Below, in pieces: positions 1 through 64,000 of a stretch of 64,000 nt of DNA; positions within the stretch are counted from its first letter, which is position 1; each line of letters opens with the position of its first letter. The DNA comes from Selaginella moellendorffii (lineage: Eukaryota > Plantae > Lycopodiophyta). The translations under genes were made by a program, and so were the position numbers. The notes beneath the pieces were generated by a model. That model had not been told where the DNA came from. It made no database searches and saw only the letters and a program-made list of their open reading frames with translations. The stretch covers positions 294,674 through 358,673 of the forward strand of contig NW_003314291.1 in NCBI RefSeq assembly GCF_000143415.4, written 5' to 3'.

Positions 1-724
1 TGTATATATATGTATATATATGTATGTATATGTATGTATATCTATGTATATCTATGTATGTATATGTATGTATGTGTATGTATGTATATGTATGTATGTG
101 TATGTATGTGTATGTATGTATATGTATGTATATGTATGTATGTGCATGTATGTATATGTATGTATATGTATGTATATATATGTATATGTATATATATGTA
201 TGTATGTGTATGTATGTATGTATATGTATATGTATGTATGTATGTGTATATATATGTATGTATGTATATATATATGTATGTATGTATATATATGTATGTA
301 TGTATATATGTATGTATGTATGTATATGTATATATGTATGTATATGTATGTATATGTATGTATATATATGTATATGTATGTATATGTATATATGTATGTA
401 TATATGTATATATATGTATATATGTATGTATATATGTATATATGTATATACATATATACATATATATATATACATATACATATACATATATATATATACA
501 TATATATATATATACATATACATATATATATATATATACATATACATATACATATACATATATATACATATACATATATATGTATATGTATATGTATATA
601 TGTATGTATATATATGTATATGTATATATATATGTATACATACATATACATATATATATACATATATATACATATATATGTATATATATATATATATATG
701 TATATGTATATGTATATATATGTA

Positions 725-786
<62 letters not shown>

Positions 787-808
787 TATGTATGTATATG
801 TATATATG
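1..808. repeat. Compound AT-rich microsatellite (TA)n/(TATG)n/(TACA)n
   Basis: Directly visible. The long Y/I/M/V/C ORFs over it are artefacts of a repeat with no stop codons. Confidence 0.97.
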
Positions 809-1228
809 TCTTCCTTATATAATGCTCATATTTCTAAATAGCATATAGATAGATAAATGTCATCCATGAAAATGAGAACCACCCCTAACTCTGTGCTGGA
901 AGTTCATTTGGATGCCACCAAATCACATCACTACTGTGTGGTAGCGACCATTCTGGCTTTGTCCTTTTCGTTTTGAGTGAGGAAGAGCCACAACTTAGCT
1001 CCGAGTTTTCCAGAGGGTTATTCAAAGTGATGCACGTTGAAACCTGCTTGCCAGTGGAGAGAACTTCGAGCGTCCAGAAAGAGGCTCTTCCGCTTAATGC
1101 CAACTCTGAGGTTTTCCTCCTGCAATCCCGAATATCATCACAGAAAAAAGAAAACAAAGAACGTACCAGCTCGATTATCCAGCTTTTCATGCTCTGCTTT
1201 GACGGCAGCTACAATCGTGCTCGCTGCC

Positions 1229-2886
1229 TTACAGTAATAGGACGACCAGTAACACAACGACCAGTTCTCTGGGATTACTTAGCACGGACGCTCCCAAAGA
1301 TACCGCTGCTGCACAGAAACAAGTTAAATCCTCGAGAATATGTTTCTTTTGACGAACTTACACAAGCGGCAGGGAATGCTGACGAGCTTTCCAGCGACGG
1401 GCTCAGAAGCGTTGAGAGCCGGATTCGCCATCTGGATGTCCGAGATGATCGTCGAGCACTTGACAGCAATCGATGGCAGCGTATCACCGTCCACGGCCTT
1501 GTAGGCAACTCCACAGGGTCCACAGCCAACGTCCTCGTCGTGGCAAGGAATGCTAAGAACGTCTCCAAACGCTACGTCGGCGAGCTTGATGTTGGTGGCT
1601 TCCTGGATACCTTTGACGCTCACGCCACAAACCCTCGCGACCGTGGCTAGATCGACTGCCACCAGAGGCGATACAGTAGATCCGCAGATGGAGCAGCTTC
1701 TCAGTGGAGCGGGAGAGTCCTCGCAGGGGATTGCCAAGCTCTGACCCGGGTAGATCACTCCATTCTCCGGTATGCCGTTTGCATAGGAGACCAAGGCCGG
1801 TGTCACGTTGCACAGCTTGGCTACGTCGAAAACGCTCGAGCTGTTCTTCACGACGATGGTGGTATCACAAAGGTGGCCGCTGCATTTGATCCCTGGAGCT
1901 GTCCGCTGCTTGCATGGGATCGTCAAACGCTGGCCGGGCTGGAGATCGTCCAAGTCAGTGGAAGGATTGCTGGCCTGGAGATCGATGAAGCCCACTCGGC
2001 ATTTTGCTGCGACTTGTCTCCGGCTCTCGTGAAGAATAGTGTAGGAATTCCCGCAAGGGCCACAGCTCGCGGTGGAGTTGCAAGGAATTCGCAGCTTCTG
2101 GCCTTGAATCATGGTGGAGTTGGAGCTGAGATGGAGGCCTGGATTCGCCAGCGAGAGCTCTTGGATCGAAGTTCCACAGTCCCTGGCAACTTGGTTGAGA
2201 GGTTCTCCGTTCGTGGTGGCCGTGTACTCGATCCCACAGGCTCCACAGCCAGTGAGGGCGATGGTGGCGTTGTCTGCCTCGCAAGGGATGCGGATGAGCT
2301 GCCCAGGGTAGACGTTCTCGAAATCGATGTCCCGGTTTGCCATCTCCAGCTCCGCGAGATCCATCCCGCAAGAGTGGGCGATGTCAAAGAGGATGTCCTG
2401 TTCCTTGATCACGTAGGAAGCCCCACAGGTGCCACAGTGCGCCGGATCACTGTTGCGGCAAGGAATTCGTAGCGGCAGGCCCGTGAGATTCGCGGTGGAG
2501 TTGATGCCCGGATTGGCGTCGGCCGCGTCGCGTAGCGAGATCTTGCAATATGCCGCGACCGATTCCAGCGTCTCGCCAATGCTGGCGGTGTAGTTCGTGC
2601 CGCAAGCTCCACAGGTCGCGTTGGCGATCAGCGGCGCCTCAACGATCGCCATCCCGGATGGATCAGGGAGACTGTCGAGGCCATCGCGACCTAGTATTTC
2701 GGGAGCTCTCGTCGTAGTGATCGCAAGAAGAGAAGAACGAGCGATTAGCATACCTGATAAGAATGCGGCATGGCCAGAGCCGCTCCAGATGAAGAGCAGT
2801 AGTCCTAGCAGCAGCAACGACGAAGAACGCGCGTTTCTTGAATCATCGCCATGGAGAATCTGGAAGAACAGCGAAATATCGTCCAT
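1229..2886 (-). CDS. Multi-LysM (7 LysM) extracellular protein with N-terminal hydrophobic segment and predicted spliced hydrophobic GPI-signal-like tail (exons 2886-1362, 1308-1229)
   Basis: Seven repeats of the type YxxxxGxTLxxIAxxCxxxxxxxxxANPxxxxxxxxxGxxLxIPC, most preceded by CxxC. A GTAAG donor at 1361 and TGCAG acceptor at 1309 (53-nt intron) give the in-frame ending SAVSLGASVLSNPRELVVVLLVVLLL*. Confidence 0.85.
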
Positions 2887-2982
2887 CGATCGCGGCTAGC
2901 TGGAGAAGAACCTGTGACGGCTAGAATGCGGCATCGATGCTGTGGTAGCGCCGAGCCGATCGAGAGATCGCTCGGTCGCTCT

Positions 2983-2985
<3 letters not shown>

Positions 2986-3014
<29 letters not shown>
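2986..3014. repeat. (GA)n microsatellite in the LysM/XBAT33 divergent intergenic region
   Basis: Directly visible. Confidence 0.95.
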
Positions 3015-3017
<3 letters not shown>

Positions 3018-3495
3018 TGGCAAAAACACAAGAACAAACAGTGATCGCGAGCAGTCGGATGGACATTCGGGAAGGAACCAAAAAGATTCGTTTTGTTCCG
3101 GAATGGGACAGCAGATAAGGCCATCGCCTGGAGATTCCTTCCCGGAATTTTAACGCTTTCTCGCTTCGTGCCACGAGAGAGGAACCACTTTAATTTATTA
3201 ATGCTCTTTGTTTGGTGAATCTGTTTGGCTAGGTAATGGCGGCTCAAGATGTGTGGAGTCGCCGATTTCCAGGGGACTAGGAGGAGCTCCATCTTCTTCT
3301 CCTCCTCCTCTTCCTCCTCGCGATCGCGATGCTTCTTGGCGGCCATCCGAGGCGCCGCGGATAGATCGATCGCGCGGCCTCCAAGCTGTTCTTATTGGGA
3401 ATTTCGCGCAGATGAGAGCGTTGGAGCTAGATTCGAGCTAGAAGCCGCCGCGGCAGCAGCTATTAGGGTAAGGATCCCCTCCCTATGAGGCAAGC

Positions 3496-5638
3496 ATGGG
3501 AATTTCTTTCGGCTGTTCTGCCTCGGGGGAGAGGTTAGTCTCCGCGGCTCGCGATGGCGACCTCGAGGAAGCGCAAGCGCTGCTCCAATGCAATCCCCGG
3601 CTTGCGAAGTACTCCACTTTTGGTGCCAGGAACTCGCCGCTACACTTTGCGGCAATGCAGGGTCACAATGAGGTTCGTTTCTTTCGCGAATTCGATCTAA
3701 ATCCTCATGTTGGGTCGGGATTTTGTTCCTTTTCTCTCGATTTAGATCGTAACTTTGCTGCTGGAGCATGGTGTTGATGTCGATACCAGGAAATATTGCG
3801 GCCAGGTAGATTTTTTCCTTTGTTTTTTCTTGTGTCTAATCTTCATTCCTTTCGATCTTTGTGGTTTTTGATGAATGGAGTAGACCGCATTGATGCAATC
3901 ATGTCGGCATGGTCACTGGGAGGTTGTCCAGACATTGATTCTCTACAATGCAAACGTAAGTGTTACTTTGCTTCCTCCACTGAATTAAATGGCGTGATTC
4001 TTCTCTCGATCTTGCTTTCCAGGTAAACAAAGGGGACTACCTTAACGGGTTGACGGCACTCCATTTTGCCGCACTCAATGGCCATGCACGATGCTTGAGG
4101 CTTTTGGTCGCGGACTACGTCCCAAGTGCTCCAAGCTTTTGGGGTCCACGAAGAAATCTGTCCGTGCCAGACCAGGGCCCCGATTGTGTAAGCGAAGAGA
4201 CGACGTCTTTGAGAAGGTACTGCCTAAAGTTTTCTCTTTTTTTTTTGCTTCGTACTGCTTTAAAACGAATCTCTTGGGTGTGTTGCTAGTTCTCTCCACA
4301 AGCTTATCAACAAGACTGCTGACGGAGGAGTAACAGGTCTTCATATGGCTTCCTTGAAGGGGCACGCAGAGTGTGTGCATCTGTTACTGGACTTGGGAGC
4401 CGACGTCTCGGCACTTACGTTCCAGTATGATACGACCGTCGACATGATAGGTGAGTCTTTCCTCATTAAAATTTGAGTGTTTAAACTCTTTTGCTTCTCT
4501 CAGGTGCGGGAAGCAGTCCTTTGCACTATGCAGCTTGTGGAGGGAGCATACACTGTTGTCAGGTTTGCTATGGCGTGTTTATGTAGCTCACGCAATTTTT
4601 GTTTCTGGCAGATGTTGTTAGCGAGAGGTGCTAACCATCTGGCAATAAATTGCAACGGGTACTCAAAGATAAGTTGGATCTGGATAGACGAATACTGATA
4701 CAGCTTCCACAGGTGGATTCCACAACAGGTTGCTCAGGTCTGGGGCCGGCATTGGCTAGATGGATTGCTTGCACCACGCTCTCAATGTCCAGTGCAGTCA
4801 CTTGGTTTGTCCCCGTTCCTGACTTCGCCTCTAATGAGCATCGTACAGATTGCAAGGTAAGAAGGTTTCAAATCTCGTTTCCACCTGACAAGTGTCTCTC
4901 CAGAGAATGCGGCTTGGGTGACATGAGCATTCTAGCGTCTGGAATGGACTCCTGTGCCGTGTGTCTAGAGAAAATTTGCACAGTTGCTGCAGAAGGTCGG
5001 TTGGGTGATTTTACTGAGCAGCCTGACGTATCTTCCCATATCTTACAGGATGTGGACACGAACTTTGTACAAGATGTGCTCTCTATCTCTGCTCGAACGG
5101 CACGAGCATGTCCGATCCAGCGGGAGCTGTTCCGTGTCCGCTATGCCGGCAAGGCATCGTCTCCTTCAGAAAGCTCCCTTCGGCTTCGCCTATCAAGGAC
5201 CTGACGAGATCGTCGGCACTGGGCCTCTGTACAACGTGCACGGTGGACGAGCCTGAAGCGCTATTTCCATCGGAGTTCTCCTGCAGGGCGGACAAGAGAA
5301 GCAGAGTTTTGCCGCTCTCCCCAGTCGGGAGGAGCGTTACGTGCACGGGATTCTCGACTATGAACCTCCCTTGCGGTAAATATGATCCAGCTCTTGCTAC
5401 TCCAGACCAGGCGGAGGCTCAAGAAACCCGAGATCACCATCCGGAGTGGTCGCTAGAGGGAGGATCTCACGAAGAAGCTCAAATTCCAGCTTCAGCTCCA
5501 GCGCCAGATCGAGCTACAACTCCTCGCTCCTTGTCCGAGTCGGCTCTGCGATCGAAATCGCCCAAGAGAGGCTGGCTCCAGGATTTTGTAGCGTGGAAGC
5601 AAAAGCACAATTGCTCCTCCAAGCCCGCCTCGAGTTAG
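3496..5638 (+). CDS. XBAT33: Ankyrin-repeat RING E3 ubiquitin ligase (XB3 family), multi-exon
   Basis: N-terminus [37 protein letters not shown] matches XBAT33. Ankyrin exons ([25 protein letters not shown]) and a RING (CAVCLE..GCGHELC..C..C..CPLCR) are separated by short GT-AG introns. Confidence 0.93.
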
Positions 5639-5939
5639 CGCCAAAAAATCAAATTTGAATGGAATATTTCTAGGGTTAAGGTTTGGAGTGACGATCGACA
5701 CGCATTGACTATAGCATGAACGCGCAAACGTGTTGGCTAAACACCAAACATTCGTAAGTATATCATTCACTCTGTTTACATATCTATTCGAGCAAAACAC
5801 AGAGCTTGCAATCACCAGTCTTGATCCCACGGGTAAGTCTGCTCAGCTGTCAACGAAGTTATTGGGTTTGCCAAGTCTGCCATTCATTGCGAGGACAAGT
5901 GCAGAGAGTTGGAAGATTCATTGATCCAAGCATCAGCTC

Positions 5940-6133
5940 AGATTGACCACTCCTCCAAGGCAATTGAAGGGCACTGCACAACATCAAACAGATCCAAAAG
6001 ATCACCAGATTTCCAGACATCATCTAACACCAGCAAGCACCTCTTCCCTGCAAGCCCCCTCCTCAATGTTTCATTTCTAATCCGACCTTCTAGTCTGATT
6101 TGTTTGGCAAGTTTGTCTGGCTTTGCTTCCACC
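5940..6133 (-). pseudogene. NB-ARC (NLR-type) fragment
   Basis: LAGKRCLLVLDDVW is the kinase-2/Walker B motif of non-TIR NB-ARC domains. No P-loop or LRR nearby, and a stop follows shortly. Confidence 0.65.
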
Positions 6134-6869
6134 TGAAAAGATGCAACCATAGTAAGTGCCATCGCCTCGCAAGCTCCACCTAAAGACTGAAGATGAACGC
6201 GTTGAGAAGATGAAAGAGAAGTATAACACGCAGGAAAAGAATGAGGAGTCCAAACCTGCACCGGGACGATCCCCTCCCTAGCTCTTCCCGCTCGATCGCC
6301 GCCCTGTGAAGTCTGGTCAAGTACTCCGACTCAAAACCTTCAAGCCGTGGTTGCGATGGTTGCGGTAAGTTGCATGGATTATTTTTTATTCTTTTCTGAC
6401 AACAAGGTTTTGATATATAGTCACTTTCTTCTCTTTACAAAAGTGCGCCTCAATAAAAACATAGAATCGAATCGCTCGAACAAAGAAGGCAAATAATTGG
6501 TTCGAGTGGAGTCACTCGAGCATCAGTAAGCTTGTCGGCTTCTTTTTCCTCTCACTTGCAGAATGAGGAGCAGAAAGTTTCTCCCGTGGCGGATCCAGAG
6601 AGAAGTTCTAAAAATGCGGTTGAATAATTAACGAGGCACAGTGCCAAGTTGAAAACTAAACCGCTTGAAAGAAGTATTTGGGAGGGATGTTTTGAGTAAC
6701 GATTTCGTGTAACTTTTTGAGATCTTTGTAGTACTATTTAGTGACAAGTGATCAATGTAAAGTCACGAGCGTGAACTCCTTTTAATTCGTTCAAGTTTGG
6801 TACATTTAGAGTCTTGAATACAAAGATTTTCATTCCTCTCTCATATTTCAAGTCTGTCGTCCTTAAACT

Positions 6870-7220
6870 TTCGACCTCAAGCGCACACGTTCATGAGTTG
6901 GGTCTTCATTTTACTCACTACGCAGTTCTTCTGATACTTTTGCTGTTTTGCCGTAAGTTGAATACTTCGTGCAGGAGATCTTTTTCCTGCAAGTGCCTCT
7001 GAAAGCCTTCGCCCGGGAGCCTTCAGAAGGCGTTAAGCACGAGGACAAAGCTCCCAAGACACTCCAGACCTGGAGGCCCATGACTCTCTTGGAGCTCAGC
7101 GTAGAAAGCAGCAAATTCCAAGCTGTGATGGGGTTTGCTCGTACCAAGAGTTTGATCTACGTGAGCACTGATGACAATCTGCCACAGAACCTTCATCGTG
7201 CTTGCCTCCTCCACCACTAA
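6870..7220 (-). pseudogene. Internally deleted partial copy of the adjacent IFRD gene
   Basis: Segments VLWQIVI..DQTLGTSKP, ITAWNLLLSTLSSKRVM, GEGFQRHLQE..LHEVFN and VSKMKTQLMN match 7431-8711, joined by deletions and frameshifts. Confidence 0.88.
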
Positions 7221-7430
7221 CGACTCTATTCCAGGGACCAGACGGACAGCGTGAGCAAAAGAATATAATTCGAATGAAATCGCTCAAGCACTAGTGGCTC
7301 CTTCAAGCTTGTCGATCTCAGGTACTAGAGTGAGGCTTCTTTTCCAGCAGAAAGTTTCTCCCATATGAAAATGGCGTGATGGTGTGAGGTTCTTTCTCAA
7401 GTTTAAAACATCTTATTAATTATGAACGCA

Positions 7431-8711
7431 CTAGAATATTTCAAAGCTATCATAGCTGAAGTTACGACTGGCCTCAAGGGCACATCTTCTTTGGTTCATG
7501 AGTTGAGTCTTCATTTTACTCACTATGCAGTTATGGTGCTTTTGCTGTTTTGTTGTCCCCTTGTAAACCACGGCATCACTTGGAACAAAGTTGAACACTT
7601 CGTGCAGGAGATTGTTTTCTTGCAAGTGCCTCTGAAAGCCTTCGCCCAGGAGCCTCCGGAAGGCATTGAGCTGCACGGTTTGGCTCCACGTACTGATCTT
7701 GAGCGAGTCACCATGCTTGAGCTTGAGACAAGTCTCGTGACATGCACCACCTTCGAGAATCGCCACCATGTCCCTGAAGCTGCTTCTCTGCTCGGATCTT
7801 TCTTTCTTTGTCTGGCCCTTCCGGCTGGAAGAGGCAGCCAGCGCTTTCATCTGATCCACCACCTGCAGCTCCATCGCCATCGTCTTCGTTGTTTCACCTT
7901 CGCCAAGAGCTTGCTGCAAGAGGTGGATATCGCCAAGTTCGCAGAGAAGAGCAATGGCTTCCCCGGCAGCCTTGCGAACACCTAGATCTGGATCCTCGAG
8001 CAACGAGGACAGAGCTCCCACGACACTCGAGAGCTGGAGGGCCATGACTCTCTTGGAGCTCAACGTAGAAAGCAGCAAACTCCAAGCCGTGATGGCGGCC
8101 GCCTTGACTGGAGGTGGGGGTTTGCTCGTACCAAGAGTTTGATCTGCGTGAGCACTGCCTTTGTGGATGACAATTTGCCACAGGACCTCCATTGCGTTTT
8201 CTGTGGACGCCTCAACGCCACCAACGAAAGTTAACATCCCGAGAGCCTCAATCGCTGAAACCCTCGCGGCAGAATCGCGTCCAAGCTTGGAACTCCTGGA
8301 GAGATGAGGGAAGCTAGCCTCGAATACGTGCTCGGCCACTTTCCCTGCTCCCGCGGTGATGGAAACCATGGCCAGAGCACGCCCCGCAAGAACAGCCTCT
8401 GTCGAAGAACTCTGCTTGATTGACGATAGGATTTGATGAGTCAACGTTTCATACTTGTCGTCGACGAAGTGGGTCATCACCCTCGCCCCCAAAGCGTCAA
8501 TCATGCCCTTCAAGCCGGCCTCTCGGGTGCTCGATCGCTTCTCGTACAAAGAATCCAGGCTTGCCTCCAAGTCGGAGAGTGTGGATGAAGAATCGTCGTC
8601 CATATGCTCCGTGTCACACTCGTGGTGTTTGAGTTTGTTATCCTTGTCTTCGGCATGCCTCTTGCACTTCTTTGACACTCTCTTTGACGATCGTACCTTA
8701 ACGCACTCCAT
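7431..8711 (-). CDS. Interferon-related developmental regulator (IFRD) family protein, intronless
   Basis: Motifs LDSLYEKRSSTREAGL, AAITAWSLLLSTL, AAGEAIALLCE, KKERSEQRSSFRD and LGEGFQRHLQENNLLHEVF. First ATG at 8711, with TATAAAA about 50 bp upstream. Confidence 0.9.
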   Translation of the reverse strand: MECVKVRSSKRVSKKCKRHAEDKDNKLKHHECDTEHMDDDSSSTLSDLEASLDSLYEKRSSTREAGLKGMIDALGARVMTHFVDDKYETLTHQILSSIKQSSSTEAVLAGRALAMVSITAGAGKVAEHVFEASFPHLSRSSKLGRDSAARVSAIEALGMLTFVGGVEASTENAMEVLWQIVIHKGSAHADQTLGTSKPPPPVKAAAITAWSLLLSTLSSKRVMALQLSSVVGALSSLLEDPDLGVRKAAGEAIALLCELGDIHLLQQALGEGETTKTMAMELQVVDQMKALAASSSRKGQTKKERSEQRSSFRDMVAILEGGACHETCLKLKHGDSLKISTWSQTVQLNAFRRLLGEGFQRHLQENNLLHEVFNFVPSDAVVYKGTTKQQKHHNCIVSKMKTQLMNQRRCALEASRNFSYDSFEIF

Positions 8712-8903
8712 CGCCCTTTTGCTGACAGGAAGAATGAGCACGCCCTAGTTCTTTGCGATATTTTATACTCGCAAAAGGAGCCTTAATTTAAAAGTCATAA
8801 AAAGGTAATTAATTTTAAACAATCAGTTAAGTAAATACTTTTTCTAATTGTTTTTTTTTTCCTGTTTATTCTCCGTTTTTTGTTTCATTCCGAGAGTGTT
8901 GCT

Positions 8904-9150
8904 ATGCAGGATATGAAAGGCACTGCTCAGGAAAAGATGGAGCAGGCCAAGGACTTGGCTTCGGACGCGTCCCAGAGGACGAAAGACAAAGCTGGCGAAA
9001 CCAAGGACCAAGCTAGTGGTATGCTCCAGCAGGTAAGGAAACAACCCTGGAATCAAAGATGTGGTTGAACAAGCCGCAGAGACGACTAAAGAAACGCTGG
9101 CTGGAACTAAGATAAGAGAGAGCATGCCTACTACGGACAACAAGGCGTAG
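8904..9150 (+). pseudogene. LEA (group 3-like) protein remnant, apparently frameshifted or lacking a splice acceptor
   Basis: MQDMKGTAQEKMEQAKDLASDASQRTKDKAGETKDQASGMLQQ, then GTAAG. The LEA-like continuation IKDVVEQAAETTKETLAG is in another frame with no clear acceptor. Confidence 0.6.
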
Positions 9151-9185
9151 AAAAAAATGCACACCTTTAGAAACTTGATCTCGCG

Positions 9186-10830
9186 TTAAGCAGGTCCTCC
9201 TGATTTAAAGGGCACCTGAAAACTTGGAGAACTGGTTCTGCCGTCGATTCCCTGCTTCTGTGATACAGGACCTTTAACTTGCAACCGCCAGTGGAGCACG
9301 GAGAGGAGGAGCCTCCAACATGAGAACCGGAGGTGGCGCGGTTGACGCTGCTGCTTTCTTTTGCTGTGTCGAAGCCACGAGACGGGGCGGAACAATCTCA
9401 ATTGCTGCCTTCCTCTGCCAGGTCCGCTTCCTTCTCCATGGAGAATTTGGTCGGGCGTATCTCCAGCGCTGAAGCAGTGACTTCAACGAAAGACTTCCGT
9501 GAGCCTGTGAATGAAAGTTCCATAGGAAACATTTGGAATAGAGCCCAGTTACTTACATATGCGTGAAGTGTCGCTTCTGCGATCATGCCAGTCCCTTGCC
9601 ATGAATTTTCTGATATAGCAGGATCTCCTAGAAGTGCGGCTGCAATGGCTGCTTCCCGACCATCCATCATGCAGCTGCATTAGCATATCTCTAGCAAAAA
9701 CAAAAAGGAAAAGAAGTGAAAAGCTTACTGTTAAACGGCAGCAAGGCTCAGAGAAAAATGTGCCCGAAGAACGGTAGGATCCAGAGCACCTTCGACAGCA
9801 GTAGTCACTGCCAGCTTCTTTAGCGCTTCAGTTGAGATCTCAGATTGAGTGGTGGCATCGGCGGCATCCACCAGCTCAAGAAATTCCTCAGAGAACTTCA
9901 CAATTTTCTCCTTCGTTGTCAAGGCTCATCACCTTTTGTTCCAGGAGTTTTGCTCTTGTTTAGCGTGACGAGGCATTGCAAAGCTCTCTCTTTAATTCCC
10001 CACCCTGCATCGCGAGGTCATACTCCAGCCTACAGAACAGCAAATCACTCAACAAAAGAAGCAAGAACCGAAATGCAAGTGACAAACCTCTTCGAAATGC
10101 CAGGCAGATCGTAGCATAGAGCAAGGTCTCTCGTCCAAGCTTGAAAGCGCTGCAAAACATGGAATGCCAGTTTAAAGCAAGTACTATCAGGATGACTAAG
10201 CTCGCCATTCCATACAGCATCGGTAGCCCCGGACACCACAAGCGTCTAAAAATTCAGAGAGTTAACTACGCTCTCTATCAATCCGAAAGCTCTAACATAC
10301 CTCCCGGCTAGACGTCATAAAAGTCATGAGACACACGACTGATTCCTTGTGGATCACAAACATATCACAGCGGCGCTTTGTTTCCCAGGATTTGTTTGGG
10401 AGCGTCCCGAGCACGCATTGTGATGAGATCCCAAGAAGATGGCTGTGTTCTCGCAGCAGAAAACGAGGAGCCAGAGCTACCCGAAGAACCGGGCGGAGAG
10501 AACTAATGAGCGTCTGCCGCAGCTGTCCAACTGATCCACCATTGCCAGAAGTGCACATCGTCATCGTAAAATCTGATGTGCTTCACACTGGCAAGGCAAA
10601 GAAGAACACCATTAGAACCAAGGAAAGCCTGTCACGCAAGACTTCATTACCTTGAATCGAGACCTGGATTTCGTATCCAAGAGATGCATCCAGAAATATT
10701 TTACCCGGATCTCCCTCGGGAGCTGTGCTCCAGCGAGGCGCTGCAGCATTGAGCCAAGACCTAGAAATCCCGAATCTATGAGATTTCCCGATTTCCCGAG
10801 CAAGAGCTCACCTGGCGATGCTCCCGAAAA
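9186..10830 (-). pseudogene. Decayed multi-exon coding-like sequence, family not recognised
   Basis: Coding-like composition with several GT/AG-bounded pieces, but interrupted frames. Confidence 0.25.
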
Positions 10831-12147
10831 CATAAATTAGGGCATTTTATAAAAAAAACCTGGGGCGAATCAAAATTATTAATTGGACTCGTATAACAGT
10901 CCACTTTTACATTTACCTGTCTGATAATAAAATAACATATTATGTACTTAAACCAAAATCCATGGCGCATTTTCAATGCTCGAGGCTGGTGCTTCGTACT
11001 TGACACAACCCCTTTGCGGAGGTCAAATCTAAATTGGTCGATCTTGCACTTGATTGTTGAGCCCAAAAAGCACAATTTTTTCAAAAAAAAGAGCAAAAAA
11101 TATGGGGAGTATATATAATCATAAAATATATCACAGAAGAAGGCATCACATGCCTTATGTGTCATTACACTAATCGCATCACCATATATCAATGCCACTT
11201 CCTTAAGTTGATAGATACGCTCTCCTGAGTTTGCTCTAAATCCCCAAGCTGATTCAAGCAGAATATATGTCATGTCTTCTCAAGCACAGGTTGGTTTCAC
11301 CATTCACCTCCACTGCCTTGCAAAGAAACTTGAGCACCGCACCAAGCACCAGCGTGCTTATTCTGTGATCCGGGAATCGAGCAGAAAAGTCCCTGGTACT
11401 GATGGCGTGGTTGTGGGCGAGCGGAGATTCAAGCGTCCTCCGCACAAGGTGGGGTGCTGGATTTTTTACGGGACAGCTATGGGCAAGACACTGACGGGGA
11501 TGCACTTGTGGACGACACTCTGGAGGCCCTACGAACTAGGTCCACTGATCTTGATTTGCATGGATTAATTTGTTTCTGTTACCTAGGCCCTTTTGTTGTT
11601 TGTGTGCTTCTGATTGAAGTGGCGTGTTAATCATTTCTCAATGCTCGATTTCTTCAATGTTTGTCCGATTTTGAAGGTTGTGTGGTTTTTCTTTTCTAAC
11701 AATTGACGTGGTGATACCAGGTTCCCATAAGATGCAGTTGTCGAAAAGCTTTTTGAGCTATACGGGGAAAAGGGTGCAAAAGGCCGGGACCGGAAAATGT
11801 CCATGGCTTGAACTGATCGGCCGCTACTTTAGCATTCATGGACATGATGAAACATATGATGTACTTTTGCGAGGCTCAGTGAGGATGTATTCTCCATCCG
11901 AATGCAACTGCGAGCCCTGGATAGGATACTAGATCATGGTAAAGGACTAAGTTGTACTCCAAAGACGCATGCCATGTCCATAACGTCTTCCTGTGGAAGG
12001 TGCTGGCCTAAGGGCTCACGCTTGGAGAGGTTGCGCCAGTTTTGTGTCCACCCTCGACTTCCCAACGTCTCCCCCGGGAATGCAATCATCCCAATGAAAA
12101 AAAGAAGTCAGAAATAGGACCATCCCGCCAAATCGCGTTTAGCCGCT

Positions 12148-14006
12148 CTAAAGAGGAACACCGTACTTATAGTCTTTTGGATTCTTCGTGAGCAGCAGGC
12201 CCAATTTGATCGCTCCAGCAGCCACTTTGTCATAGTCGACTCTAAGAGACGAGTCCTCTAGGTTTGCGTGCTGTGTTTGCTCTAGCAAGCCGGTCAGCCA
12301 CTTCGTTTTCTCATCCTCGTCCAGAAAGTGTCGTGGCTCTTCTGCAAAGCCAAAGAAAGATTAACACAACACTAAGCATTCTGCACTCACCTCGGGCCAT
12401 GTTCAAGACGATCATCATGTAAAGCTTTACAATGCGAAGCACCTGTAGTAACATTTACATAAACAACACTAGAAAGAGAAAATATCAGATTACCGTTTGC
12501 ATTTTGTCGCTGGAGGTGTTCGAGTATTTCAGATCGAAAGACATCCTATCGGCAGAACTATAGAAGTCCTGCCGCATCAGTTTGAATTCCTCCAACGCCT
12601 CCTGGTCGTCTCCTTGCCATGAACGTCCGAGGCGTATCTTGGCGGTTCGTAGTACCTTCGACATCTACATTGCACACGAAATAAGAAAACAGAAAGGGAG
12701 AGAGAACAAGAAAAAAAACAAGGAACAAACCCTTTTTCTACTGCCTGTACTCAAGGCCGTCCGAAACAGAACTCTACACACTTTGGCCAGCTGAACAATG
12801 TTGAGAGAATACAGTATGTCACAGAAAACATCCCCTTCCAGAGATCTGCCTATGCCTGAATGCGTCTCAAGCACGTCCAGGATCAGCTGCTCATAACACA
12901 CTTGTCAGATCTATCAAGTGTCGAATGCAAAATCACACTCACATTCAGAGGCGGAACGACCATCTCATGGTCGTCAACTTGAACGCCATTCTGAAAAATC
13001 TTTTGCAGAAAAAGCAACCACTCGTGCACGTGCACACGGCGAAGAGGCGAGCCTTGCTGCCTGTCATAAGGACCTTCAACGAGACCTTGTGCGAGACGGA
13101 TCATATCTGTCGTCCCAGGCAGTGAAGAAGCTGCTGCAGCTTGTGTGTGGACAACGTCAACAAAGCCTGCGCTAGTCAACACCAGTCAACAGGCAGCAGC
13201 AGACTTCTTGATTACCTTGTAGCGCCAATCCAGTGCGAACAAACGACGTCCTGTATTCGCCCAACCATTTGTCCAGCTTGCACCGCTTTAGATACTTCAC
13301 TACCAAGCAGAAAGTGATTTTTACTTCAGGAGAAAAGTAGACAACAGGTACCTAAGTCCTTGAGCTCCATGTGAGCACTCAGGTGTCGAAGTCGCAAAAC
13401 TTCTTCGCACCTGGAACCACGGATAGTACCTACAATGGCCTTGAATGAACCAAGAAAAGTCAGTGCAGCACAACATAAACTAAAGACATTACCGTCAGCA
13501 CCCAGTTGTAAGCCTCCCACAGCGGGTGCTGCGATTGATTACAGCGTCAGAGGCAGCCAAAATTTTGAAGCATGAAAAGACATCGCACATACGCTACAGT
13601 GATGTTGCAGCTCCCCGCAAAAACGTATGAGTGTATCCAAGAGATGCTCTGCGAACGGAGTCTTTTTGTCATTGTCCCACAGCTCAACACAAGCATTCAG
13701 TAGACAACACAGAACAGAGAGAACTTCTTGCGTGTATTCTAGGCACTCCCGAGCAGACCACAACCATCGTCATCACCACGGACCAGCCTACTTCATGTCC
13801 GCGGTGCCATCGTGCATCCCCTACATCACCACCAAGGAAGATAAACGCGTAGCATCTTCGTAAAAAATCGCATCACCAAGCTCCTGTATGTATGCGCTAT
13901 CAGGATGATTGACTACCAAAAGCATGCCAACCTTATAAATTGAAACTTCCCTCCTCTTGGATGTTGGATGCTCATCCTCCTCCGCGTTGCGCTTCTTGCT
14001 CTCCAT
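12148..14006 (-). pseudogene. Multi-exon uncharacterised gene, probably disrupted in exon 1
   Basis: ATG MESKKRNAEEDE.., then about 9 exon-like blocks with ~50-nt GT-AG introns ending ..KYGVPL*. In-frame stops or frameshift near 13790-13823. Confidence 0.45.
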
Positions 14007-14166
14007 GGCCGATATGCCCTAATTCCCGAACCCTACCACCTTTTCAATTGGTCACTACAGAGGGTACAAAGAGAGGAAGAGAGGAAATGGAATAAAAAAA
14101 ACTACTACTCTCCGCTATATATCCCCATACTGCCAGTGTACGAATCTGGCGTACACCTTGACTCTG

Positions 14167-14510
14167 TCAGATGGAAAAACTAGCTCCCACTGGACATAGA
14201 GCCTCCAACTCTGCTTGAGAGATCCATGTATCAGTTTCCTGCCAGCAAACAAGGAAGCAAGGAACTTCCTGATGCCGTAATTGGTGTAGGATCCGTTCTG
14301 GAGCCAAGAGTTGCTTGTGACTGCTGGAAGCGGGACTGTTGCAGAAGGCGGAATCAAGTCCGAAAGGCATCATGCAGCTTCGTTGAGGTTGGCATTTTTG
14401 CCACTTAATTGAACCTAGCTTCTCCCGAGGTGAAAAACGGACATAAGCGTGGTCGCCAACAGCAAACGTCCTTGGAGACTTGTGACAATCAGCAAAACAT
14501 TTCATGCTAG
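14167..14510 (-). mobile_element. Ty3/gypsy (chromovirus-type) integrase C-terminus plus chromodomain relic
   Basis: KCFADCHKSPRTFAVGDHAYVR (post-core integrase module), then PERILHQLRHQEVPCFLVCWQETDTWISQAEL (chromodomain-like). Confidence 0.7.
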
Positions 14511-14826
14511 TCAAATGTTGCTGGACAAGCCTAAGTAGGTCCTTTTTGTCCCTGACAGAACCACTTCTCGGATTTTGGAGTTAGGAGGACAGAATCTAAA
14601 TTGGTCGATCTTGCGCTTGATCGTTGTGTTGAGCTGGAAAAAAAAAAAGAAAAAAAGAGAGGCCTCCATTGTCATTTTCAAAAACTGGAATTCATCTTGC
14701 CTCAACTTCCATGGTTACGGTCTGTGAGGGACATCCACTTGAAGCCACATTTGTAACTTATTGACGAACTGAAAGAATTCATCGGGAAAACAATCCTTCG
14801 TAACTCTGAAAAGCGTACCGTTATGT

Positions 14827-17800
14827 TCACGCGACACGCAGGGTCCTTTTGTAGTCCTGGAACGAGCCGTGAAATGGCGATACTTTTCCTTCTGTCACAA
14901 CCCAGAGCTCGTCCACGCTTCCGGATATCAGGTGCTCGTCATGGCTCACCTGTTGTAAAAAATCATTAGAAAAAACAAACACAATGTTCTCCTACCATTA
15001 AAACTCCTCCCTGAAAGAGTGCTAGGCCTTGTATGAGTGCTTCCACGGCGTCAAGGTCCTATAAGCATGCAAACGGCAATATCAAGATAGTGTTGGAAGA
15101 CAATAGCAGATTCTTACAAGGTGATTCGAAGGCTCATCCAGTAAAAGAATGTGTGGTTTGTTGAATGTGATTTTTGCAAAAGCGACACGACTCTTTTGCC
15201 CACCTGTATAAAAACTTTTAGTCAAGGAAACAAGAACTTCAAATGTTACCTGATAGAGTATACATGGCTTGAAGCGCCAGGTTTCCCGAGAGACCAAACG
15301 AACCCAAGTGAGCGCGAATCTTCTGCTCTGGAGCACCCTGTACCAATGAACGGTCATAAACTGATAACACACGCAAGACGAGTAGCAGGGACACTTACAG
15401 GGAAACAACGTGACATGTAGAGGAGAGGCGTTGATGAAAGGTCAAGGCCGTCTACATGGTGCTGACTAAAAACAGCCATGCGCACCTGGACAATGGCCAC
15501 CTAAGAATGGTTATACAAATCTTCCAGGAGTACCTTTGGAGACCGAAAGACAGTTCCAGACACAGGCTCCAATTCACCAGAGATCAGCTTCAGCAGTGTT
15601 GACTTCCCAATACCATTAGCACCAACAACTGAAATATCAAACGTTAGAGCCCAATGTTACCAGCGGGATAACATTACCAGCTAGGCGACTGTCCAAGTCG
15701 AGGCCAAAGTTCAGGTTTCTAAACAGGACTGGACCTCCTGGATATCCAAATGACGCATCACTGTAGAACATTTTTTAAGTCAAACACAACACAAGTCATA
15801 GATTAGTTACCTGAAGCTAATTATGGAGCCGGATGGTCGATCGTCTGGAGTTGGGAACTCAAACTTGTAGCTGGAAAAAAAGAAAACCATATTAGAAGCA
15901 AACTTAATGAGCACAAAACATACTCTGGATCATTCACAACAGCATCCACGTATCCAATCCGATCCAAGGCCTAAAAATCCACACAAATATAAGAGAAAAT
16001 CGTGACGAAGGCATGGGCTTACTTTGATTCTTGACTGAACCAGCGACGCACGTTTTGCGTTGTATCTAAACTTGTCCACAAATGCCTGCAAATAGGCACG
16101 AGCGGTTACAATCGGTCAAATGAATGTCAAGAAAGGCAAACCTGGATGTGCGCTCGAGTACGCTCATTCGATTCGTGTGCCTTCTGTTGATTTGATAGAC
16201 GTTCTGCGCGCGTCCGCTCAAACGTGTCATAATCTCCTTTGTAAGTGACTAACTTTTGCCCGTGCAAATGTAGTATATCTGTCACCACCTGTGCTACCAG
16301 CTCGATAGATTTCGAAACATATTCAAACATACCGCATTGAGAAAGTTTCGAGCATGCGACACAACGATAAGTGTCTTTGGCCACTTCAAAAGATACGTCT
16401 CTAACCACAATACTGCGTGTAGGTCCAAATGATTCTGCAGGTATTGATTTTAAGACAAAGCAAGATAAGTCTGTTACCGTACCGTGGGTTCATCGAGCAG
16501 TAGAAGGTCGGGCTGTATAAACAATGCCCTTGCCAACGCAATCCGCATGCGCCAGCCTCCAGAGAAAGTCTTAGTTTCTCGAACTTGCATATCGGACGTA
16601 AAGCTCAAACCCTGCAACAGTTTTTCAGGACCGAGAATTTGGAAAAAGAATTCCTACTTACAGCTAATATAGAAGCGGCACGAGATTCGGCCGTGTAAGC
16701 GTCTATTTGTTCCAGCCTCTTGTAAATCTGAGCAAGCCTTTCAGAAGCTGCATCTTTGGAACTTGAAGTATCGTTTGCACTTTTCTGGGAAGAGCAATTA
16801 ATCAATAAGACAGAAAAAAGAGCTAAAACTGTTGACTTGCACCTTTGCATCAACCAGGCTCGCCTCCTCTTCGAGCAACTGGGTACGTTCAATATCGGTG
16901 CTCAAGACGCACTGCAGAACTGTCGTAGAGCTTCCGACCACCTCTTGCTCGACATGTAAGATCTGACAATTCTTTGGTAGTCCATCGATAGCATGCATTG
17001 CCATGTGCTTGAGAAGCGTGGTTTTTCCGGTCCCGTTTCTCCCAACAAGACCTTAAGCCACACCACTCAATCAATCCGAGCTATGGAACACGAAACGAAA
17101 ATGCTCACCATATCTTCTACCATAAGCAAGCGTGACAGAGGCACTGTTGATGAGCTCCCTTCCGCCCATAGAGATGCTAAAGTTCTCCATCCTTATATCT
17201 TTCGGTACGCTGGCATCTCCGTCCGTGTTGTGAGTTACGTAAAGACCAGCCATCCCAGCAGCTGCGGCATCCGCTGCAGCAACATGCGCTTCATAGTCTG
17301 CCTGTTTATCACAAGAGAAATGAAAGGTGCTAGAAAAGAAAGAAGAAACAAGCCACAAACCCGTCTCTGGCGTTCTTCTTTTTTCCTCCTCCTCTCGAGC
17401 TTTGCCTGGTCGCGCTCGGAGATTTGCGGGAGAAGATCCTCGTGGTGTGCTGTGCCCGCAGCCTCGGAGCTACGGAGACCCTCTGACATGCGCACCGGAG
17501 CAGCCAGACTTCGCACCGATAGTTTGTTCTCGTCAATACTTCCTCGGTAGAATTTCTCAGCGAGCTTCTTGCAAACCTGGAACACAAAGCACCAAAAAAA
17601 ATTCTATAATCAGTACATGAAAAATTCCATCCCTTGACTACTTACTCCAACACTCACAACTTCTCCAATTCATTCTTCCTAATAAAATTTCTAGCTGCGC
17701 AATTTCTGTCACTCGTTCTAGATCCTAGGAGCAGGGCAGAAGCACATACCCATCGCGCTTCAGCATCGTCGGCCACGCACTCGGCCTCGACGAGCAGCGG

Positions 17801-17965
17801 GCCGAGCGCCTCGTACGCATTCTCGCCCGACTTGCCGAAATCGAAGGTGTCGTCCTGGAGCACATTGATGATGTAGTCGACGATGATCGAATCGACGTCC
17901 GCGTCGCGAATGCGCCTCCCAATGAGCGCCAAAACCTCCCCCTTGACGCTGCCGTCTATCCCCAT
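14827..17965 (-). CDS. ABCF3: ABC transporter F family member 3 (GCN20-like), many exons
   Basis: [18 protein letters not shown]-terminus, [42 protein letters not shown], a second [42 protein letters not shown], ending ..DYKRTLRVA*. Confidence 0.95.
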
Positions 17966-18145
17966 CACTCCCAAAGCCCTAAAGATTTTAGATCAAGGGG
18001 ATAAAAGGTTAGAAAGGCTAAGTTTAGTTTAAGTTGGTTTAAAAGCTAATAAAGCATAGTTTAAGTGGAGGATTCGTCATCTCGAGAACTTTTCTTTGTA
18101 ATAAACGCTCGACTTGGTATATGAAAGGTCTTAAGCATTTTTTGC

Positions 18146-21100
18146 CTAGAAGAACATCATCGTTTCTTTAGATGCGAGAAGCTTTTGTGCTCGTTGAGTT
18201 CCCACGATTCTCTCGAGCTGGAGAGAATTACGAATCAGTAGCGGAGAAGAGAAGAGAGAAAAGCTTACTTGCAGTTTGTCGAATTTGGAGTAAATTACAG
18301 TACAGGAAGGATTCTGTCCGCCGCCAAGCATATTGACCATCTGTAAAAGGATATGAAAACCGGATCGATCGCAAACGAGCTGGTACCTCGGAGTAGAAGT
18401 TTGCGTGATCCGGTAGTGAGTAGAATATCAGTTCGCGTATGCCCCGTATCTGCAAGGATAGCTCTGATGTACTACCAGGCAATGAAAACTTCACGGGAGC
18501 TTACTTGGTAGCGGTGGTAGAAATGTGCACGCTCAGTGTACAGCATGATTCTTCTTTGGCCGTGGAAAAACCAGGTTCGTGACCGGGAAACATCGCTTGA
18601 TTTTGTATACCTGCGTAGAATTGTTACAAAAATAGATCGGGATTTGGGTACTTGTTAATGCTCACTCTCCCAGGAGACAAAAGGATGCACTTTCGGCCTT
18701 GAGAAAGTTTCGGAGCCGTACGAAGTCAAAATAAGAACGAACAAACAGCATGGTTCCTCCCTGTAAAAGGAAAATTGGTCGATCGTTTAACGTGAACTAA
18801 CGTGACTGACCTGCAATGACTCCTTGATCCTTGGAAAGAGCTGCAAGATCATGCTAAAGTCAGCACAGATTTTTGCCAGCGAGTTAGCAGCGTGTGAAGA
18901 ACCTGTTTTGTAAAAAACTCGAATCTTGCGTCATCGACGTCTGTAATTGATTCACACTGCACACGTTCATACACCTGCGGGAAAAAAGTTGAAACCACAG
19001 AAAAGTAGAAAAGCTCGAGACTGACCTGACGAACTTGCAACATTATATTTGAAAGCACGCCATCGTAACGACATTGTAACTTGGCCTGAAGCTTAAAAGA
19101 TCAGCACGTGAGAACGGGCATCGCGAAATACCTTGCCCGTATGATTGACACACTGCCGAAAAAACAAAGCATTGATAGCTGCAACAGATCGTTTCAAGAG
19201 ATTGTTCGCTATCAAAGACGACACTATTACCTGCATCAGGATATGATGAAAGAAAAATCGTTTGACGAAAATATCGTGCATGACCATCCAAGTACCTTGT
19301 AGCGAATAAAATGTAAGACGAACTAGCAAGTCATAGCGACTCACCATTCGCGAATTCTCATTATGTCAGTATCATGCTGCTTTGAAGGCATCTTGTTTAT
19401 GTGATCAAACAACGACACAACGTGTGACCAGTTCTGTCAAACCAGACCATTTCAGAGAAAATGAAAGTTTTAAAATAAAGAACATACCTGCATCATTATT
19501 ACATCCGCAAAATCTATGACCAAAATTTCTATGGAAGACAAAAAGTCGATGTTTTTACTGGTATCAGCTTTTGCTTCTTGAATGCTCTGCACATCATGCT
19601 CAGTACTTAGCACTTGGAGGATGCCAAACTTACAGTAGTTAGACCGAGAGGTGATGCAAGTATTATATCTGACGATAAGAAGTCGCTGTAAAGTTTGACC
19701 GCTTTTCTGCAACGCAGGACTCTTTAGTTTAGGACAACTTTTACCTTCTAACCTCGTAAATTTTATTCCAATCCTGAAATGATCGTCATTGTTCCCATCG
19801 AATATAAACTTAAAATCTGCTGGTTTTGAGGCTTGCTTATCGTCTTTGTCTTCTTCACCCAAACCAAAATCATCGAAAAACCGTTGCTTGAAATCAACGG
19901 TAGCCTGTAAGTGACCCGTTAATGAACTGTGCACGATGAAACGTTAATTTGCACCTTTTGTGTTGGAGGAGCCAATGCTAGAAGACGCTTCACAAGCTTC
20001 AGTGCTAAGTTTCTCATGGGCAACAATACGAGAACCTGCAAACATCTCAATATTATGGAGAAGACATGCATTGCGAAATGAACAACCTTGGGACGAGTGA
20101 ATCCTTGATCTCGAGGACTGTCAAAAACACCAGTAGGTTCACGATTATGCAACTTGTCGTTGTTCTTGCTGACCAGATCTTTTGTTTTCAAAACATGGTT
20201 TATCTGGTCACAAATAATTGCCGCATCAGATTCACACCGATAGTAATTACGTACGATATGAAGAAGACAGGCATCCATCGTTTCAGAAGACAATTTCTTC
20301 CCTCCTTTCCTTGTGTGTAAAATATCGTAGTAACTGTTGCCTGTAAGAAAGAAACCACAGGTAACGGAGAATAATATAAGAATCAGCCACTTACACAAAG
20401 AATAAAATTGACACTGGTGTTCACTTTGAAAATCCCCAAACTTTCGCTTCGCCACATTCTCCCATTGTCTTCGCAACCTTGCTTTGACATTGTAATGGGA
20501 GAGTTTACTTTCCGCCTACAAGATGTCGTGACTGTAAAACTCTAGGGCACGAAAATAGCTGTACCTTGGGAAACTTTTCCTTGTTGACAATCCATTTCGA
20601 ATTCAAAAAGCCCGAAGCAATATGTTCCACATGCACTTTGGACTTGGCGCTATCAAGCTCAGCAATTTCTCCTTCTCCCAGTGTGTAATCTAAGTGCACT
20701 TTGAATTCGCTATAAAGTTAAAAAGCAAAGCCACAATGAAATCAAATATCAGCAGCTAGAATTCAAAGCGTTACATACTCGACAGTGCTTGTGTCCAGAT
20801 CCTCGTCATCCACTTGCTCCTCTAGAATTTCGTCACCATCGTCATCCTGCCTTTCACCATCAGACTGATCTGGCTCGGTATCTGCGACAAAACGTGAGAA
20901 AGCTTCCAAAACAAAGAGAAGCTAGCAACCTTCTTTGTTCGAAAGTCCACCATTTCTCTCGGTATCAGCATTTGGCACATCGTCACTGCTATGGTCCCTC
21001 TCCTCCGTTTGAAAACCACAAGTTTGTCCACCCCTACCACACGACTTTAGCGTCGCGATAAGCGTGCTGTATGCCGCAGCCGCATCCAACGCTTCCGAGG

Positions 21101-21324
21101 TAGAGGGACTTGGATCTAGGAACGTTTGGACTGTTCTAGGGATGAAACACGACAAAAGGATGTCTTACCTCGCACGTCGTCACGAGAGAGATCCCGAGAG
21201 ACAATCCGATCTACAAATTTTCGGCTCAATGCGCGGCATTCTCAATCGAGAAGAAATCCTTACCTCCAGCCGCAGCCGCTGCTGCTGCCGTCACGGCGCC
21301 ATTGCGCTTGCGCTTGAGCGCCAT
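18146..21324 (-). CDS. UTP25: U3 snoRNA-associated protein 25 / DEF (Arabidopsis NOF1-like), many exons
   Basis: NHVLKT..RDQGFTRPKV, LVLLPMRN, FDGNNDDHFRIGIKFT, DFLSSIEILVIDFADVIMMQ, GIRELIFYSLP..NFYSE, LQLERIVGTQRA. Start MALKRKR at 21324. Confidence 0.93.
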
Positions 21325-21336
21325 CGCGCTCGCCTA

Positions 21337-21351
21337 AAACCCTAAACCCTA
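21337..21351. promoter_or_regulatory. Two overlapping telo-boxes (AAACCCTA) just upstream of UTP25
   Basis: AAACCCTAAACCCTA. Telo-boxes are typical of plant ribosome-biogenesis and translation genes. Confidence 0.6.
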
Positions 21352-21549
21352 GAATGGAGAACTTCGTTTTAAACTGGCATACGTTTATTTCTAGTTTCGA
21401 TCTAGTATCATTTTGGAGGGAAAGTCACAGAGCTCCAATTCTCTCGCATGAAAATCACAGAGTTCCAATCTTCTCGCGAGCAAATCCTTGAAGCTTGATA
21501 GTTCCAAAGACCACCCTGGAAATCCTTGTTCTTCGAAGGACACTCCTCT

Positions 21550-22824
21550 CTATAAAACATCTCCTGGAAAGACCACTGTACTCCACTTCTCGCTCGTGAA
21601 TCCCAGCTCCTCCTCGGAGAACTGGTGTGGAGGAGCTCCCACGAGGATGGAATTCCTCGACGATGGTTTGTGACCCACGAACAGCGTGAGGTGGCCTAGC
21701 AGCTTGTCCTTGCGCGAGAAGCTCGTCCCGCAAGAACACATCCACTTCTCGCGGCCGCAGTGCTTCTCGTGCGTCCGCAGATCCGCCACCACCGAGAACT
21801 TCTTGCTCCGGCACTTGCTGCAAGTGAGCATCTTCGGGCAGTGCGATCGCCGGTAGTGGTTCTTGACGCAAAGAACAGTCTTGAGCGGCGAGAACTTTGG
21901 ATGGAGCTTGTGGCGCTTGCAGCCCTCGAACGGGCACGAGTAGCGCTTGCTCCGGCTGGCCTGGACGAGCTGTTGTTGGATCAAATGCCTGGGCTTGGAC
22001 AGCGCCGCCGCGGTCTTGTACTCGTCGCCGTGGCCTCTCATATGCATGCGCAAGTTGGCGTCGCGCTTGAATCCTTTGCCGCAGATCTCGCAGAAGTGCG
22101 TGTGCTCGGCGAGGATCTCCATCGCGTCCAGCTCGATGAGATCGTAGGAGCCGGGCGGTAGCGTTTCGTTCTCCTCCTCGAGCTCTTCCTTGCGAGGATC
22201 GCCACCGCTGGGAGCGACGTTCCAGGCCGCTGGAGCGAGAGTTTCTTCCTCGTCCTCGTTGAGGTCTGTGAGATATGCCATGAACTCGTCCGTGTCTTGG
22301 CCTTCTTCCAGCTTTGGAGCGCTCAGCTGCTGCTGCTCTCGATCGCGATCCTTCTCGAGATCATCGAAGACGATGTCAAGGCCGAATTTTTCCGTGAGAG
22401 ATGGCGTGCTGCTGTCGCTGCTGCTGCTGCTGCTCCCAGTTCCAAACAGTGATGAACAGTGAAAGCCCTCGTCCTTCTTGATCGCTCCAGTTGGAGCTTT
22501 TACGTCCTTGCTTTCCTCCTCGCCATCTTTGAGCTCCAGGATGCCCTCCATGAACCGATCGAGCAGCTTCTCGATCTCTCGCAGCTGCTGCTGGCTTGAA
22601 TTGTCGGGCCGCGATGCCAGCTGCATCGCCACCGCCTGGAGGTAGCCAATCTTCTCGAAGAGAGTCGGGCAGCCAGCGCTGGAACGCCGGGGGCTCACCG
22701 AAGGACTCATTGGAGGATTGGATGTGGAAGGTGTGACCCTTCGCGGAGGAGAAAGAGGAGACGTATCAAACGCTTCCACTCCCAGACCCAAGAGAGAATC
22801 CTCACAGTAAGAAGAAGACTCCAT
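21550..22824 (-). CDS. STOP1: STOP1-like C2H2 zinc-finger transcription factor, intronless
   Basis: [98 protein letters not shown]. Confidence 0.93.
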
Positions 22825-23074
22825 CTCCCCAGAGCTCCTTAGAAGACAGTGAAGTAAGAGGAAGACCCCGTATCACTGGATCTAAGGAGCTAAAGTCTGT
22901 ACTGAGCAAGATGGGAAGCTACTCACTGTGCTTCGGTCGAAATTTGTCGCAAAGCATCTCAAGAAAAATTGCTCTCTCGCCGCCACAGAGAGCCATCCAA
23001 ATCACCGAATTAAGGCACGACGCTGCCCGATCGGATAGCGCTTTGACCTGCGATCGCTCCGATCCAAATCCGAT

Positions 23075-23109
23075 AAACCCTAAAATATTTGGGGAGAAAT
23101 TTTAGGGTT
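23075..23109. promoter_or_regulatory. Telo-box pair (AAACCCTA / TAGGGTT) in the 293-bp STOP1-APC5 divergent gap
   Basis: AAACCCTA at 23075-23082 and TTTAGGGTT at 23101-23109. Confidence 0.5.
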
Positions 23110-23117
23110 CATGAGGA

Positions 23118-26100
23118 ATGGCAGCGGGATTTGTCTTGACGCCCCACAAGCTCTCGATGTGCGTGCTTCTCCAGCTCTACGCGGCGCCGCCCGCGCTCAC
23201 GCCTCCATTCCCTCTGCCGGCGGCGGTGCGGCATCAGCTGGCGCTGTTCCTGCTCGGATTGGCCAAGGTAAGCACTGCGATCCAAAACGAGAATGCGGCA
23301 ATCCTAGACGCAGGCCTGCGATGGATTCTTGGAGCCGACGCTCGAGGACCTGGGAATGCAGCTCAAGGAGTGCCTTGGCAGCATTGGCGAGGTGATTGCC
23401 GAGCAGCTGGCGAGTCGATTGCTGGGATTTTCATCGCCGGAGGACTTGTTTACCTTTGTTGTGCTGGGACTGAGAGGTAAGCTATTTGTTTGCAAAGTTC
23501 TTGCGGTTTAAATAGAGATGTTCCAGAGATTGTTGTCCCGGCTCCATACACAGTTCCTGAGCGCGGTGGTGGCAACGAAGATTCATTGCTGGTAGAACAC
23601 AATAGCCCGCTGGGACAGTTCTTGCGAAGATGCATCTTGTCATTCAACATTCTATCCTTCGAGGTATGTTCTTTTCTCTTTTTTTACTTTTATGTTCTTT
23701 TATGTTTTATGTTCTTTACTTTTTTTTAGAGTTAGATGGATCTTCACTCGGTTGATTTTCTTACTGTAGATCTAGTTGGATCTTACGCTGACTGCTTTTC
23801 TGTTTTTTTCGTGTTTCCAGGGAACGTGCCGACTTCTAGCTGAGCTTGATGCATATCGTCGGCCGGCTTTAAGTATTGGTGATGGAAACATTGTTGCAAA
23901 AGATTCCTTGTCTTGCCAGCAAGCAGAAGGTGATGATGATGAAGACGAAGAAGAAGATCGGCTAGAAGACGATGAAGACGAAAATGTCATCGCCTCCGTG
24001 ACACCCGTTCACGGCAGGGAAAGACATGGAAATGGTCGGCGGGCATTCGGAGTTCCATTGATTCCGACTGAAGGTAAGGTCAATGGATCTTTTTGTCCCA
24101 GCTAACTTGAGCGACTGCAGGAAGTGAAGAGCTGGAACTGCAAGAGTTCACGGACATGCAGGAGCTCGAAGGTTTTGGTGCAAACCATGTGGGAAACGGT
24201 GGAGGTGTTCGAGACGGTGGGTTTGCATTTGCATTTGGTGATGCTGCAAGCAGGGGCGAGCATGCAACACAGGGTAGTTTTCTGCGGACATATGGTCAGG
24301 TTGAAGCTTTCATGAAAGACCAAGCCATACTTATAGCCAAGTAAGTTTTCAAGAGTCCTATTAGTTTTTTAGTGGTTCGCTTACTTCCTTTCTTAGAGAA
24401 CTTGGAACAACGAACAAAGTAGATCTGGACACTAAGCTCAATCTTATAGAAAACTTGGCTCCCGAGATGCACCGGGTACGCGTCGCTTTTATACCGTTGA
24501 CAGGTTTTGTAAAACGTGTTGAGCAGGTCCACTATCTTCAGTATCTTAACTCTATTCACCATGGAGACTATCCAGCTGCCATGAGCAGACTCCATCAGTA
24601 CTTTGATTATAGGTAGGGCCTGCGACGTGTTTCACTTGATCTTAATCTTAATATTCTTTTATTTTAGTGCGGGACGAGGAAACATCGCACCCGGCATCGA
24701 CGCAAGTGTCGGAAGATTCCAAGCTGGCCTTCTCACTCTTGGATCTATGCACGCACACTTTGGTCACGTCACTCAAGCGTTACAGGCAAGTGTTTGTTAA
24801 GAGTCCTGAATGTATTGAACTGTGTTTTGTTTGCATGCAGGCTCTCAGTGAAACTGTTCGCATTGCTCAACAAGTACAAGTTTTCTGCTCTCAGAATCCA
24901 TCTAACTTTCTCCATGCAGAATAACGATGATGCTTGTCTTGCGCATTCTTTGGCTGCTTTGTGCCACTTACTATCGGAAGTGGGTGTTGCTGCCGAAGTT
25001 ACAAAGGCTGGTGCAATCGGCGACTTTGATCGTAGTATTGGTCCACAGCTCGCTGCTCAGCAGCATCTGCTTCTTTCTTTAAAGCGGTGCTTAAAACGAG
25101 CATTAGAGCTGAAACTTCCCAATCTAGTTGCATTCAGTCGCTTGGCTTTAGCGAAGTTTGATCTCCAGGTAATCAGAATATCAGGTTTAGTACATATTTA
25201 TTGATGATTGAAGATGATATGCTGCGTAGCATGTTCGCAGGTTGCCTCTGATCGGAGGGCTGAGAAGCTCCGAACAACTTGGGACATCGCCAGTTGATGT
25301 TTGCAAGGTAATACTTTGGATTAGTTATATTAGCTAACGTGTTTCTTCCAGACTCTCAGAATCAGTCCATATCTTCTAGGCGACCTGGTGCACAGTATGT
25401 CGTCATCCGGGTCGCAGCGGATCACTTCTGGGGCTTTCGGTCAAGCACCTGGAATGCCCGGAAACACTCAAACAGGAAGGCTGGGACCTTTGTCAGAATC
25501 ACTGTTGAAGCTGGCTGGATCCTCGTATCTTCTTCGATCTTGTTCGTGGGAGTTGTATGGCAGGTATGTCGTTTGTTTTGTTTGTCTGTACATCGTTCTG
25601 AAACTCTTTTATACAAGCGATCCGATGATGCGCGCGAGTACCTTGGTTCATGCGTACTGCTACTCCAAATCCGCAAGGTTTGGCCGTGGATTACGCTTGA
25701 GTGGAAATGTTTTTCCAACTCTTGTTCTGTCCAGTGCAGATGATTTATCGGTAGCCTATGTAAAGCTTGCCCATCATTTAGCAGCTCATAAGGGATATAG
25801 AGGTATCATTAAGCTTTCACCTTGGCCTTTTACGTAAAAGTTTTGCTGTTTCAGTCGCTTTAACTGCGCTGGAGCAAGCAATGAAGAAGTTTCCACTTCA
25901 TGCTAGATCTTCTCTGCGATCAGTTCAACTTCAATTTATTCATAGTCAGGCTATTAACCGGTATGTTTAGAATAAACCTTCTTTGTGATGTTTCTGACTC
26001 ATCAAACCTGCAGTGGAAATACCAGGCTTGCATGGGTAGCATGCTCCGAGCTTGCGGCAATGGCTTCGCCAGTCCTAGGCGTTGACATGGAACTAAAGTT

Positions 26101-26953
26101 TGAAGCTAGTTATCGCCACGCACTAACGCTTCTGGCGTGTAAAAACTACAGTGAGGTACACGTTTGGCTGGCGCTCCTGTTTGCTTTGGTAACGTGTCTT
26201 GGCTATGGCAGGCAGCGACTTCAGCAGGAGAACTGTTCGCTTTGTGCTACAAGTATGACATGCAGCTACACGTTGTCAAAGTCTTACTTCTTATTGCTGA
26301 GATTCACAAGGTCTTGATTCTTTCCTTTTTCTTTTCGATACTGTTACTCATTCTAAAGAACTCTTGTCCGTCCAGAAATCCGGGAGTGCTGTCACGGGGC
26401 TACCATACGTACTAGGCAGCATAACACTCAGCCAGTCACTCAACCTGGACCTTCTCCATGCGGCGTCCCGGGTCAGCTTAGCAGAACTTTGGCTGGACCT
26501 TGGAGCCGACCACGCTCAACGAGCACTCGACCTTCTCCAGCAAAGCTTACCACTTGTCCTCGGCCATGGCAGCCTCGAGCTTCGTGCGCGGACCAACCTC
26601 TGCATTGCGCGGTGCTACTTAAGCAGCACAGACTTCTCAGGTATCATTTTCTTCTTTGCTAGACTTTCCGGACTTACGTAGTCTTCTCCTTTTGTTTGCA
26701 GTGGCTACAGCTCCAGAGCTTGTACTTGATCCACTCCAACTCGCCGCGGAAGAATTCATGAATTTAGAAGTAAGAGACTTTGATACTTACTGGCAAGGCC
26801 TTGATTTCAATCGCTCCTCACTTTTTCCAGGACAAAGACCAGGCATCCGAAGCTTTCTACTTGCTGGCCACTACGTTTAACTCGATCGGTCGTATGGAAG
26901 ATCGAGACAAAGCCGCGGAGAAATTCCAGCAGTGTGTGGTGGAAGAACTGTAA
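23118..26953 (+). CDS. APC5: Anaphase-promoting complex subunit 5, many exons
   Basis: FVLTPHKLSMCVLLQLYA, PLGQFLRRCILSFNILSFE, LHQYFDYS, MHAHFGHVTQAL, ETVRIAQQ/NNDDACLAHSLAALCHLL, LPLVLGHGSLELRART. Ends ..QQCVVEEL*. Confidence 0.93.
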
Positions 26954-27048
26954 GGCCAGGCCAACGAGCGATAACCAGCAAGGATTCTTCCAGTACGGAG
27001 ATTCATGTGAATCGCCAAGATTCCGATTCCTGTACGTATGTGTCGGTA

Positions 27049-27058
27049 GCCACGTGTC
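27049..27058 (+). promoter_or_regulatory. G-box/ABRE (GCCACGTGTC) upstream of serine decarboxylase
   Basis: Motif match about 60 bp before the ATG. Function untested. Confidence 0.4.
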
Positions 27059-27117
27059 CATGGCGTGTCTGTAATATCTTTTTCTCCTTTTAAAAAACCA
27101 GCTAGGGTTCTTCCGCA

Positions 27118-28824
27118 ATGGTAGCTATGGCGCCCGCATTGCACGATAAGGCGGCAGCAGCGGTCCTTCCAGAGGAGATTTCGATCGATTCTTGCGGCAT
27201 TGAGCCGGATCTCGAGGATGCCGATGCGATCGGCAAGCTGCGGGGCGAGCGGGAGATTGTTCTTGGCAGGAATTTGCACGACCAGTGTTTCTCGATCACG
27301 GAGCCCGAGCACGACGACGAGGAGACCGGCGATAAGGATGTGTACATGGCTGGTGTTCTTGCGCGCTACCGGAAGACGCTGGTAGAAAGGACGAAATATC
27401 ACCTGGGTAAGAAATTTTCTTCTTCCTCCTTGCTGCTTTGGAGTGTTTGTTTGAGCTCTTGCGATTGGAATGCAGGGTATCCATACAACCTGGATTTCGA
27501 CTACGGTGCTCTCTCGCAGCTACAGCATTTTTCCATCAACAATCTGGGAGATCCTTTCATCGAGAGCAACTATGGTGTTCATTCTCGGCAATTCGAGGTC
27601 GGTGTTTTGGATTGGTTTGCGAGATTGTGGGAGCTGGAGAAGAACGAGTACTGGGGATATATCACAAACTGTGGGACGGAGGGAAATCTTCACGGCTTGT
27701 TGGTCGGGTAAACTTATTTCTTTCCTTTCTTCTTCACGGACTTGTTCTTACTTTGGTACTTCTTTTTCCCACAGGAGAGAAGTTTTCCCGGATGGCATCC
27801 TCTATGCCTCCAAAGACTCGCATTACTCGGTATTTAAGGCAGGACGTATGTATAGGATGGAAGTCGTGAAGGTTGACACACTTCTATCCGGCGAGATCGA
27901 CTGTGCCGATTTTCAGCGCCGACTGCTGGAAAACCAAGACAAACCAGCCATTGTGAACGTTAACATAGGTGAGTGAGAGAGCGAGTGAGTGAAAGTTCTA
28001 TTGTCTAGTTCTCGGATATTGATTCATAGTACTGTTTCAGGTACCACTGTCAAAGGAGCAGTGGACGATCTTGACGGTGTAATTAAAACACTGGAAGACT
28101 GTGGCTTCTCCCAGGACCGCTTCTACATCCACTGTGATGGTGCTCTCTTCGGGCTCATGATGCCGTTCGTGAAGAGAGTAAGCTCCACAAAGTTCATGTT
28201 CTTCGTGTTCTTAAGCGCAAGGCGTGTTTTTTCTCTTCTTTCCAGGCACCAAAAGTGTCTTTCAAAAAGCCTATTGGAAGTGTCAGCGTTTCGGGACACA
28301 AGTTCGTTGGCTGCCCGATGCCATGCGGCATCCAAATCACCAGGATCGAGCACATCAACACGCTGTCCAGGAACGTCGAGTATCTGGCATCCAGGGACGC
28401 GACCATCATGGGAAGCCGCAATGGCCACGCACCACTCTTCCTCTGGTACACTCTAAACCGCAAAGGCTACCGCGGTTTCAAAAAGGAAGTGGAGAAGTGC
28501 CTGGCAAACGCGCACTACTTGGCCGGTTGCCTCCGGGAGTCCGGATTCGGGGCCATGCTCAACGAGCTCAGCAGCACCGTGGTGTTTGAGAGGCCGCAGG
28601 ACGAAGCCTTTGTTCGAAAGTGGCAGCTCGCGTGCCAAGGCAAGATTGCGCACGCGGTGGTGATGCCCAGCGTCACGGTGGACAAGCTCAAAGTTTTCCT
28701 CAAGGAGCTGATTGAGAGCCGGAGCCGGCTCTTCCCGGACGGGAAAATCGTGGCTCCCTGCGTCGCGGAGGAGCTGGGCGCGAAGAACTGCGCTTGCGTC
28801 AAGCACTCCTCCTGTTCCTGGTAA
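27118..28824 (+). CDS. SDC1: Serine decarboxylase (group II PLP-dependent), 5 exons
   Basis: [97 protein letters not shown]. Confidence 0.96.
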
Positions 28825-28974
28825 GTTTTTCTAGCTTTGGTTTCCTCTTCTCTGATATCTCATTGTTCCAGAGCTTGGTGCAAATCTCTCGGGTGTACGT
28901 AGGTGATAAGTATCTGCGTAGAAGAGATATTGTGCTAGTGGATGAGCGAGCCAACTTTTTCTCGAAACTTTGGA

Positions 28975-29335
28975 CTCCATACAATGATAGAGCTGTGGGA
29001 TTTCCAGTCAAGAAATTTAGAAAGACAAGGTCATGCTTTTGAGACCTTGAAAGAAAATTAAAATGAGAAGAACTCCAGAAATTTTCTACAGACAAGATCA
29101 TGCTTTTGAGACCTTGATAGAAAAAACAAACCCTATAATAGAGCTGTGGATTTTCCAGTCAAGATCATGCTTTTGAGACCTTGATAGAAAAATCAAACTC
29201 TATAATAGAGCTGTGGATTTTCCAATCAAGATCATGCTTTTGAGACCTTGATAGAAAAATCAAACTCTATAATAGAGCTGTGGCTTTTCCAGTCAAGATC
29301 ATGCTTTTGGAACTTTAAAAGAAAAATCAATCCTT
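28975..29335. repeat. Tandem minisatellite, 67-bp unit, about 5 copies
   Basis: AAG(A/G)TCATGCTTTTG recurs at 29027, 29094, 29161, 29228 and 29295. Confidence 0.92.
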
Positions 29336-29584
29336 GTGATAGAAATCCAAGAGTATCATGGGCGATTCTTCTTTGAGAACTTTGATCGTCAGTAGAGAAG
29401 TTACTAAAGCAATCCATCCATTGAAGATGAAACAATGTACACATTCTTCACCGAAAGAGATCTTCCCAAGCCAAGAAGGAAAGAAGGAGAGGAGGAAGAA
29501 GATCATATAGAATTCTCTACTTATCTGGAAAGAGAGCGAGCGAGCGATTAGATTCCCAGAGTAGCGAGCGATCTTCCTCCTTGA

Positions 29585-29977
29585 TCAATTGTCATAGACC
29601 CGGCACTCATCCGTCTCTGGATTGTCCTTGCAAAACGCCTCCAGCGGATCCTTGCCCTTGTCCTTGTCCCTCTGGTGAGACGCGGCGGCGCTCACCTCCT
29701 CCACCTCGTCCCACGCCACCACGCACTCGGCCGACGCTGGATTCTCCGCGCACACCTCCTCCGCCTGCTTGATGCTCTCCTCCACCTTACCCTCCAGCGG
29801 GCTCGCGCACGCGATCGTCGTCGCCATCCTCCTCCTCCGCGACGCCAATCGAATCCCCCCCATTCCCCCTCGCGCCGCCGCGCAGAAGCTCCTCCTGGGA
29901 ATCGCGGAGATCTGCTGCTGCTGCTGCAAGAATTGGGGCTGCTGGAGCGCCATCGTTGTAATCGCGATGGACGCCAT
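29585..29977 (-). CDS. CP12: Chloroplast Calvin-cycle regulator CP12 with transit peptide, intronless
   Basis: AEEVC..PASAECVVAWDEVEEVSAAASH..DPLEAFCKDNPETDECRVYDN: the AWDxVEE motif plus both Cys pairs. Confidence 0.96.
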   Translation of the reverse strand: MASIAITTMALQQPQFLQQQQQISAIPRRSFCAAARGGMGGIRLASRRRRMATTIACASPLEGKVEESIKQAEEVCAENPASAECVVAWDEVEEVSAAASHQRDKDKGKDPLEAFCKDNPETDECRVYDN

Positions 29978-30072
29978 GAGCGCGCGAGCTATCGATCGAT
30001 GCGAGGATCTCTCTCCCAAGAGCCCTAGCTCCAGGGCAAACGATCACCACGCAAGGAGGAAGAGATATCACT

Positions 30073-30081
30073 GCCACGTGG
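30073..30081. promoter_or_regulatory. G-box upstream of CP12
   Basis: GCCACGTGG about 100 bp upstream of the ATG, typical of light-regulated genes. Confidence 0.5.
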
Positions 30082-30434
30082 AGTCCGCTGATTGATCGAA
30101 AGCACGGCAGGTTTATGGCTTCCAAAGCTGCAGGAAGTAGACCAAGAGAGAAGTGGGAAAATATAGACCGGGTGCTCTAGGAAAAAATCCAAGCCATGGT
30201 TCCCACATTTCACTTTGCGAGATTTTTTCTTTGTTTTGCCTTGCCTATCAATCGCATTCTCGGGCTCGCTCGCTCAGGCGTTTTTTTTTTATCGAGAATT
30301 ATTCAGGAGTAGCTCAATGATTGATCTGGAACGAGGAAAACTTCGATCTTCTCAAGCGTAATAACAAGGAGCTTACTTGTCGTGATCACGAGCGCGAGCC
30401 AGGCGACGAGAACTTTGCGTTGTTTCCCCTCTTG

Positions 30435-31957
30435 TCATGACCCAGGCGCTACTTCTTCCTCGTTTCTCTGGATGGCAGCAATCTTAGCTCTGGACGAGTC
30501 CCCTTGGCCATCATCTGGAAAGAAAACCAATAAAGTTAGTCACTACTGCTTGATCGAAGAGAGCAAAAGAGAAATCCTGGAAACCAAAGCTAAACGTTGC
30601 GAAAGCCAAAGTGAGTATACTACTACCTGCGACAATCCTGCTTCTCTTGCGTGACATCCGCTTGACAAGCCCCTCGTAGAGCTCGACGAGGAGCTTGGGA
30701 TCCTTCTCCACGTACATGCTGTAGTCCCCGAACGTCGGCAACACTTGCATGTCCATGGAGGCCGTCCGGAGCACCGCGTCCTTGACAGTCTCCGAGTCAT
30801 ACTTTCGAGCCAGGTCCAAGAGATTGATGGCGTTGTCCCGGGAGACGTTGCTGACTAGAAACTCCTCGCACACGGCCTTGAGGAGCTTGACGCCGTATTT
30901 CTCTGCAGCACAGAAGAGAGACGCGGCATGTTTCTTGAGCACTTCGGGACACACTGTGGCGGTGTAGAAGAAGCGCACAAACGCTTCCAACACATCGTGC
31001 GAGAAGTCGTCGATTCGGACGACACCGCTTTGGGCTTCCTTCATTTGAGCACTAAACATGGCCTTAAACACAGGTGACTTCCCCGCCTGCGCTAGAAACA
31101 GGCAGACAAACAAAAACCACAGGGGCGCTCACATGTGAAAAAACATGTGGGATTGAGAGCTTTTTGTTTGGCAAGGCTGCACTGCTGAGCATCTCTCTCA
31201 CTCAAAAGCTTTAGAACAAAGCTTTCAAGGAACACACACACACACAAAAAAAAAAAAAAGAACTCGAAGCAAAAAACGTAGAAAACCTCTCATCCCGTTC
31301 TCTCTCACGCAAAAGGTTTAGAACAAAGCTTTCAGGGAAGGCAAAAGCAAAAAACAAACGACCAAAGCTTTCAGGGAAGGCGAAAGCAAAAAACAAACAA
31401 CCAACAAAAGAAACTGGAAGAAGAAAACATTTTCATCAGAACAAAGAAAAAGAGAGGAGCCCTTGCAGAAAAATGGTTTTTCCCGACTTCTAAAGGAAAC
31501 AAAAACCCGGAACAAACAAAGAACCGGAAAATCTCATTCCAGGAAGATCACGAAGAACAATCAAGCACGCATTATTATCAAAAGCCAAAGGAAACCAAAG
31601 GAAAGAAATAAACTAGATGCTAAGCTAGGACTTGAGAGAAAGATCGCTTACCAGGATCGCCTTGTGCGCGCACACATCCGGCCCATCACACGCCTTGAGC
31701 GTCACATCCGACAGCGGCAAATCGAGGGTGTCCTGGTCCCAGGCGCGAAGGAATTCGGCCTGGCGCGCCACGGCTTGCAGGCGGCGCTCCTCGTCCCGGA
31801 GGCGCTGCTGCGCGGCTTGCAAGCTCCCCACCAGCGACTCCAGCCTGTGGATCCGGCCCCTGTGGCATCGATCACAATACGCGAACTCCACCGCGTAGGA
31901 GCGAAACTCGTACCCTGAGAGGAGCCTCTTGCAAAGCACGCATTCCACGCGAGGCAT
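30435..31957 (-). CDS. BTB/POZ protein, At4g08455-like (N-terminal CxxC..CxxC, coiled coil, BTB, BACK-like), 3 exons
   Basis: Exon 1 MPRVECVLC..CDRC..LSDVTLKACDGPDVCAHKAIL. Exon 2 AGKSPVFKAMF..AEKYGVKLLKAVCE..VEKDPKLLVELYE. Exon 3 ..EEEVAPGS*. Confidence 0.85.
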
Positions 31958-32040
31958 ATTCCTCCTCTCTCCGTGTGCCCTAGAGGGAATTTTTTCTAAA
32001 AGATTTTTGGCGCCAAGGGCGTTTCGCGCGGGAACGGTTC

Positions 32041-32050
32041 GCCACGTGGC
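32041..32050. promoter_or_regulatory. Perfect palindromic G-box GCCACGTGGC upstream of the BTB gene (copy also at 52446-52455)
   Basis: Directly visible. Confidence 0.5.
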
Positions 32051-32354
32051 GTGTTTGAAGTTAGAATTTAGGTTAGGACTAGATAAACAAAAAGGTACCA
32101 TTAAGAAAGAAAAATTAGTCAAATAAAATTGAAACGAGATTGCAGCCACTTCCTCTCTTTATCAAGCAGATAAGCCAGGCTTAAAAAAGTAGCACTACAG
32201 GATTATGCACCCTAAGGAACTGGTGGTCAAAGTGCTCAAGCAGAAACAGCTCTAAATATCAAAGCTTGAGAACAAAAAAGTGAGAATAGAAACTTAATTT
32301 AGTCTTGTTATAGCCTGCCAGAGAGAAAGAAAACTAAGATAAGTTTCAAGAACA

Positions 32355-32466
32355 TAGAAGCTTAGAATAGCATGCATTGTTTGTTTCTCCAATTTCTCCA
32401 GCTTCTTTGTAGGTCTTTACACAAGTCCCAATTGGCCTTCTTTGGAGTGATGCTAAGCATGGGATC
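32355..32466 (-). pseudogene. CWF18/CCDC12 splicing-factor exon fragment
   Basis: After a TTCAG acceptor: DPMLSITPKKANWDLCKDLQ-/-KLEKLEKQTMHAI, resembling the PKKxNWDL.RD.QKKL.KLE motif, frameshifted. Confidence 0.65.
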
Positions 32467-33065
32467 CTGAAAATAAGAACACACAAGAAAAAAAGAATGA
32501 ACAAACAATCACCTTTTGTGATCTAGACTTACACTTTCTCCTCTTGTAAATTTTCTTTGCCATTCACATTGCATGTGGAGATGTAGTTCCTTCAAGCCAT
32601 CTGTTTCATGTTCTCCAGAAGTGAAGGTATTTATGGCAGAATGTCATGCTTGACATTAATAGTCTCTTTAGGAATACACTACCAAACTTCTGTAGAGTGT
32701 CTTCTTGTGTAGTTAATGAGAGGTTACATTCATCCATCTGGATGAAGTCCTCTTGGATTGAAGATCTCTGCCTGGCTCCTCTGGCTCCCAATGTGCCGCT
32801 ATCATAATTTGAATCTGAGGCTCCTTCCTCTGGCTCCCAGTGTGCTGCTGTGGCTATCTCTCCATCACAGTTCCACCTCTATCTCTTTTGGATCACAATC
32901 TACAGATTTTGTTGGCACCAAGGTTGATCAGACAGCAAGCGTCTTCTAGATTGACATGATATCTTTAGTCAATATCTCACATTCATAATCAAAGTTACAA
33001 AATCTAATTCCTAACCTAACTGCCATCTCTTGTTTTAGCCTGGAAAAAATGTATATAATCTGCAG

Positions 33066-34047
33066 CTTTGATCCGAAGCTACTGGTGGTGAACAGTGAGA
33101 TTTGCAAACCACATCCAACGAGTGAGGTTTCTCTTTTCTCTTTTTCCTTGAATTTCAAGTGTCTTTATCTTTGTAAATTCAGGTTCGTAGCAGCAAACGA
33201 ATTTCAGGTCTTCACGACAAAGGTACGACTGTTTCTTTTCATGTGCAAAAATGATAGGCCTATGCACCACTTTTCTAGTGGTTGAAATGGAACTCTTGCA
33301 TCAATACCGGGGAACTGCTATGTCTGCAAAGGTGCTGTAGCTTTTGTATAATTGAACAGAGAGTAGGCCTAGCCTAAGTCAACAATTTTGCAGGACTTTG
33401 GTATTCTTACGCGGTGCTGGAGGATTCTAGGCAGGTCCTGGAAAGCCGTTCTCCTTCTCGTTTCCAACATCGTCACAATTTCCCATCAGTTTCAATGAGA
33501 AAGAATTTGACGCAACTCCCCCAGACTTCGAGTTTGAAGATCAAATCAGGACGAACCAGGCAACGAAAGATTAATTTTCATTTTTAGTTTTTCCTTGTAG
33601 AACATAGATGTAGGCGTTACTCTGAGACATGAATCCCTTGCATTCGGACCCAAAGCTCGCCGCAGATGCAGGGTAAGCTTTGTTGTTCTTGCGAATGACG
33701 TCTGTGACGGGATTTAAAAACACAGCTTCCAGCGTCCCATTCGTCATGGACTTTGCATGCTTAGCTATGCCGTGAGAGGTATAATTCGGTGCGGCTGCGA
33801 CGGTGATCCGATGAGAATTGCAACGATCAGCTCCAGGTTCCTGCACCACATCTATCCGGGGAAATGCTCGTAACATTGAACAAGGCAAGAGCTCGCAGTA
33901 AGCACTCGCAATCGTTTCTCTTGCTAGATCATCCTTGTAACGTTTGCTTCTTCTTTCAGGATCTCCTTCAAGTGTAAAGTTAAGGAGAGAGGCGAATTCG
34001 TCCTATCTGGGACAGTGTTCTTGACCATACACCACTCTAAACTGTAA
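33066..34047 (+). pseudogene. ECH2: 5'-truncated peroxisomal enoyl-CoA hydratase 2 (MaoC-like) with introns, copy A
   Basis: FDPKLL, ISGLHDK, FLRGAGGF, DMNPLHSDP, RPI.HGLC.L.YAVR, ending HHSKL (PTS1). Several indels. Confidence 0.85.
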
Positions 34048-34194
34048 TCGTATCTCTTTTCTCTATTTTCGTTTTCTTAATTCAAAGAGCATTACATCTA
34101 TAATCTCGCCACCTTTATAATCTTGTTCTAACAATAGTTGAATCTCTTTTCTCTAGTTTCGAACAACACGCAATGATTCAAAGAAGCCACCTTT

Positions 34195-34785
34195 TTAACA
34201 CTGGAACATTCTCGTTCTAAAGTTTAGGGTGAGCTGCGCGACAAAGGAAGTCGTTGCTACTGGGCTGCCAAGGTTGTAAGCGCTTGCGACCGCTTCCCAG
34301 TCCTTGACGAATCTATCCGCGAGAGGCGTATTGATCTGCCCTTGCTGCTTATACAGTATAAACTCGTACTTGTGCTGCATGAAATCGTGGGGTGCAGGCC
34401 TCATATACTCCTCCAAAATGGTGCCAGCGTCAACCTTTGATCCAGGGATGTTGGCGATCCAATAGTGGACGTACGTGAATTGATCTGCCAATGTAAACAT
34501 CGACTGCGAAGCTCGCCTATCTATCATCACGATGGAGTAAAGCTGTGCAGGATCAACATCTCCGGGGACCATAACGTTGGGATGAATCGCGGTTTGCGGG
34601 CAGGTCAAAAGGGTTCCATCGGCGAAGGTATCCTTTCCTGTGTAAGAAACAGCTATAGAGATCGATTTCTCCACTGCTAGAGATCTTGGCGATGGAGATC
34701 GTGGTGGAGTAGACGCTAACAATCGCGAAGAAGTAGCTCCTGCAAAGAATATAGCCAAGAAAGCAACTACCACAAGCTTCCTCAT
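34195..34785 (-). CDS. Divergent intronless PEBP-family protein with signal peptide, copy 1
   Basis: LYSIVMID, YVHYWIANIPG, Y..P.P, HKYEFILYKQ and YNLGSPVA align with the PEBP core. N-terminal MRKLVVVAFLAIFFAGATSS. TATA box at 34824-34831. Confidence 0.85.
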   Translation of the reverse strand: MRKLVVVAFLAIFFAGATSSRLLASTPPRSPSPRSLAVEKSISIAVSYTGKDTFADGTLLTCPQTAIHPNVMVPGDVDPAQLYSIVMIDRRASQSMFTLADQFTYVHYWIANIPGSKVDAGTILEEYMRPAPHDFMQHKYEFILYKQQGQINTPLADRFVKDWEAVASAYNLGSPVATTSFVAQLTLNFRTRMFQC

Positions 34786-35090
34786 TGATCCTTTGTTGTG
34801 TTGTGATCGCTTTGATACCTAGATTTATATAGTGATTTACCTTTTAACATAGGGTTTATGTATTCCTTTTTGGCACCTTTTCGATTTTATTTTCATTACT
34901 AGGGTTTGGGACCGCTCAGGATTTTGTTTGATTTGGATTATGTTGCATTTCTAGAGTAAGGCTGTGGTGTCATCACAGAACCTTGAAGGCAAGATTTAGT
35001 TTGATTGCTTCTTCTCAAGTGCTTGACATTGCCAAGGTTTGGGAGGCTATAGCATCATCACAGTACCACTAAGTGGAGAAAAATCTCAAA

Positions 35091-35486
35091 ACACACTCAC
35101 CGACCAGCTCTATATGGAGTGCGACATAAGTCAATTCCTTTCATGTTGATGTCTTGCTTAAGCAATCTCTCTGGGTTGAGCTTTTCAAGCTTAGACCAGA
35201 TGGATAGATCTTGGGACCACATGTTTACTATGGCTATGCAGGGATGTGGTGAGCAGCCAAGCTTACATCATGAATTGCCAACCGAGGCCAGGAGAGCAAC
35301 GATGCATCTGGAGAGTTTCCTTCACAACAGCTTGGAGGTACACCATTTTCAAACTTGGCAACTTTAGACTTTCCAACTATACCAGTAATCTCATTGCACA
35401 ACCTTCTTTTTGATTTCAGGATGGATGGCAAGCTCCACTCCATTCAGTGAAGAGCACAACGGTGTCAGGCCTTGGAAAATCATCTC
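35091..35486 (-). pseudogene. Cytochrome P450 CYP78A-like exon-2 fragment
   Basis: After an AG acceptor: EMIFQG-DTV..TEW..IHPEI..YLQAVVKETLQMH..RLAIHDVSLAAHHIPA..VNMW..NPERLL..KGIDL..PY.AGR*VC (EXXR, PERF-like and decayed heme motifs). Many indels. Confidence 0.75.
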
Positions 35487-36147
35487 CTATGAAGTCACAG
35501 CATCAGAAACATTATGTACGTCATTAGAGCAGGAACTGCATACTACTGAGATGATGTTTATGCATTTTAAAGTGAAAATACATGTTAAGAATAACTAATT
35601 AGAATGAAAAGTGGTATAGTGAAAAGGTGGCTTCTTTTTATGTTATGTGTAAAAAAAAAATCATTAGCATTTCACCAGAAATTTTTGTCATTCTTCCTAA
35701 AATTTTGCCATAAAAGTTTTCCATAAAAGTTTTTTTTGAAAAAATCCTCTGTCCAGGCTGGCAGTGTTACTTGAGGCTGTAAATATCACCAGCAAGCCTA
35801 TTATTGAAAAGAACTGTAAATGTGGGAAGAACCTATGTGATGACTTCTAGCTGTCAATAGAAGAAGAAAAACAAAACACTTAGTAGTACTTACTATGAAC
35901 TTTATGTTCTTCCACAGTTTCCATGAAGGAGTTATGCATCTATTTACCTGCAAAGTGAAAGAAATCATTTCAAAGCAACTGAAAAAAAGATTAACATTGG
36001 GATCTTTGATGAAAACTATTGCAGTTGCCAACTCTAATCCAAGCCTACTCCATATGCAAAAGCATGAATCAAGTCATGTAATTATCACTGAAAATACCAG
36101 CTTTTCTAAATTGAAGCTTCCTCTTACCTCCACAAAACACATTCAAA

Positions 36148-39100
36148 TATAAGGGGTTCCAAATGTATAGTAGGGATAGTGGTTGGAATGCATGTCCGAC
36201 CACCTGAGATATTAATTTGGCTCTCACTGGGCTATGTTGCTCCTTGTTCTACGTTCGGCTTGGGTTTAAACCCAAGCTCCATGCTACTCTAGTTGATGGA
36301 GTACCCTCCTCCTTGCATTAGGCCACCAGCATGCAAAATTGTGCCAAACTCCATCTGACACTATTTTGTGTGCAAGTGTTGGATATGGGGAGTTAGTGCT
36401 TGTGGGATTGTACTTGACCCTCGTTTCGTAGCGCAACAGGCTTGGAGTTTAGCTCCAAATTCAGGTGTGCTACATTTGGTATCAGAGAAATTGTTTCAGT
36501 GATTCCTATCCAACTTTTGTCGGATTTTCTGACTCATGTTGCATATGGAGAGACTCTTCTAGGAGATCCAAAGCGACTTATGTAGGATTAATTGGATTGC
36601 ACCATTTGGTAAGAACGTTATATGCATGTTCAGTTACTAATAGAGGCATGCATACAACTAGTGGGATGGTGAAAAGGAATTGTGCTGATGATGCTGAAAC
36701 TTCTAAACGGGTGAATCGAGAGGAGGAAACTCTTGCTAGAGATGTTATGGAAGAGGCTGAGGTTAAGTCAGAAAAGGAAGAGCCAGATTCTGCAGCATTG
36801 CAGCATATGGCTCAGGAAATCAAGATTGAGAATTTGCAAAGGGAAGTTTGCAAATTGAAAAAGAAGAACAAGAAGAGGAAGAAAGAAGTTGAGGTAGTTA
36901 AACCAACTAAACCTAAGAAACCGGACTCCTCTTCAAGTTTTGAGGACGATGAAGTTCTACAACCGCCCCCGATTGCACGAGTTTCAAAGTTTAAGCCTCC
37001 GAAACCACCCAACTTCAGAGGCATGTGGGACTAGCAAGTTTTGGAAGATTGGGTCTACGATATAGAAAACTATTTCATAGCGGCAGACACAGATGATCAT
37101 ACAAAAGTTGCGTATGTGCAATCCTTCCTCACCGATCATGCCAAAACTTGGTGGCACTAGGTGTGTGTTGAAAAAGAGCAGACTAAAAGTTGGACCAAGA
37201 TGTGGTCTTGTATCCGTAAAGAATACTTGCCGAATAATCTTGGTTTGAGACTTCGGCAGTTAAAGCAGCAAGGGGACCTCATGCATTACGTTAATGTGTT
37301 TTCTCAGAAGCACATTATAATTGCAAATATGAGTGATGAAGATGCTTGAAGTTATTTCCTAAAGGGTTTAAGTTCACTTTCTCACAATGAGGTTTTGAAG
37401 TTTAAGCCAAATATGTATCTAGAGTGTAAGGACGCAGCACAGTAAGTTGCATTTAGTCACTCGCTCATAGAACAATATCAACCATATGCTGGTACCTCGG
37501 ATAAGAATAAAAATTCTGGGAATAAACAAAGTGATTGGAAACAGAGGGTGGAAGGCAAGTTCCACCTTGGAGGCTCACAAGCAACAGTTAACAAAGGTGG
37601 TGGTGGTTGGAGGCCACTAGCAACTTCTTCTAGTCTTATGCCCTCTGTTCCTCCTCCTGGTGGGTACAAGCAGCAACAACCTACAAAACCTGCTCCTAGC
37701 GGAACGGGTAGTGTGGGTCATTGTTTCCATTGTGGAGAGTCAGGACATACGTCCTCGGAATGTCCCAACTAGCATAAGACAGGGTCTCTTGTTAATGTCA
37801 TGAGGGAAGACGGTGGTGGTGAAGTTGAAGGGGTTGACGAGTTGGTCAATGCAGATTATAAGGAAGAGGAGGTGAGTTACTTTCGTCAAGTTTTTCTTGC
37901 AGTCAATGCAAACATTGATCTGTTCATATATCTGGTAGGCTTTGTCCGCAAACACCAAATCCAAGTGATGATTGACACAGGAGCTATGCACAATGTGATA
38001 TCCGAAGACTTAGTTAAGTTGTTAGGATTGAATGCTAAGTAGATGTCGCCTATGCACTTCTAGTTTGCAGAAGGTGGGCAAGTAGCCAAAAAATTTTTGA
38101 GTGATGTTCTAATAAAAATATCCAAGTGGAAAGAAAGAGTGGACTTAGTAGTGTTGAAGATATTAGATTTTTAGATGGTGTTTGGTAGGGATTTCTTCAA
38201 CAAATATGTTAAAGGGATTTATAGTGCTGGACAAAGTCATATCACGTTGAAGTCAAAAGGATGTCCTAATGTGTCCTTCCAATTGCAAAAGCACTCCTCA
38301 AAGGATTGGGATGCCAAGTTCATGATTGTGAGAGCCGCTCAAAAAGCAACTAAGAAGGGATTTCGGACCTTTTGGGTTCAAGTGATGGAAGTTGAGGGAG
38401 TTGGTGACTCAATTCGAATTGGTGATGGGGTTGATCCTGTACCAAAGAAGATATTAGAGTTGTTGGCAAGAAATCAGGATATCTTTCTGAAAGATTTGCC
38501 ACCAGAGCTACCTCCTAGCCATGAGGTTGATCATCGGATTGAGGTCATTCCGGGTTCTACACCACCTACAAAGGCTCCATATCGTCTGAACATCAAGGAG
38601 ATGGTTGAACTCAAGAAACAACTCACAGAGATTTTTGACAAAAGTCATATCCGACCAAACAAGTCACCTTATAGAGCGTCAGTACTTTTGGTTATGAAAA
38701 AAAATGGAACTATGAAGATGTGTATCAACTATTGGGCACTCAATAAGATCACAGTTAAAAACAGTTATCCTTTACCTTGCATTGATGACATTTTTTATCA
38801 ACTCTTAAAGGCCAAGTATTTTATGCGACTTGATTTGCGATCCGGGTATCATCAGATACAGGTGGCAGATCAGAATGTGGAGAAGACAGCCTTTAAGACT
38901 TGGTACGGATCTTATGAGTTCCTTGTCATGCCATTTGGGTTATGCAATGCTCAGGCAATGTTCAGCACTATGATGGATAGAATATTCAAGGATTACTTGG
39001 ACACATTTGTTGTCCTATATATCGACAATGTTCTAGTCTTTAATGAAACGTTGGAGGATCATTTGAAACACTTAGAGCTGGTGTTTCAAAAGTTGCGCGA

Positions 39101-42100
39101 ACACAAATTGTATGCTAAGGAAAGTAAATACACTTTTGGACAATTGTGCGTAAACTTTCTTGGACATATAGTTGGTGGTGGCGTAATTGAGGTGGATCCA
39201 AAGAAGGTGGAAGTGGTGAAGTCCTAGGAAGTCCCGACCACTATATTAGATGTTCGTTCCTTTCTCAGTTTGGCGGGATACTATCGCAAGTTTGTCCGCA
39301 ATTTTGCAACAATAGCTCTTCTGTTGACTGAGTTAATGAAGAGTAGTATACCATTTCATTTGACACCAACTTATCAATGTGGTTTTGTACGATTGAAGGA
39401 GATCTTGACTATAGTTCCTATTCTTAGGATCCTAGATCTTGATAAACCCTTCAAAGTGCATTGTGATGCATCTGGCTATGCTATTGGTGCTGTGTTGCAA
39501 CAAGATTGTGACAAAGCAGTTGGTGTTATGCTAAGGTGACATGGTTGCGTTTTATTCCAAGAAATTGGATGAAACTTAACGAAGATGGCCAACACATGAG
39601 AAAGAGATGTTTGCTATAGTGTCGGCCTTGGAACATTGGCGACACTACTTGGGTAGACATACCAAGGTTTATATAGATAGTAACACACTAAGTTACTTTG
39701 CTACACAGCCTAAGCTTACGCCGAAGCAAGCTCATTAGCAAGAGAAGTTTGCTAGATATGATATTGAAATCATATATAAACCTAGTAAAGACAATATTGT
39801 TCTTGATGCATTGAGTCATCAAACTTAGTTCTGGGCAATATCGGCAATTAGTTCGGACTGGTTGGAGGATGTTTGGGTTTTGTATGGAAGTGATCTATTG
39901 GCGAAGGCAATCTTGCACCGTACGGAGTTGTTGAAGCAGAACCCTGGTAGCGAAGTGGCAAAAGTTGCTAATCGAACCAATGTGAAACTTCACTTCTTAG
40001 TTCGGGATGGGCTTATATTCTATAAGCAAGAAAGATTGTATCTTCCCTCTAAGGATCTGCAACAGTTGTTTTTGCGGGAACATCATGATGTTCCGGCAGC
40101 GGGACATGGTGGAAAGCGAAAGACTCTAGCTTCGTTGAAAAAGGGATTTTTTTAGTCTGGTATAGAAGGTGATGTAGCGGATTATGTCCGTTCCTGCCCT
40201 ATATGCCAGTAATGTAAGCACAGAACTAAGAAGTAGGCTGGAAAGTTGCAGTGCATTCTAGCATCGGCATGGCCATTTCAAAGTGGGACACTTGATTTCG
40301 TCACTTGCTTGACGAAGTTTAAGGGTTATGATACTTTGATGGTGGTTGTGGATCGGTTATCGAAAATTGCACACTTCATTCCAACTGTGGAAACAATGAA
40401 TGCGAAACAAGTAGCAAAGCACTTTTTCCATGAAGTAGTGTGGGTTCATGTCTTCCCAAAGAGATAATCTCGAATAGAGATTTGAGGTTTATGGGGAAGT
40501 TTTGGGGTACACTATTCCAATTGTTTGGTACTAAATTGAAGTGTAATATGGCTTATCATCCTCAAACTAATGGGTAGACCGAATGTGTGAATGCTCAAGT
40601 TGAGGATTATCTGCGGTACTATGTTGCAGCAGACCAATGCAACTGGGTTGAGCATTTAGACACAGCGGAAATCTGCTATAACAACATGTTTCACAGCACT
40701 ATTGGCTGTTCTTCATGGGAGATGCTACAAAGGAATGCTTATGGGGTGCCTCAACAGATTGTTGTACCGGAACCAATGTCCGAAGTGTTGGTCTCGGCTA
40801 TTGAGACTTATGTGGAGCAACTACGCCAAGGTTGGTCTAGAGCTACTGAGGTGATGGGCAAAGCTCAGGATAGGCCATCAACCTGTATGACCTGGATCTG
40901 AAGGCTTAGAAAATGAGTAGACAAGTTCACTAGCGAGCCGTCTGTGCCTATGAATGGATGGAACATCTTGTCCATCTCATTTTGCATGGCAAACGGATTC
41001 CCTTTGGACTCAATTTGATCAGGGTCGAGGAATCGGAGGATCATGGGGTTTTTTATCAAAACCAGATCATCCATGTCTGAAGGCAAGTTACACCACAAAG
41101 GTGAACATGAGAAGCCCATGGGAATTCCTCATACTTGTCTCCATACTCTATTTCCCAACCAGACATATGTGTTCCGGATGATAAAGTTATTTAGCTCGAT
41201 GACTTTTGTTGGATCCATTCTGGTTGCCTTTACTAATGAGTGGTGCAGAGGTTTCCATTCGGCCTCGAGATCATTGTTCTTCTTTTGGATTAGAAAAAAG
41301 GTCTTTTTGGAGGTGATTTTGATGCGCGAAGGGTAAGTTGACAAGATGTGTCATAGCCGTCATAAGGCTTTGTTCTCCCTCAAGGGGGATGGCCTCGTAG
41401 CACTTGGTGATATCTCCCGTATAGATCGTGGTGATCCTGTCTGGGAGATTAATTGCGAACTCCTATGTGGATCCACGTCTTTCCTCCAAAGAATTTTGCC
41501 CATGCACAGAAATGATCAGCTATATTCTATACTTGGGTCAGTTTTGGTAGGCTAACTTCGGCACTTCGGTGCAAGGGTCTAATCCATAACTATGGGGATA
41601 ATTATTATAGACTGATCACATGTCCCTGCCTCTCTCTCGATGACTCATTTTTTTGAAAAGGGGCATGGTCATGTAAACAACTTAATCTGCCAGTTTATAA
41701 TAGTTATCTAAATCTTCCTTTGCTCAGGGGAAGTTGGGCCTCTGGCCTTCTCCCTATGTCCCTGCGGGCAAGGATGTATCACTCCTTTGTAAGCTGAGTG
41801 GTACTTGGAGCAGTAAGGGTGGCTAACTCCATTAGTCATTTCCTTGTTAGCAACGGTCGAAGGGTGTCTAGGTCATAACATCTTTGGACGTAAAGGAGAG
41901 GTCGTTCCATAACTCATTTAAGTCGGTGTGTTTCCCATATAGTGTGCTTTTCATTAACTTTCAGAGTTGTTTCCTTAACGGTTTGCTAAACTCGGGTATG
42001 CACCGATGAGGACATCGATCTTCCGCAAATGTGACTTTGGGTATCGAAAGATATTTGTCGGCCAGTCCTTACGGATACTCTTTCCTTACTGCCATAACGG

Positions 42101-42912
42101 TAGGAAGTCGGTATAGTTGGATCCCTTTGGTGGCCCCTGTTGTGCTAGTGGAGTTAACTAGGCATTTTGAGTGTACTTAGAGTGGACAAGCATAAGGACG
42201 GAATTCTTATGTGTTATTAACTAAGCATACTTAGCCTGGTAAGAAGTTCCTATCTCGTTATGTCTTGCACTGACTAGTGACAAGAACCTTCGTGTGTTGA
42301 GACTAGTTTCTCAATATCGCTAGATGATAGTTTACCATGTCTACCAAACATCATACCCTTTGTATTAGTCTCATTTCAATCCTAAATGCTATTCATGGAA
42401 AGTGTCTAGATTCGCTCATTTGACATATCTACGAAATGTAGATATTGGCCCAAACACAATGGTGTTCGTCCTGTGTTCAAATTCACAATCTAAGGACATT
42501 CCATATTTAATAAGTTTCAAGTTTGTCCCAGAAACTAACTCTTGGTACTAAAGGAGGTTTAGGGTGAAGGGGGGGGGGGGTGGTTATAGGGGGTTCCAAA
42601 TGTATAGTAGGAATAGTGGTTAAAATGTATATTTGATCATCTAAAACATTAGTTTGGCTCTTGCTAGGCTGTGTCACTCCTTGTTCTATGTCTGGCTTGG
42701 GTTTAAGCCCAAGCTCCATGCTACTCTAATCAGTGGGGTACCTTTTTCCTCGCGTTAAGACATTGGTATGCCAAAATTGTGCCAGACTCTATCTGACACC
42801 ATTTTGCATGCAAGTGTTGGATACGGGGAGCTAGTGCTTGTGGGATTGTACTGGACTTTCGTTTTATAGCACAACAGATTTGGAGTTTGGCTCTAAATTC
42901 ATATGCACTACA
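36148..42912 (+). mobile_element. Decayed Ty3/gypsy LTR retrotransposon (5' LTR ~36148-36474, PBS 36477-36487, gag-PR-RT-RH-INT ~36650-40870, PPT ~42555-42580, 3' LTR ~42585-42912)
   Basis: Two ~327-bp direct repeats ending CTACA, a tRNA-iMet-type PBS TGGTATCAGAG, zinc knuckle CFHCGESGHTSSEC, protease IDTGA, RT LDLRSGYHQ..MPFGLCNA..YIDN, RNase H CDASGYAIGAVL, integrase HD..GHGG..VVVDRLSK..YHPQTNG. Many stops. Confidence 0.93.
40875..42500 (-). mobile_element. Penelope-like (PLE/TERT-class) reverse transcriptase remnant, antisense inside the gypsy element (RT core ~40890-41470)
   Basis: Minus strand IYTGDITKCYEAIPL (motif A), VWRQV*GIPMGFSCSPLWCNL (motif B), MDDLVL (motif C), THFLSLQI (motif E). 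The upstream limit is approximate. Confidence 0.72.
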
Positions 42913-43237
42913 AATTACTAATGTTGAGTGTGTCATCCTACTATAAATACCTTTGCTTGTGAAGAAAACAACATGAATGGCTTGAAGAAACTCTATCTTT
43001 TGGATCAATCAAGGTAATGTATCATTTAAAATTTTATCCTTTATTCTAAAGGTTACTTCTCACAAAAAATAATCTTTATCACTATAGGATGATTCTACAT
43101 TAGGATGACTATTAAGGTTCAAAGATCGTCCATCACCCCTATGCCATCATAAAATTTGAAATTCTTTTAAATACACTCGGTAAGTTTTGTGTCGTTTTTC
43201 TTATAAACTTTTCACTATCTCGTTTCCTTCTTTACAG

Positions 43238-44027
43238 CTCTTACAAAGAGCGTGGGTCTCCGGCAAGATGCTCGTGTTGATGAAAGAGCTTACTGGCTTA
43301 TGGGAGCTACAAGTATCTCGGCATCCCTCGCGATACCGTTGGTGTATCCCAGACTATTTTCCATCCACAACATACCAAAGGTACTAGTTATCTCTTTGGT
43401 ACTCTGATTAAAGCGCATTTTGCACAGCTGGACGAGTCGAGTCTACCACCAACGCTTCCTCTATCAAGCGAGAACCTGGACCCAGAAGGAATCTTTCTTT
43501 TGGAGACCGGTGAGGACGCTTTTCTATACGCAGGGAAGGCTGTCTCCTCTGAGCTGCTTCATCAACTCTTTGAAGTGCGGTCTGTGAACGAAGTGATTCC
43601 CGGACAGGTACTTCATTCCCTCGCTCGTATGACTCGTAATTTTCTTACTCTTGTTCTCTTTTGCAGTTTTTGTTGCAAGAGTACGATAACGAGCCATCAA
43701 TTTTGCTGAACAAGATGGTGAACGATATCCGTCGCCAACACTGCTCTTACCTGCGGTATGTTTCGATAAAAGAAAACTCTCACTAGTCTTTCTAATGCGG
43801 ATGCTTGCTATTCTAGGTTGCATTTGCTGAAGCGGGGAGATCCTTTAGGTGATCAAACACTCTCATTTTTTTCTTTTTCGAGGCACTCTTGCTCATTCGG
43901 TTTTGTTACAGAGATGATGTTCCACTCCTTCATGATCGAGGACAAGAGCGGGCTGGGCTCGTCTTATGTGGAGTTCCTTGTCTACGTGCACAGGCAAATC
44001 TAGGTAAAAATGCAGTCTGGGAGCTGA
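43238..44027 (+). pseudogene. SEC24: SEC24 (SEC24C/CEF-like) 3' fragment, 5 exons, 5'-truncated
   Basis: LTKSVGLR..AIPLVYPRLFSIH, LPLSSENLDPEGIFLLETGED, LQEYDN..DIRRQHCSYLR, IEDKSGLGSSYVEFLVYVHRQI*. TAG at 44001 replaces the expected Gln, and no upstream exons are visible. Confidence 0.85.
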
Positions 44028-44445
44028 GGTCACTAAAAGCGGAAGAAATTCATTCAATAACATTCCTCATTAGACATGAATCTAAAAAAATTCTCAAGCA
44101 TAGCATTTGCAAGAATTATGTTTTGGCAAACCCAGACGTTGTAAGACATTAATGTTTTTTACTACAATGAAAGGACAAATACCCAAAACGTCTGACTTCG
44201 TTCTTGACACGGTCGAAGATCTACATCCGTATCCGCATGGCTTCACATTTTACTTTTCAACGTCGAAAAAGTCAGCGAGTTATCCGGAACTGAACTATAA
44301 CACGCTCTCCTGCACTATAAATCCTCCCACTCTATACTCAAGCACATCAAAGCTCACACTCAAGCCTCTCCAAGTTTCTCTAGCTTTCTCCAATCTCGTT
44401 CACAGGTCTGGGATCACATCAAAGCAAGAGGCGTTCTTAAAAAAG

Positions 44446-44715
44446 ATGGCGAGCAACAAGATGCTGTTAGCGATGCTTGTGGTGGTGCTCCTGGTGGGAG
44501 TTGACATTGGAGGAATTGCAAGTGCGAGCGCCCAGGGGCAATGCAAGCCGGGGTGGCACTGGGATGGAAATCACTGCGTCCTTTGCCTGCTTGGCTGGTA
44601 CTGGTACAACAATTCTTGCCAACGCTGCCCGATCAACTGGTACTGGTATGACAACTCTTGCCACCGCTGCCAGATGGGCTGGCGCTGGACTGGAAGTTTC
44701 TGCAACGAGAACTGA
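44446..44715 (+). CDS. Small secreted Cys/Trp-repeat peptide (4 x CxxGWxWxxxxCxx), copy A1, intact
   Basis: MASNKMLLAMLVVVLLVGVDIGGIASASA-QGQCKPGWHWDGNHCVLCLLGWYWYNNSCQRCPINWYWYDNSCHRCQMGWRWTGSFCNEN*. TATAAA at 44316, AATAAA at about 44803. Confidence 0.8.
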   Translation: MASNKMLLAMLVVVLLVGVDIGGIASASAQGQCKPGWHWDGNHCVLCLLGWYWYNNSCQRCPINWYWYDNSCHRCQMGWRWTGSFCNEN

Positions 44716-45166
44716 AGTTGCCCATCAAGATCCAAGCTCATGTAACATGTCAATGACAATAATCATTGTAGTTGTGCTGTTTCTTGTGATAACCTTTTGG
44801 TGAATAAAATGTGTGTGCTTTTCTTTCCATGACATCCCATTCTAAGGCTCGGTTTCCTCACCCAGAATCCGCTTGACGAGAGACTTGCTGCCAGTTTCAC
44901 TTTTAGTTTCTAGCAACTCGAGCAGCAAGATTATCGAAATACCGAAGTCTTGCGCTGCTGAGTTTCATACTCGAGACAAGAGATGAGAGAGAAATGTGAA
45001 TCATGCTTCTTAGTTTGGCCACAAGTATGAGTGGACTTTAAGAAATTACGGTTAGTAAAATTTCTTGCAGTTTCTAGCTATTTACTTTTAAAAATATTAT
45101 CATACTTTTTAATGCATTGTCTTCTGATGATCTCACGGGACTTAAATAGAGACTGTTTCATCTGGA

Positions 45167-45179
45167 TTGACCCCGTCAA
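45167..45179. promoter_or_regulatory. Inverted W-box pair TTGACCCCGTCAA (repeated at 46921-46933)
   Basis: TTGAC cores on both strands, about 180-200 bp upstream of both B-type peptide genes. Confidence 0.55.
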
Positions 45180-45368
45180 TCAAGCACAAACACGACATGT
45201 CATGCCGGAGACGCAGTAAAAACCGTGTGCATAGCAGTCTTATTCAGCCTCAAATCCTCCATATAAATTGGTCCCACATTGGCAACACCATAACCCAGCA
45301 AAGCATTTAATCAAGAGAAAGAAGAGATACAAGAAAAGCAATCAGTTTGCATTTCTATTGACGATACA

Positions 45369-45670
45369 ATGGCGAGCAAGTCCCAGCTGATGCTTCTGGC
45401 CATGTTTGTGACAATCCTCCTGGTTGGAGTGGACGTTAAAGCGCAGCAGCCCAGCAGAAATGCAAATCTGGCTGGAACTGGGACGGCCACAAGTGCATCC
45501 AGTGCCCCAAAGGCTGGTACTGGTATAGCAACGATTGCCACCAATGTCTCTCCGGTTGGAAGTGGAGTGGAAGCAAATGCGTGAGTTGCCCGAGCAACTG
45601 GTACTGGTACAACAACAAGTGCCACCATGCCAATTTGGCTGGAAATGGAGCAAGGACCATTACATCCAAG
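45369..45670 (+). pseudogene. Cys/Trp-repeat peptide copy B1 (5 repeats), frameshifted
   Basis: Signal peptide MASKSQLMLLAMFVTILLVGVDV, then out of frame CKSGWNWDGHKCIQCPKGWYWYSNDCHQCLSGWKWSGSKCVSCPSNWYWYNNKCH-/-CQFGWKWSK. Confidence 0.8.
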
Positions 45671-45746
45671 TTGGAATCCAATATTTGATGGATCGTCACA
45701 AAATAATTGTCCCATGTCCATTTGGTTATGAAAGTATATGAAAGAT

Positions 45747-45775
45747 GTGAGAGAGGCTCGAACTCCCGACCTCAG
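45747..45775 (-). pseudogene. tRNA 3'-half remnant (elongator tRNA-Met-like T-arm); more decayed copy at 47500-47522
   Basis: Minus strand CTGAGGTCGGGAGTTCGAGCCTCTCTCAC contains the B-box GTTCGA and resembles the plant tRNA-Met(e) 3' end. No 5' half. Confidence 0.55.
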
Positions 45776-46244
45776 ACTGCCCTGCTTTCTTTCTTTCTAA
45801 CCTTTATTTATCCTGCGTGAATAATTAGCTGCATTCTACGACTAATTTTTACTTCTAGCCAAGATACTCCACGAACACAAAAGGAAGTGTCTATGTCATC
45901 TTTTCGACATTGTTTGAGGTAAACTTCAAGAAAAGTTTACGTGAATTTTCTAGTTCACTTGGTTTCCATCCTTCCCCACAGGATTGTGTTGTCTCAAACA
46001 CGAGGACCAAATCTGGATCAATCAGTACCCAGTCCAAGCCAAGGCCGCATTGTATCACAGCTTCACATTTGACTTTTTAACGTAGATATTGTCAATGAGT
46101 AGCCCTGAACTAGCTTGGAGAAACTTGAAGTGTTGGATGGGAGGATTTACAGTTCTAGGCGGTGACCACGTCTTACAGGATTAGCACTCAAAGTTTCTTA
46201 TCGTTTGCAAGTCGAGACAGAGGCAAGAGGAGAGTTTTAAGAAA

Positions 46245-46518
46245 ATGGCGAGCAACAAGAAGAGCGTGAGGCGGTGCTCCTGGTGGGAGGCATTGCAAAT
46301 GCAAGCGCCCTGACGTGGGAATGCAAGTCGGGGTGGCACTGGGATACGATTAGGAAGAAGTGCGTCTTTGGTACAACAATTCCTGCCACCGATGCCCGGA
46401 GTATTGGTTCTGGTATACCAGTTCTTGCCACCGCTGCTCTGTTGGCACTGGTATGACATCGGTTGCCACCGATGCGAAAATTGGCTGGCGCTGGACTGGA
46501 AGGTTCTGTAAGAACTGA
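46245..46518 (+). pseudogene. Cys/Trp-repeat peptide copy A2, multiple deletions
   Basis: MASNK..GIANASA..ECKSGWHWD..YNNSCHRCPEYWFWYTSSCHRC..GWRWTGRFCKN*, spread across frames. Confidence 0.78.
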
Positions 46519-47103
46519 ATTGCCCATCATTTCCATGCTGAAACTTGTATAATAGCCAATTGTAATAACCTTTTGGTAAATAAACTGTGTCGTCCATTCT
46601 ACGGTAGCGGAAGTCCCATGTCCTCGGCAGGATCGGACGAGATTTCATCCTGCCTTGCTGCTTAAGTTTCATTTTCTAATATTTCATAAAGTTTTTTCGG
46701 AATGTTTAGAAGCTTTTTCTCCACCATATCAATAAGTGCGTTCACTTTTGAAAACATTATCATATTTTTTAATGCATATGAGGCAATTCATATAAAATAG
46801 TGATTGATTGCAACGAGATAGATAGATAGATAAACATTTTTATAGTCACCGGGATATTTTTGATAATTTCACAAGGAAACTCGAGGTTGTTTCATCTGGA
46901 TAAATTCGTACACTTGTTTATTGACCCCGTCAATCAAGCACAAACACGACATATCGTGCCCGAGAAGCAGTAAAAACCGTGTACATAGCAGTGTTGCTTA
47001 GACTCAGCCTCAAATCCTCCATCTAAATTGGCACCATAATACAGCAAAGCAAAGAAGGGATACAAGAAAAGAAATTAGTTTACATTTCTAGATTAACAAT
47101 ACA

Positions 47104-47423
47104 ATGGTGAGCAAGTCCCAGCTGATGCTTCTGCCCATGTTTGTGACAATCCTCCTGGTTGGAGTGGACGTCAGTGGGATCACCAACGCAGCAGCCCAGC
47201 GGCAATGCAAAATCTGGATGGAACTGGGACGGCCATAAGTGCATCCAGTGTCCCAAAGGCTGGTATTGGTATAGCAGCAATTGCCACCGATGCCTCTCCA
47301 GATGGAAGTGGAGTGGAAGCAAATGCGTGAGTTGCCCGAGAAACTGGTACTGGTACAACAACAAGTGCCACCAATGCCAGTTTTGCTGGAAATGGAGCAA
47401 AGGACCACTGCATCAAGAACTGA
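47104..47423 (+). pseudogene. Cys/Trp-repeat peptide copy B2 (5 repeats); two single-A insertions in A-runs, so possibly an intact gene
   Basis: MVSKSQLMLLPMFVTILLVGVDVSGITNAAAQRQCK(+A)SGWNWDGHKCIQCPKGWYWYSSNCHRCLSRWKWSGSKCVSCPRNWYWYNNKCHQCQFCWKWSK(+A)DHCIKN*. Confidence 0.78.
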
Positions 47424-49989
47424 CCAAATTGGAGGCACAAAATGAATTGTGATTTTAAATCTGATTTAAATAAAATCGCAAACTTATTGGGAGAAACATG
47501 GGCTCGAACTCTCTACCTCAGGTAGAATCAAAGGGCTAATGGAGCATCGGTTAAAAAAAGAGGAAGTTATGGTGTGCAATTTATAAATTGTGTGTGGACG
47601 ATCATACGCAAAAACTGACATGTTGTCTTCCAATTCGTCTATAATTTTATGGCCATAATATGCCCTTCAGATGGCCATGGCATGTTTCCATTATCACTCC
47701 ATACATTCATTGGCATAACTTTGACTTGTTAACTTAGGGTTGGTAGCATCCCTGCCCAAGACGGGATTCAACTGGCATGGTAGATGCTAGGAGGCCTACA
47801 TACATCAGTCTATTTCCTGTTTGTAGATCATTTGTTTTTTTCAGTTGCAATGTCGAAACTGTTTGGCCTAAAGTATTTCCCAATGGCGTGTGTGGAACCA
47901 CCTGATGTATGTAGGCTTTTCCTTATCTAATTGGAGAAGTAAGTCTAGTGGAGGATGAAGAACATAGTGTTGCATATGATGGCACTGATGTTTCTGATGA
48001 ATCAAGTGTTGAGAGTGAGACCATTAAGGATAGAGATGTTTTTGAGGTAAGTTAAATTATCCATTGTCATACTAATTGTGTAAGGCTTTGGAAGTCTAAT
48101 TAATTTTGTTATTTGGATGCAACTTAAAATTCTCTAAACCAAAACTACTAGTTACCTTGCAACTTACTTTGGAAGATCAATGCTGTACAAGTACATGAGG
48201 CTTATTGATCCCAATTGGAGGCATGTATATAACATGATGCTATTGTTATGATCCGGCGCAAAAAGACAAAAATCTCATTGCCCTAGACTATGCTACGCCA
48301 CCTCTTGAGGTTCCTCACCACCCAACCACCCCCGAGCTACCTCAAAAGCTCCACTGCGCCGCCGCTCCACTGTGAGCCCTAGGGTAGGTTAAGTCCCTTA
48401 CCCTAACATGCCTTAATATACCCTTGAGCCTCCCTTTGACCGACGTTGACCACGTAGTCAAAGCTGGCGCCTAACAGCTATCAAGAGAGGTATTGAATCT
48501 TGTCCAAGCTAATATTTCTATGAATCGTGCTGGCACAAACTGAGGGATTATCAACTCTCGCTCGGGCTGTAAAACTGCAAGATATCAATTTAGTCAACGC
48601 CAAATATGGCAAACTTTAGCTATACACAAACTATCTAAACTCCAAGACTAGAATTGACTAATGAGTATATTCAAATGACATGCCTTATGCACTATGCCAT
48701 ATAGATTGTGTGTTCAATTTTATACTCTACAAACTATTCTTAGGAACTAATTTTAGTTTTCTTTGTTGTAGTCTATTGCAAGCGTGTGATATACAGTTTT
48801 TATGTCATGCAGTGATCTATGGTGCAACTACAAAGCAAGCACATGCCATTTTAAACACTTACACATGGGTTGTGAGGCACTTCAGTAGGCCAAAACAATT
48901 GAGAAGTAACAATGCCCTTGAACATAATGAGGTTGAGGCTGATATCATGAATTGCTGGGGGGTAGGAACCAAAAGTTTCATACATAAGACATCAACACAA
49001 AATTAAGTATATTGCTTTTGTGTCTTTTGGCTACTCAATTACTCATTACTTTGTTGTAGCATATTGAGCACTTCTAGCATGAACTTTTTGAGTGTATATA
49101 TAGTTTTACAAACACTTTTTTGAGTTGATGGAGGATATCATAATTTTGGATGTCTTTAATCTATGGCATAGATAAAGTTTGCAATGTGTATTTACACCTT
49201 ACCTTACAAAGGATATTTCCCACTGGGTTGTTATATAGAATCTTCAACCTTATTATTGTGGCCAATTCTTTAAGCCATCCCATGTTTCTATTGATCTAGT
49301 CCAACCAATGGAGCATGAACTTGGGTAAAAATTCCTTATGATACTTTCATTTATTCCTATTTTGCGGCATCATTCTAGCCCAAGGTAGAAAAGAGATCTA
49401 AGACATGTCAAGTTCTTTCTTTACTAACATCAACGGGGCTTTATTGTTAGAGGTATTTAAAATTGTCTTGTATATATTGATGAGGTTATTACTTCCTTTT
49501 TGCAGCACCTAGTAAAAGTGAGAAATCAAGCATTTTCAATGCATCAACATGGCCTCAATTTAGATAAGTAGTATCTTTTGTATTTAGATCTATGTGCTAT
49601 GGCAAATGTAGAAGGAGTTCCCTATTGTTATTGACACTTTTTCTTAATGAGGAGAGTCATAGATGCAAAGAACCATATTAATATTGAAGAAAAGAAGAAG
49701 AAAACAAAAGTTATAATATATGTTAATAATTGATTGCAAAGTAGATTTCCAGCATAAAGAAAGCTTATAAGCATACTCCTCAACCATATCAAAGAGTTAC
49801 ACGAAGTGCTATTAACAAAATCTTAGTGACTGGGTATCTTGAGAGTATCAAGCACAAACTTATGATGAACTTAGAAGAGAAATGAATTTTGGTTTCTATT
49901 TTAGAACTTTGGAGGCTTTATAAAATATATGAATTTGATCTATTGCTGCTTTGAAAAATTTTACAATGTACTTTTTATAGAAATTGAGT

Positions 49990-50450
49990 GTTATGATATT
50001 ATCATGGATAAAATTTACTGCTTGATCATAAGAGGGAAGTTGACAAATTTGTAATATATATACATCTAAAAATAGATATCTTTTGATATAGTGGGAACTG
50101 TTTAGCCTCGGAAATTTTAACAATACCAACTATTCAATGAAGAAGAAAGCAAAGCATTCATTCAACTCTTTTTGCTGTATTTGCTTTTTTAATTTCCTAA
50201 TATTCTTAAAGAAATTTTAAATTGATATTATGCACTTATTCTACACACATACAGTGGCCAAAGACATTACCACTTGAGCATGTTACAAATTTGTGGTCTT
50301 CATCTTTTCCACTCTTAAAATTCATTTTTGTTATTCACAAAGTGGGGAGATGATCAATGATGTGGAGCAGCATGGGTCATATTATATAATATAGTGCTAT
50401 AGGTTTGAGAGGATAGTCAAAAAGTATTCAAACATTCTGAATAATTGATA
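49990..50450 (+). mobile_element. Highly decayed CACTA/En-Spm-like transposase remnant (second copy ~54905-55450)
   Basis: HK-GEMINDVEQHGSYYII(W)CYRFERIVKKYSNI resembles the H..H....GP....W.YPFER motif, and FNVEKNKAFIQLFLPYLL lies upstream in the second copy. No CACTA termini found. Confidence 0.45.
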
Positions 50451-52145
50451 TATTTCATCTTTATCTTTTGTTTATTTTCTATTTTAATAACTGATAACAA
50501 GTGATGTAAGTTCAATCTATCACTTCTCAAGGCTTTTAATAATTGAAGTTATATATAATAGATTTGACCATGAAGACAACAAATTAGCTATGAGCTTATA
50601 TTAGAGTAGCTATAGAAAGAGTGTCAAATATATATGTAGTAAGTTTTTAATTTTTGCAAGTTTTGAGTTGGTATTTTGATGCACATATAAACTCAAAAGA
50701 GGATGTTTTAAAGGTTTAGAATAAACTTCTTACATATAAAAGTCAACTTATTAAATTTTTTGAGAGGTGAAAATTTGAGTCCCTTTTCTAAAATATTTTA
50801 TTGAAAGGTGTTTTCTATAAAGCAAGCAAGATAGTGATGTTATCAAATGGAGAGTACATATTTTTACATGCTTAAAGGCTATAACTTATATTTTTAAGGG
50901 AGTTATTTTTATTTTATCAGAAATGAAATATGCAATTCCTTTCTTTATATTTTTTTTATGTGGCTTATTATTTTTATCTTGAAGTTATAGGAAACACTAT
51001 TATATGCTTTTTCTGCCCATGAAAGTATTCTTCCTTCTAATCTCAAATATTTTACATCATTGTCTTTTACTTCACGACAACACAAATTTATCTTTTGAAT
51101 ACAATGAGTTAAAGCTCCATGATAAATTACTTTAACTAGGACATATCAAGAATTTCCTAATTTATCCACTAAAAAGTGATATTGTAAGTAATAGTTTAAA
51201 GCAGCTTTATCCACCATCCATTCACCATCCATCATGAAATTCAGTTTTTATAACAACACAAGAATGATGGATGGTCTTTAAGCTTTGATAATTATCCCAA
51301 TGTAGAATCAATGCACATTGATAAAGTATTTATAGCAAGATGACACACTCAATCAATTGTTTAGCTAGTGAAAGATAGTGAAACATATAGTTACCTTCAT
51401 TGCTATGGTATTTTCACATAGATACCATTCTAAATTATCTATATCTTGATAATAATCTCTTTAAAGGCACACATCCAAAATTTTGTAAAATGTTTTTTTG
51501 TGCAGCTAATGAAAGGTTCTATTCATCCATTATTTGTTGCAACTAGATGAAAATCCTCTCAATTTCAAACTTTCTACCTATCTCTTTTGACTCCTAGTGT
51601 GTTGCTACGGCTCCATCAAGCTCTGGAACATTATATGAAATTGAAACTCCTTCCTCTAACTCCTAATGTGTTGTTATATGGCTTTCCCAAACTCTAGATC
51701 ATAATTTCTCTATGCTTAGTTGGTCTCACTCCCAATGTGCTACTACGGCTTCCTTAACTTCTAGATCATAATCTGAATTTGAGGCTTCACCTAACTCAGA
51801 TTGAAGCTCTTTGCATAACTCCTCTAATTCCCTGTGTTATTCCTGCTTCACAATTTGATGTTAGATTTGCTATTGTGGTTAGCTCTTCATCATGATCTTC
51901 CACCTAGATCTCAACCACTATCTACTGCTATGGCTTCTAATTCACAATTTGCAAAACTCATTAAATCTTGACAACAATGTTGGCACCAAAATCAATTAGA
52001 CAGAAAGTGTCCTCTGCTGGAGAGCCACATCAAGCACATCTACAGATCTTCTGCATTTTAGGGCAAAATACTGCATTGTAGTCAAGTTACAAAATCATAG
52101 TCAATTTATATACTGTCTGGCAATTTCAGTAGTTCCTATTTTCCT

Positions 52146-52420
52146 TCCAGGAAAATCACGAAGAACAATCAAGCAAAGGTAAGAAATAAACTAGACGCCA
52201 ATGGGAGTTAGTGCTAGCGTTTTAGAGAAAGATCGCTTTCCAGGATTGCCTTGTGCGCACACACATCCGGCCCATCACACGCCTTGAGCGTCACATCCAA
52301 CAGTGGGAAATCGAGGGTGTCCTGGTCCCAGGCCCGCAGGAATTTGACCTGGCACGCCACCGCTTGGAGGCGGAGGTGCTGCTGTGCTCCCCACCATGAG
52401 AGGAACGCGAGGCATATTCC
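52146..52420 (-). pseudogene. BTB gene exon 1 plus intron-start fragment, internally deleted
   Basis: Matches 31538-31970 (WDQDTLDFPLLDVTLKACDGPDVCAHKAIL). Exon 2 absent. Confidence 0.85.
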
Positions 52421-52472
52421 CCCTCTCTCTTTTCTTTAACGCGCCGCCACGTGGCGTGTTTGAAACGTAACA

Positions 52473-52604
52473 GGACTAGATAAACAAAATGGTACCGTTA
52501 AGAAAGCAGAATTTAGGTTAGGACTTGATAAACAAAAAGGTCCCATTAAGAAAGCAGAATTAGGTTAGGACTAGATAAACAAAAGGGTACCATTAAGAAA
52601 GAAA
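52473..52604. repeat. Three tandem copies of a ~47-bp unit upstream of PEBP copy 2
   Basis: GGACT(A/T)GATAAACAAAA.GGT.CC.TTAAGAAAG x3. Single copy at the paralogous sites near 32075 and 57731. Confidence 0.85.
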
Positions 52605-52716
52605 AATTAGTCTAAAATCGAAAAGGTGCCAAAAAGGAATACATAAACCCTATGTTAAAAGGTAAATCACTATATAAATCTAGGTATCAAAGCGATCACA
52701 ACACAACAAAGGATCA

Positions 52717-53307
52717 ATGAGGAAGCTTGTGGTAGTTGCTTTCTTGGCTATATTCTTTGCAGGAGCTACTTCTTCGCGATTGTTAGCGTCTACTCCACCA
52801 CGATCTCCATTGCCAGGATCTCTAGCAGTGGAGAAATCGATCTCTATAGCTGTTTCTTACACAGGAAAGGATACCTTCGCCGATGGAACCCTTTTGACGT
52901 GCCCGCAAACTGCGATTCATCCCAACGTTATGGTCCCAGGAGATGTTGATCCTGCGCAGCTTTACTCCATCGTGATGATAGATAGGCAAGCTTCGCAGTC
53001 AATGTTTACATTGGCAGATCAATTCACGTACGTCCACTATTGGATCGCCAATATCCCTGGATCAAAGGTTGACGCTGGCACCATTCTGGAGGAGTATATG
53101 AGGCCTGCACCCCACGATTTCATGCTGCACAAGTACGAGTTTATACTGTATAAGCAGCAAGGGCAGATCAATACACCTCTCGCAGATAGGTTCGTCAAGG
53201 ACTGGGAAGCGGTCGCAAGCTCTTACAACCTTGGCAGCCCCGTAGCAACGACTTCCTTTGTTGCGCAGCTCACCCTAAACTTTAGAATGAGAATGTTCCA
53301 ATGTTAA
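52717..53307 (+). CDS. Divergent intronless secreted PEBP-family protein, copy 2
   Basis: 196 aa, about 6 substitutions versus copy 1. TATATAAA at 52671. Confidence 0.85.
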   Translation: MRKLVVVAFLAIFFAGATSSRLLASTPPRSPLPGSLAVEKSISIAVSYTGKDTFADGTLLTCPQTAIHPNVMVPGDVDPAQLYSIVMIDRQASQSMFTLADQFTYVHYWIANIPGSKVDAGTILEEYMRPAPHDFMLHKYEFILYKQQGQINTPLADRFVKDWEAVASSYNLGSPVATTSFVAQLTLNFRMRMFQC

Positions 53308-53476
53308 AAAGGTGGCTTCTTTGAATCATTGCGTGTTGTTCGAAACTAGAGAAAAGAGATTCATCTATTGTTAGAACAAGATCGTCCCAATGTTATAAGG
53401 TGGCGAGATTAAATGTTCTTTGAATTTAAAACTTTTGTTACGTAAACAGAACGAAAATAGAGAAAAAGAGATACGA

Positions 53477-54439
53477 TTACAGTTTAGAGTGGTGTATGGT
53501 ATTGTTTCTCAAGAACACTGTCCCGGATAGGACGACTTTGCCTCTCTGCACTTGAAGGAGATCCTGAAAGAAGAAGCAAGCGTTACGAGGATGGTCTAGA
53601 AACGATTGCGGGCGCTTACTGCGAGCTCTCGTCTTGTTCAATGTTGCGAGCGTTTCGCCCGGATAGATGTGGTGCAGGAACCTGGAGCTGATCGTCGCAA
53701 TTCTCATCGGATCACCGTTGCAGCCGCACTGAATTATAGCTCGCCCAGCATAGCTAAGCATGCAAAGCCCATGAAGAATGGGACGCTGGAAGCTGAATTT
53801 TTAAATCCCGTCACAGACGTCATTCGCAAGAACAACAAAGCTTACCCTGAACTTTGGGTCCGAATGCAAGGGATTCACGTCTCAGAGTAACGCCTATATC
53901 ACGGACGAGTAACTTATGTTCTACAAGGACTAACTCAAAATGAAAATTAATCTCTCGTTCTGGTTCGGCCTGATTTCATCAAGTATGGAGGAGTTGCGTC
54001 AAATTCTTTCTCATTGAAACTGATGGGAAACTGCGACGATGTTCGCAGCGAGAAGGAGAACGGTTTTCCAGGACCTGCTTGGAATCCTCCAGCACCGCGT
54101 AAGAATACTAAAGTCCTGCAAAATTGTTGACTTAGGCTAGGCCTACTCTCAGTTCAATTATACAAAAGCTACAGTACCTTTGCAGACATAGCAGTTCCCT
54201 GGTATCAATGCAAGAGTTCCACTTCAACCACTAGAAAAGTGGCGCATAGGCCTATCATTTTTGCGCATGAAAACGAAACATGTCGTAAAGACCTGAAATT
54301 CGTTTGCTGCTACGAACCTGAATTTACAAAGATAGAGACACTTGAAATTCAAGGAAAAAGAGAGAAGAGAAACCTTACCCGTTGGCTGTGGTTTGTAAAT
54401 CTCCACATGCTATTCACCACCAGTAGCTTCGGATCAAAG
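53477..54439 (-). pseudogene. ECH2: 5'-truncated ECH2 fragment, copy B
   Basis: Same exons as copy A, ending HHSKL, with several deletions. Confidence 0.85.
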
Positions 54440-57297
54440 CTGCAAATTATATACATTTTTTCCAGGCTAAAGTCAAGGAAAACAAGAGATGGACCTTATA
54501 ACTTAGCCCAGGCAAATCATGTTAGGTTAGGAATTAGACTATGATTTTGTAACTTTGATTTAATTTATGAATGGGAGATATTGACTGAAGATATGATGTC
54601 AATCTAGAAGACACTTGCTGTCTGATCAATCTTGGTGCCAACAAAACCTGGTGAGTTTTGTAGATTGTGATCCAGAAGCTGCTGCAGCAGATAGAGGTGG
54701 AACTGTGATGGAGAGATAGCCACAGCAGCACACTGGGAGCCAGAGGAAGGAGGCTCAGATTCAAATTATGATAGCAGCACATTGGGAGCCAGAGGAGCCA
54801 GGCAGAGATCTCCAATCCAAGAGGACTTTCATTCAGATGGATGAATGTAACCTCTCATTACAAGAAGACATTCTACAGAAGTTTGGCAGTGTGTCCCTAA
54901 AGATGTAATAATGTGCATTTTATTATAGATAAGATTTACTGCTTGATCACAAGAGGGAAGTTGACAAGTTTGTTATATATATATCTGACAATAACTACCT
55001 TTTGACATATTGGGAAGCATTTAACCTCAGGAATTTGAACAATACCAACTATTCAATGTTGAAAAAAACAAAGCATTTATTCAACTTTTCTTGCCGTATT
55101 TGCTTATCTAATTTCTTAATGTTCCCAAAAATATTTTAAATTGATATTATATACTTATTCTACACACATACAGTTGCAGAAGGCTAGACAAAAAAGTGCT
55201 CTCTAAATTAAAAGACACTCTTGTGTGCTTTTGGTATTCATTGTGAAAAAATCTTATAGACTAAACACATCACCACTTGAGTATATATACAAGTTTGTGG
55301 TTTTTATCTTTTCCACTCTTAATATTCATTTTTATTATTCACAAAGTGGGGAGATGATAATGATGTGGAGTGGCATGGGTCATATTATATAATATGGTGC
55401 TATAGGTTTGAGAGGATAGTCAAGAAGTATTCAAGCATTTTAAATAACTGATATATTTCATCTATATCCTTTGTTTATTTTTTATTTTAATAATTGATGA
55501 CAAGTGATATAAGGTCAATCTATCACTTCTCAAAGCTTTTAGCAACTGAAGTTATATATAATAGATTTGACAATGAAGACAGCAAATTACCTTCAGAATG
55601 GCTATAAACTCCTATTCGAGTAGTTGTATAAAAAATTATGGAAAGAGTGGTAAATAATATATGTAGCAAATTGTTGATTATTGCAAGTTTTGAGTTGGTA
55701 TTTTGATGCTCAAAAGAAAAGGCTCGAAAGGTCTGGAATAAACTTCTTATATATGGAAGTCAACTTGTTAAATTTGTTGAGAGGTGAAAATTTAAGTCCC
55801 TTTTCTAAAATATTTTATTGAGAAGTGTTTTCTATGAAGTGGGCAAGAGAGTGATATTATCAAGTGGACATAAAGTAGAGAGTACATATTTTTACATGCT
55901 TAAAGGCCATAGTTTATATTTTCAAGGAAGTTATTTTAAGTTCATCAGAAATGAGGTCCTTTCTTTGTATTTTGTTTTATATGGTTTGTTATTTTTAGCT
56001 TACTTCCTTTGCCCATAGAAAAATTCTTCATTCCAATCTCAGATATTTTACATCATTGCCTTTTACTTGAGTTTCACCACAACATAAATTTAGCCTTTGA
56101 ATACAAGCTCCATGACAAACTACTTCAACTAAGACACATAAGGAATTTATCAATTTATCCACCAAAAGGTGATATTATAGGTAATGGTTTAACACCATCC
56201 ATCCATTATCGATCATGAAATTCAACTTTTATAATAATACAAGAGTGATGAATGGTCTTTGAGCTTTAATAACAATGTAGAATCAATACATATTGAGGAT
56301 CACCCTATGTGAAAAAGAACCTTTAAAAAAGAAGATAGAAAGTTGAATGATACATTATCTTGATTGATCCAAAAGATGAATTTAGATCATAAAATCTATA
56401 ACTCTGCCAAAACTTACTGTTATGTTAAAATTCCTTGATCATTGATAAAATTCCTTCAAACCATTCATTTCATTTTCTCCATAACTGAAGGTATTTATAG
56501 CAAGATGACACACTTGATATTAGTAAATTCAGCTACTTAGCTAGTGGAAGATAGTGAAACATAAATTTACCTTCATTGCAATGGTACCTTGACATGGATA
56601 CTATTCTATCTCAATAATAGTCTCTTTAAAGACACATCTTCAGAATTTTGTAAAATGCCTTCTTATGTAGCTAATGAAAGGTTTTATTCATCCATTGCTT
56701 ACATCTGGATGAAAGTCCTCTCAAATTTAAGTTCTTTATCTAGCTCCTTTAACTCCTAGTGTGTTGCTGTGGCTCTATCAAGGTTTGGAACATAATCTAA
56801 AATTAAGACTCCTTCCTTTAACTCCTAGTGTCTTGTTATGACTTCCCCAAACTTTGGATTATAATCTAAATCTGAGGCTCCATCTAGCTCAAATTAAAGC
56901 TTTATGCTTAGTTGGTCTCACTCCCCATGTGCTGCTACAACCTCTAGATCATAATCTGAATTTAAAACTTCACTTAGCTCAGATTCTTCACATAACTCCT
57001 CTAACTCCCTATGTGTTATTGCTACTTCACAATTTGATGTTAGATCTGCCACCTAGATCGCAACCACTATCGCTTCTAATTCACAATCTACAAAACTCAC
57101 TAGATCTTTGACAATGTGACCACCAAAATCAATTAGACAGAAAGTGTCCTCCACATGTGCTGGAGAGCCACATCAAGCACATCTACAGATCTTCTGCATT
57201 TTAGGGCAAAATACTGCAGTGTAGTCAATATAATCAAAATTACAAAATCATAGTCAATTTATATACTGTCTGGCAATTTCATTAGTTCCTATTTTGC

Positions 57298-57665
57298 TTC
57301 CAGAAAGATCACGAAAAACAATCAAGCAAAGGAAAGAAATAAACTAGACGCAGCTAGTGCTAGGGTTTTAGAGAAAGATCGCTTACGAGGATTGCCTTGT
57401 GCGCGCACACATCTGGCCCCTCACACGCCTTGAGCGTCACATCCAACAGTGGCAAATCGAGGGTGTCCTGGTCCCAGGCACGCAGGAATTTGGCCTGGCA
57501 AGCCACCGCTTAGAGGCGGCGCTCCTTGTCCCGGAGGTGTCCCCACCAGCGACTCCAGCCTGTGGATCCGGCCCCTGTGGCATCGATCACAATACGCGAA
57601 CTCCATCGCGTAGGAGCGAAACTCGTACCCTGAGAGGAGCCTCTTGCATCCACGCGAGGCATATT
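57298..57665 (-). pseudogene. BTB gene exon 1 fragment, frameshifted
   Basis: CKRLLSGYEFRSYAMEFAYCDRCHRGRIHRLESLVG followed by a deletion. Exon 2 absent. Confidence 0.87.
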
Positions 57666-57894
57666 CCCGTGTGAGGGAATTTTTTTTCTTTAGAAGGGTG
57701 TTTGAAAGCGTAACAGCAGAATTTAGGTTAGGACTAGATAAACAAAAAGGTACCAATAAGAAAGAAAAATTAGTCAAATAAAATTGAAAATAAAATCGAA
57801 AAGGTGCCAAAAAGGAATACATAAACCCTATGTTAAAAGGTAAATCACTATATAAATCTAGGTATCAAAGTGATCACAACACAACAAAGGATCA

Positions 57895-58485
57895 ATGAGG
57901 AAGCTTGTGCTAGCTGCTTTCTTGGCTATATTCTTTGCAGGAGCTACTTCTTCGCGATTGTTAGCGTCTACTCCACCACGATCTCCATCGCCAGGATCTC
58001 TAGCAGTGGAGAAATCGATCTCTATAGCTGTTTCTTACACAGGAAAGGATACCTTCGCCGATGGAACCCTTTTGACGTGCCCGCAAACCGCGATTCATCC
58101 CAACGTTATGGTCCCAGGAGATGTTGATCCTGCGCAGCTTTACTCCATCGTGATGATAGATAGGCGAGCTTCGCGGTCGATGTTTACATTGGCAGATCAA
58201 TTCACGTACGTCCACTATTGGATCGCCAACATCCCTGGATCAAAGGTTGACGCTGGCACCATTTTGGAGGAGTATATGAGGCCTGCACCCCACGACTTCA
58301 TGCAGCACAAGTACGAGTTTATACTGTATAAGCAGCAAGGGCAGATCAATACGCCTCTCGCGGATAGATTCGTCAAGGACTGGGAAGCGGTCGCAAGTGC
58401 TTACAACCTTGGCAGCCCAGTAGCAACGACTTCCTTTGTTGCGCAGCTCACCCTAAACTTTAGAACGAGAATGTTCCAATGTTAA
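57895..58485 (+). CDS. Divergent intronless secreted PEBP-family protein, copy 3
   Basis: 196 aa, about 4 substitutions versus copy 1. TATATAAA at 57849. Confidence 0.85.
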   Translation: MRKLVLAAFLAIFFAGATSSRLLASTPPRSPSPGSLAVEKSISIAVSYTGKDTFADGTLLTCPQTAIHPNVMVPGDVDPAQLYSIVMIDRRASRSMFTLADQFTYVHYWIANIPGSKVDAGTILEEYMRPAPHDFMQHKYEFILYKQQGQINTPLADRFVKDWEAVASAYNLGSPVATTSFVAQLTLNFRTRMFQC

Positions 58486-58643
58486 AAAGGTGGCTTCTTT
58501 GAATCATTGCGTGTTGTTCGAAACTAGAGAAAAGAGATTCAACTATTGTTAGAACAAGATCGTCCTAATGTTATAAAGGTGGCGAGATTACAGATGTAAT
58601 GTTCTTTGAATTAAGAGAACGAAAATAGAGAAAAGAGATACGA

Positions 58644-59698
58644 TTACAGTTTAGAGTGGTGTATGGTACTGTTTCTCAAGAACACTGTCCCGGATAGGAC
58701 GACTTTGCCTCTCTCTTTAACTTTGCACTTGAAGGAGATCCTGAAAGAAGAAGCAAGTGTTATGGGGATGGTCTAGAAACGATTGCGGGCGCTTACTGCG
58801 AGCTCTCACCTTGTTCTTTCTTCATCAATGTTACGAGCGTTTCGCCCGGATAGACGTGGTGCAGGAACCTGGAGCTGATCCTCGCAATTCTCGTCGTCGG
58901 ATCGCCGTCACAGCAGCACCGAATTATAGCTCGCACGGCATAGCCAAGCGTGCAAAGCCCATGAAGAATGGGACGCTGGAAGCTGTGTTTTTAAATCCCG
59001 TCACAGAAGTCATTCGCAAGAACAAAGCTTACCCCGCATCTGCGGCGAACTTTGGGTCCGAATGCAAGGGATTCATGTCTCCTGAAAGACGGTAAAGTAA
59101 CGCCTACATCACGGACAAGTAACTTACGCTCTAAAAGGGAAAACCAAAAAAGAAAATTAATCTCTCGTTTACCTGGTTCGGCCTGATTTGATCTTCAAAC
59201 TGGAAGTCTGGAGGAGTTGCGTCGAATTCTTTCTCATTGAAACTGATGGCTGGAAACTGCGACGATGTTCGCGACGAGAAGGAGAACGGGTTTCCAGGAC
59301 CTGCCGAGAATCCGCCAGCACCGCGTAAAAATGCCAAAGTCCTGCAAAATTGTTGACTTAGCGCTAGGCCTACTCTCCAATGGGACAAAAGCTACAGCAC
59401 CTTTGCAGACATAGCACTTCCCCGGTATCGATGTCTCGGTGCAAGAGTTCCATTTCAATTAACGCGGCTCCTGGAAAAGTGACGCTCAGGCCTATCATTT
59501 TTGCGCATGAAAAACGAAACAGTCGTACCTTTGTCGTGAAGACCTGAAATTCGTTTGCTCCTACGAACCTGAATTTACAAAGATAAAGACACTTGAAATT
59601 CAAGGAAAAAGAGAAAAGAGAAACCTTACCCGTGCACTCGTTGGATGTGGTTTGTAAATTTCCACATACTGTTCACCACCAGTAGCTTCGGATCAAAG
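58644..59698 (-). pseudogene. ECH2: 5'-truncated ECH2 fragment, copy C (best preserved)
   Basis: ALLYRLSGDMNPLHSDPKFAADAG/FQRPILHGLCTLGYAVRAII..HVYPGETLVT..KVKERGKVVLSGTV..HHSKL. Frameshift in the LL(H)GEQY exon, and the 5' exons are missing. Confidence 0.88.
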
Positions 59699-60380
59699 CT
59701 GCAAATTATATACATTTTTTTCCAGGCTAAAACAAGAGATGGCAGTTAGGTTAGGAATTAGATTTTGTAACTTTGATTATGAATGGGAAGATATGATGTC
59801 AATCTAGAAAGACGCTTGCTGTCTGATCAATCTTGGTGCCAACAAAATCTGGTGAGTTCTGTAGATTGTGATCCAAAAGCTGCAGCAGCAGATAGAGGTG
59901 GAACTGTGATGGAGAGATATCCACAGCAGCACACTGGGAGCCAGATGAAGGAGCCTCAGATTCAAATTATGATAGCGGCACATTGGGAGCCAGAGGAGCC
60001 AGGCAGAGATCTCCAATCCAAGAGGATTTTCATCCAGATGGATGAATGTAACCTCTCATTAACTACACAAGAAGACACTCTACAGAAGTTTGGTGGTGTG
60101 TCCCTAAAGAGACTATTAATGTCAAGCATGACATTCTGCCATAAATACCTTCACTTCTGGAGAACATGAAACAGATGGCTTGAAGGAACTCTATTAGTGA
60201 TTAAGGAATTTTGGCATGGCAGTAAATTTTGATAGAGTCATGGATTTTCTGTCAGGATCTCATTTCTGCATCAACATCTCCACATGCAATGTGAATGGCA
60301 AAGAAAATTTACAAGAGGAGAAAGATCACAAAAGGTGATTGTTTGTTCATTCTTTTTTTCTTGCGTGTTCTTATTTTCAG

Positions 60381-60495
60381 GGTCCCATGCTTAGCATCAC
60401 TCCAAAGAAGGCCAATTGGGACTTGTGTAAAGACCTACAAAGAAGCTGGAGAAACTGGAGAAACAAACAATGCATGCTATTCTAAGCTTCTATGT
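60381..60495 (+). pseudogene. CWF18/CCDC12 exon fragment, second copy
   Basis: Inverted duplicate of 32355-32466. Confidence 0.62.
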
Positions 60496-60751
60496 TCTTG
60501 AAACTTATCTTAGTTTTCTTTCTCTCTGGCTGCTCAAAGCAGGCTATAACAAGACTAAATTAAGTTTCTATTCTCTACGATGTCACTTTTTTGTTCTCAA
60601 GCTTTGATATTTAGAGCTGTTTCTGCTTGAGCACTTTGACCACCAGTTCCTTTGGGTGCATAATCCTGTAGTGCCACTTTTTTAAGCCTGCTTATCTGCT
60701 TGATAAAGAGAGGAAGTGGCTGCAATCTCGTTTGATTTGCTTCTTCTCATT

Positions 60752-61662
60752 ACTAGGGTTTGGGACCACTAGGTTGTGCTCCAAAGAAGGCAGGATTTTG
60801 TTTCTCAAGATTACGTTGCATTTCTAGAGTAAGGCTGTGGTGTCGTCGCAGAACCTCGAAGAAGGCAAGATTTAGTTTGATTTCTTCTTCTCAAGTGCTT
60901 GACATTGCCAAGGTTTGGGAGGCTATAGCATCATCACAGTACCACTAAGTTGCGATCAGAGGAGAACAATCTCAAAACACACTCACCGACCAGCTCTAAA
61001 TGGAGTGCGACATAAGTCAATTCCATTCATGTTGATGTCTTGCTTAAGCAATCTCTCTGGAGACCAGATGGATAGATTTTTGGACCACATGTTTACTATG
61101 GCTATGCAGGGATGTGGTGAGCAGCCAAGCTTACATCATGAATTGCCAACCAAGACCAGGAGAGCAAGGATGCATCTGAAGAGTTTCCTTCACAACAGCT
61201 TGGCTAGTGAAATTTTTGTCATTCTTCCTAAAATTTTGCCATAAAAGTTTCCATAAAAGTTTTTTTGAAAAAATCCTCTATCCAGGCTGGCAGTGTTACT
61301 TGAGGCTGTAAATATCACCAGCAAGCCTATTATTGAAAAGAACTGTAAATGTGGGAAGAACCTTCTAACTGTCAATAGAAGAAGAAAAAAAAAACACTTA
61401 GTAGTACTTACCATGAACTCTATGTTCTTCCACAGTTTCCATGAAGGAGTTATGTGTCTATTTACCTGCAAAGTGAAAGAAATCATCTCAAACCTACTGA
61501 AAAAAAAGCTTAACACTAGGATCTTTGATGAAAAACTATTGCAGTTGCCAACTATAATCCAAGCCTACTCCATATGCAAAAGCATGAATCAAGTCATGTA
61601 ATTATCACTGAAAATACCAGCTTTTCCAAATCGAAGCTTCCTCTTGCTTCCACAAAACACAT
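60752..61662 (+). repeat. Direct duplicate of ~34895-36147, including a CYP78A-like fragment at ~60977-61200 (minus strand)
   Basis: Colinear match from TTACTAGGGTTTGGGACC to CACAAAACACAT, with an internal deletion in this copy. Confidence 0.88.
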
Positions 61663-62089
61663 CTGAAAGTCATAAACTTCAAGCACTTCTTGGCTGCTTC
61701 TCTTAGAAATGGAAGTGCATGCTCTCCTATGTCAGAAAAAGAATAGCTTTTGTCTATAAAAATGTTAAAAAGAGAGATTTTGATTGGTATTATAGGATTT
61801 TGTTTATTATACTGGACTGGATAGCAACATAGCTTTTCGATCTTCCTCGCATTCATTACTATTCTTCTCAAAACTTGGTAGCCATCATTTTCACTAAAAT
61901 CTAAAACAAGCACTAACTAAAGTCATGTAGATACTTAAGTTCATTAAGAAATTTAGACCACATAAAGTGCTGGTATGGTAGCAAGAATTATAGTTGAGGC
62001 CTTTGGAGTATGTACAATGTTTGTCAGGGAAAGCTAAACAAAGCTAAATATGAAAGACTTCCTGACTCTCACTAGAAAAGGTAGACAAA

Positions 62090-62330
62090 CCAAAAAGACA
62101 CAAGTGCTCACATGTGAAAAAATATGTGGGATTGAGAGCTTTTTCTTTGGCAAGGCTATTGTTAAACATGACTTTCACTCAAAAGCATTAACATAAATCT
62201 TTCAAGGAATAACAACAAAAAAAAAAGAAAGTGGAAAGAAAAATAAGATGAAAAACCTCTCATCCAAATCTCTTACTCAAAAGCTTTAGAAACAAGCTTT
62301 CATGGAAGAAGAAATCAAATAAAAAAATAA
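62090..62330 (+). repeat. Diverged copy of BTB intron-1 sequence (31110-31330)
   Basis: GCTCACATGTGAAAAAA.ATGTGGGATTGAGAGCTTTTT.TTTGGCAAGGCT is shared. Confidence 0.75.
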
Positions 62331-63599
62331 CAATAAAACTTAAGGTTTTATTTAAAGTTTTTTGTTGCAAATGTGATTGTAGATATCAAAAATTATCTAT
62401 TGGTAAGTCTTTTCAAATATTCTTCTCTTATTGCCATAACGGCAAAAAGTCAGTATTGTTAATTCTCTTTATTAGTCTTTGTCCAAGTTAGTTGAAAAAT
62501 TGATCATTATGTATATGCTTATCCCAGATAAACATAAGGTAAGAACTTCTATGTGTTTTTGCTAAGTACATTCAACCTAAGATAAGAAACTCATATATTA
62601 CTTTGCACTTATTAGTGTTGGGAATCCCTGCAATATTAACATTGGTCCCTTAATATTCATTATATAATAGCTTATTGTGTCTGCCAAAACACTCTTATTA
62701 TCATTCCCCATTTGGTCCCATTAACAATTTATAAAAAGTTATAAAATCTAGATTTATTAGTGAGACATATCTATGATATGTAAAGATTATCTTGAATATG
62801 ATGGTTTTGAACTTGCATTAGATTTACAATCTAGCACCATTCCACATTTAGAAAATCTTGTCCTTATATTGCATCTAGAGGCCCAAACTCCATACTATGC
62901 TAACCAATGGAGTACCTATATTTTTATGTTAAGCCACTAATATGCTGAAATAGTATTAAACTCTATTAGCTTTGTTTTGTGTGTTGGTCTTAGTGTTAGG
63001 ATATTAGATCTTTTAAAACTATTCCAAAGTCATTCTATACTCCTGCCTTTTTGGTCATTAAGTTATATATTTAAAAGTTATTTTATGCCTTAGTTCCTTC
63101 ACTCTAGAGCTATATACCTAAGAGTTTGGCTTCATTCTTTCATTCAGTGCCTTGAGGCCTTGAAACTTAAGTTTCACTCTACTGCTTTTGGCCTATGTAT
63201 TTAAGGGTTTAGGTTTCACTTTATGGTTATTCTATAGTAAATCACTATAAGGTAAATTGTAAAAACCATGTATATTACATTTTTAAGTAGAAAGATTTTA
63301 CTTCTTGGTTTTTTTTTTTTTTTTTTAATTGTTGTTTATTTGATTTTACCTTGGATTTTTTTGTTGTTATTGGATTGTAAGTGATGAAATATTTTTTTGT
63401 TATTGAATTTTATTATTATTATTAGATTTCACCTTTTGGATTTTGGGGTCCCAATTCTTTAACTCAAAAGCTTTAAAACAAAGCTAAAACTAAAGTAAAA
63501 GTAATAAGAACCAATCATCCCATTCTAATCTTAATTATTGCCAATCCAGGAAAATCATACTAGTGATCTAGTGAAATTGCTAGAAAGTATATATATTGA

Positions 63600-64000
63600 T
63601 ATAATTTTGATTATAAATGGGAGATATTGACTAACATAATGTGGCCACAATGCCCTATTAAGTATTATGCCTTAAAATGAAAAAAATTTATAGATGAGTT
63701 TGATGTGGATCTGGAAAATACTTGTTGTTCAATTGATCTTGGCATCAACATTGTTGTTGATATTTAGTGAATTATATTAGTGATCTAGAAACCACAGTAG
63801 TAGATAGTGTTTAAGATCTAGGTGGAGTTAGAGAAGATCATAATGGAGCAATAGCAGATATAGCATTAGATTGTGAAGTAATAATAGCCTTATTAAAACC
63901 TAAAGGTATGTAAAAAGCTAAGTGAAGCTTTAGATTCAGATTGTGATCTAGAGCTTGGGAAAGCTGCATTATTACACTGGGAGCCAAACGGTAAAAAGCC
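63600..64000 (-). repeat. Further diverged copy of the repeat arm found at 51440-52105, 54535-54900, 56610-57255, 59760-60120 and 32650-33000
   Basis: TTTGATTATAAATGGGAGATATTGACT and CAGATTGTGATCTAG..ACACTGGGAGCC motifs. Confidence 0.6.

What the first reader, a model, noticed from the sequence alone, without database searches (positions are those of the whole stretch)
44446..47423. Tandem cluster of small secreted peptides built from a 14-aa CxxGWxWxxxxC repeat
Seen: four paralogues in A-B-A-B order (~1.75-kb period). Each has a signal peptide and 4-5 strictly spaced C-x2-(G/N)-W-x-W-x4-C-x2 units; A1 is a mature peptide of about 60 aa with 8 Cys and 8 Trp. Knowledge: this spacing does not fit defensins (CSab), thionins, LTPs, hevein, snakins or RALFs as I know them. 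Inference: disulfide-closed hairpins displaying WxW/WYW aromatics, suited to binding glycans (chitin, glucan) or membranes, i.e. a possibly undescribed antimicrobial or lectin-like family evolving by birth and death.
Basis: partly seen in the sequence, partly recalled or inferred. Interest (0 to 1): 0.85.

Follow-up and report, generated by a model that had tools for sequence, protein, structure and literature searches.

The report
Spikemoss secreted cysteine-tryptophan hairpin-repeat genes
This plant DNA carries four side-by-side copies of an unannotated gene for a tiny secreted protein made of repeated cysteine- and tryptophan-rich hairpins; only one copy is intact here, close relatives are switched on, and the protein's job, most likely binding sugars or microbes outside the cell, is untested.

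Summary
The repeat is real. Four paralogues lie in A-B-A-B order, with ATGs at 44446, 45369, 46245 and 47104, inside a duplicated block of about 1.75-1.8 kb. Only A1 (44446-44715) is an intact ORF: 89 aa, a signal peptide plus four C-x3-W-x-W-x4-C-x2 units, 8 Cys and 8 Trp. A2 is a dead, silent pseudogene. B1 is broken. B2 is broken only by two extra A's in A-runs, and reads from other samples lack both.

Stranded RNA-seq shows abundant plus-strand A-type and B-type transcripts. Nearly all of those reads differ from the window at fixed sites, so they come from alleles or close paralogues. Transcription of this exact A1 copy is not shown.

No curated family is matched above threshold. AlphaFold models (pLDDT 81 and 84) show a row of beta-hairpins. 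Weak direct hits and a two-step profile chain point to the ephrin-receptor-like / TNF-receptor-like cysteine repeats, with the Trp pair as a family-specific addition.

The likely role is extracellular binding in defence or at the cell wall; this is inferred, not shown.

The scan found this family before on other DNA of the same genome (s1-358622, followed up; also s1-346883 and s1-363786). Earlier notes name the species Selaginella moellendorffii; I did not verify that.

The parts
44240..46059 (.). Duplicated block 1 (A1 + B1); limits approximate
   Evidence: Direct-repeat families D3-D7, spaced 1733-1820 nt. Pairwise alignments.
46060..47760 (.). Duplicated block 2 (A2 + B2); limits approximate
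   Evidence: Identity to block 1: 93% in the B coding part, 89% upstream of B, 73-78% elsewhere.
44316..44322 (+). TATAAAT box of A1
   Evidence: Read from the sequence. RNA read ends cluster at 44341, about 25 nt downstream (table 6).
44341..44818 (+). Extent of the A-type transcript as laid on this copy (reads come from alleles or close paralogues)
   Evidence: Stranded depth reaches about 240 in X36 and about 24 in X35. Depth is zero in the spacer 44872-45273. Molecule ends lie at 44341 and 44818.
44446..44715 (+). A1 coding sequence: 89 codons plus stop, no intron; first AUG after the inferred start, in the context aaaaagATGG
44446..44532 (+). A1 signal peptide (residues 1-29; basic start MASNK, hydrophobic core, ASA before the predicted cut)
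   Evidence: Read from the translation. No signal-peptide predictor was available.
44542..44709 (+). Four 14-aa units: CKPGWHWDGNHC-VL, CLLGWYWYNNSC-QR, CPINWYWYDNSC-HR, CQMGWRWTGSFC-NE
   Evidence: The AlphaFold model gives one hairpin per unit.
44803..44808 (+). AATAAA signal of A1
   Evidence: Read from the sequence. RNA 3' ends lie at about 44818.
45369..45741 (+). B1, broken copy with five units. Deletion after the signal core puts TAA 45437-45439 ahead of the repeat frame; 1-nt deletion near 45626; last Cys replaced by Tyr.
   Evidence: RNA reads diverge from it at 45434 and continue with an intact signal-peptide end (table 7).
46245..46518 (+). A2, pseudogene. Signal-peptide deletions, TGA at 46311-46313, repeats in three frames, diverged promoter.
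   Evidence: RNA depth is 0 across 46212-46613 in both RNA runs.
47104..47423 (+). B2, five units. In the window it is broken by one extra A in each of two A-runs (47209-47212 and 47399-47401). It also has an extra Cys in unit 5 (CQFCWKW).
   Evidence: The extra A at 47209 is absent from 55 of 67 RNA reads in X35 and from all DNA contigs in X1. The one at 47399 is absent from 39 of 41 RNA reads and from part of the DNA contigs (table 4).

Best explanation
This is a partly decayed tandem array of a gene family that appears restricted to this plant lineage and is not annotated. Each gene has no intron and its own TATA box and AATAAA signal. It encodes a signal peptide followed directly by three to five 14-residue units, C-x3-W-x-W-x4-C-x2.

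Each unit is predicted to fold into a beta-hairpin. The W-x-W sits on the first strand, so both indoles point to the same face. The second Cys sits on the return strand. The units stack into a short disulfide-stapled rod.

The scaffold is most like the C-x2-C-P-x-G-x-[YF] repeats of ephrin-receptor-like / ELAPOR1 / TNF-receptor-like cysteine-rich domains. The invariant Trp pair flanks the position of those repeats' single conserved aromatic residue, so it is a family-specific addition.

The most likely function, which is inferred, is an extracellular binder. A row of Trp pairs on a rigid rod, on a mostly basic protein, would bind wall or microbial polysaccharides (chitin, glucans) or microbial membranes. 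That would mean a defence or wall-associated role.

In this window only A1 is intact. A2 and B1 are dead. B2 is broken only at two A-runs that reads from other plants lack.

Confidence by layer: anatomy and secretion about 0.85; kinship or likeness to the ephrin-receptor-like repeat about 0.6; binding or defence function about 0.35-0.4.
For: Shown:
- Intact A1 ORF with strict 14-aa units.
- Classical signal-peptide layout, by inspection.
- AlphaFold models of A1 (pLDDT 81) and of a B1 piece (pLDDT 84) both give consecutive hairpins with W-x-W in strand 1.
- Structural neighbours are consistently cysteine-rich domains of Eph receptors, class-C GPCRs, ELAPOR1, TNF receptors, thyroglobulin and the Chlamydomonas mastigoneme, but weakly: Foldseek E 0.33 or worse, Z 4.6 or less, atlas TM 0.5-0.6.
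- Pfam TNFR_ELAPOR1_6th E 6e-4, 20 bits.
- Profile chain: window family to metagenomic repeat proteins, E down to 6e-25 and 1.7e-16, hhalign probability 98.3%. Those proteins alone then hit the solved Mst1 ephrin-receptor-like repeats (E 3e-11), ELAPOR1 (6e-5) and thyroglobulin (5e-4).
- A-type and B-type plus-strand RNA is abundant, with zero depth in the spacers.
- B1 versus B2 mature part has dN/dS 0.15 over 54 codons.
- All 8 Cys and 7 of 8 Trp are kept in the expressed A-type relative although 13 codons changed the residue.

Inferred: members with 3, 4 and 5 units exist. This fits one self-contained disulfide per unit.
Against: - No binding or antimicrobial activity has been tested.
- Fold and Pfam matches are all below the usual significance levels.
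- The intermediates in the profile chain were chosen with the window's own profile, and regular Cys spacing inflates scores. Convergence is therefore not excluded.
- Nearly all RNA reads over A1 carry fixed differences from the window (for example 231 of 232 at 44540), and many come from a form with one unit fewer. Expression of this A1 copy is unproven.
- A1 is near neutral (pI 7.7), unlike the basic B copies.
Confidence: 0.5

Rival explanations
1. The copies in this window are relics. The working members of the family lie elsewhere in the genome. A1 is intact only because it is young, and it is not expressed or used.
For: Three of the four copies are broken. A2 has zero RNA depth. Reads over A1 and the B copies differ from the window at fixed sites, so they stem from other alleles or paralogues. 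Only about 3 near-exact reads cover the junction of units 2 and 3 in X35. Earlier notes place further clusters 20 kb away and on other pieces.
Against: A1 keeps a TATA box, a good start context, all Cys and Trp, and an AATAAA signal. The DNA run also lacks the window's alleles, and differs by 2-5% even in spacers. The sequenced plants are therefore probably another genotype, and their reads may come from the allelic A1. The two B2 breaks are absent from those reads.
Confidence: 0.2
2. The proteins are extracellular signalling ligands for receptor kinases, like other plant cysteine-rich peptides (EPF, RALF, LURE), and not binders of glycans or microbes.
For: They are small, secreted and cysteine-rich. 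A-type and B-type RNA levels are reciprocal in the two RNA samples: A about 240 versus 24, B about 4 versus 72. That points to regulated, tissue- or condition-specific expression.
Against: Variable unit number (3-5), many tandem copies, frequent pseudogenes and many residue changes outside Cys and Trp are more typical of defence-type families than of ligand-receptor pairs. There is no match to any ligand family.
Confidence: 0.15
3. Each gene encodes a polyprotein that is cut into 12-residue disulfide-closed beta-hairpin peptides, which then act as antimicrobials.
For: The units are strictly periodic and each could close on itself. Single-hairpin antimicrobial peptides are a known class (review found).
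Against: The linkers are only two residues long and not conserved (VL, QR, HR, IQ, HQ, VS). There are no acidic spacers and no conserved cleavage sites. The models predict one continuous stack.
Confidence: 0.06
4. The C-x2-C ... C-x2-C spacing binds metal, as in zinc ribbons, instead of forming disulfides.
For: The spacing resembles zinc knuckles. There is a weak zf-HC3 hit (E 1.8) and weak hits to the Nup153 zinc finger.
Against: A signal peptide sends the protein into the oxidising secretory pathway. The first and last Cys stand alone. The best structural and profile relatives are disulfide-bonded extracellular repeats.
Confidence: 0.03

Closest known systems
Ephrin-receptor-like (GCC2_GCC3, PF07699) and ELAPOR1 TNF-receptor-like (PF23091) cysteine repeats, as solved in Chlamydomonas Mst1, ELAPOR1 and the thyroglobulin type-2 repeats
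   Same: Both have a C-x2-C-(P)-x-(G/N)-aromatic ... C-x2-C rhythm of about 14-17 residues, one small hairpin per unit, and an extracellular, disulfide-rich rod. Evidence: weak direct Pfam hit, consistent structural neighbours and the two-step profile link.
   Different: The window proteins score below every curated threshold. They are stand-alone proteins of 7-8 kDa, not parts of large receptors or filaments. The period is exactly 14. The invariant aromatics are two Trp that flank the position of the usual single Tyr or Phe (reading of the alignments).
Uncharacterised repeat proteins from metagenomes (P0002, a bacterial protein beside a pilin-like gene; P0023; P0004; the DUF5874 proteins P0009 and P0021)
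   Same: P0002, P0023 and P0004 show a similar 14-residue rhythm; in P0009 the Cys pair is C-x3-C, so its period is about 15. P0002 even contains CPQGHYWYNNQC, against CPSNWYWYNNKC here.
   Different: They are long, from bacteria or unknown hosts, rich in Tyr or His instead of Trp-x-Trp, and of unknown function. The likeness may be convergent.
Hevein / CBM18 chitin-binding domains
   Same: Both are small, secreted and disulfide-rich. Hevein uses a W-x-W pair on a strand to stack on sugar rings (from my own knowledge, not tested here). This is the functional analogy behind the glycan-binding idea.
   Different: There is no Pfam hit even at E 10. The Cys pattern is different and hevein has no tandem 14-aa units.
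Puroindolines and beta-hairpin antimicrobial peptides (tachyplesin type)
   Same: They are Trp-rich, Cys-stabilised, often basic secreted defence peptides that bind membranes (from my own knowledge; the class is reviewed in PMC13001179, found).
   Different: Puroindolines are helical proteins with one Trp-rich loop. The hairpin peptides are single hairpins of 17-25 residues, not stacks of 3-5 units.

Membership tests
Ephrin_rec_like / TNFR_ELAPOR1 cysteine-repeat families (Pfam) | Score above the curated Pfam threshold | tested here: not met
   TNFR_ELAPOR1_6th scores 20 bits against a cutoff of 33.2 (E 6e-4). Ephrin_rec_like scores 8.9 bits against 23.1.
Ephrin_rec_like / TNFR_ELAPOR1 cysteine-repeat families (Pfam) | Shared fold with solved members | tested here: inconclusive
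   The top neighbours are all of this kind, but weakly so: Foldseek E 0.33 or worse, Z 4.6 or less, atlas TM 0.5-0.6.
Ephrin_rec_like / TNFR_ELAPOR1 cysteine-repeat families (Pfam) | Profile-level sequence link to solved members | tested here: inconclusive
   A window-only profile finds no solved chain below E 0.045. Through metagenomic intermediates the link is strong, but the intermediates were chosen with the window's profile.
Hevein / CBM18 | Match to the Chitin_bind_1 profile and the 8-Cys hevein pattern | tested here: not met
   No hit at E up to 10. The Cys spacing differs on inspection.
Plant defensin, thionin, snakin, LTP, RALF, Bowman-Birk inhibitor | Match to the family profile | tested here: not met
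   None is listed among the Pfam hits at E up to 10.
Secreted protein | N-terminal signal peptide with a small-x-small cleavage site | tested here: met
   By inspection only: MASNK, a hydrophobic run of 13 residues, then ASA before QGQ. No predictor was run.
Burpitide or other plant RiPP precursor | BURP domain, or recognisable core peptides with processing sites | tested here: not met
   No BURP hit. The linkers are two variable residues.

The most novel reading that the evidence does not exclude
Stand-alone rods of three to five disulfide-closed hairpins, each showing a Trp-x-Trp pair, are a previously undescribed class of plant carbohydrate-binding or antimicrobial protein. The class would be confined to spikemosses and derived from the ephrin-receptor-like repeat by adding a tryptophan ladder.
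Probability: 0.3. Interest if true: 0.65.

Novelty: new variant of a known kind. Interest (0 to 1): 0.45.

Why it matters
Lineage-specific secreted cysteine-rich proteins are a main source of plant defence and signalling molecules, and those of lycophytes are barely explored. This family is missed by annotation, is expressed, and varies in unit number. It joins a known extracellular scaffold to an unusual tryptophan ladder. If it binds chitin, glucans or membranes, it would be a compact new binding module. It would also show how a receptor-type repeat can be turned into a free-standing effector. This particular locus adds a view of turnover in the family: one intact copy, one possibly intact copy and two dead ones.

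Tried and rejected
- Word-index protein search with A1: no scoring hit.
- ESM Atlas feature search: no usable hit.
- PDB sequence search with a window-only profile: nothing below E 0.045, and the top rows look like chance.
- Exhaustive profile search: no short plant-like orthologue among 58 hits, so no conservation test across species was possible by that route.
- Literature: three searches and two papers read gave no description of the family. The known Selaginella peptides named there (Bowman-Birk inhibitors, burpitides, thionins) are different.
- Read laying was meant to prove A1 transcription. It showed family transcription instead, because the reads carry fixed differences from the window.
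- A1 versus B dN/dS: synonymous sites are saturated, so there is no estimate.
- The idea that the B frameshifts hide introns was rejected: the shifts are of 1 nt or 10-11 nt.
- Pfam on three short exon pieces of the upstream gene gave nothing. My guess that it is Sec24-like remains untested.
- I did not verify the species name.
Full report
**What is there**

The window is plant DNA. Earlier notes of this scan call the genome the spikemoss Selaginella moellendorffii; I did not check that.

Between 44240 and about 47760 a block of roughly 1.75-1.8 kb is duplicated. Each block holds an A gene and a B gene, all on the plus strand. The ATGs lie at 44446 (A1), 45369 (B1), 46245 (A2) and 47104 (B2). 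A six-frame search for C-x3-[WFY]-x-[WFY]-x4-C found 12 units, all in this cluster, and one spurious match in the rest of the 64 kb. The repeat is therefore real and far beyond chance.

**State of the four copies**

- **A1 (44446-44715)** is an intact 89-codon ORF without an intron. It has a signal peptide (MASNK, a hydrophobic core, ASA before the predicted cut). Then come CKPGWHWDGNHC-VL-CLLGWYWYNNSC-QR-CPINWYWYDNSC-HR-CQMGWRWTGSFC-NEN. That is 60 mature residues with 8 Cys and 8 Trp, pI 7.7. It has a TATAAAT box at 44316-44322, no upstream AUG after the inferred transcript start, the start context aaaaagATGG, and AATAAA at 44803-44808.
- **A2** has lost parts of its signal peptide. It has a TGA at 46311-46313, and its five former units are spread over three frames.
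- **B1** has a deletion of about 10-11 nt behind the signal core. This places a TAA (45437-45439) ahead of the repeat frame. It also has a 1-nt deletion near 45626 and a Tyr in place of the last Cys.
- **B2** differs from an open gene by one extra A in each of two A-runs (47209-47212 and 47399-47401). It also carries an odd extra Cys in unit 5.

The B copies have five units that alternate between two types: C-x-S-G-W-[NK]-W-x-G-x-K-C and C-P-x-[GN]-W-Y-W-Y-x-N-x-C. The deeper period is therefore 28 residues. The B mature parts are basic (pI 8.9 and 9.3).

**Reads**

Two stranded RNA-seq runs of the same species label give plus-strand depth over A1, from about 44341 to 44818. Depth is up to about 240 in X36 and about 24 in X35. 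Over B2, X35 reaches 72 and X36 about 4; B1 is lower. Depth is zero in the spacers and zero over A2. A spliced 63-nt intron in the upstream gene shows that this is RNA.

Nearly every read over A1 differs from the window at fixed sites, for example 231 of 232 at 44540 and 400 of 400 at 44469. The DNA run X1 also lacks the window's letters there, and it differs from the window by 2-5% even in spacers. The sequenced plants are therefore probably another genotype or haplotype. The reads come from the allelic gene or from close paralogues.

Many reads join 44567 to 44635 with 25 other letters between, a net loss of 42 nt. An expressed A-type gene therefore has three units, not four. Only about three reads in X35 cover the junction of units 2 and 3 almost exactly. 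So the family is clearly transcribed, but transcription of this A1 copy is not shown.

Both B2 frameshifts are absent from most RNA reads (55 of 67 and 39 of 41 in X35). They are also absent from all or part of the DNA contigs. An open B2-type gene therefore exists and is expressed. The window's breaks are either private mutations or homopolymer errors of the assembly. Reads leave B1 at 45434 and continue with an intact signal-peptide end, so B1's deletion is not in the expressed genes.

Contigs of a run labelled as a second organism (X26) carry the same A-type and B-type sequences.

**Constraint**

B1 versus B2 over 54 mature codons gives dN/dS 0.15, or 0.32 without the Cys and Trp codons. 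The counts are small: 5.5 synonymous and 5.5 non-synonymous changes.

The differences between A1 and the expressed A-type relative change the residue in 13 codons and are silent in 4. All 8 Cys and 7 of 8 Trp are kept. Six of the changes go to Lys or Arg. That list mixes reads from more than one gene, so it is only indicative. The pattern is a fixed Cys/Trp frame with free change elsewhere.

**What it resembles**

- Pfam gives nothing above threshold. The best hit is TNFR_ELAPOR1_6th at E 6e-4 and 20 bits, against a cutoff of 33.2.
- The word-index search, the Atlas feature search and a window-only profile against solved chains gave nothing usable.
- The exhaustive profile search of 1.84 billion representatives gave 58 hits, none a short plant-like protein. 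The best hits are long repeat proteins:
  - a Giardia-VSP-type protein;
  - a bacterial protein beside a pilin-like gene, with C-x2-C-P-x-G-x-H-Y-Y-N-x-R units including CPQGHYWYNNQC;
  - DUF5874 proteins;
  - small proteins with weak Ephrin_rec_like, TNFR_ELAPOR1, NCD3G and CBM_14 hits.
- AlphaFold models of mature A1 (pLDDT 81) and of a B1 piece (pLDDT 84) both show consecutive hairpins. Strand 1 is W-x-W(-Y), followed by a tight turn (NN, DN, DG, SG). Strand 2 carries the second Cys.
- Their neighbours in solved and predicted structures are uniformly cysteine-rich domains of Eph receptors, class-C GPCRs, ELAPOR1, TNF receptors, thyroglobulin and the Chlamydomonas mastigoneme. All are weak: E 0.33 or worse, Z 4.6 or less, TM 0.5-0.6.
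- A two-step chain is stronger. The window profile matches an alignment of eight repeat segments from six of the hits at hhalign probability 98.3%. That alignment, without any window sequence, hits the solved Mst1 ephrin-receptor-like repeats at E 3e-11, ELAPOR1 at 6e-5 and thyroglobulin at 5e-4 (with window sequences included).

The intermediates were picked with the window's own profile, and regular Cys spacing inflates such scores. I therefore rate kinship at about 0.6 and do not file the family as a member.

In those alignments the usual conserved Tyr or Phe (G-x-Y) falls between the two Trp. The Trp pair therefore looks like a family-specific addition on alternate strand positions, which means on one face.

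**How it most likely works**

Shown: a secretion signal by inspection, strict units, and a predicted hairpin stack.

Inferred:
- One disulfide closes each unit. This is the only pairing that stays regular in members with 3, 4 and 5 units.
- The Trp pairs line one face of a rigid rod.
- The rod binds wall or microbial polysaccharides or membranes, and the basic paralogues favour anionic surfaces.

The reciprocal A and B levels in the two RNA samples show that the subfamilies are regulated differently. The nature of the samples is hidden from me.

Rivals are a signalling ligand, a polyprotein for single-hairpin peptides, metal binding, and the plain possibility that this locus holds only relics.

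**Novelty**

I found no description in the searched literature. The scan itself found the family before on other DNA of this genome. One cluster was followed up and judged transcribed, unannotated, basic and five-unit (s1-358622). Two further first-reader notes exist (s1-346883, 20 kb beyond this window, and s1-363786).

This report adds four things:
- the state of each copy at this locus;
- the read evidence on the B2 breaks;
- the three-unit expressed form;
- the profile link to ephrin-receptor-like repeats.

I class it as a new variant of a known kind, the secreted cysteine-repeat proteins, and of moderate interest.

Noticed in passing
window 43816-44134 (+): A strongly expressed, spliced gene ends just upstream of A1. 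Its 63-nt GT..AG intron (43847-43909) is removed in RNA reads and in a contig of the second organism. The stop is at 44001-44003 and the transcript ends at about 44066-44134. Its C-terminal peptide reminded me of Sec24, but Pfam on the short exon pieces gave nothing.
   Followed up: partly
window 44336-44737 and 47016-47551: A-type RNA is about ten times higher in run X36 than in X35. B-type RNA is about ten to twenty times higher in X35 than in X36. The two subfamilies are therefore regulated in opposite ways. The sample types are unknown.
   Followed up: no
window 34198-34785 (-), 52717-53307 (+), 57895-58485 (+): Three 196-aa intronless ORFs with weak PEBP (PBP) domain hits (E about 1e-5) lie on both sides of the cluster.
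   Followed up: partly
window 1327-2886 (-): A 520-aa single-exon ORF with a LysM domain (E 6e-31), a domain that binds chitin or peptidoglycan, lies 42 kb from the cluster.
   Followed up: no
window 38175-39227 (+): A reverse-transcriptase ORF of a retrotransposon (RVT_1, E 9e-29) lies a few kb upstream of the cluster.
   Followed up: no
window 1-807: A TGTATATATA microsatellite of about 82 copies explains the long overlapping ORFs in all frames at the start of the window.
   Followed up: yes
L001 3001-5187: A bacterial 728-aa protein (P0002) on a 1.83-Mb metagenomic contig lies beside a pilin-like (N_methyl) gene. It ends in about fifteen 14-residue C-x2-C-P-x-G-x-H-Y-Y-N-x-R units and matches no Pfam family.
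   Followed up: partly
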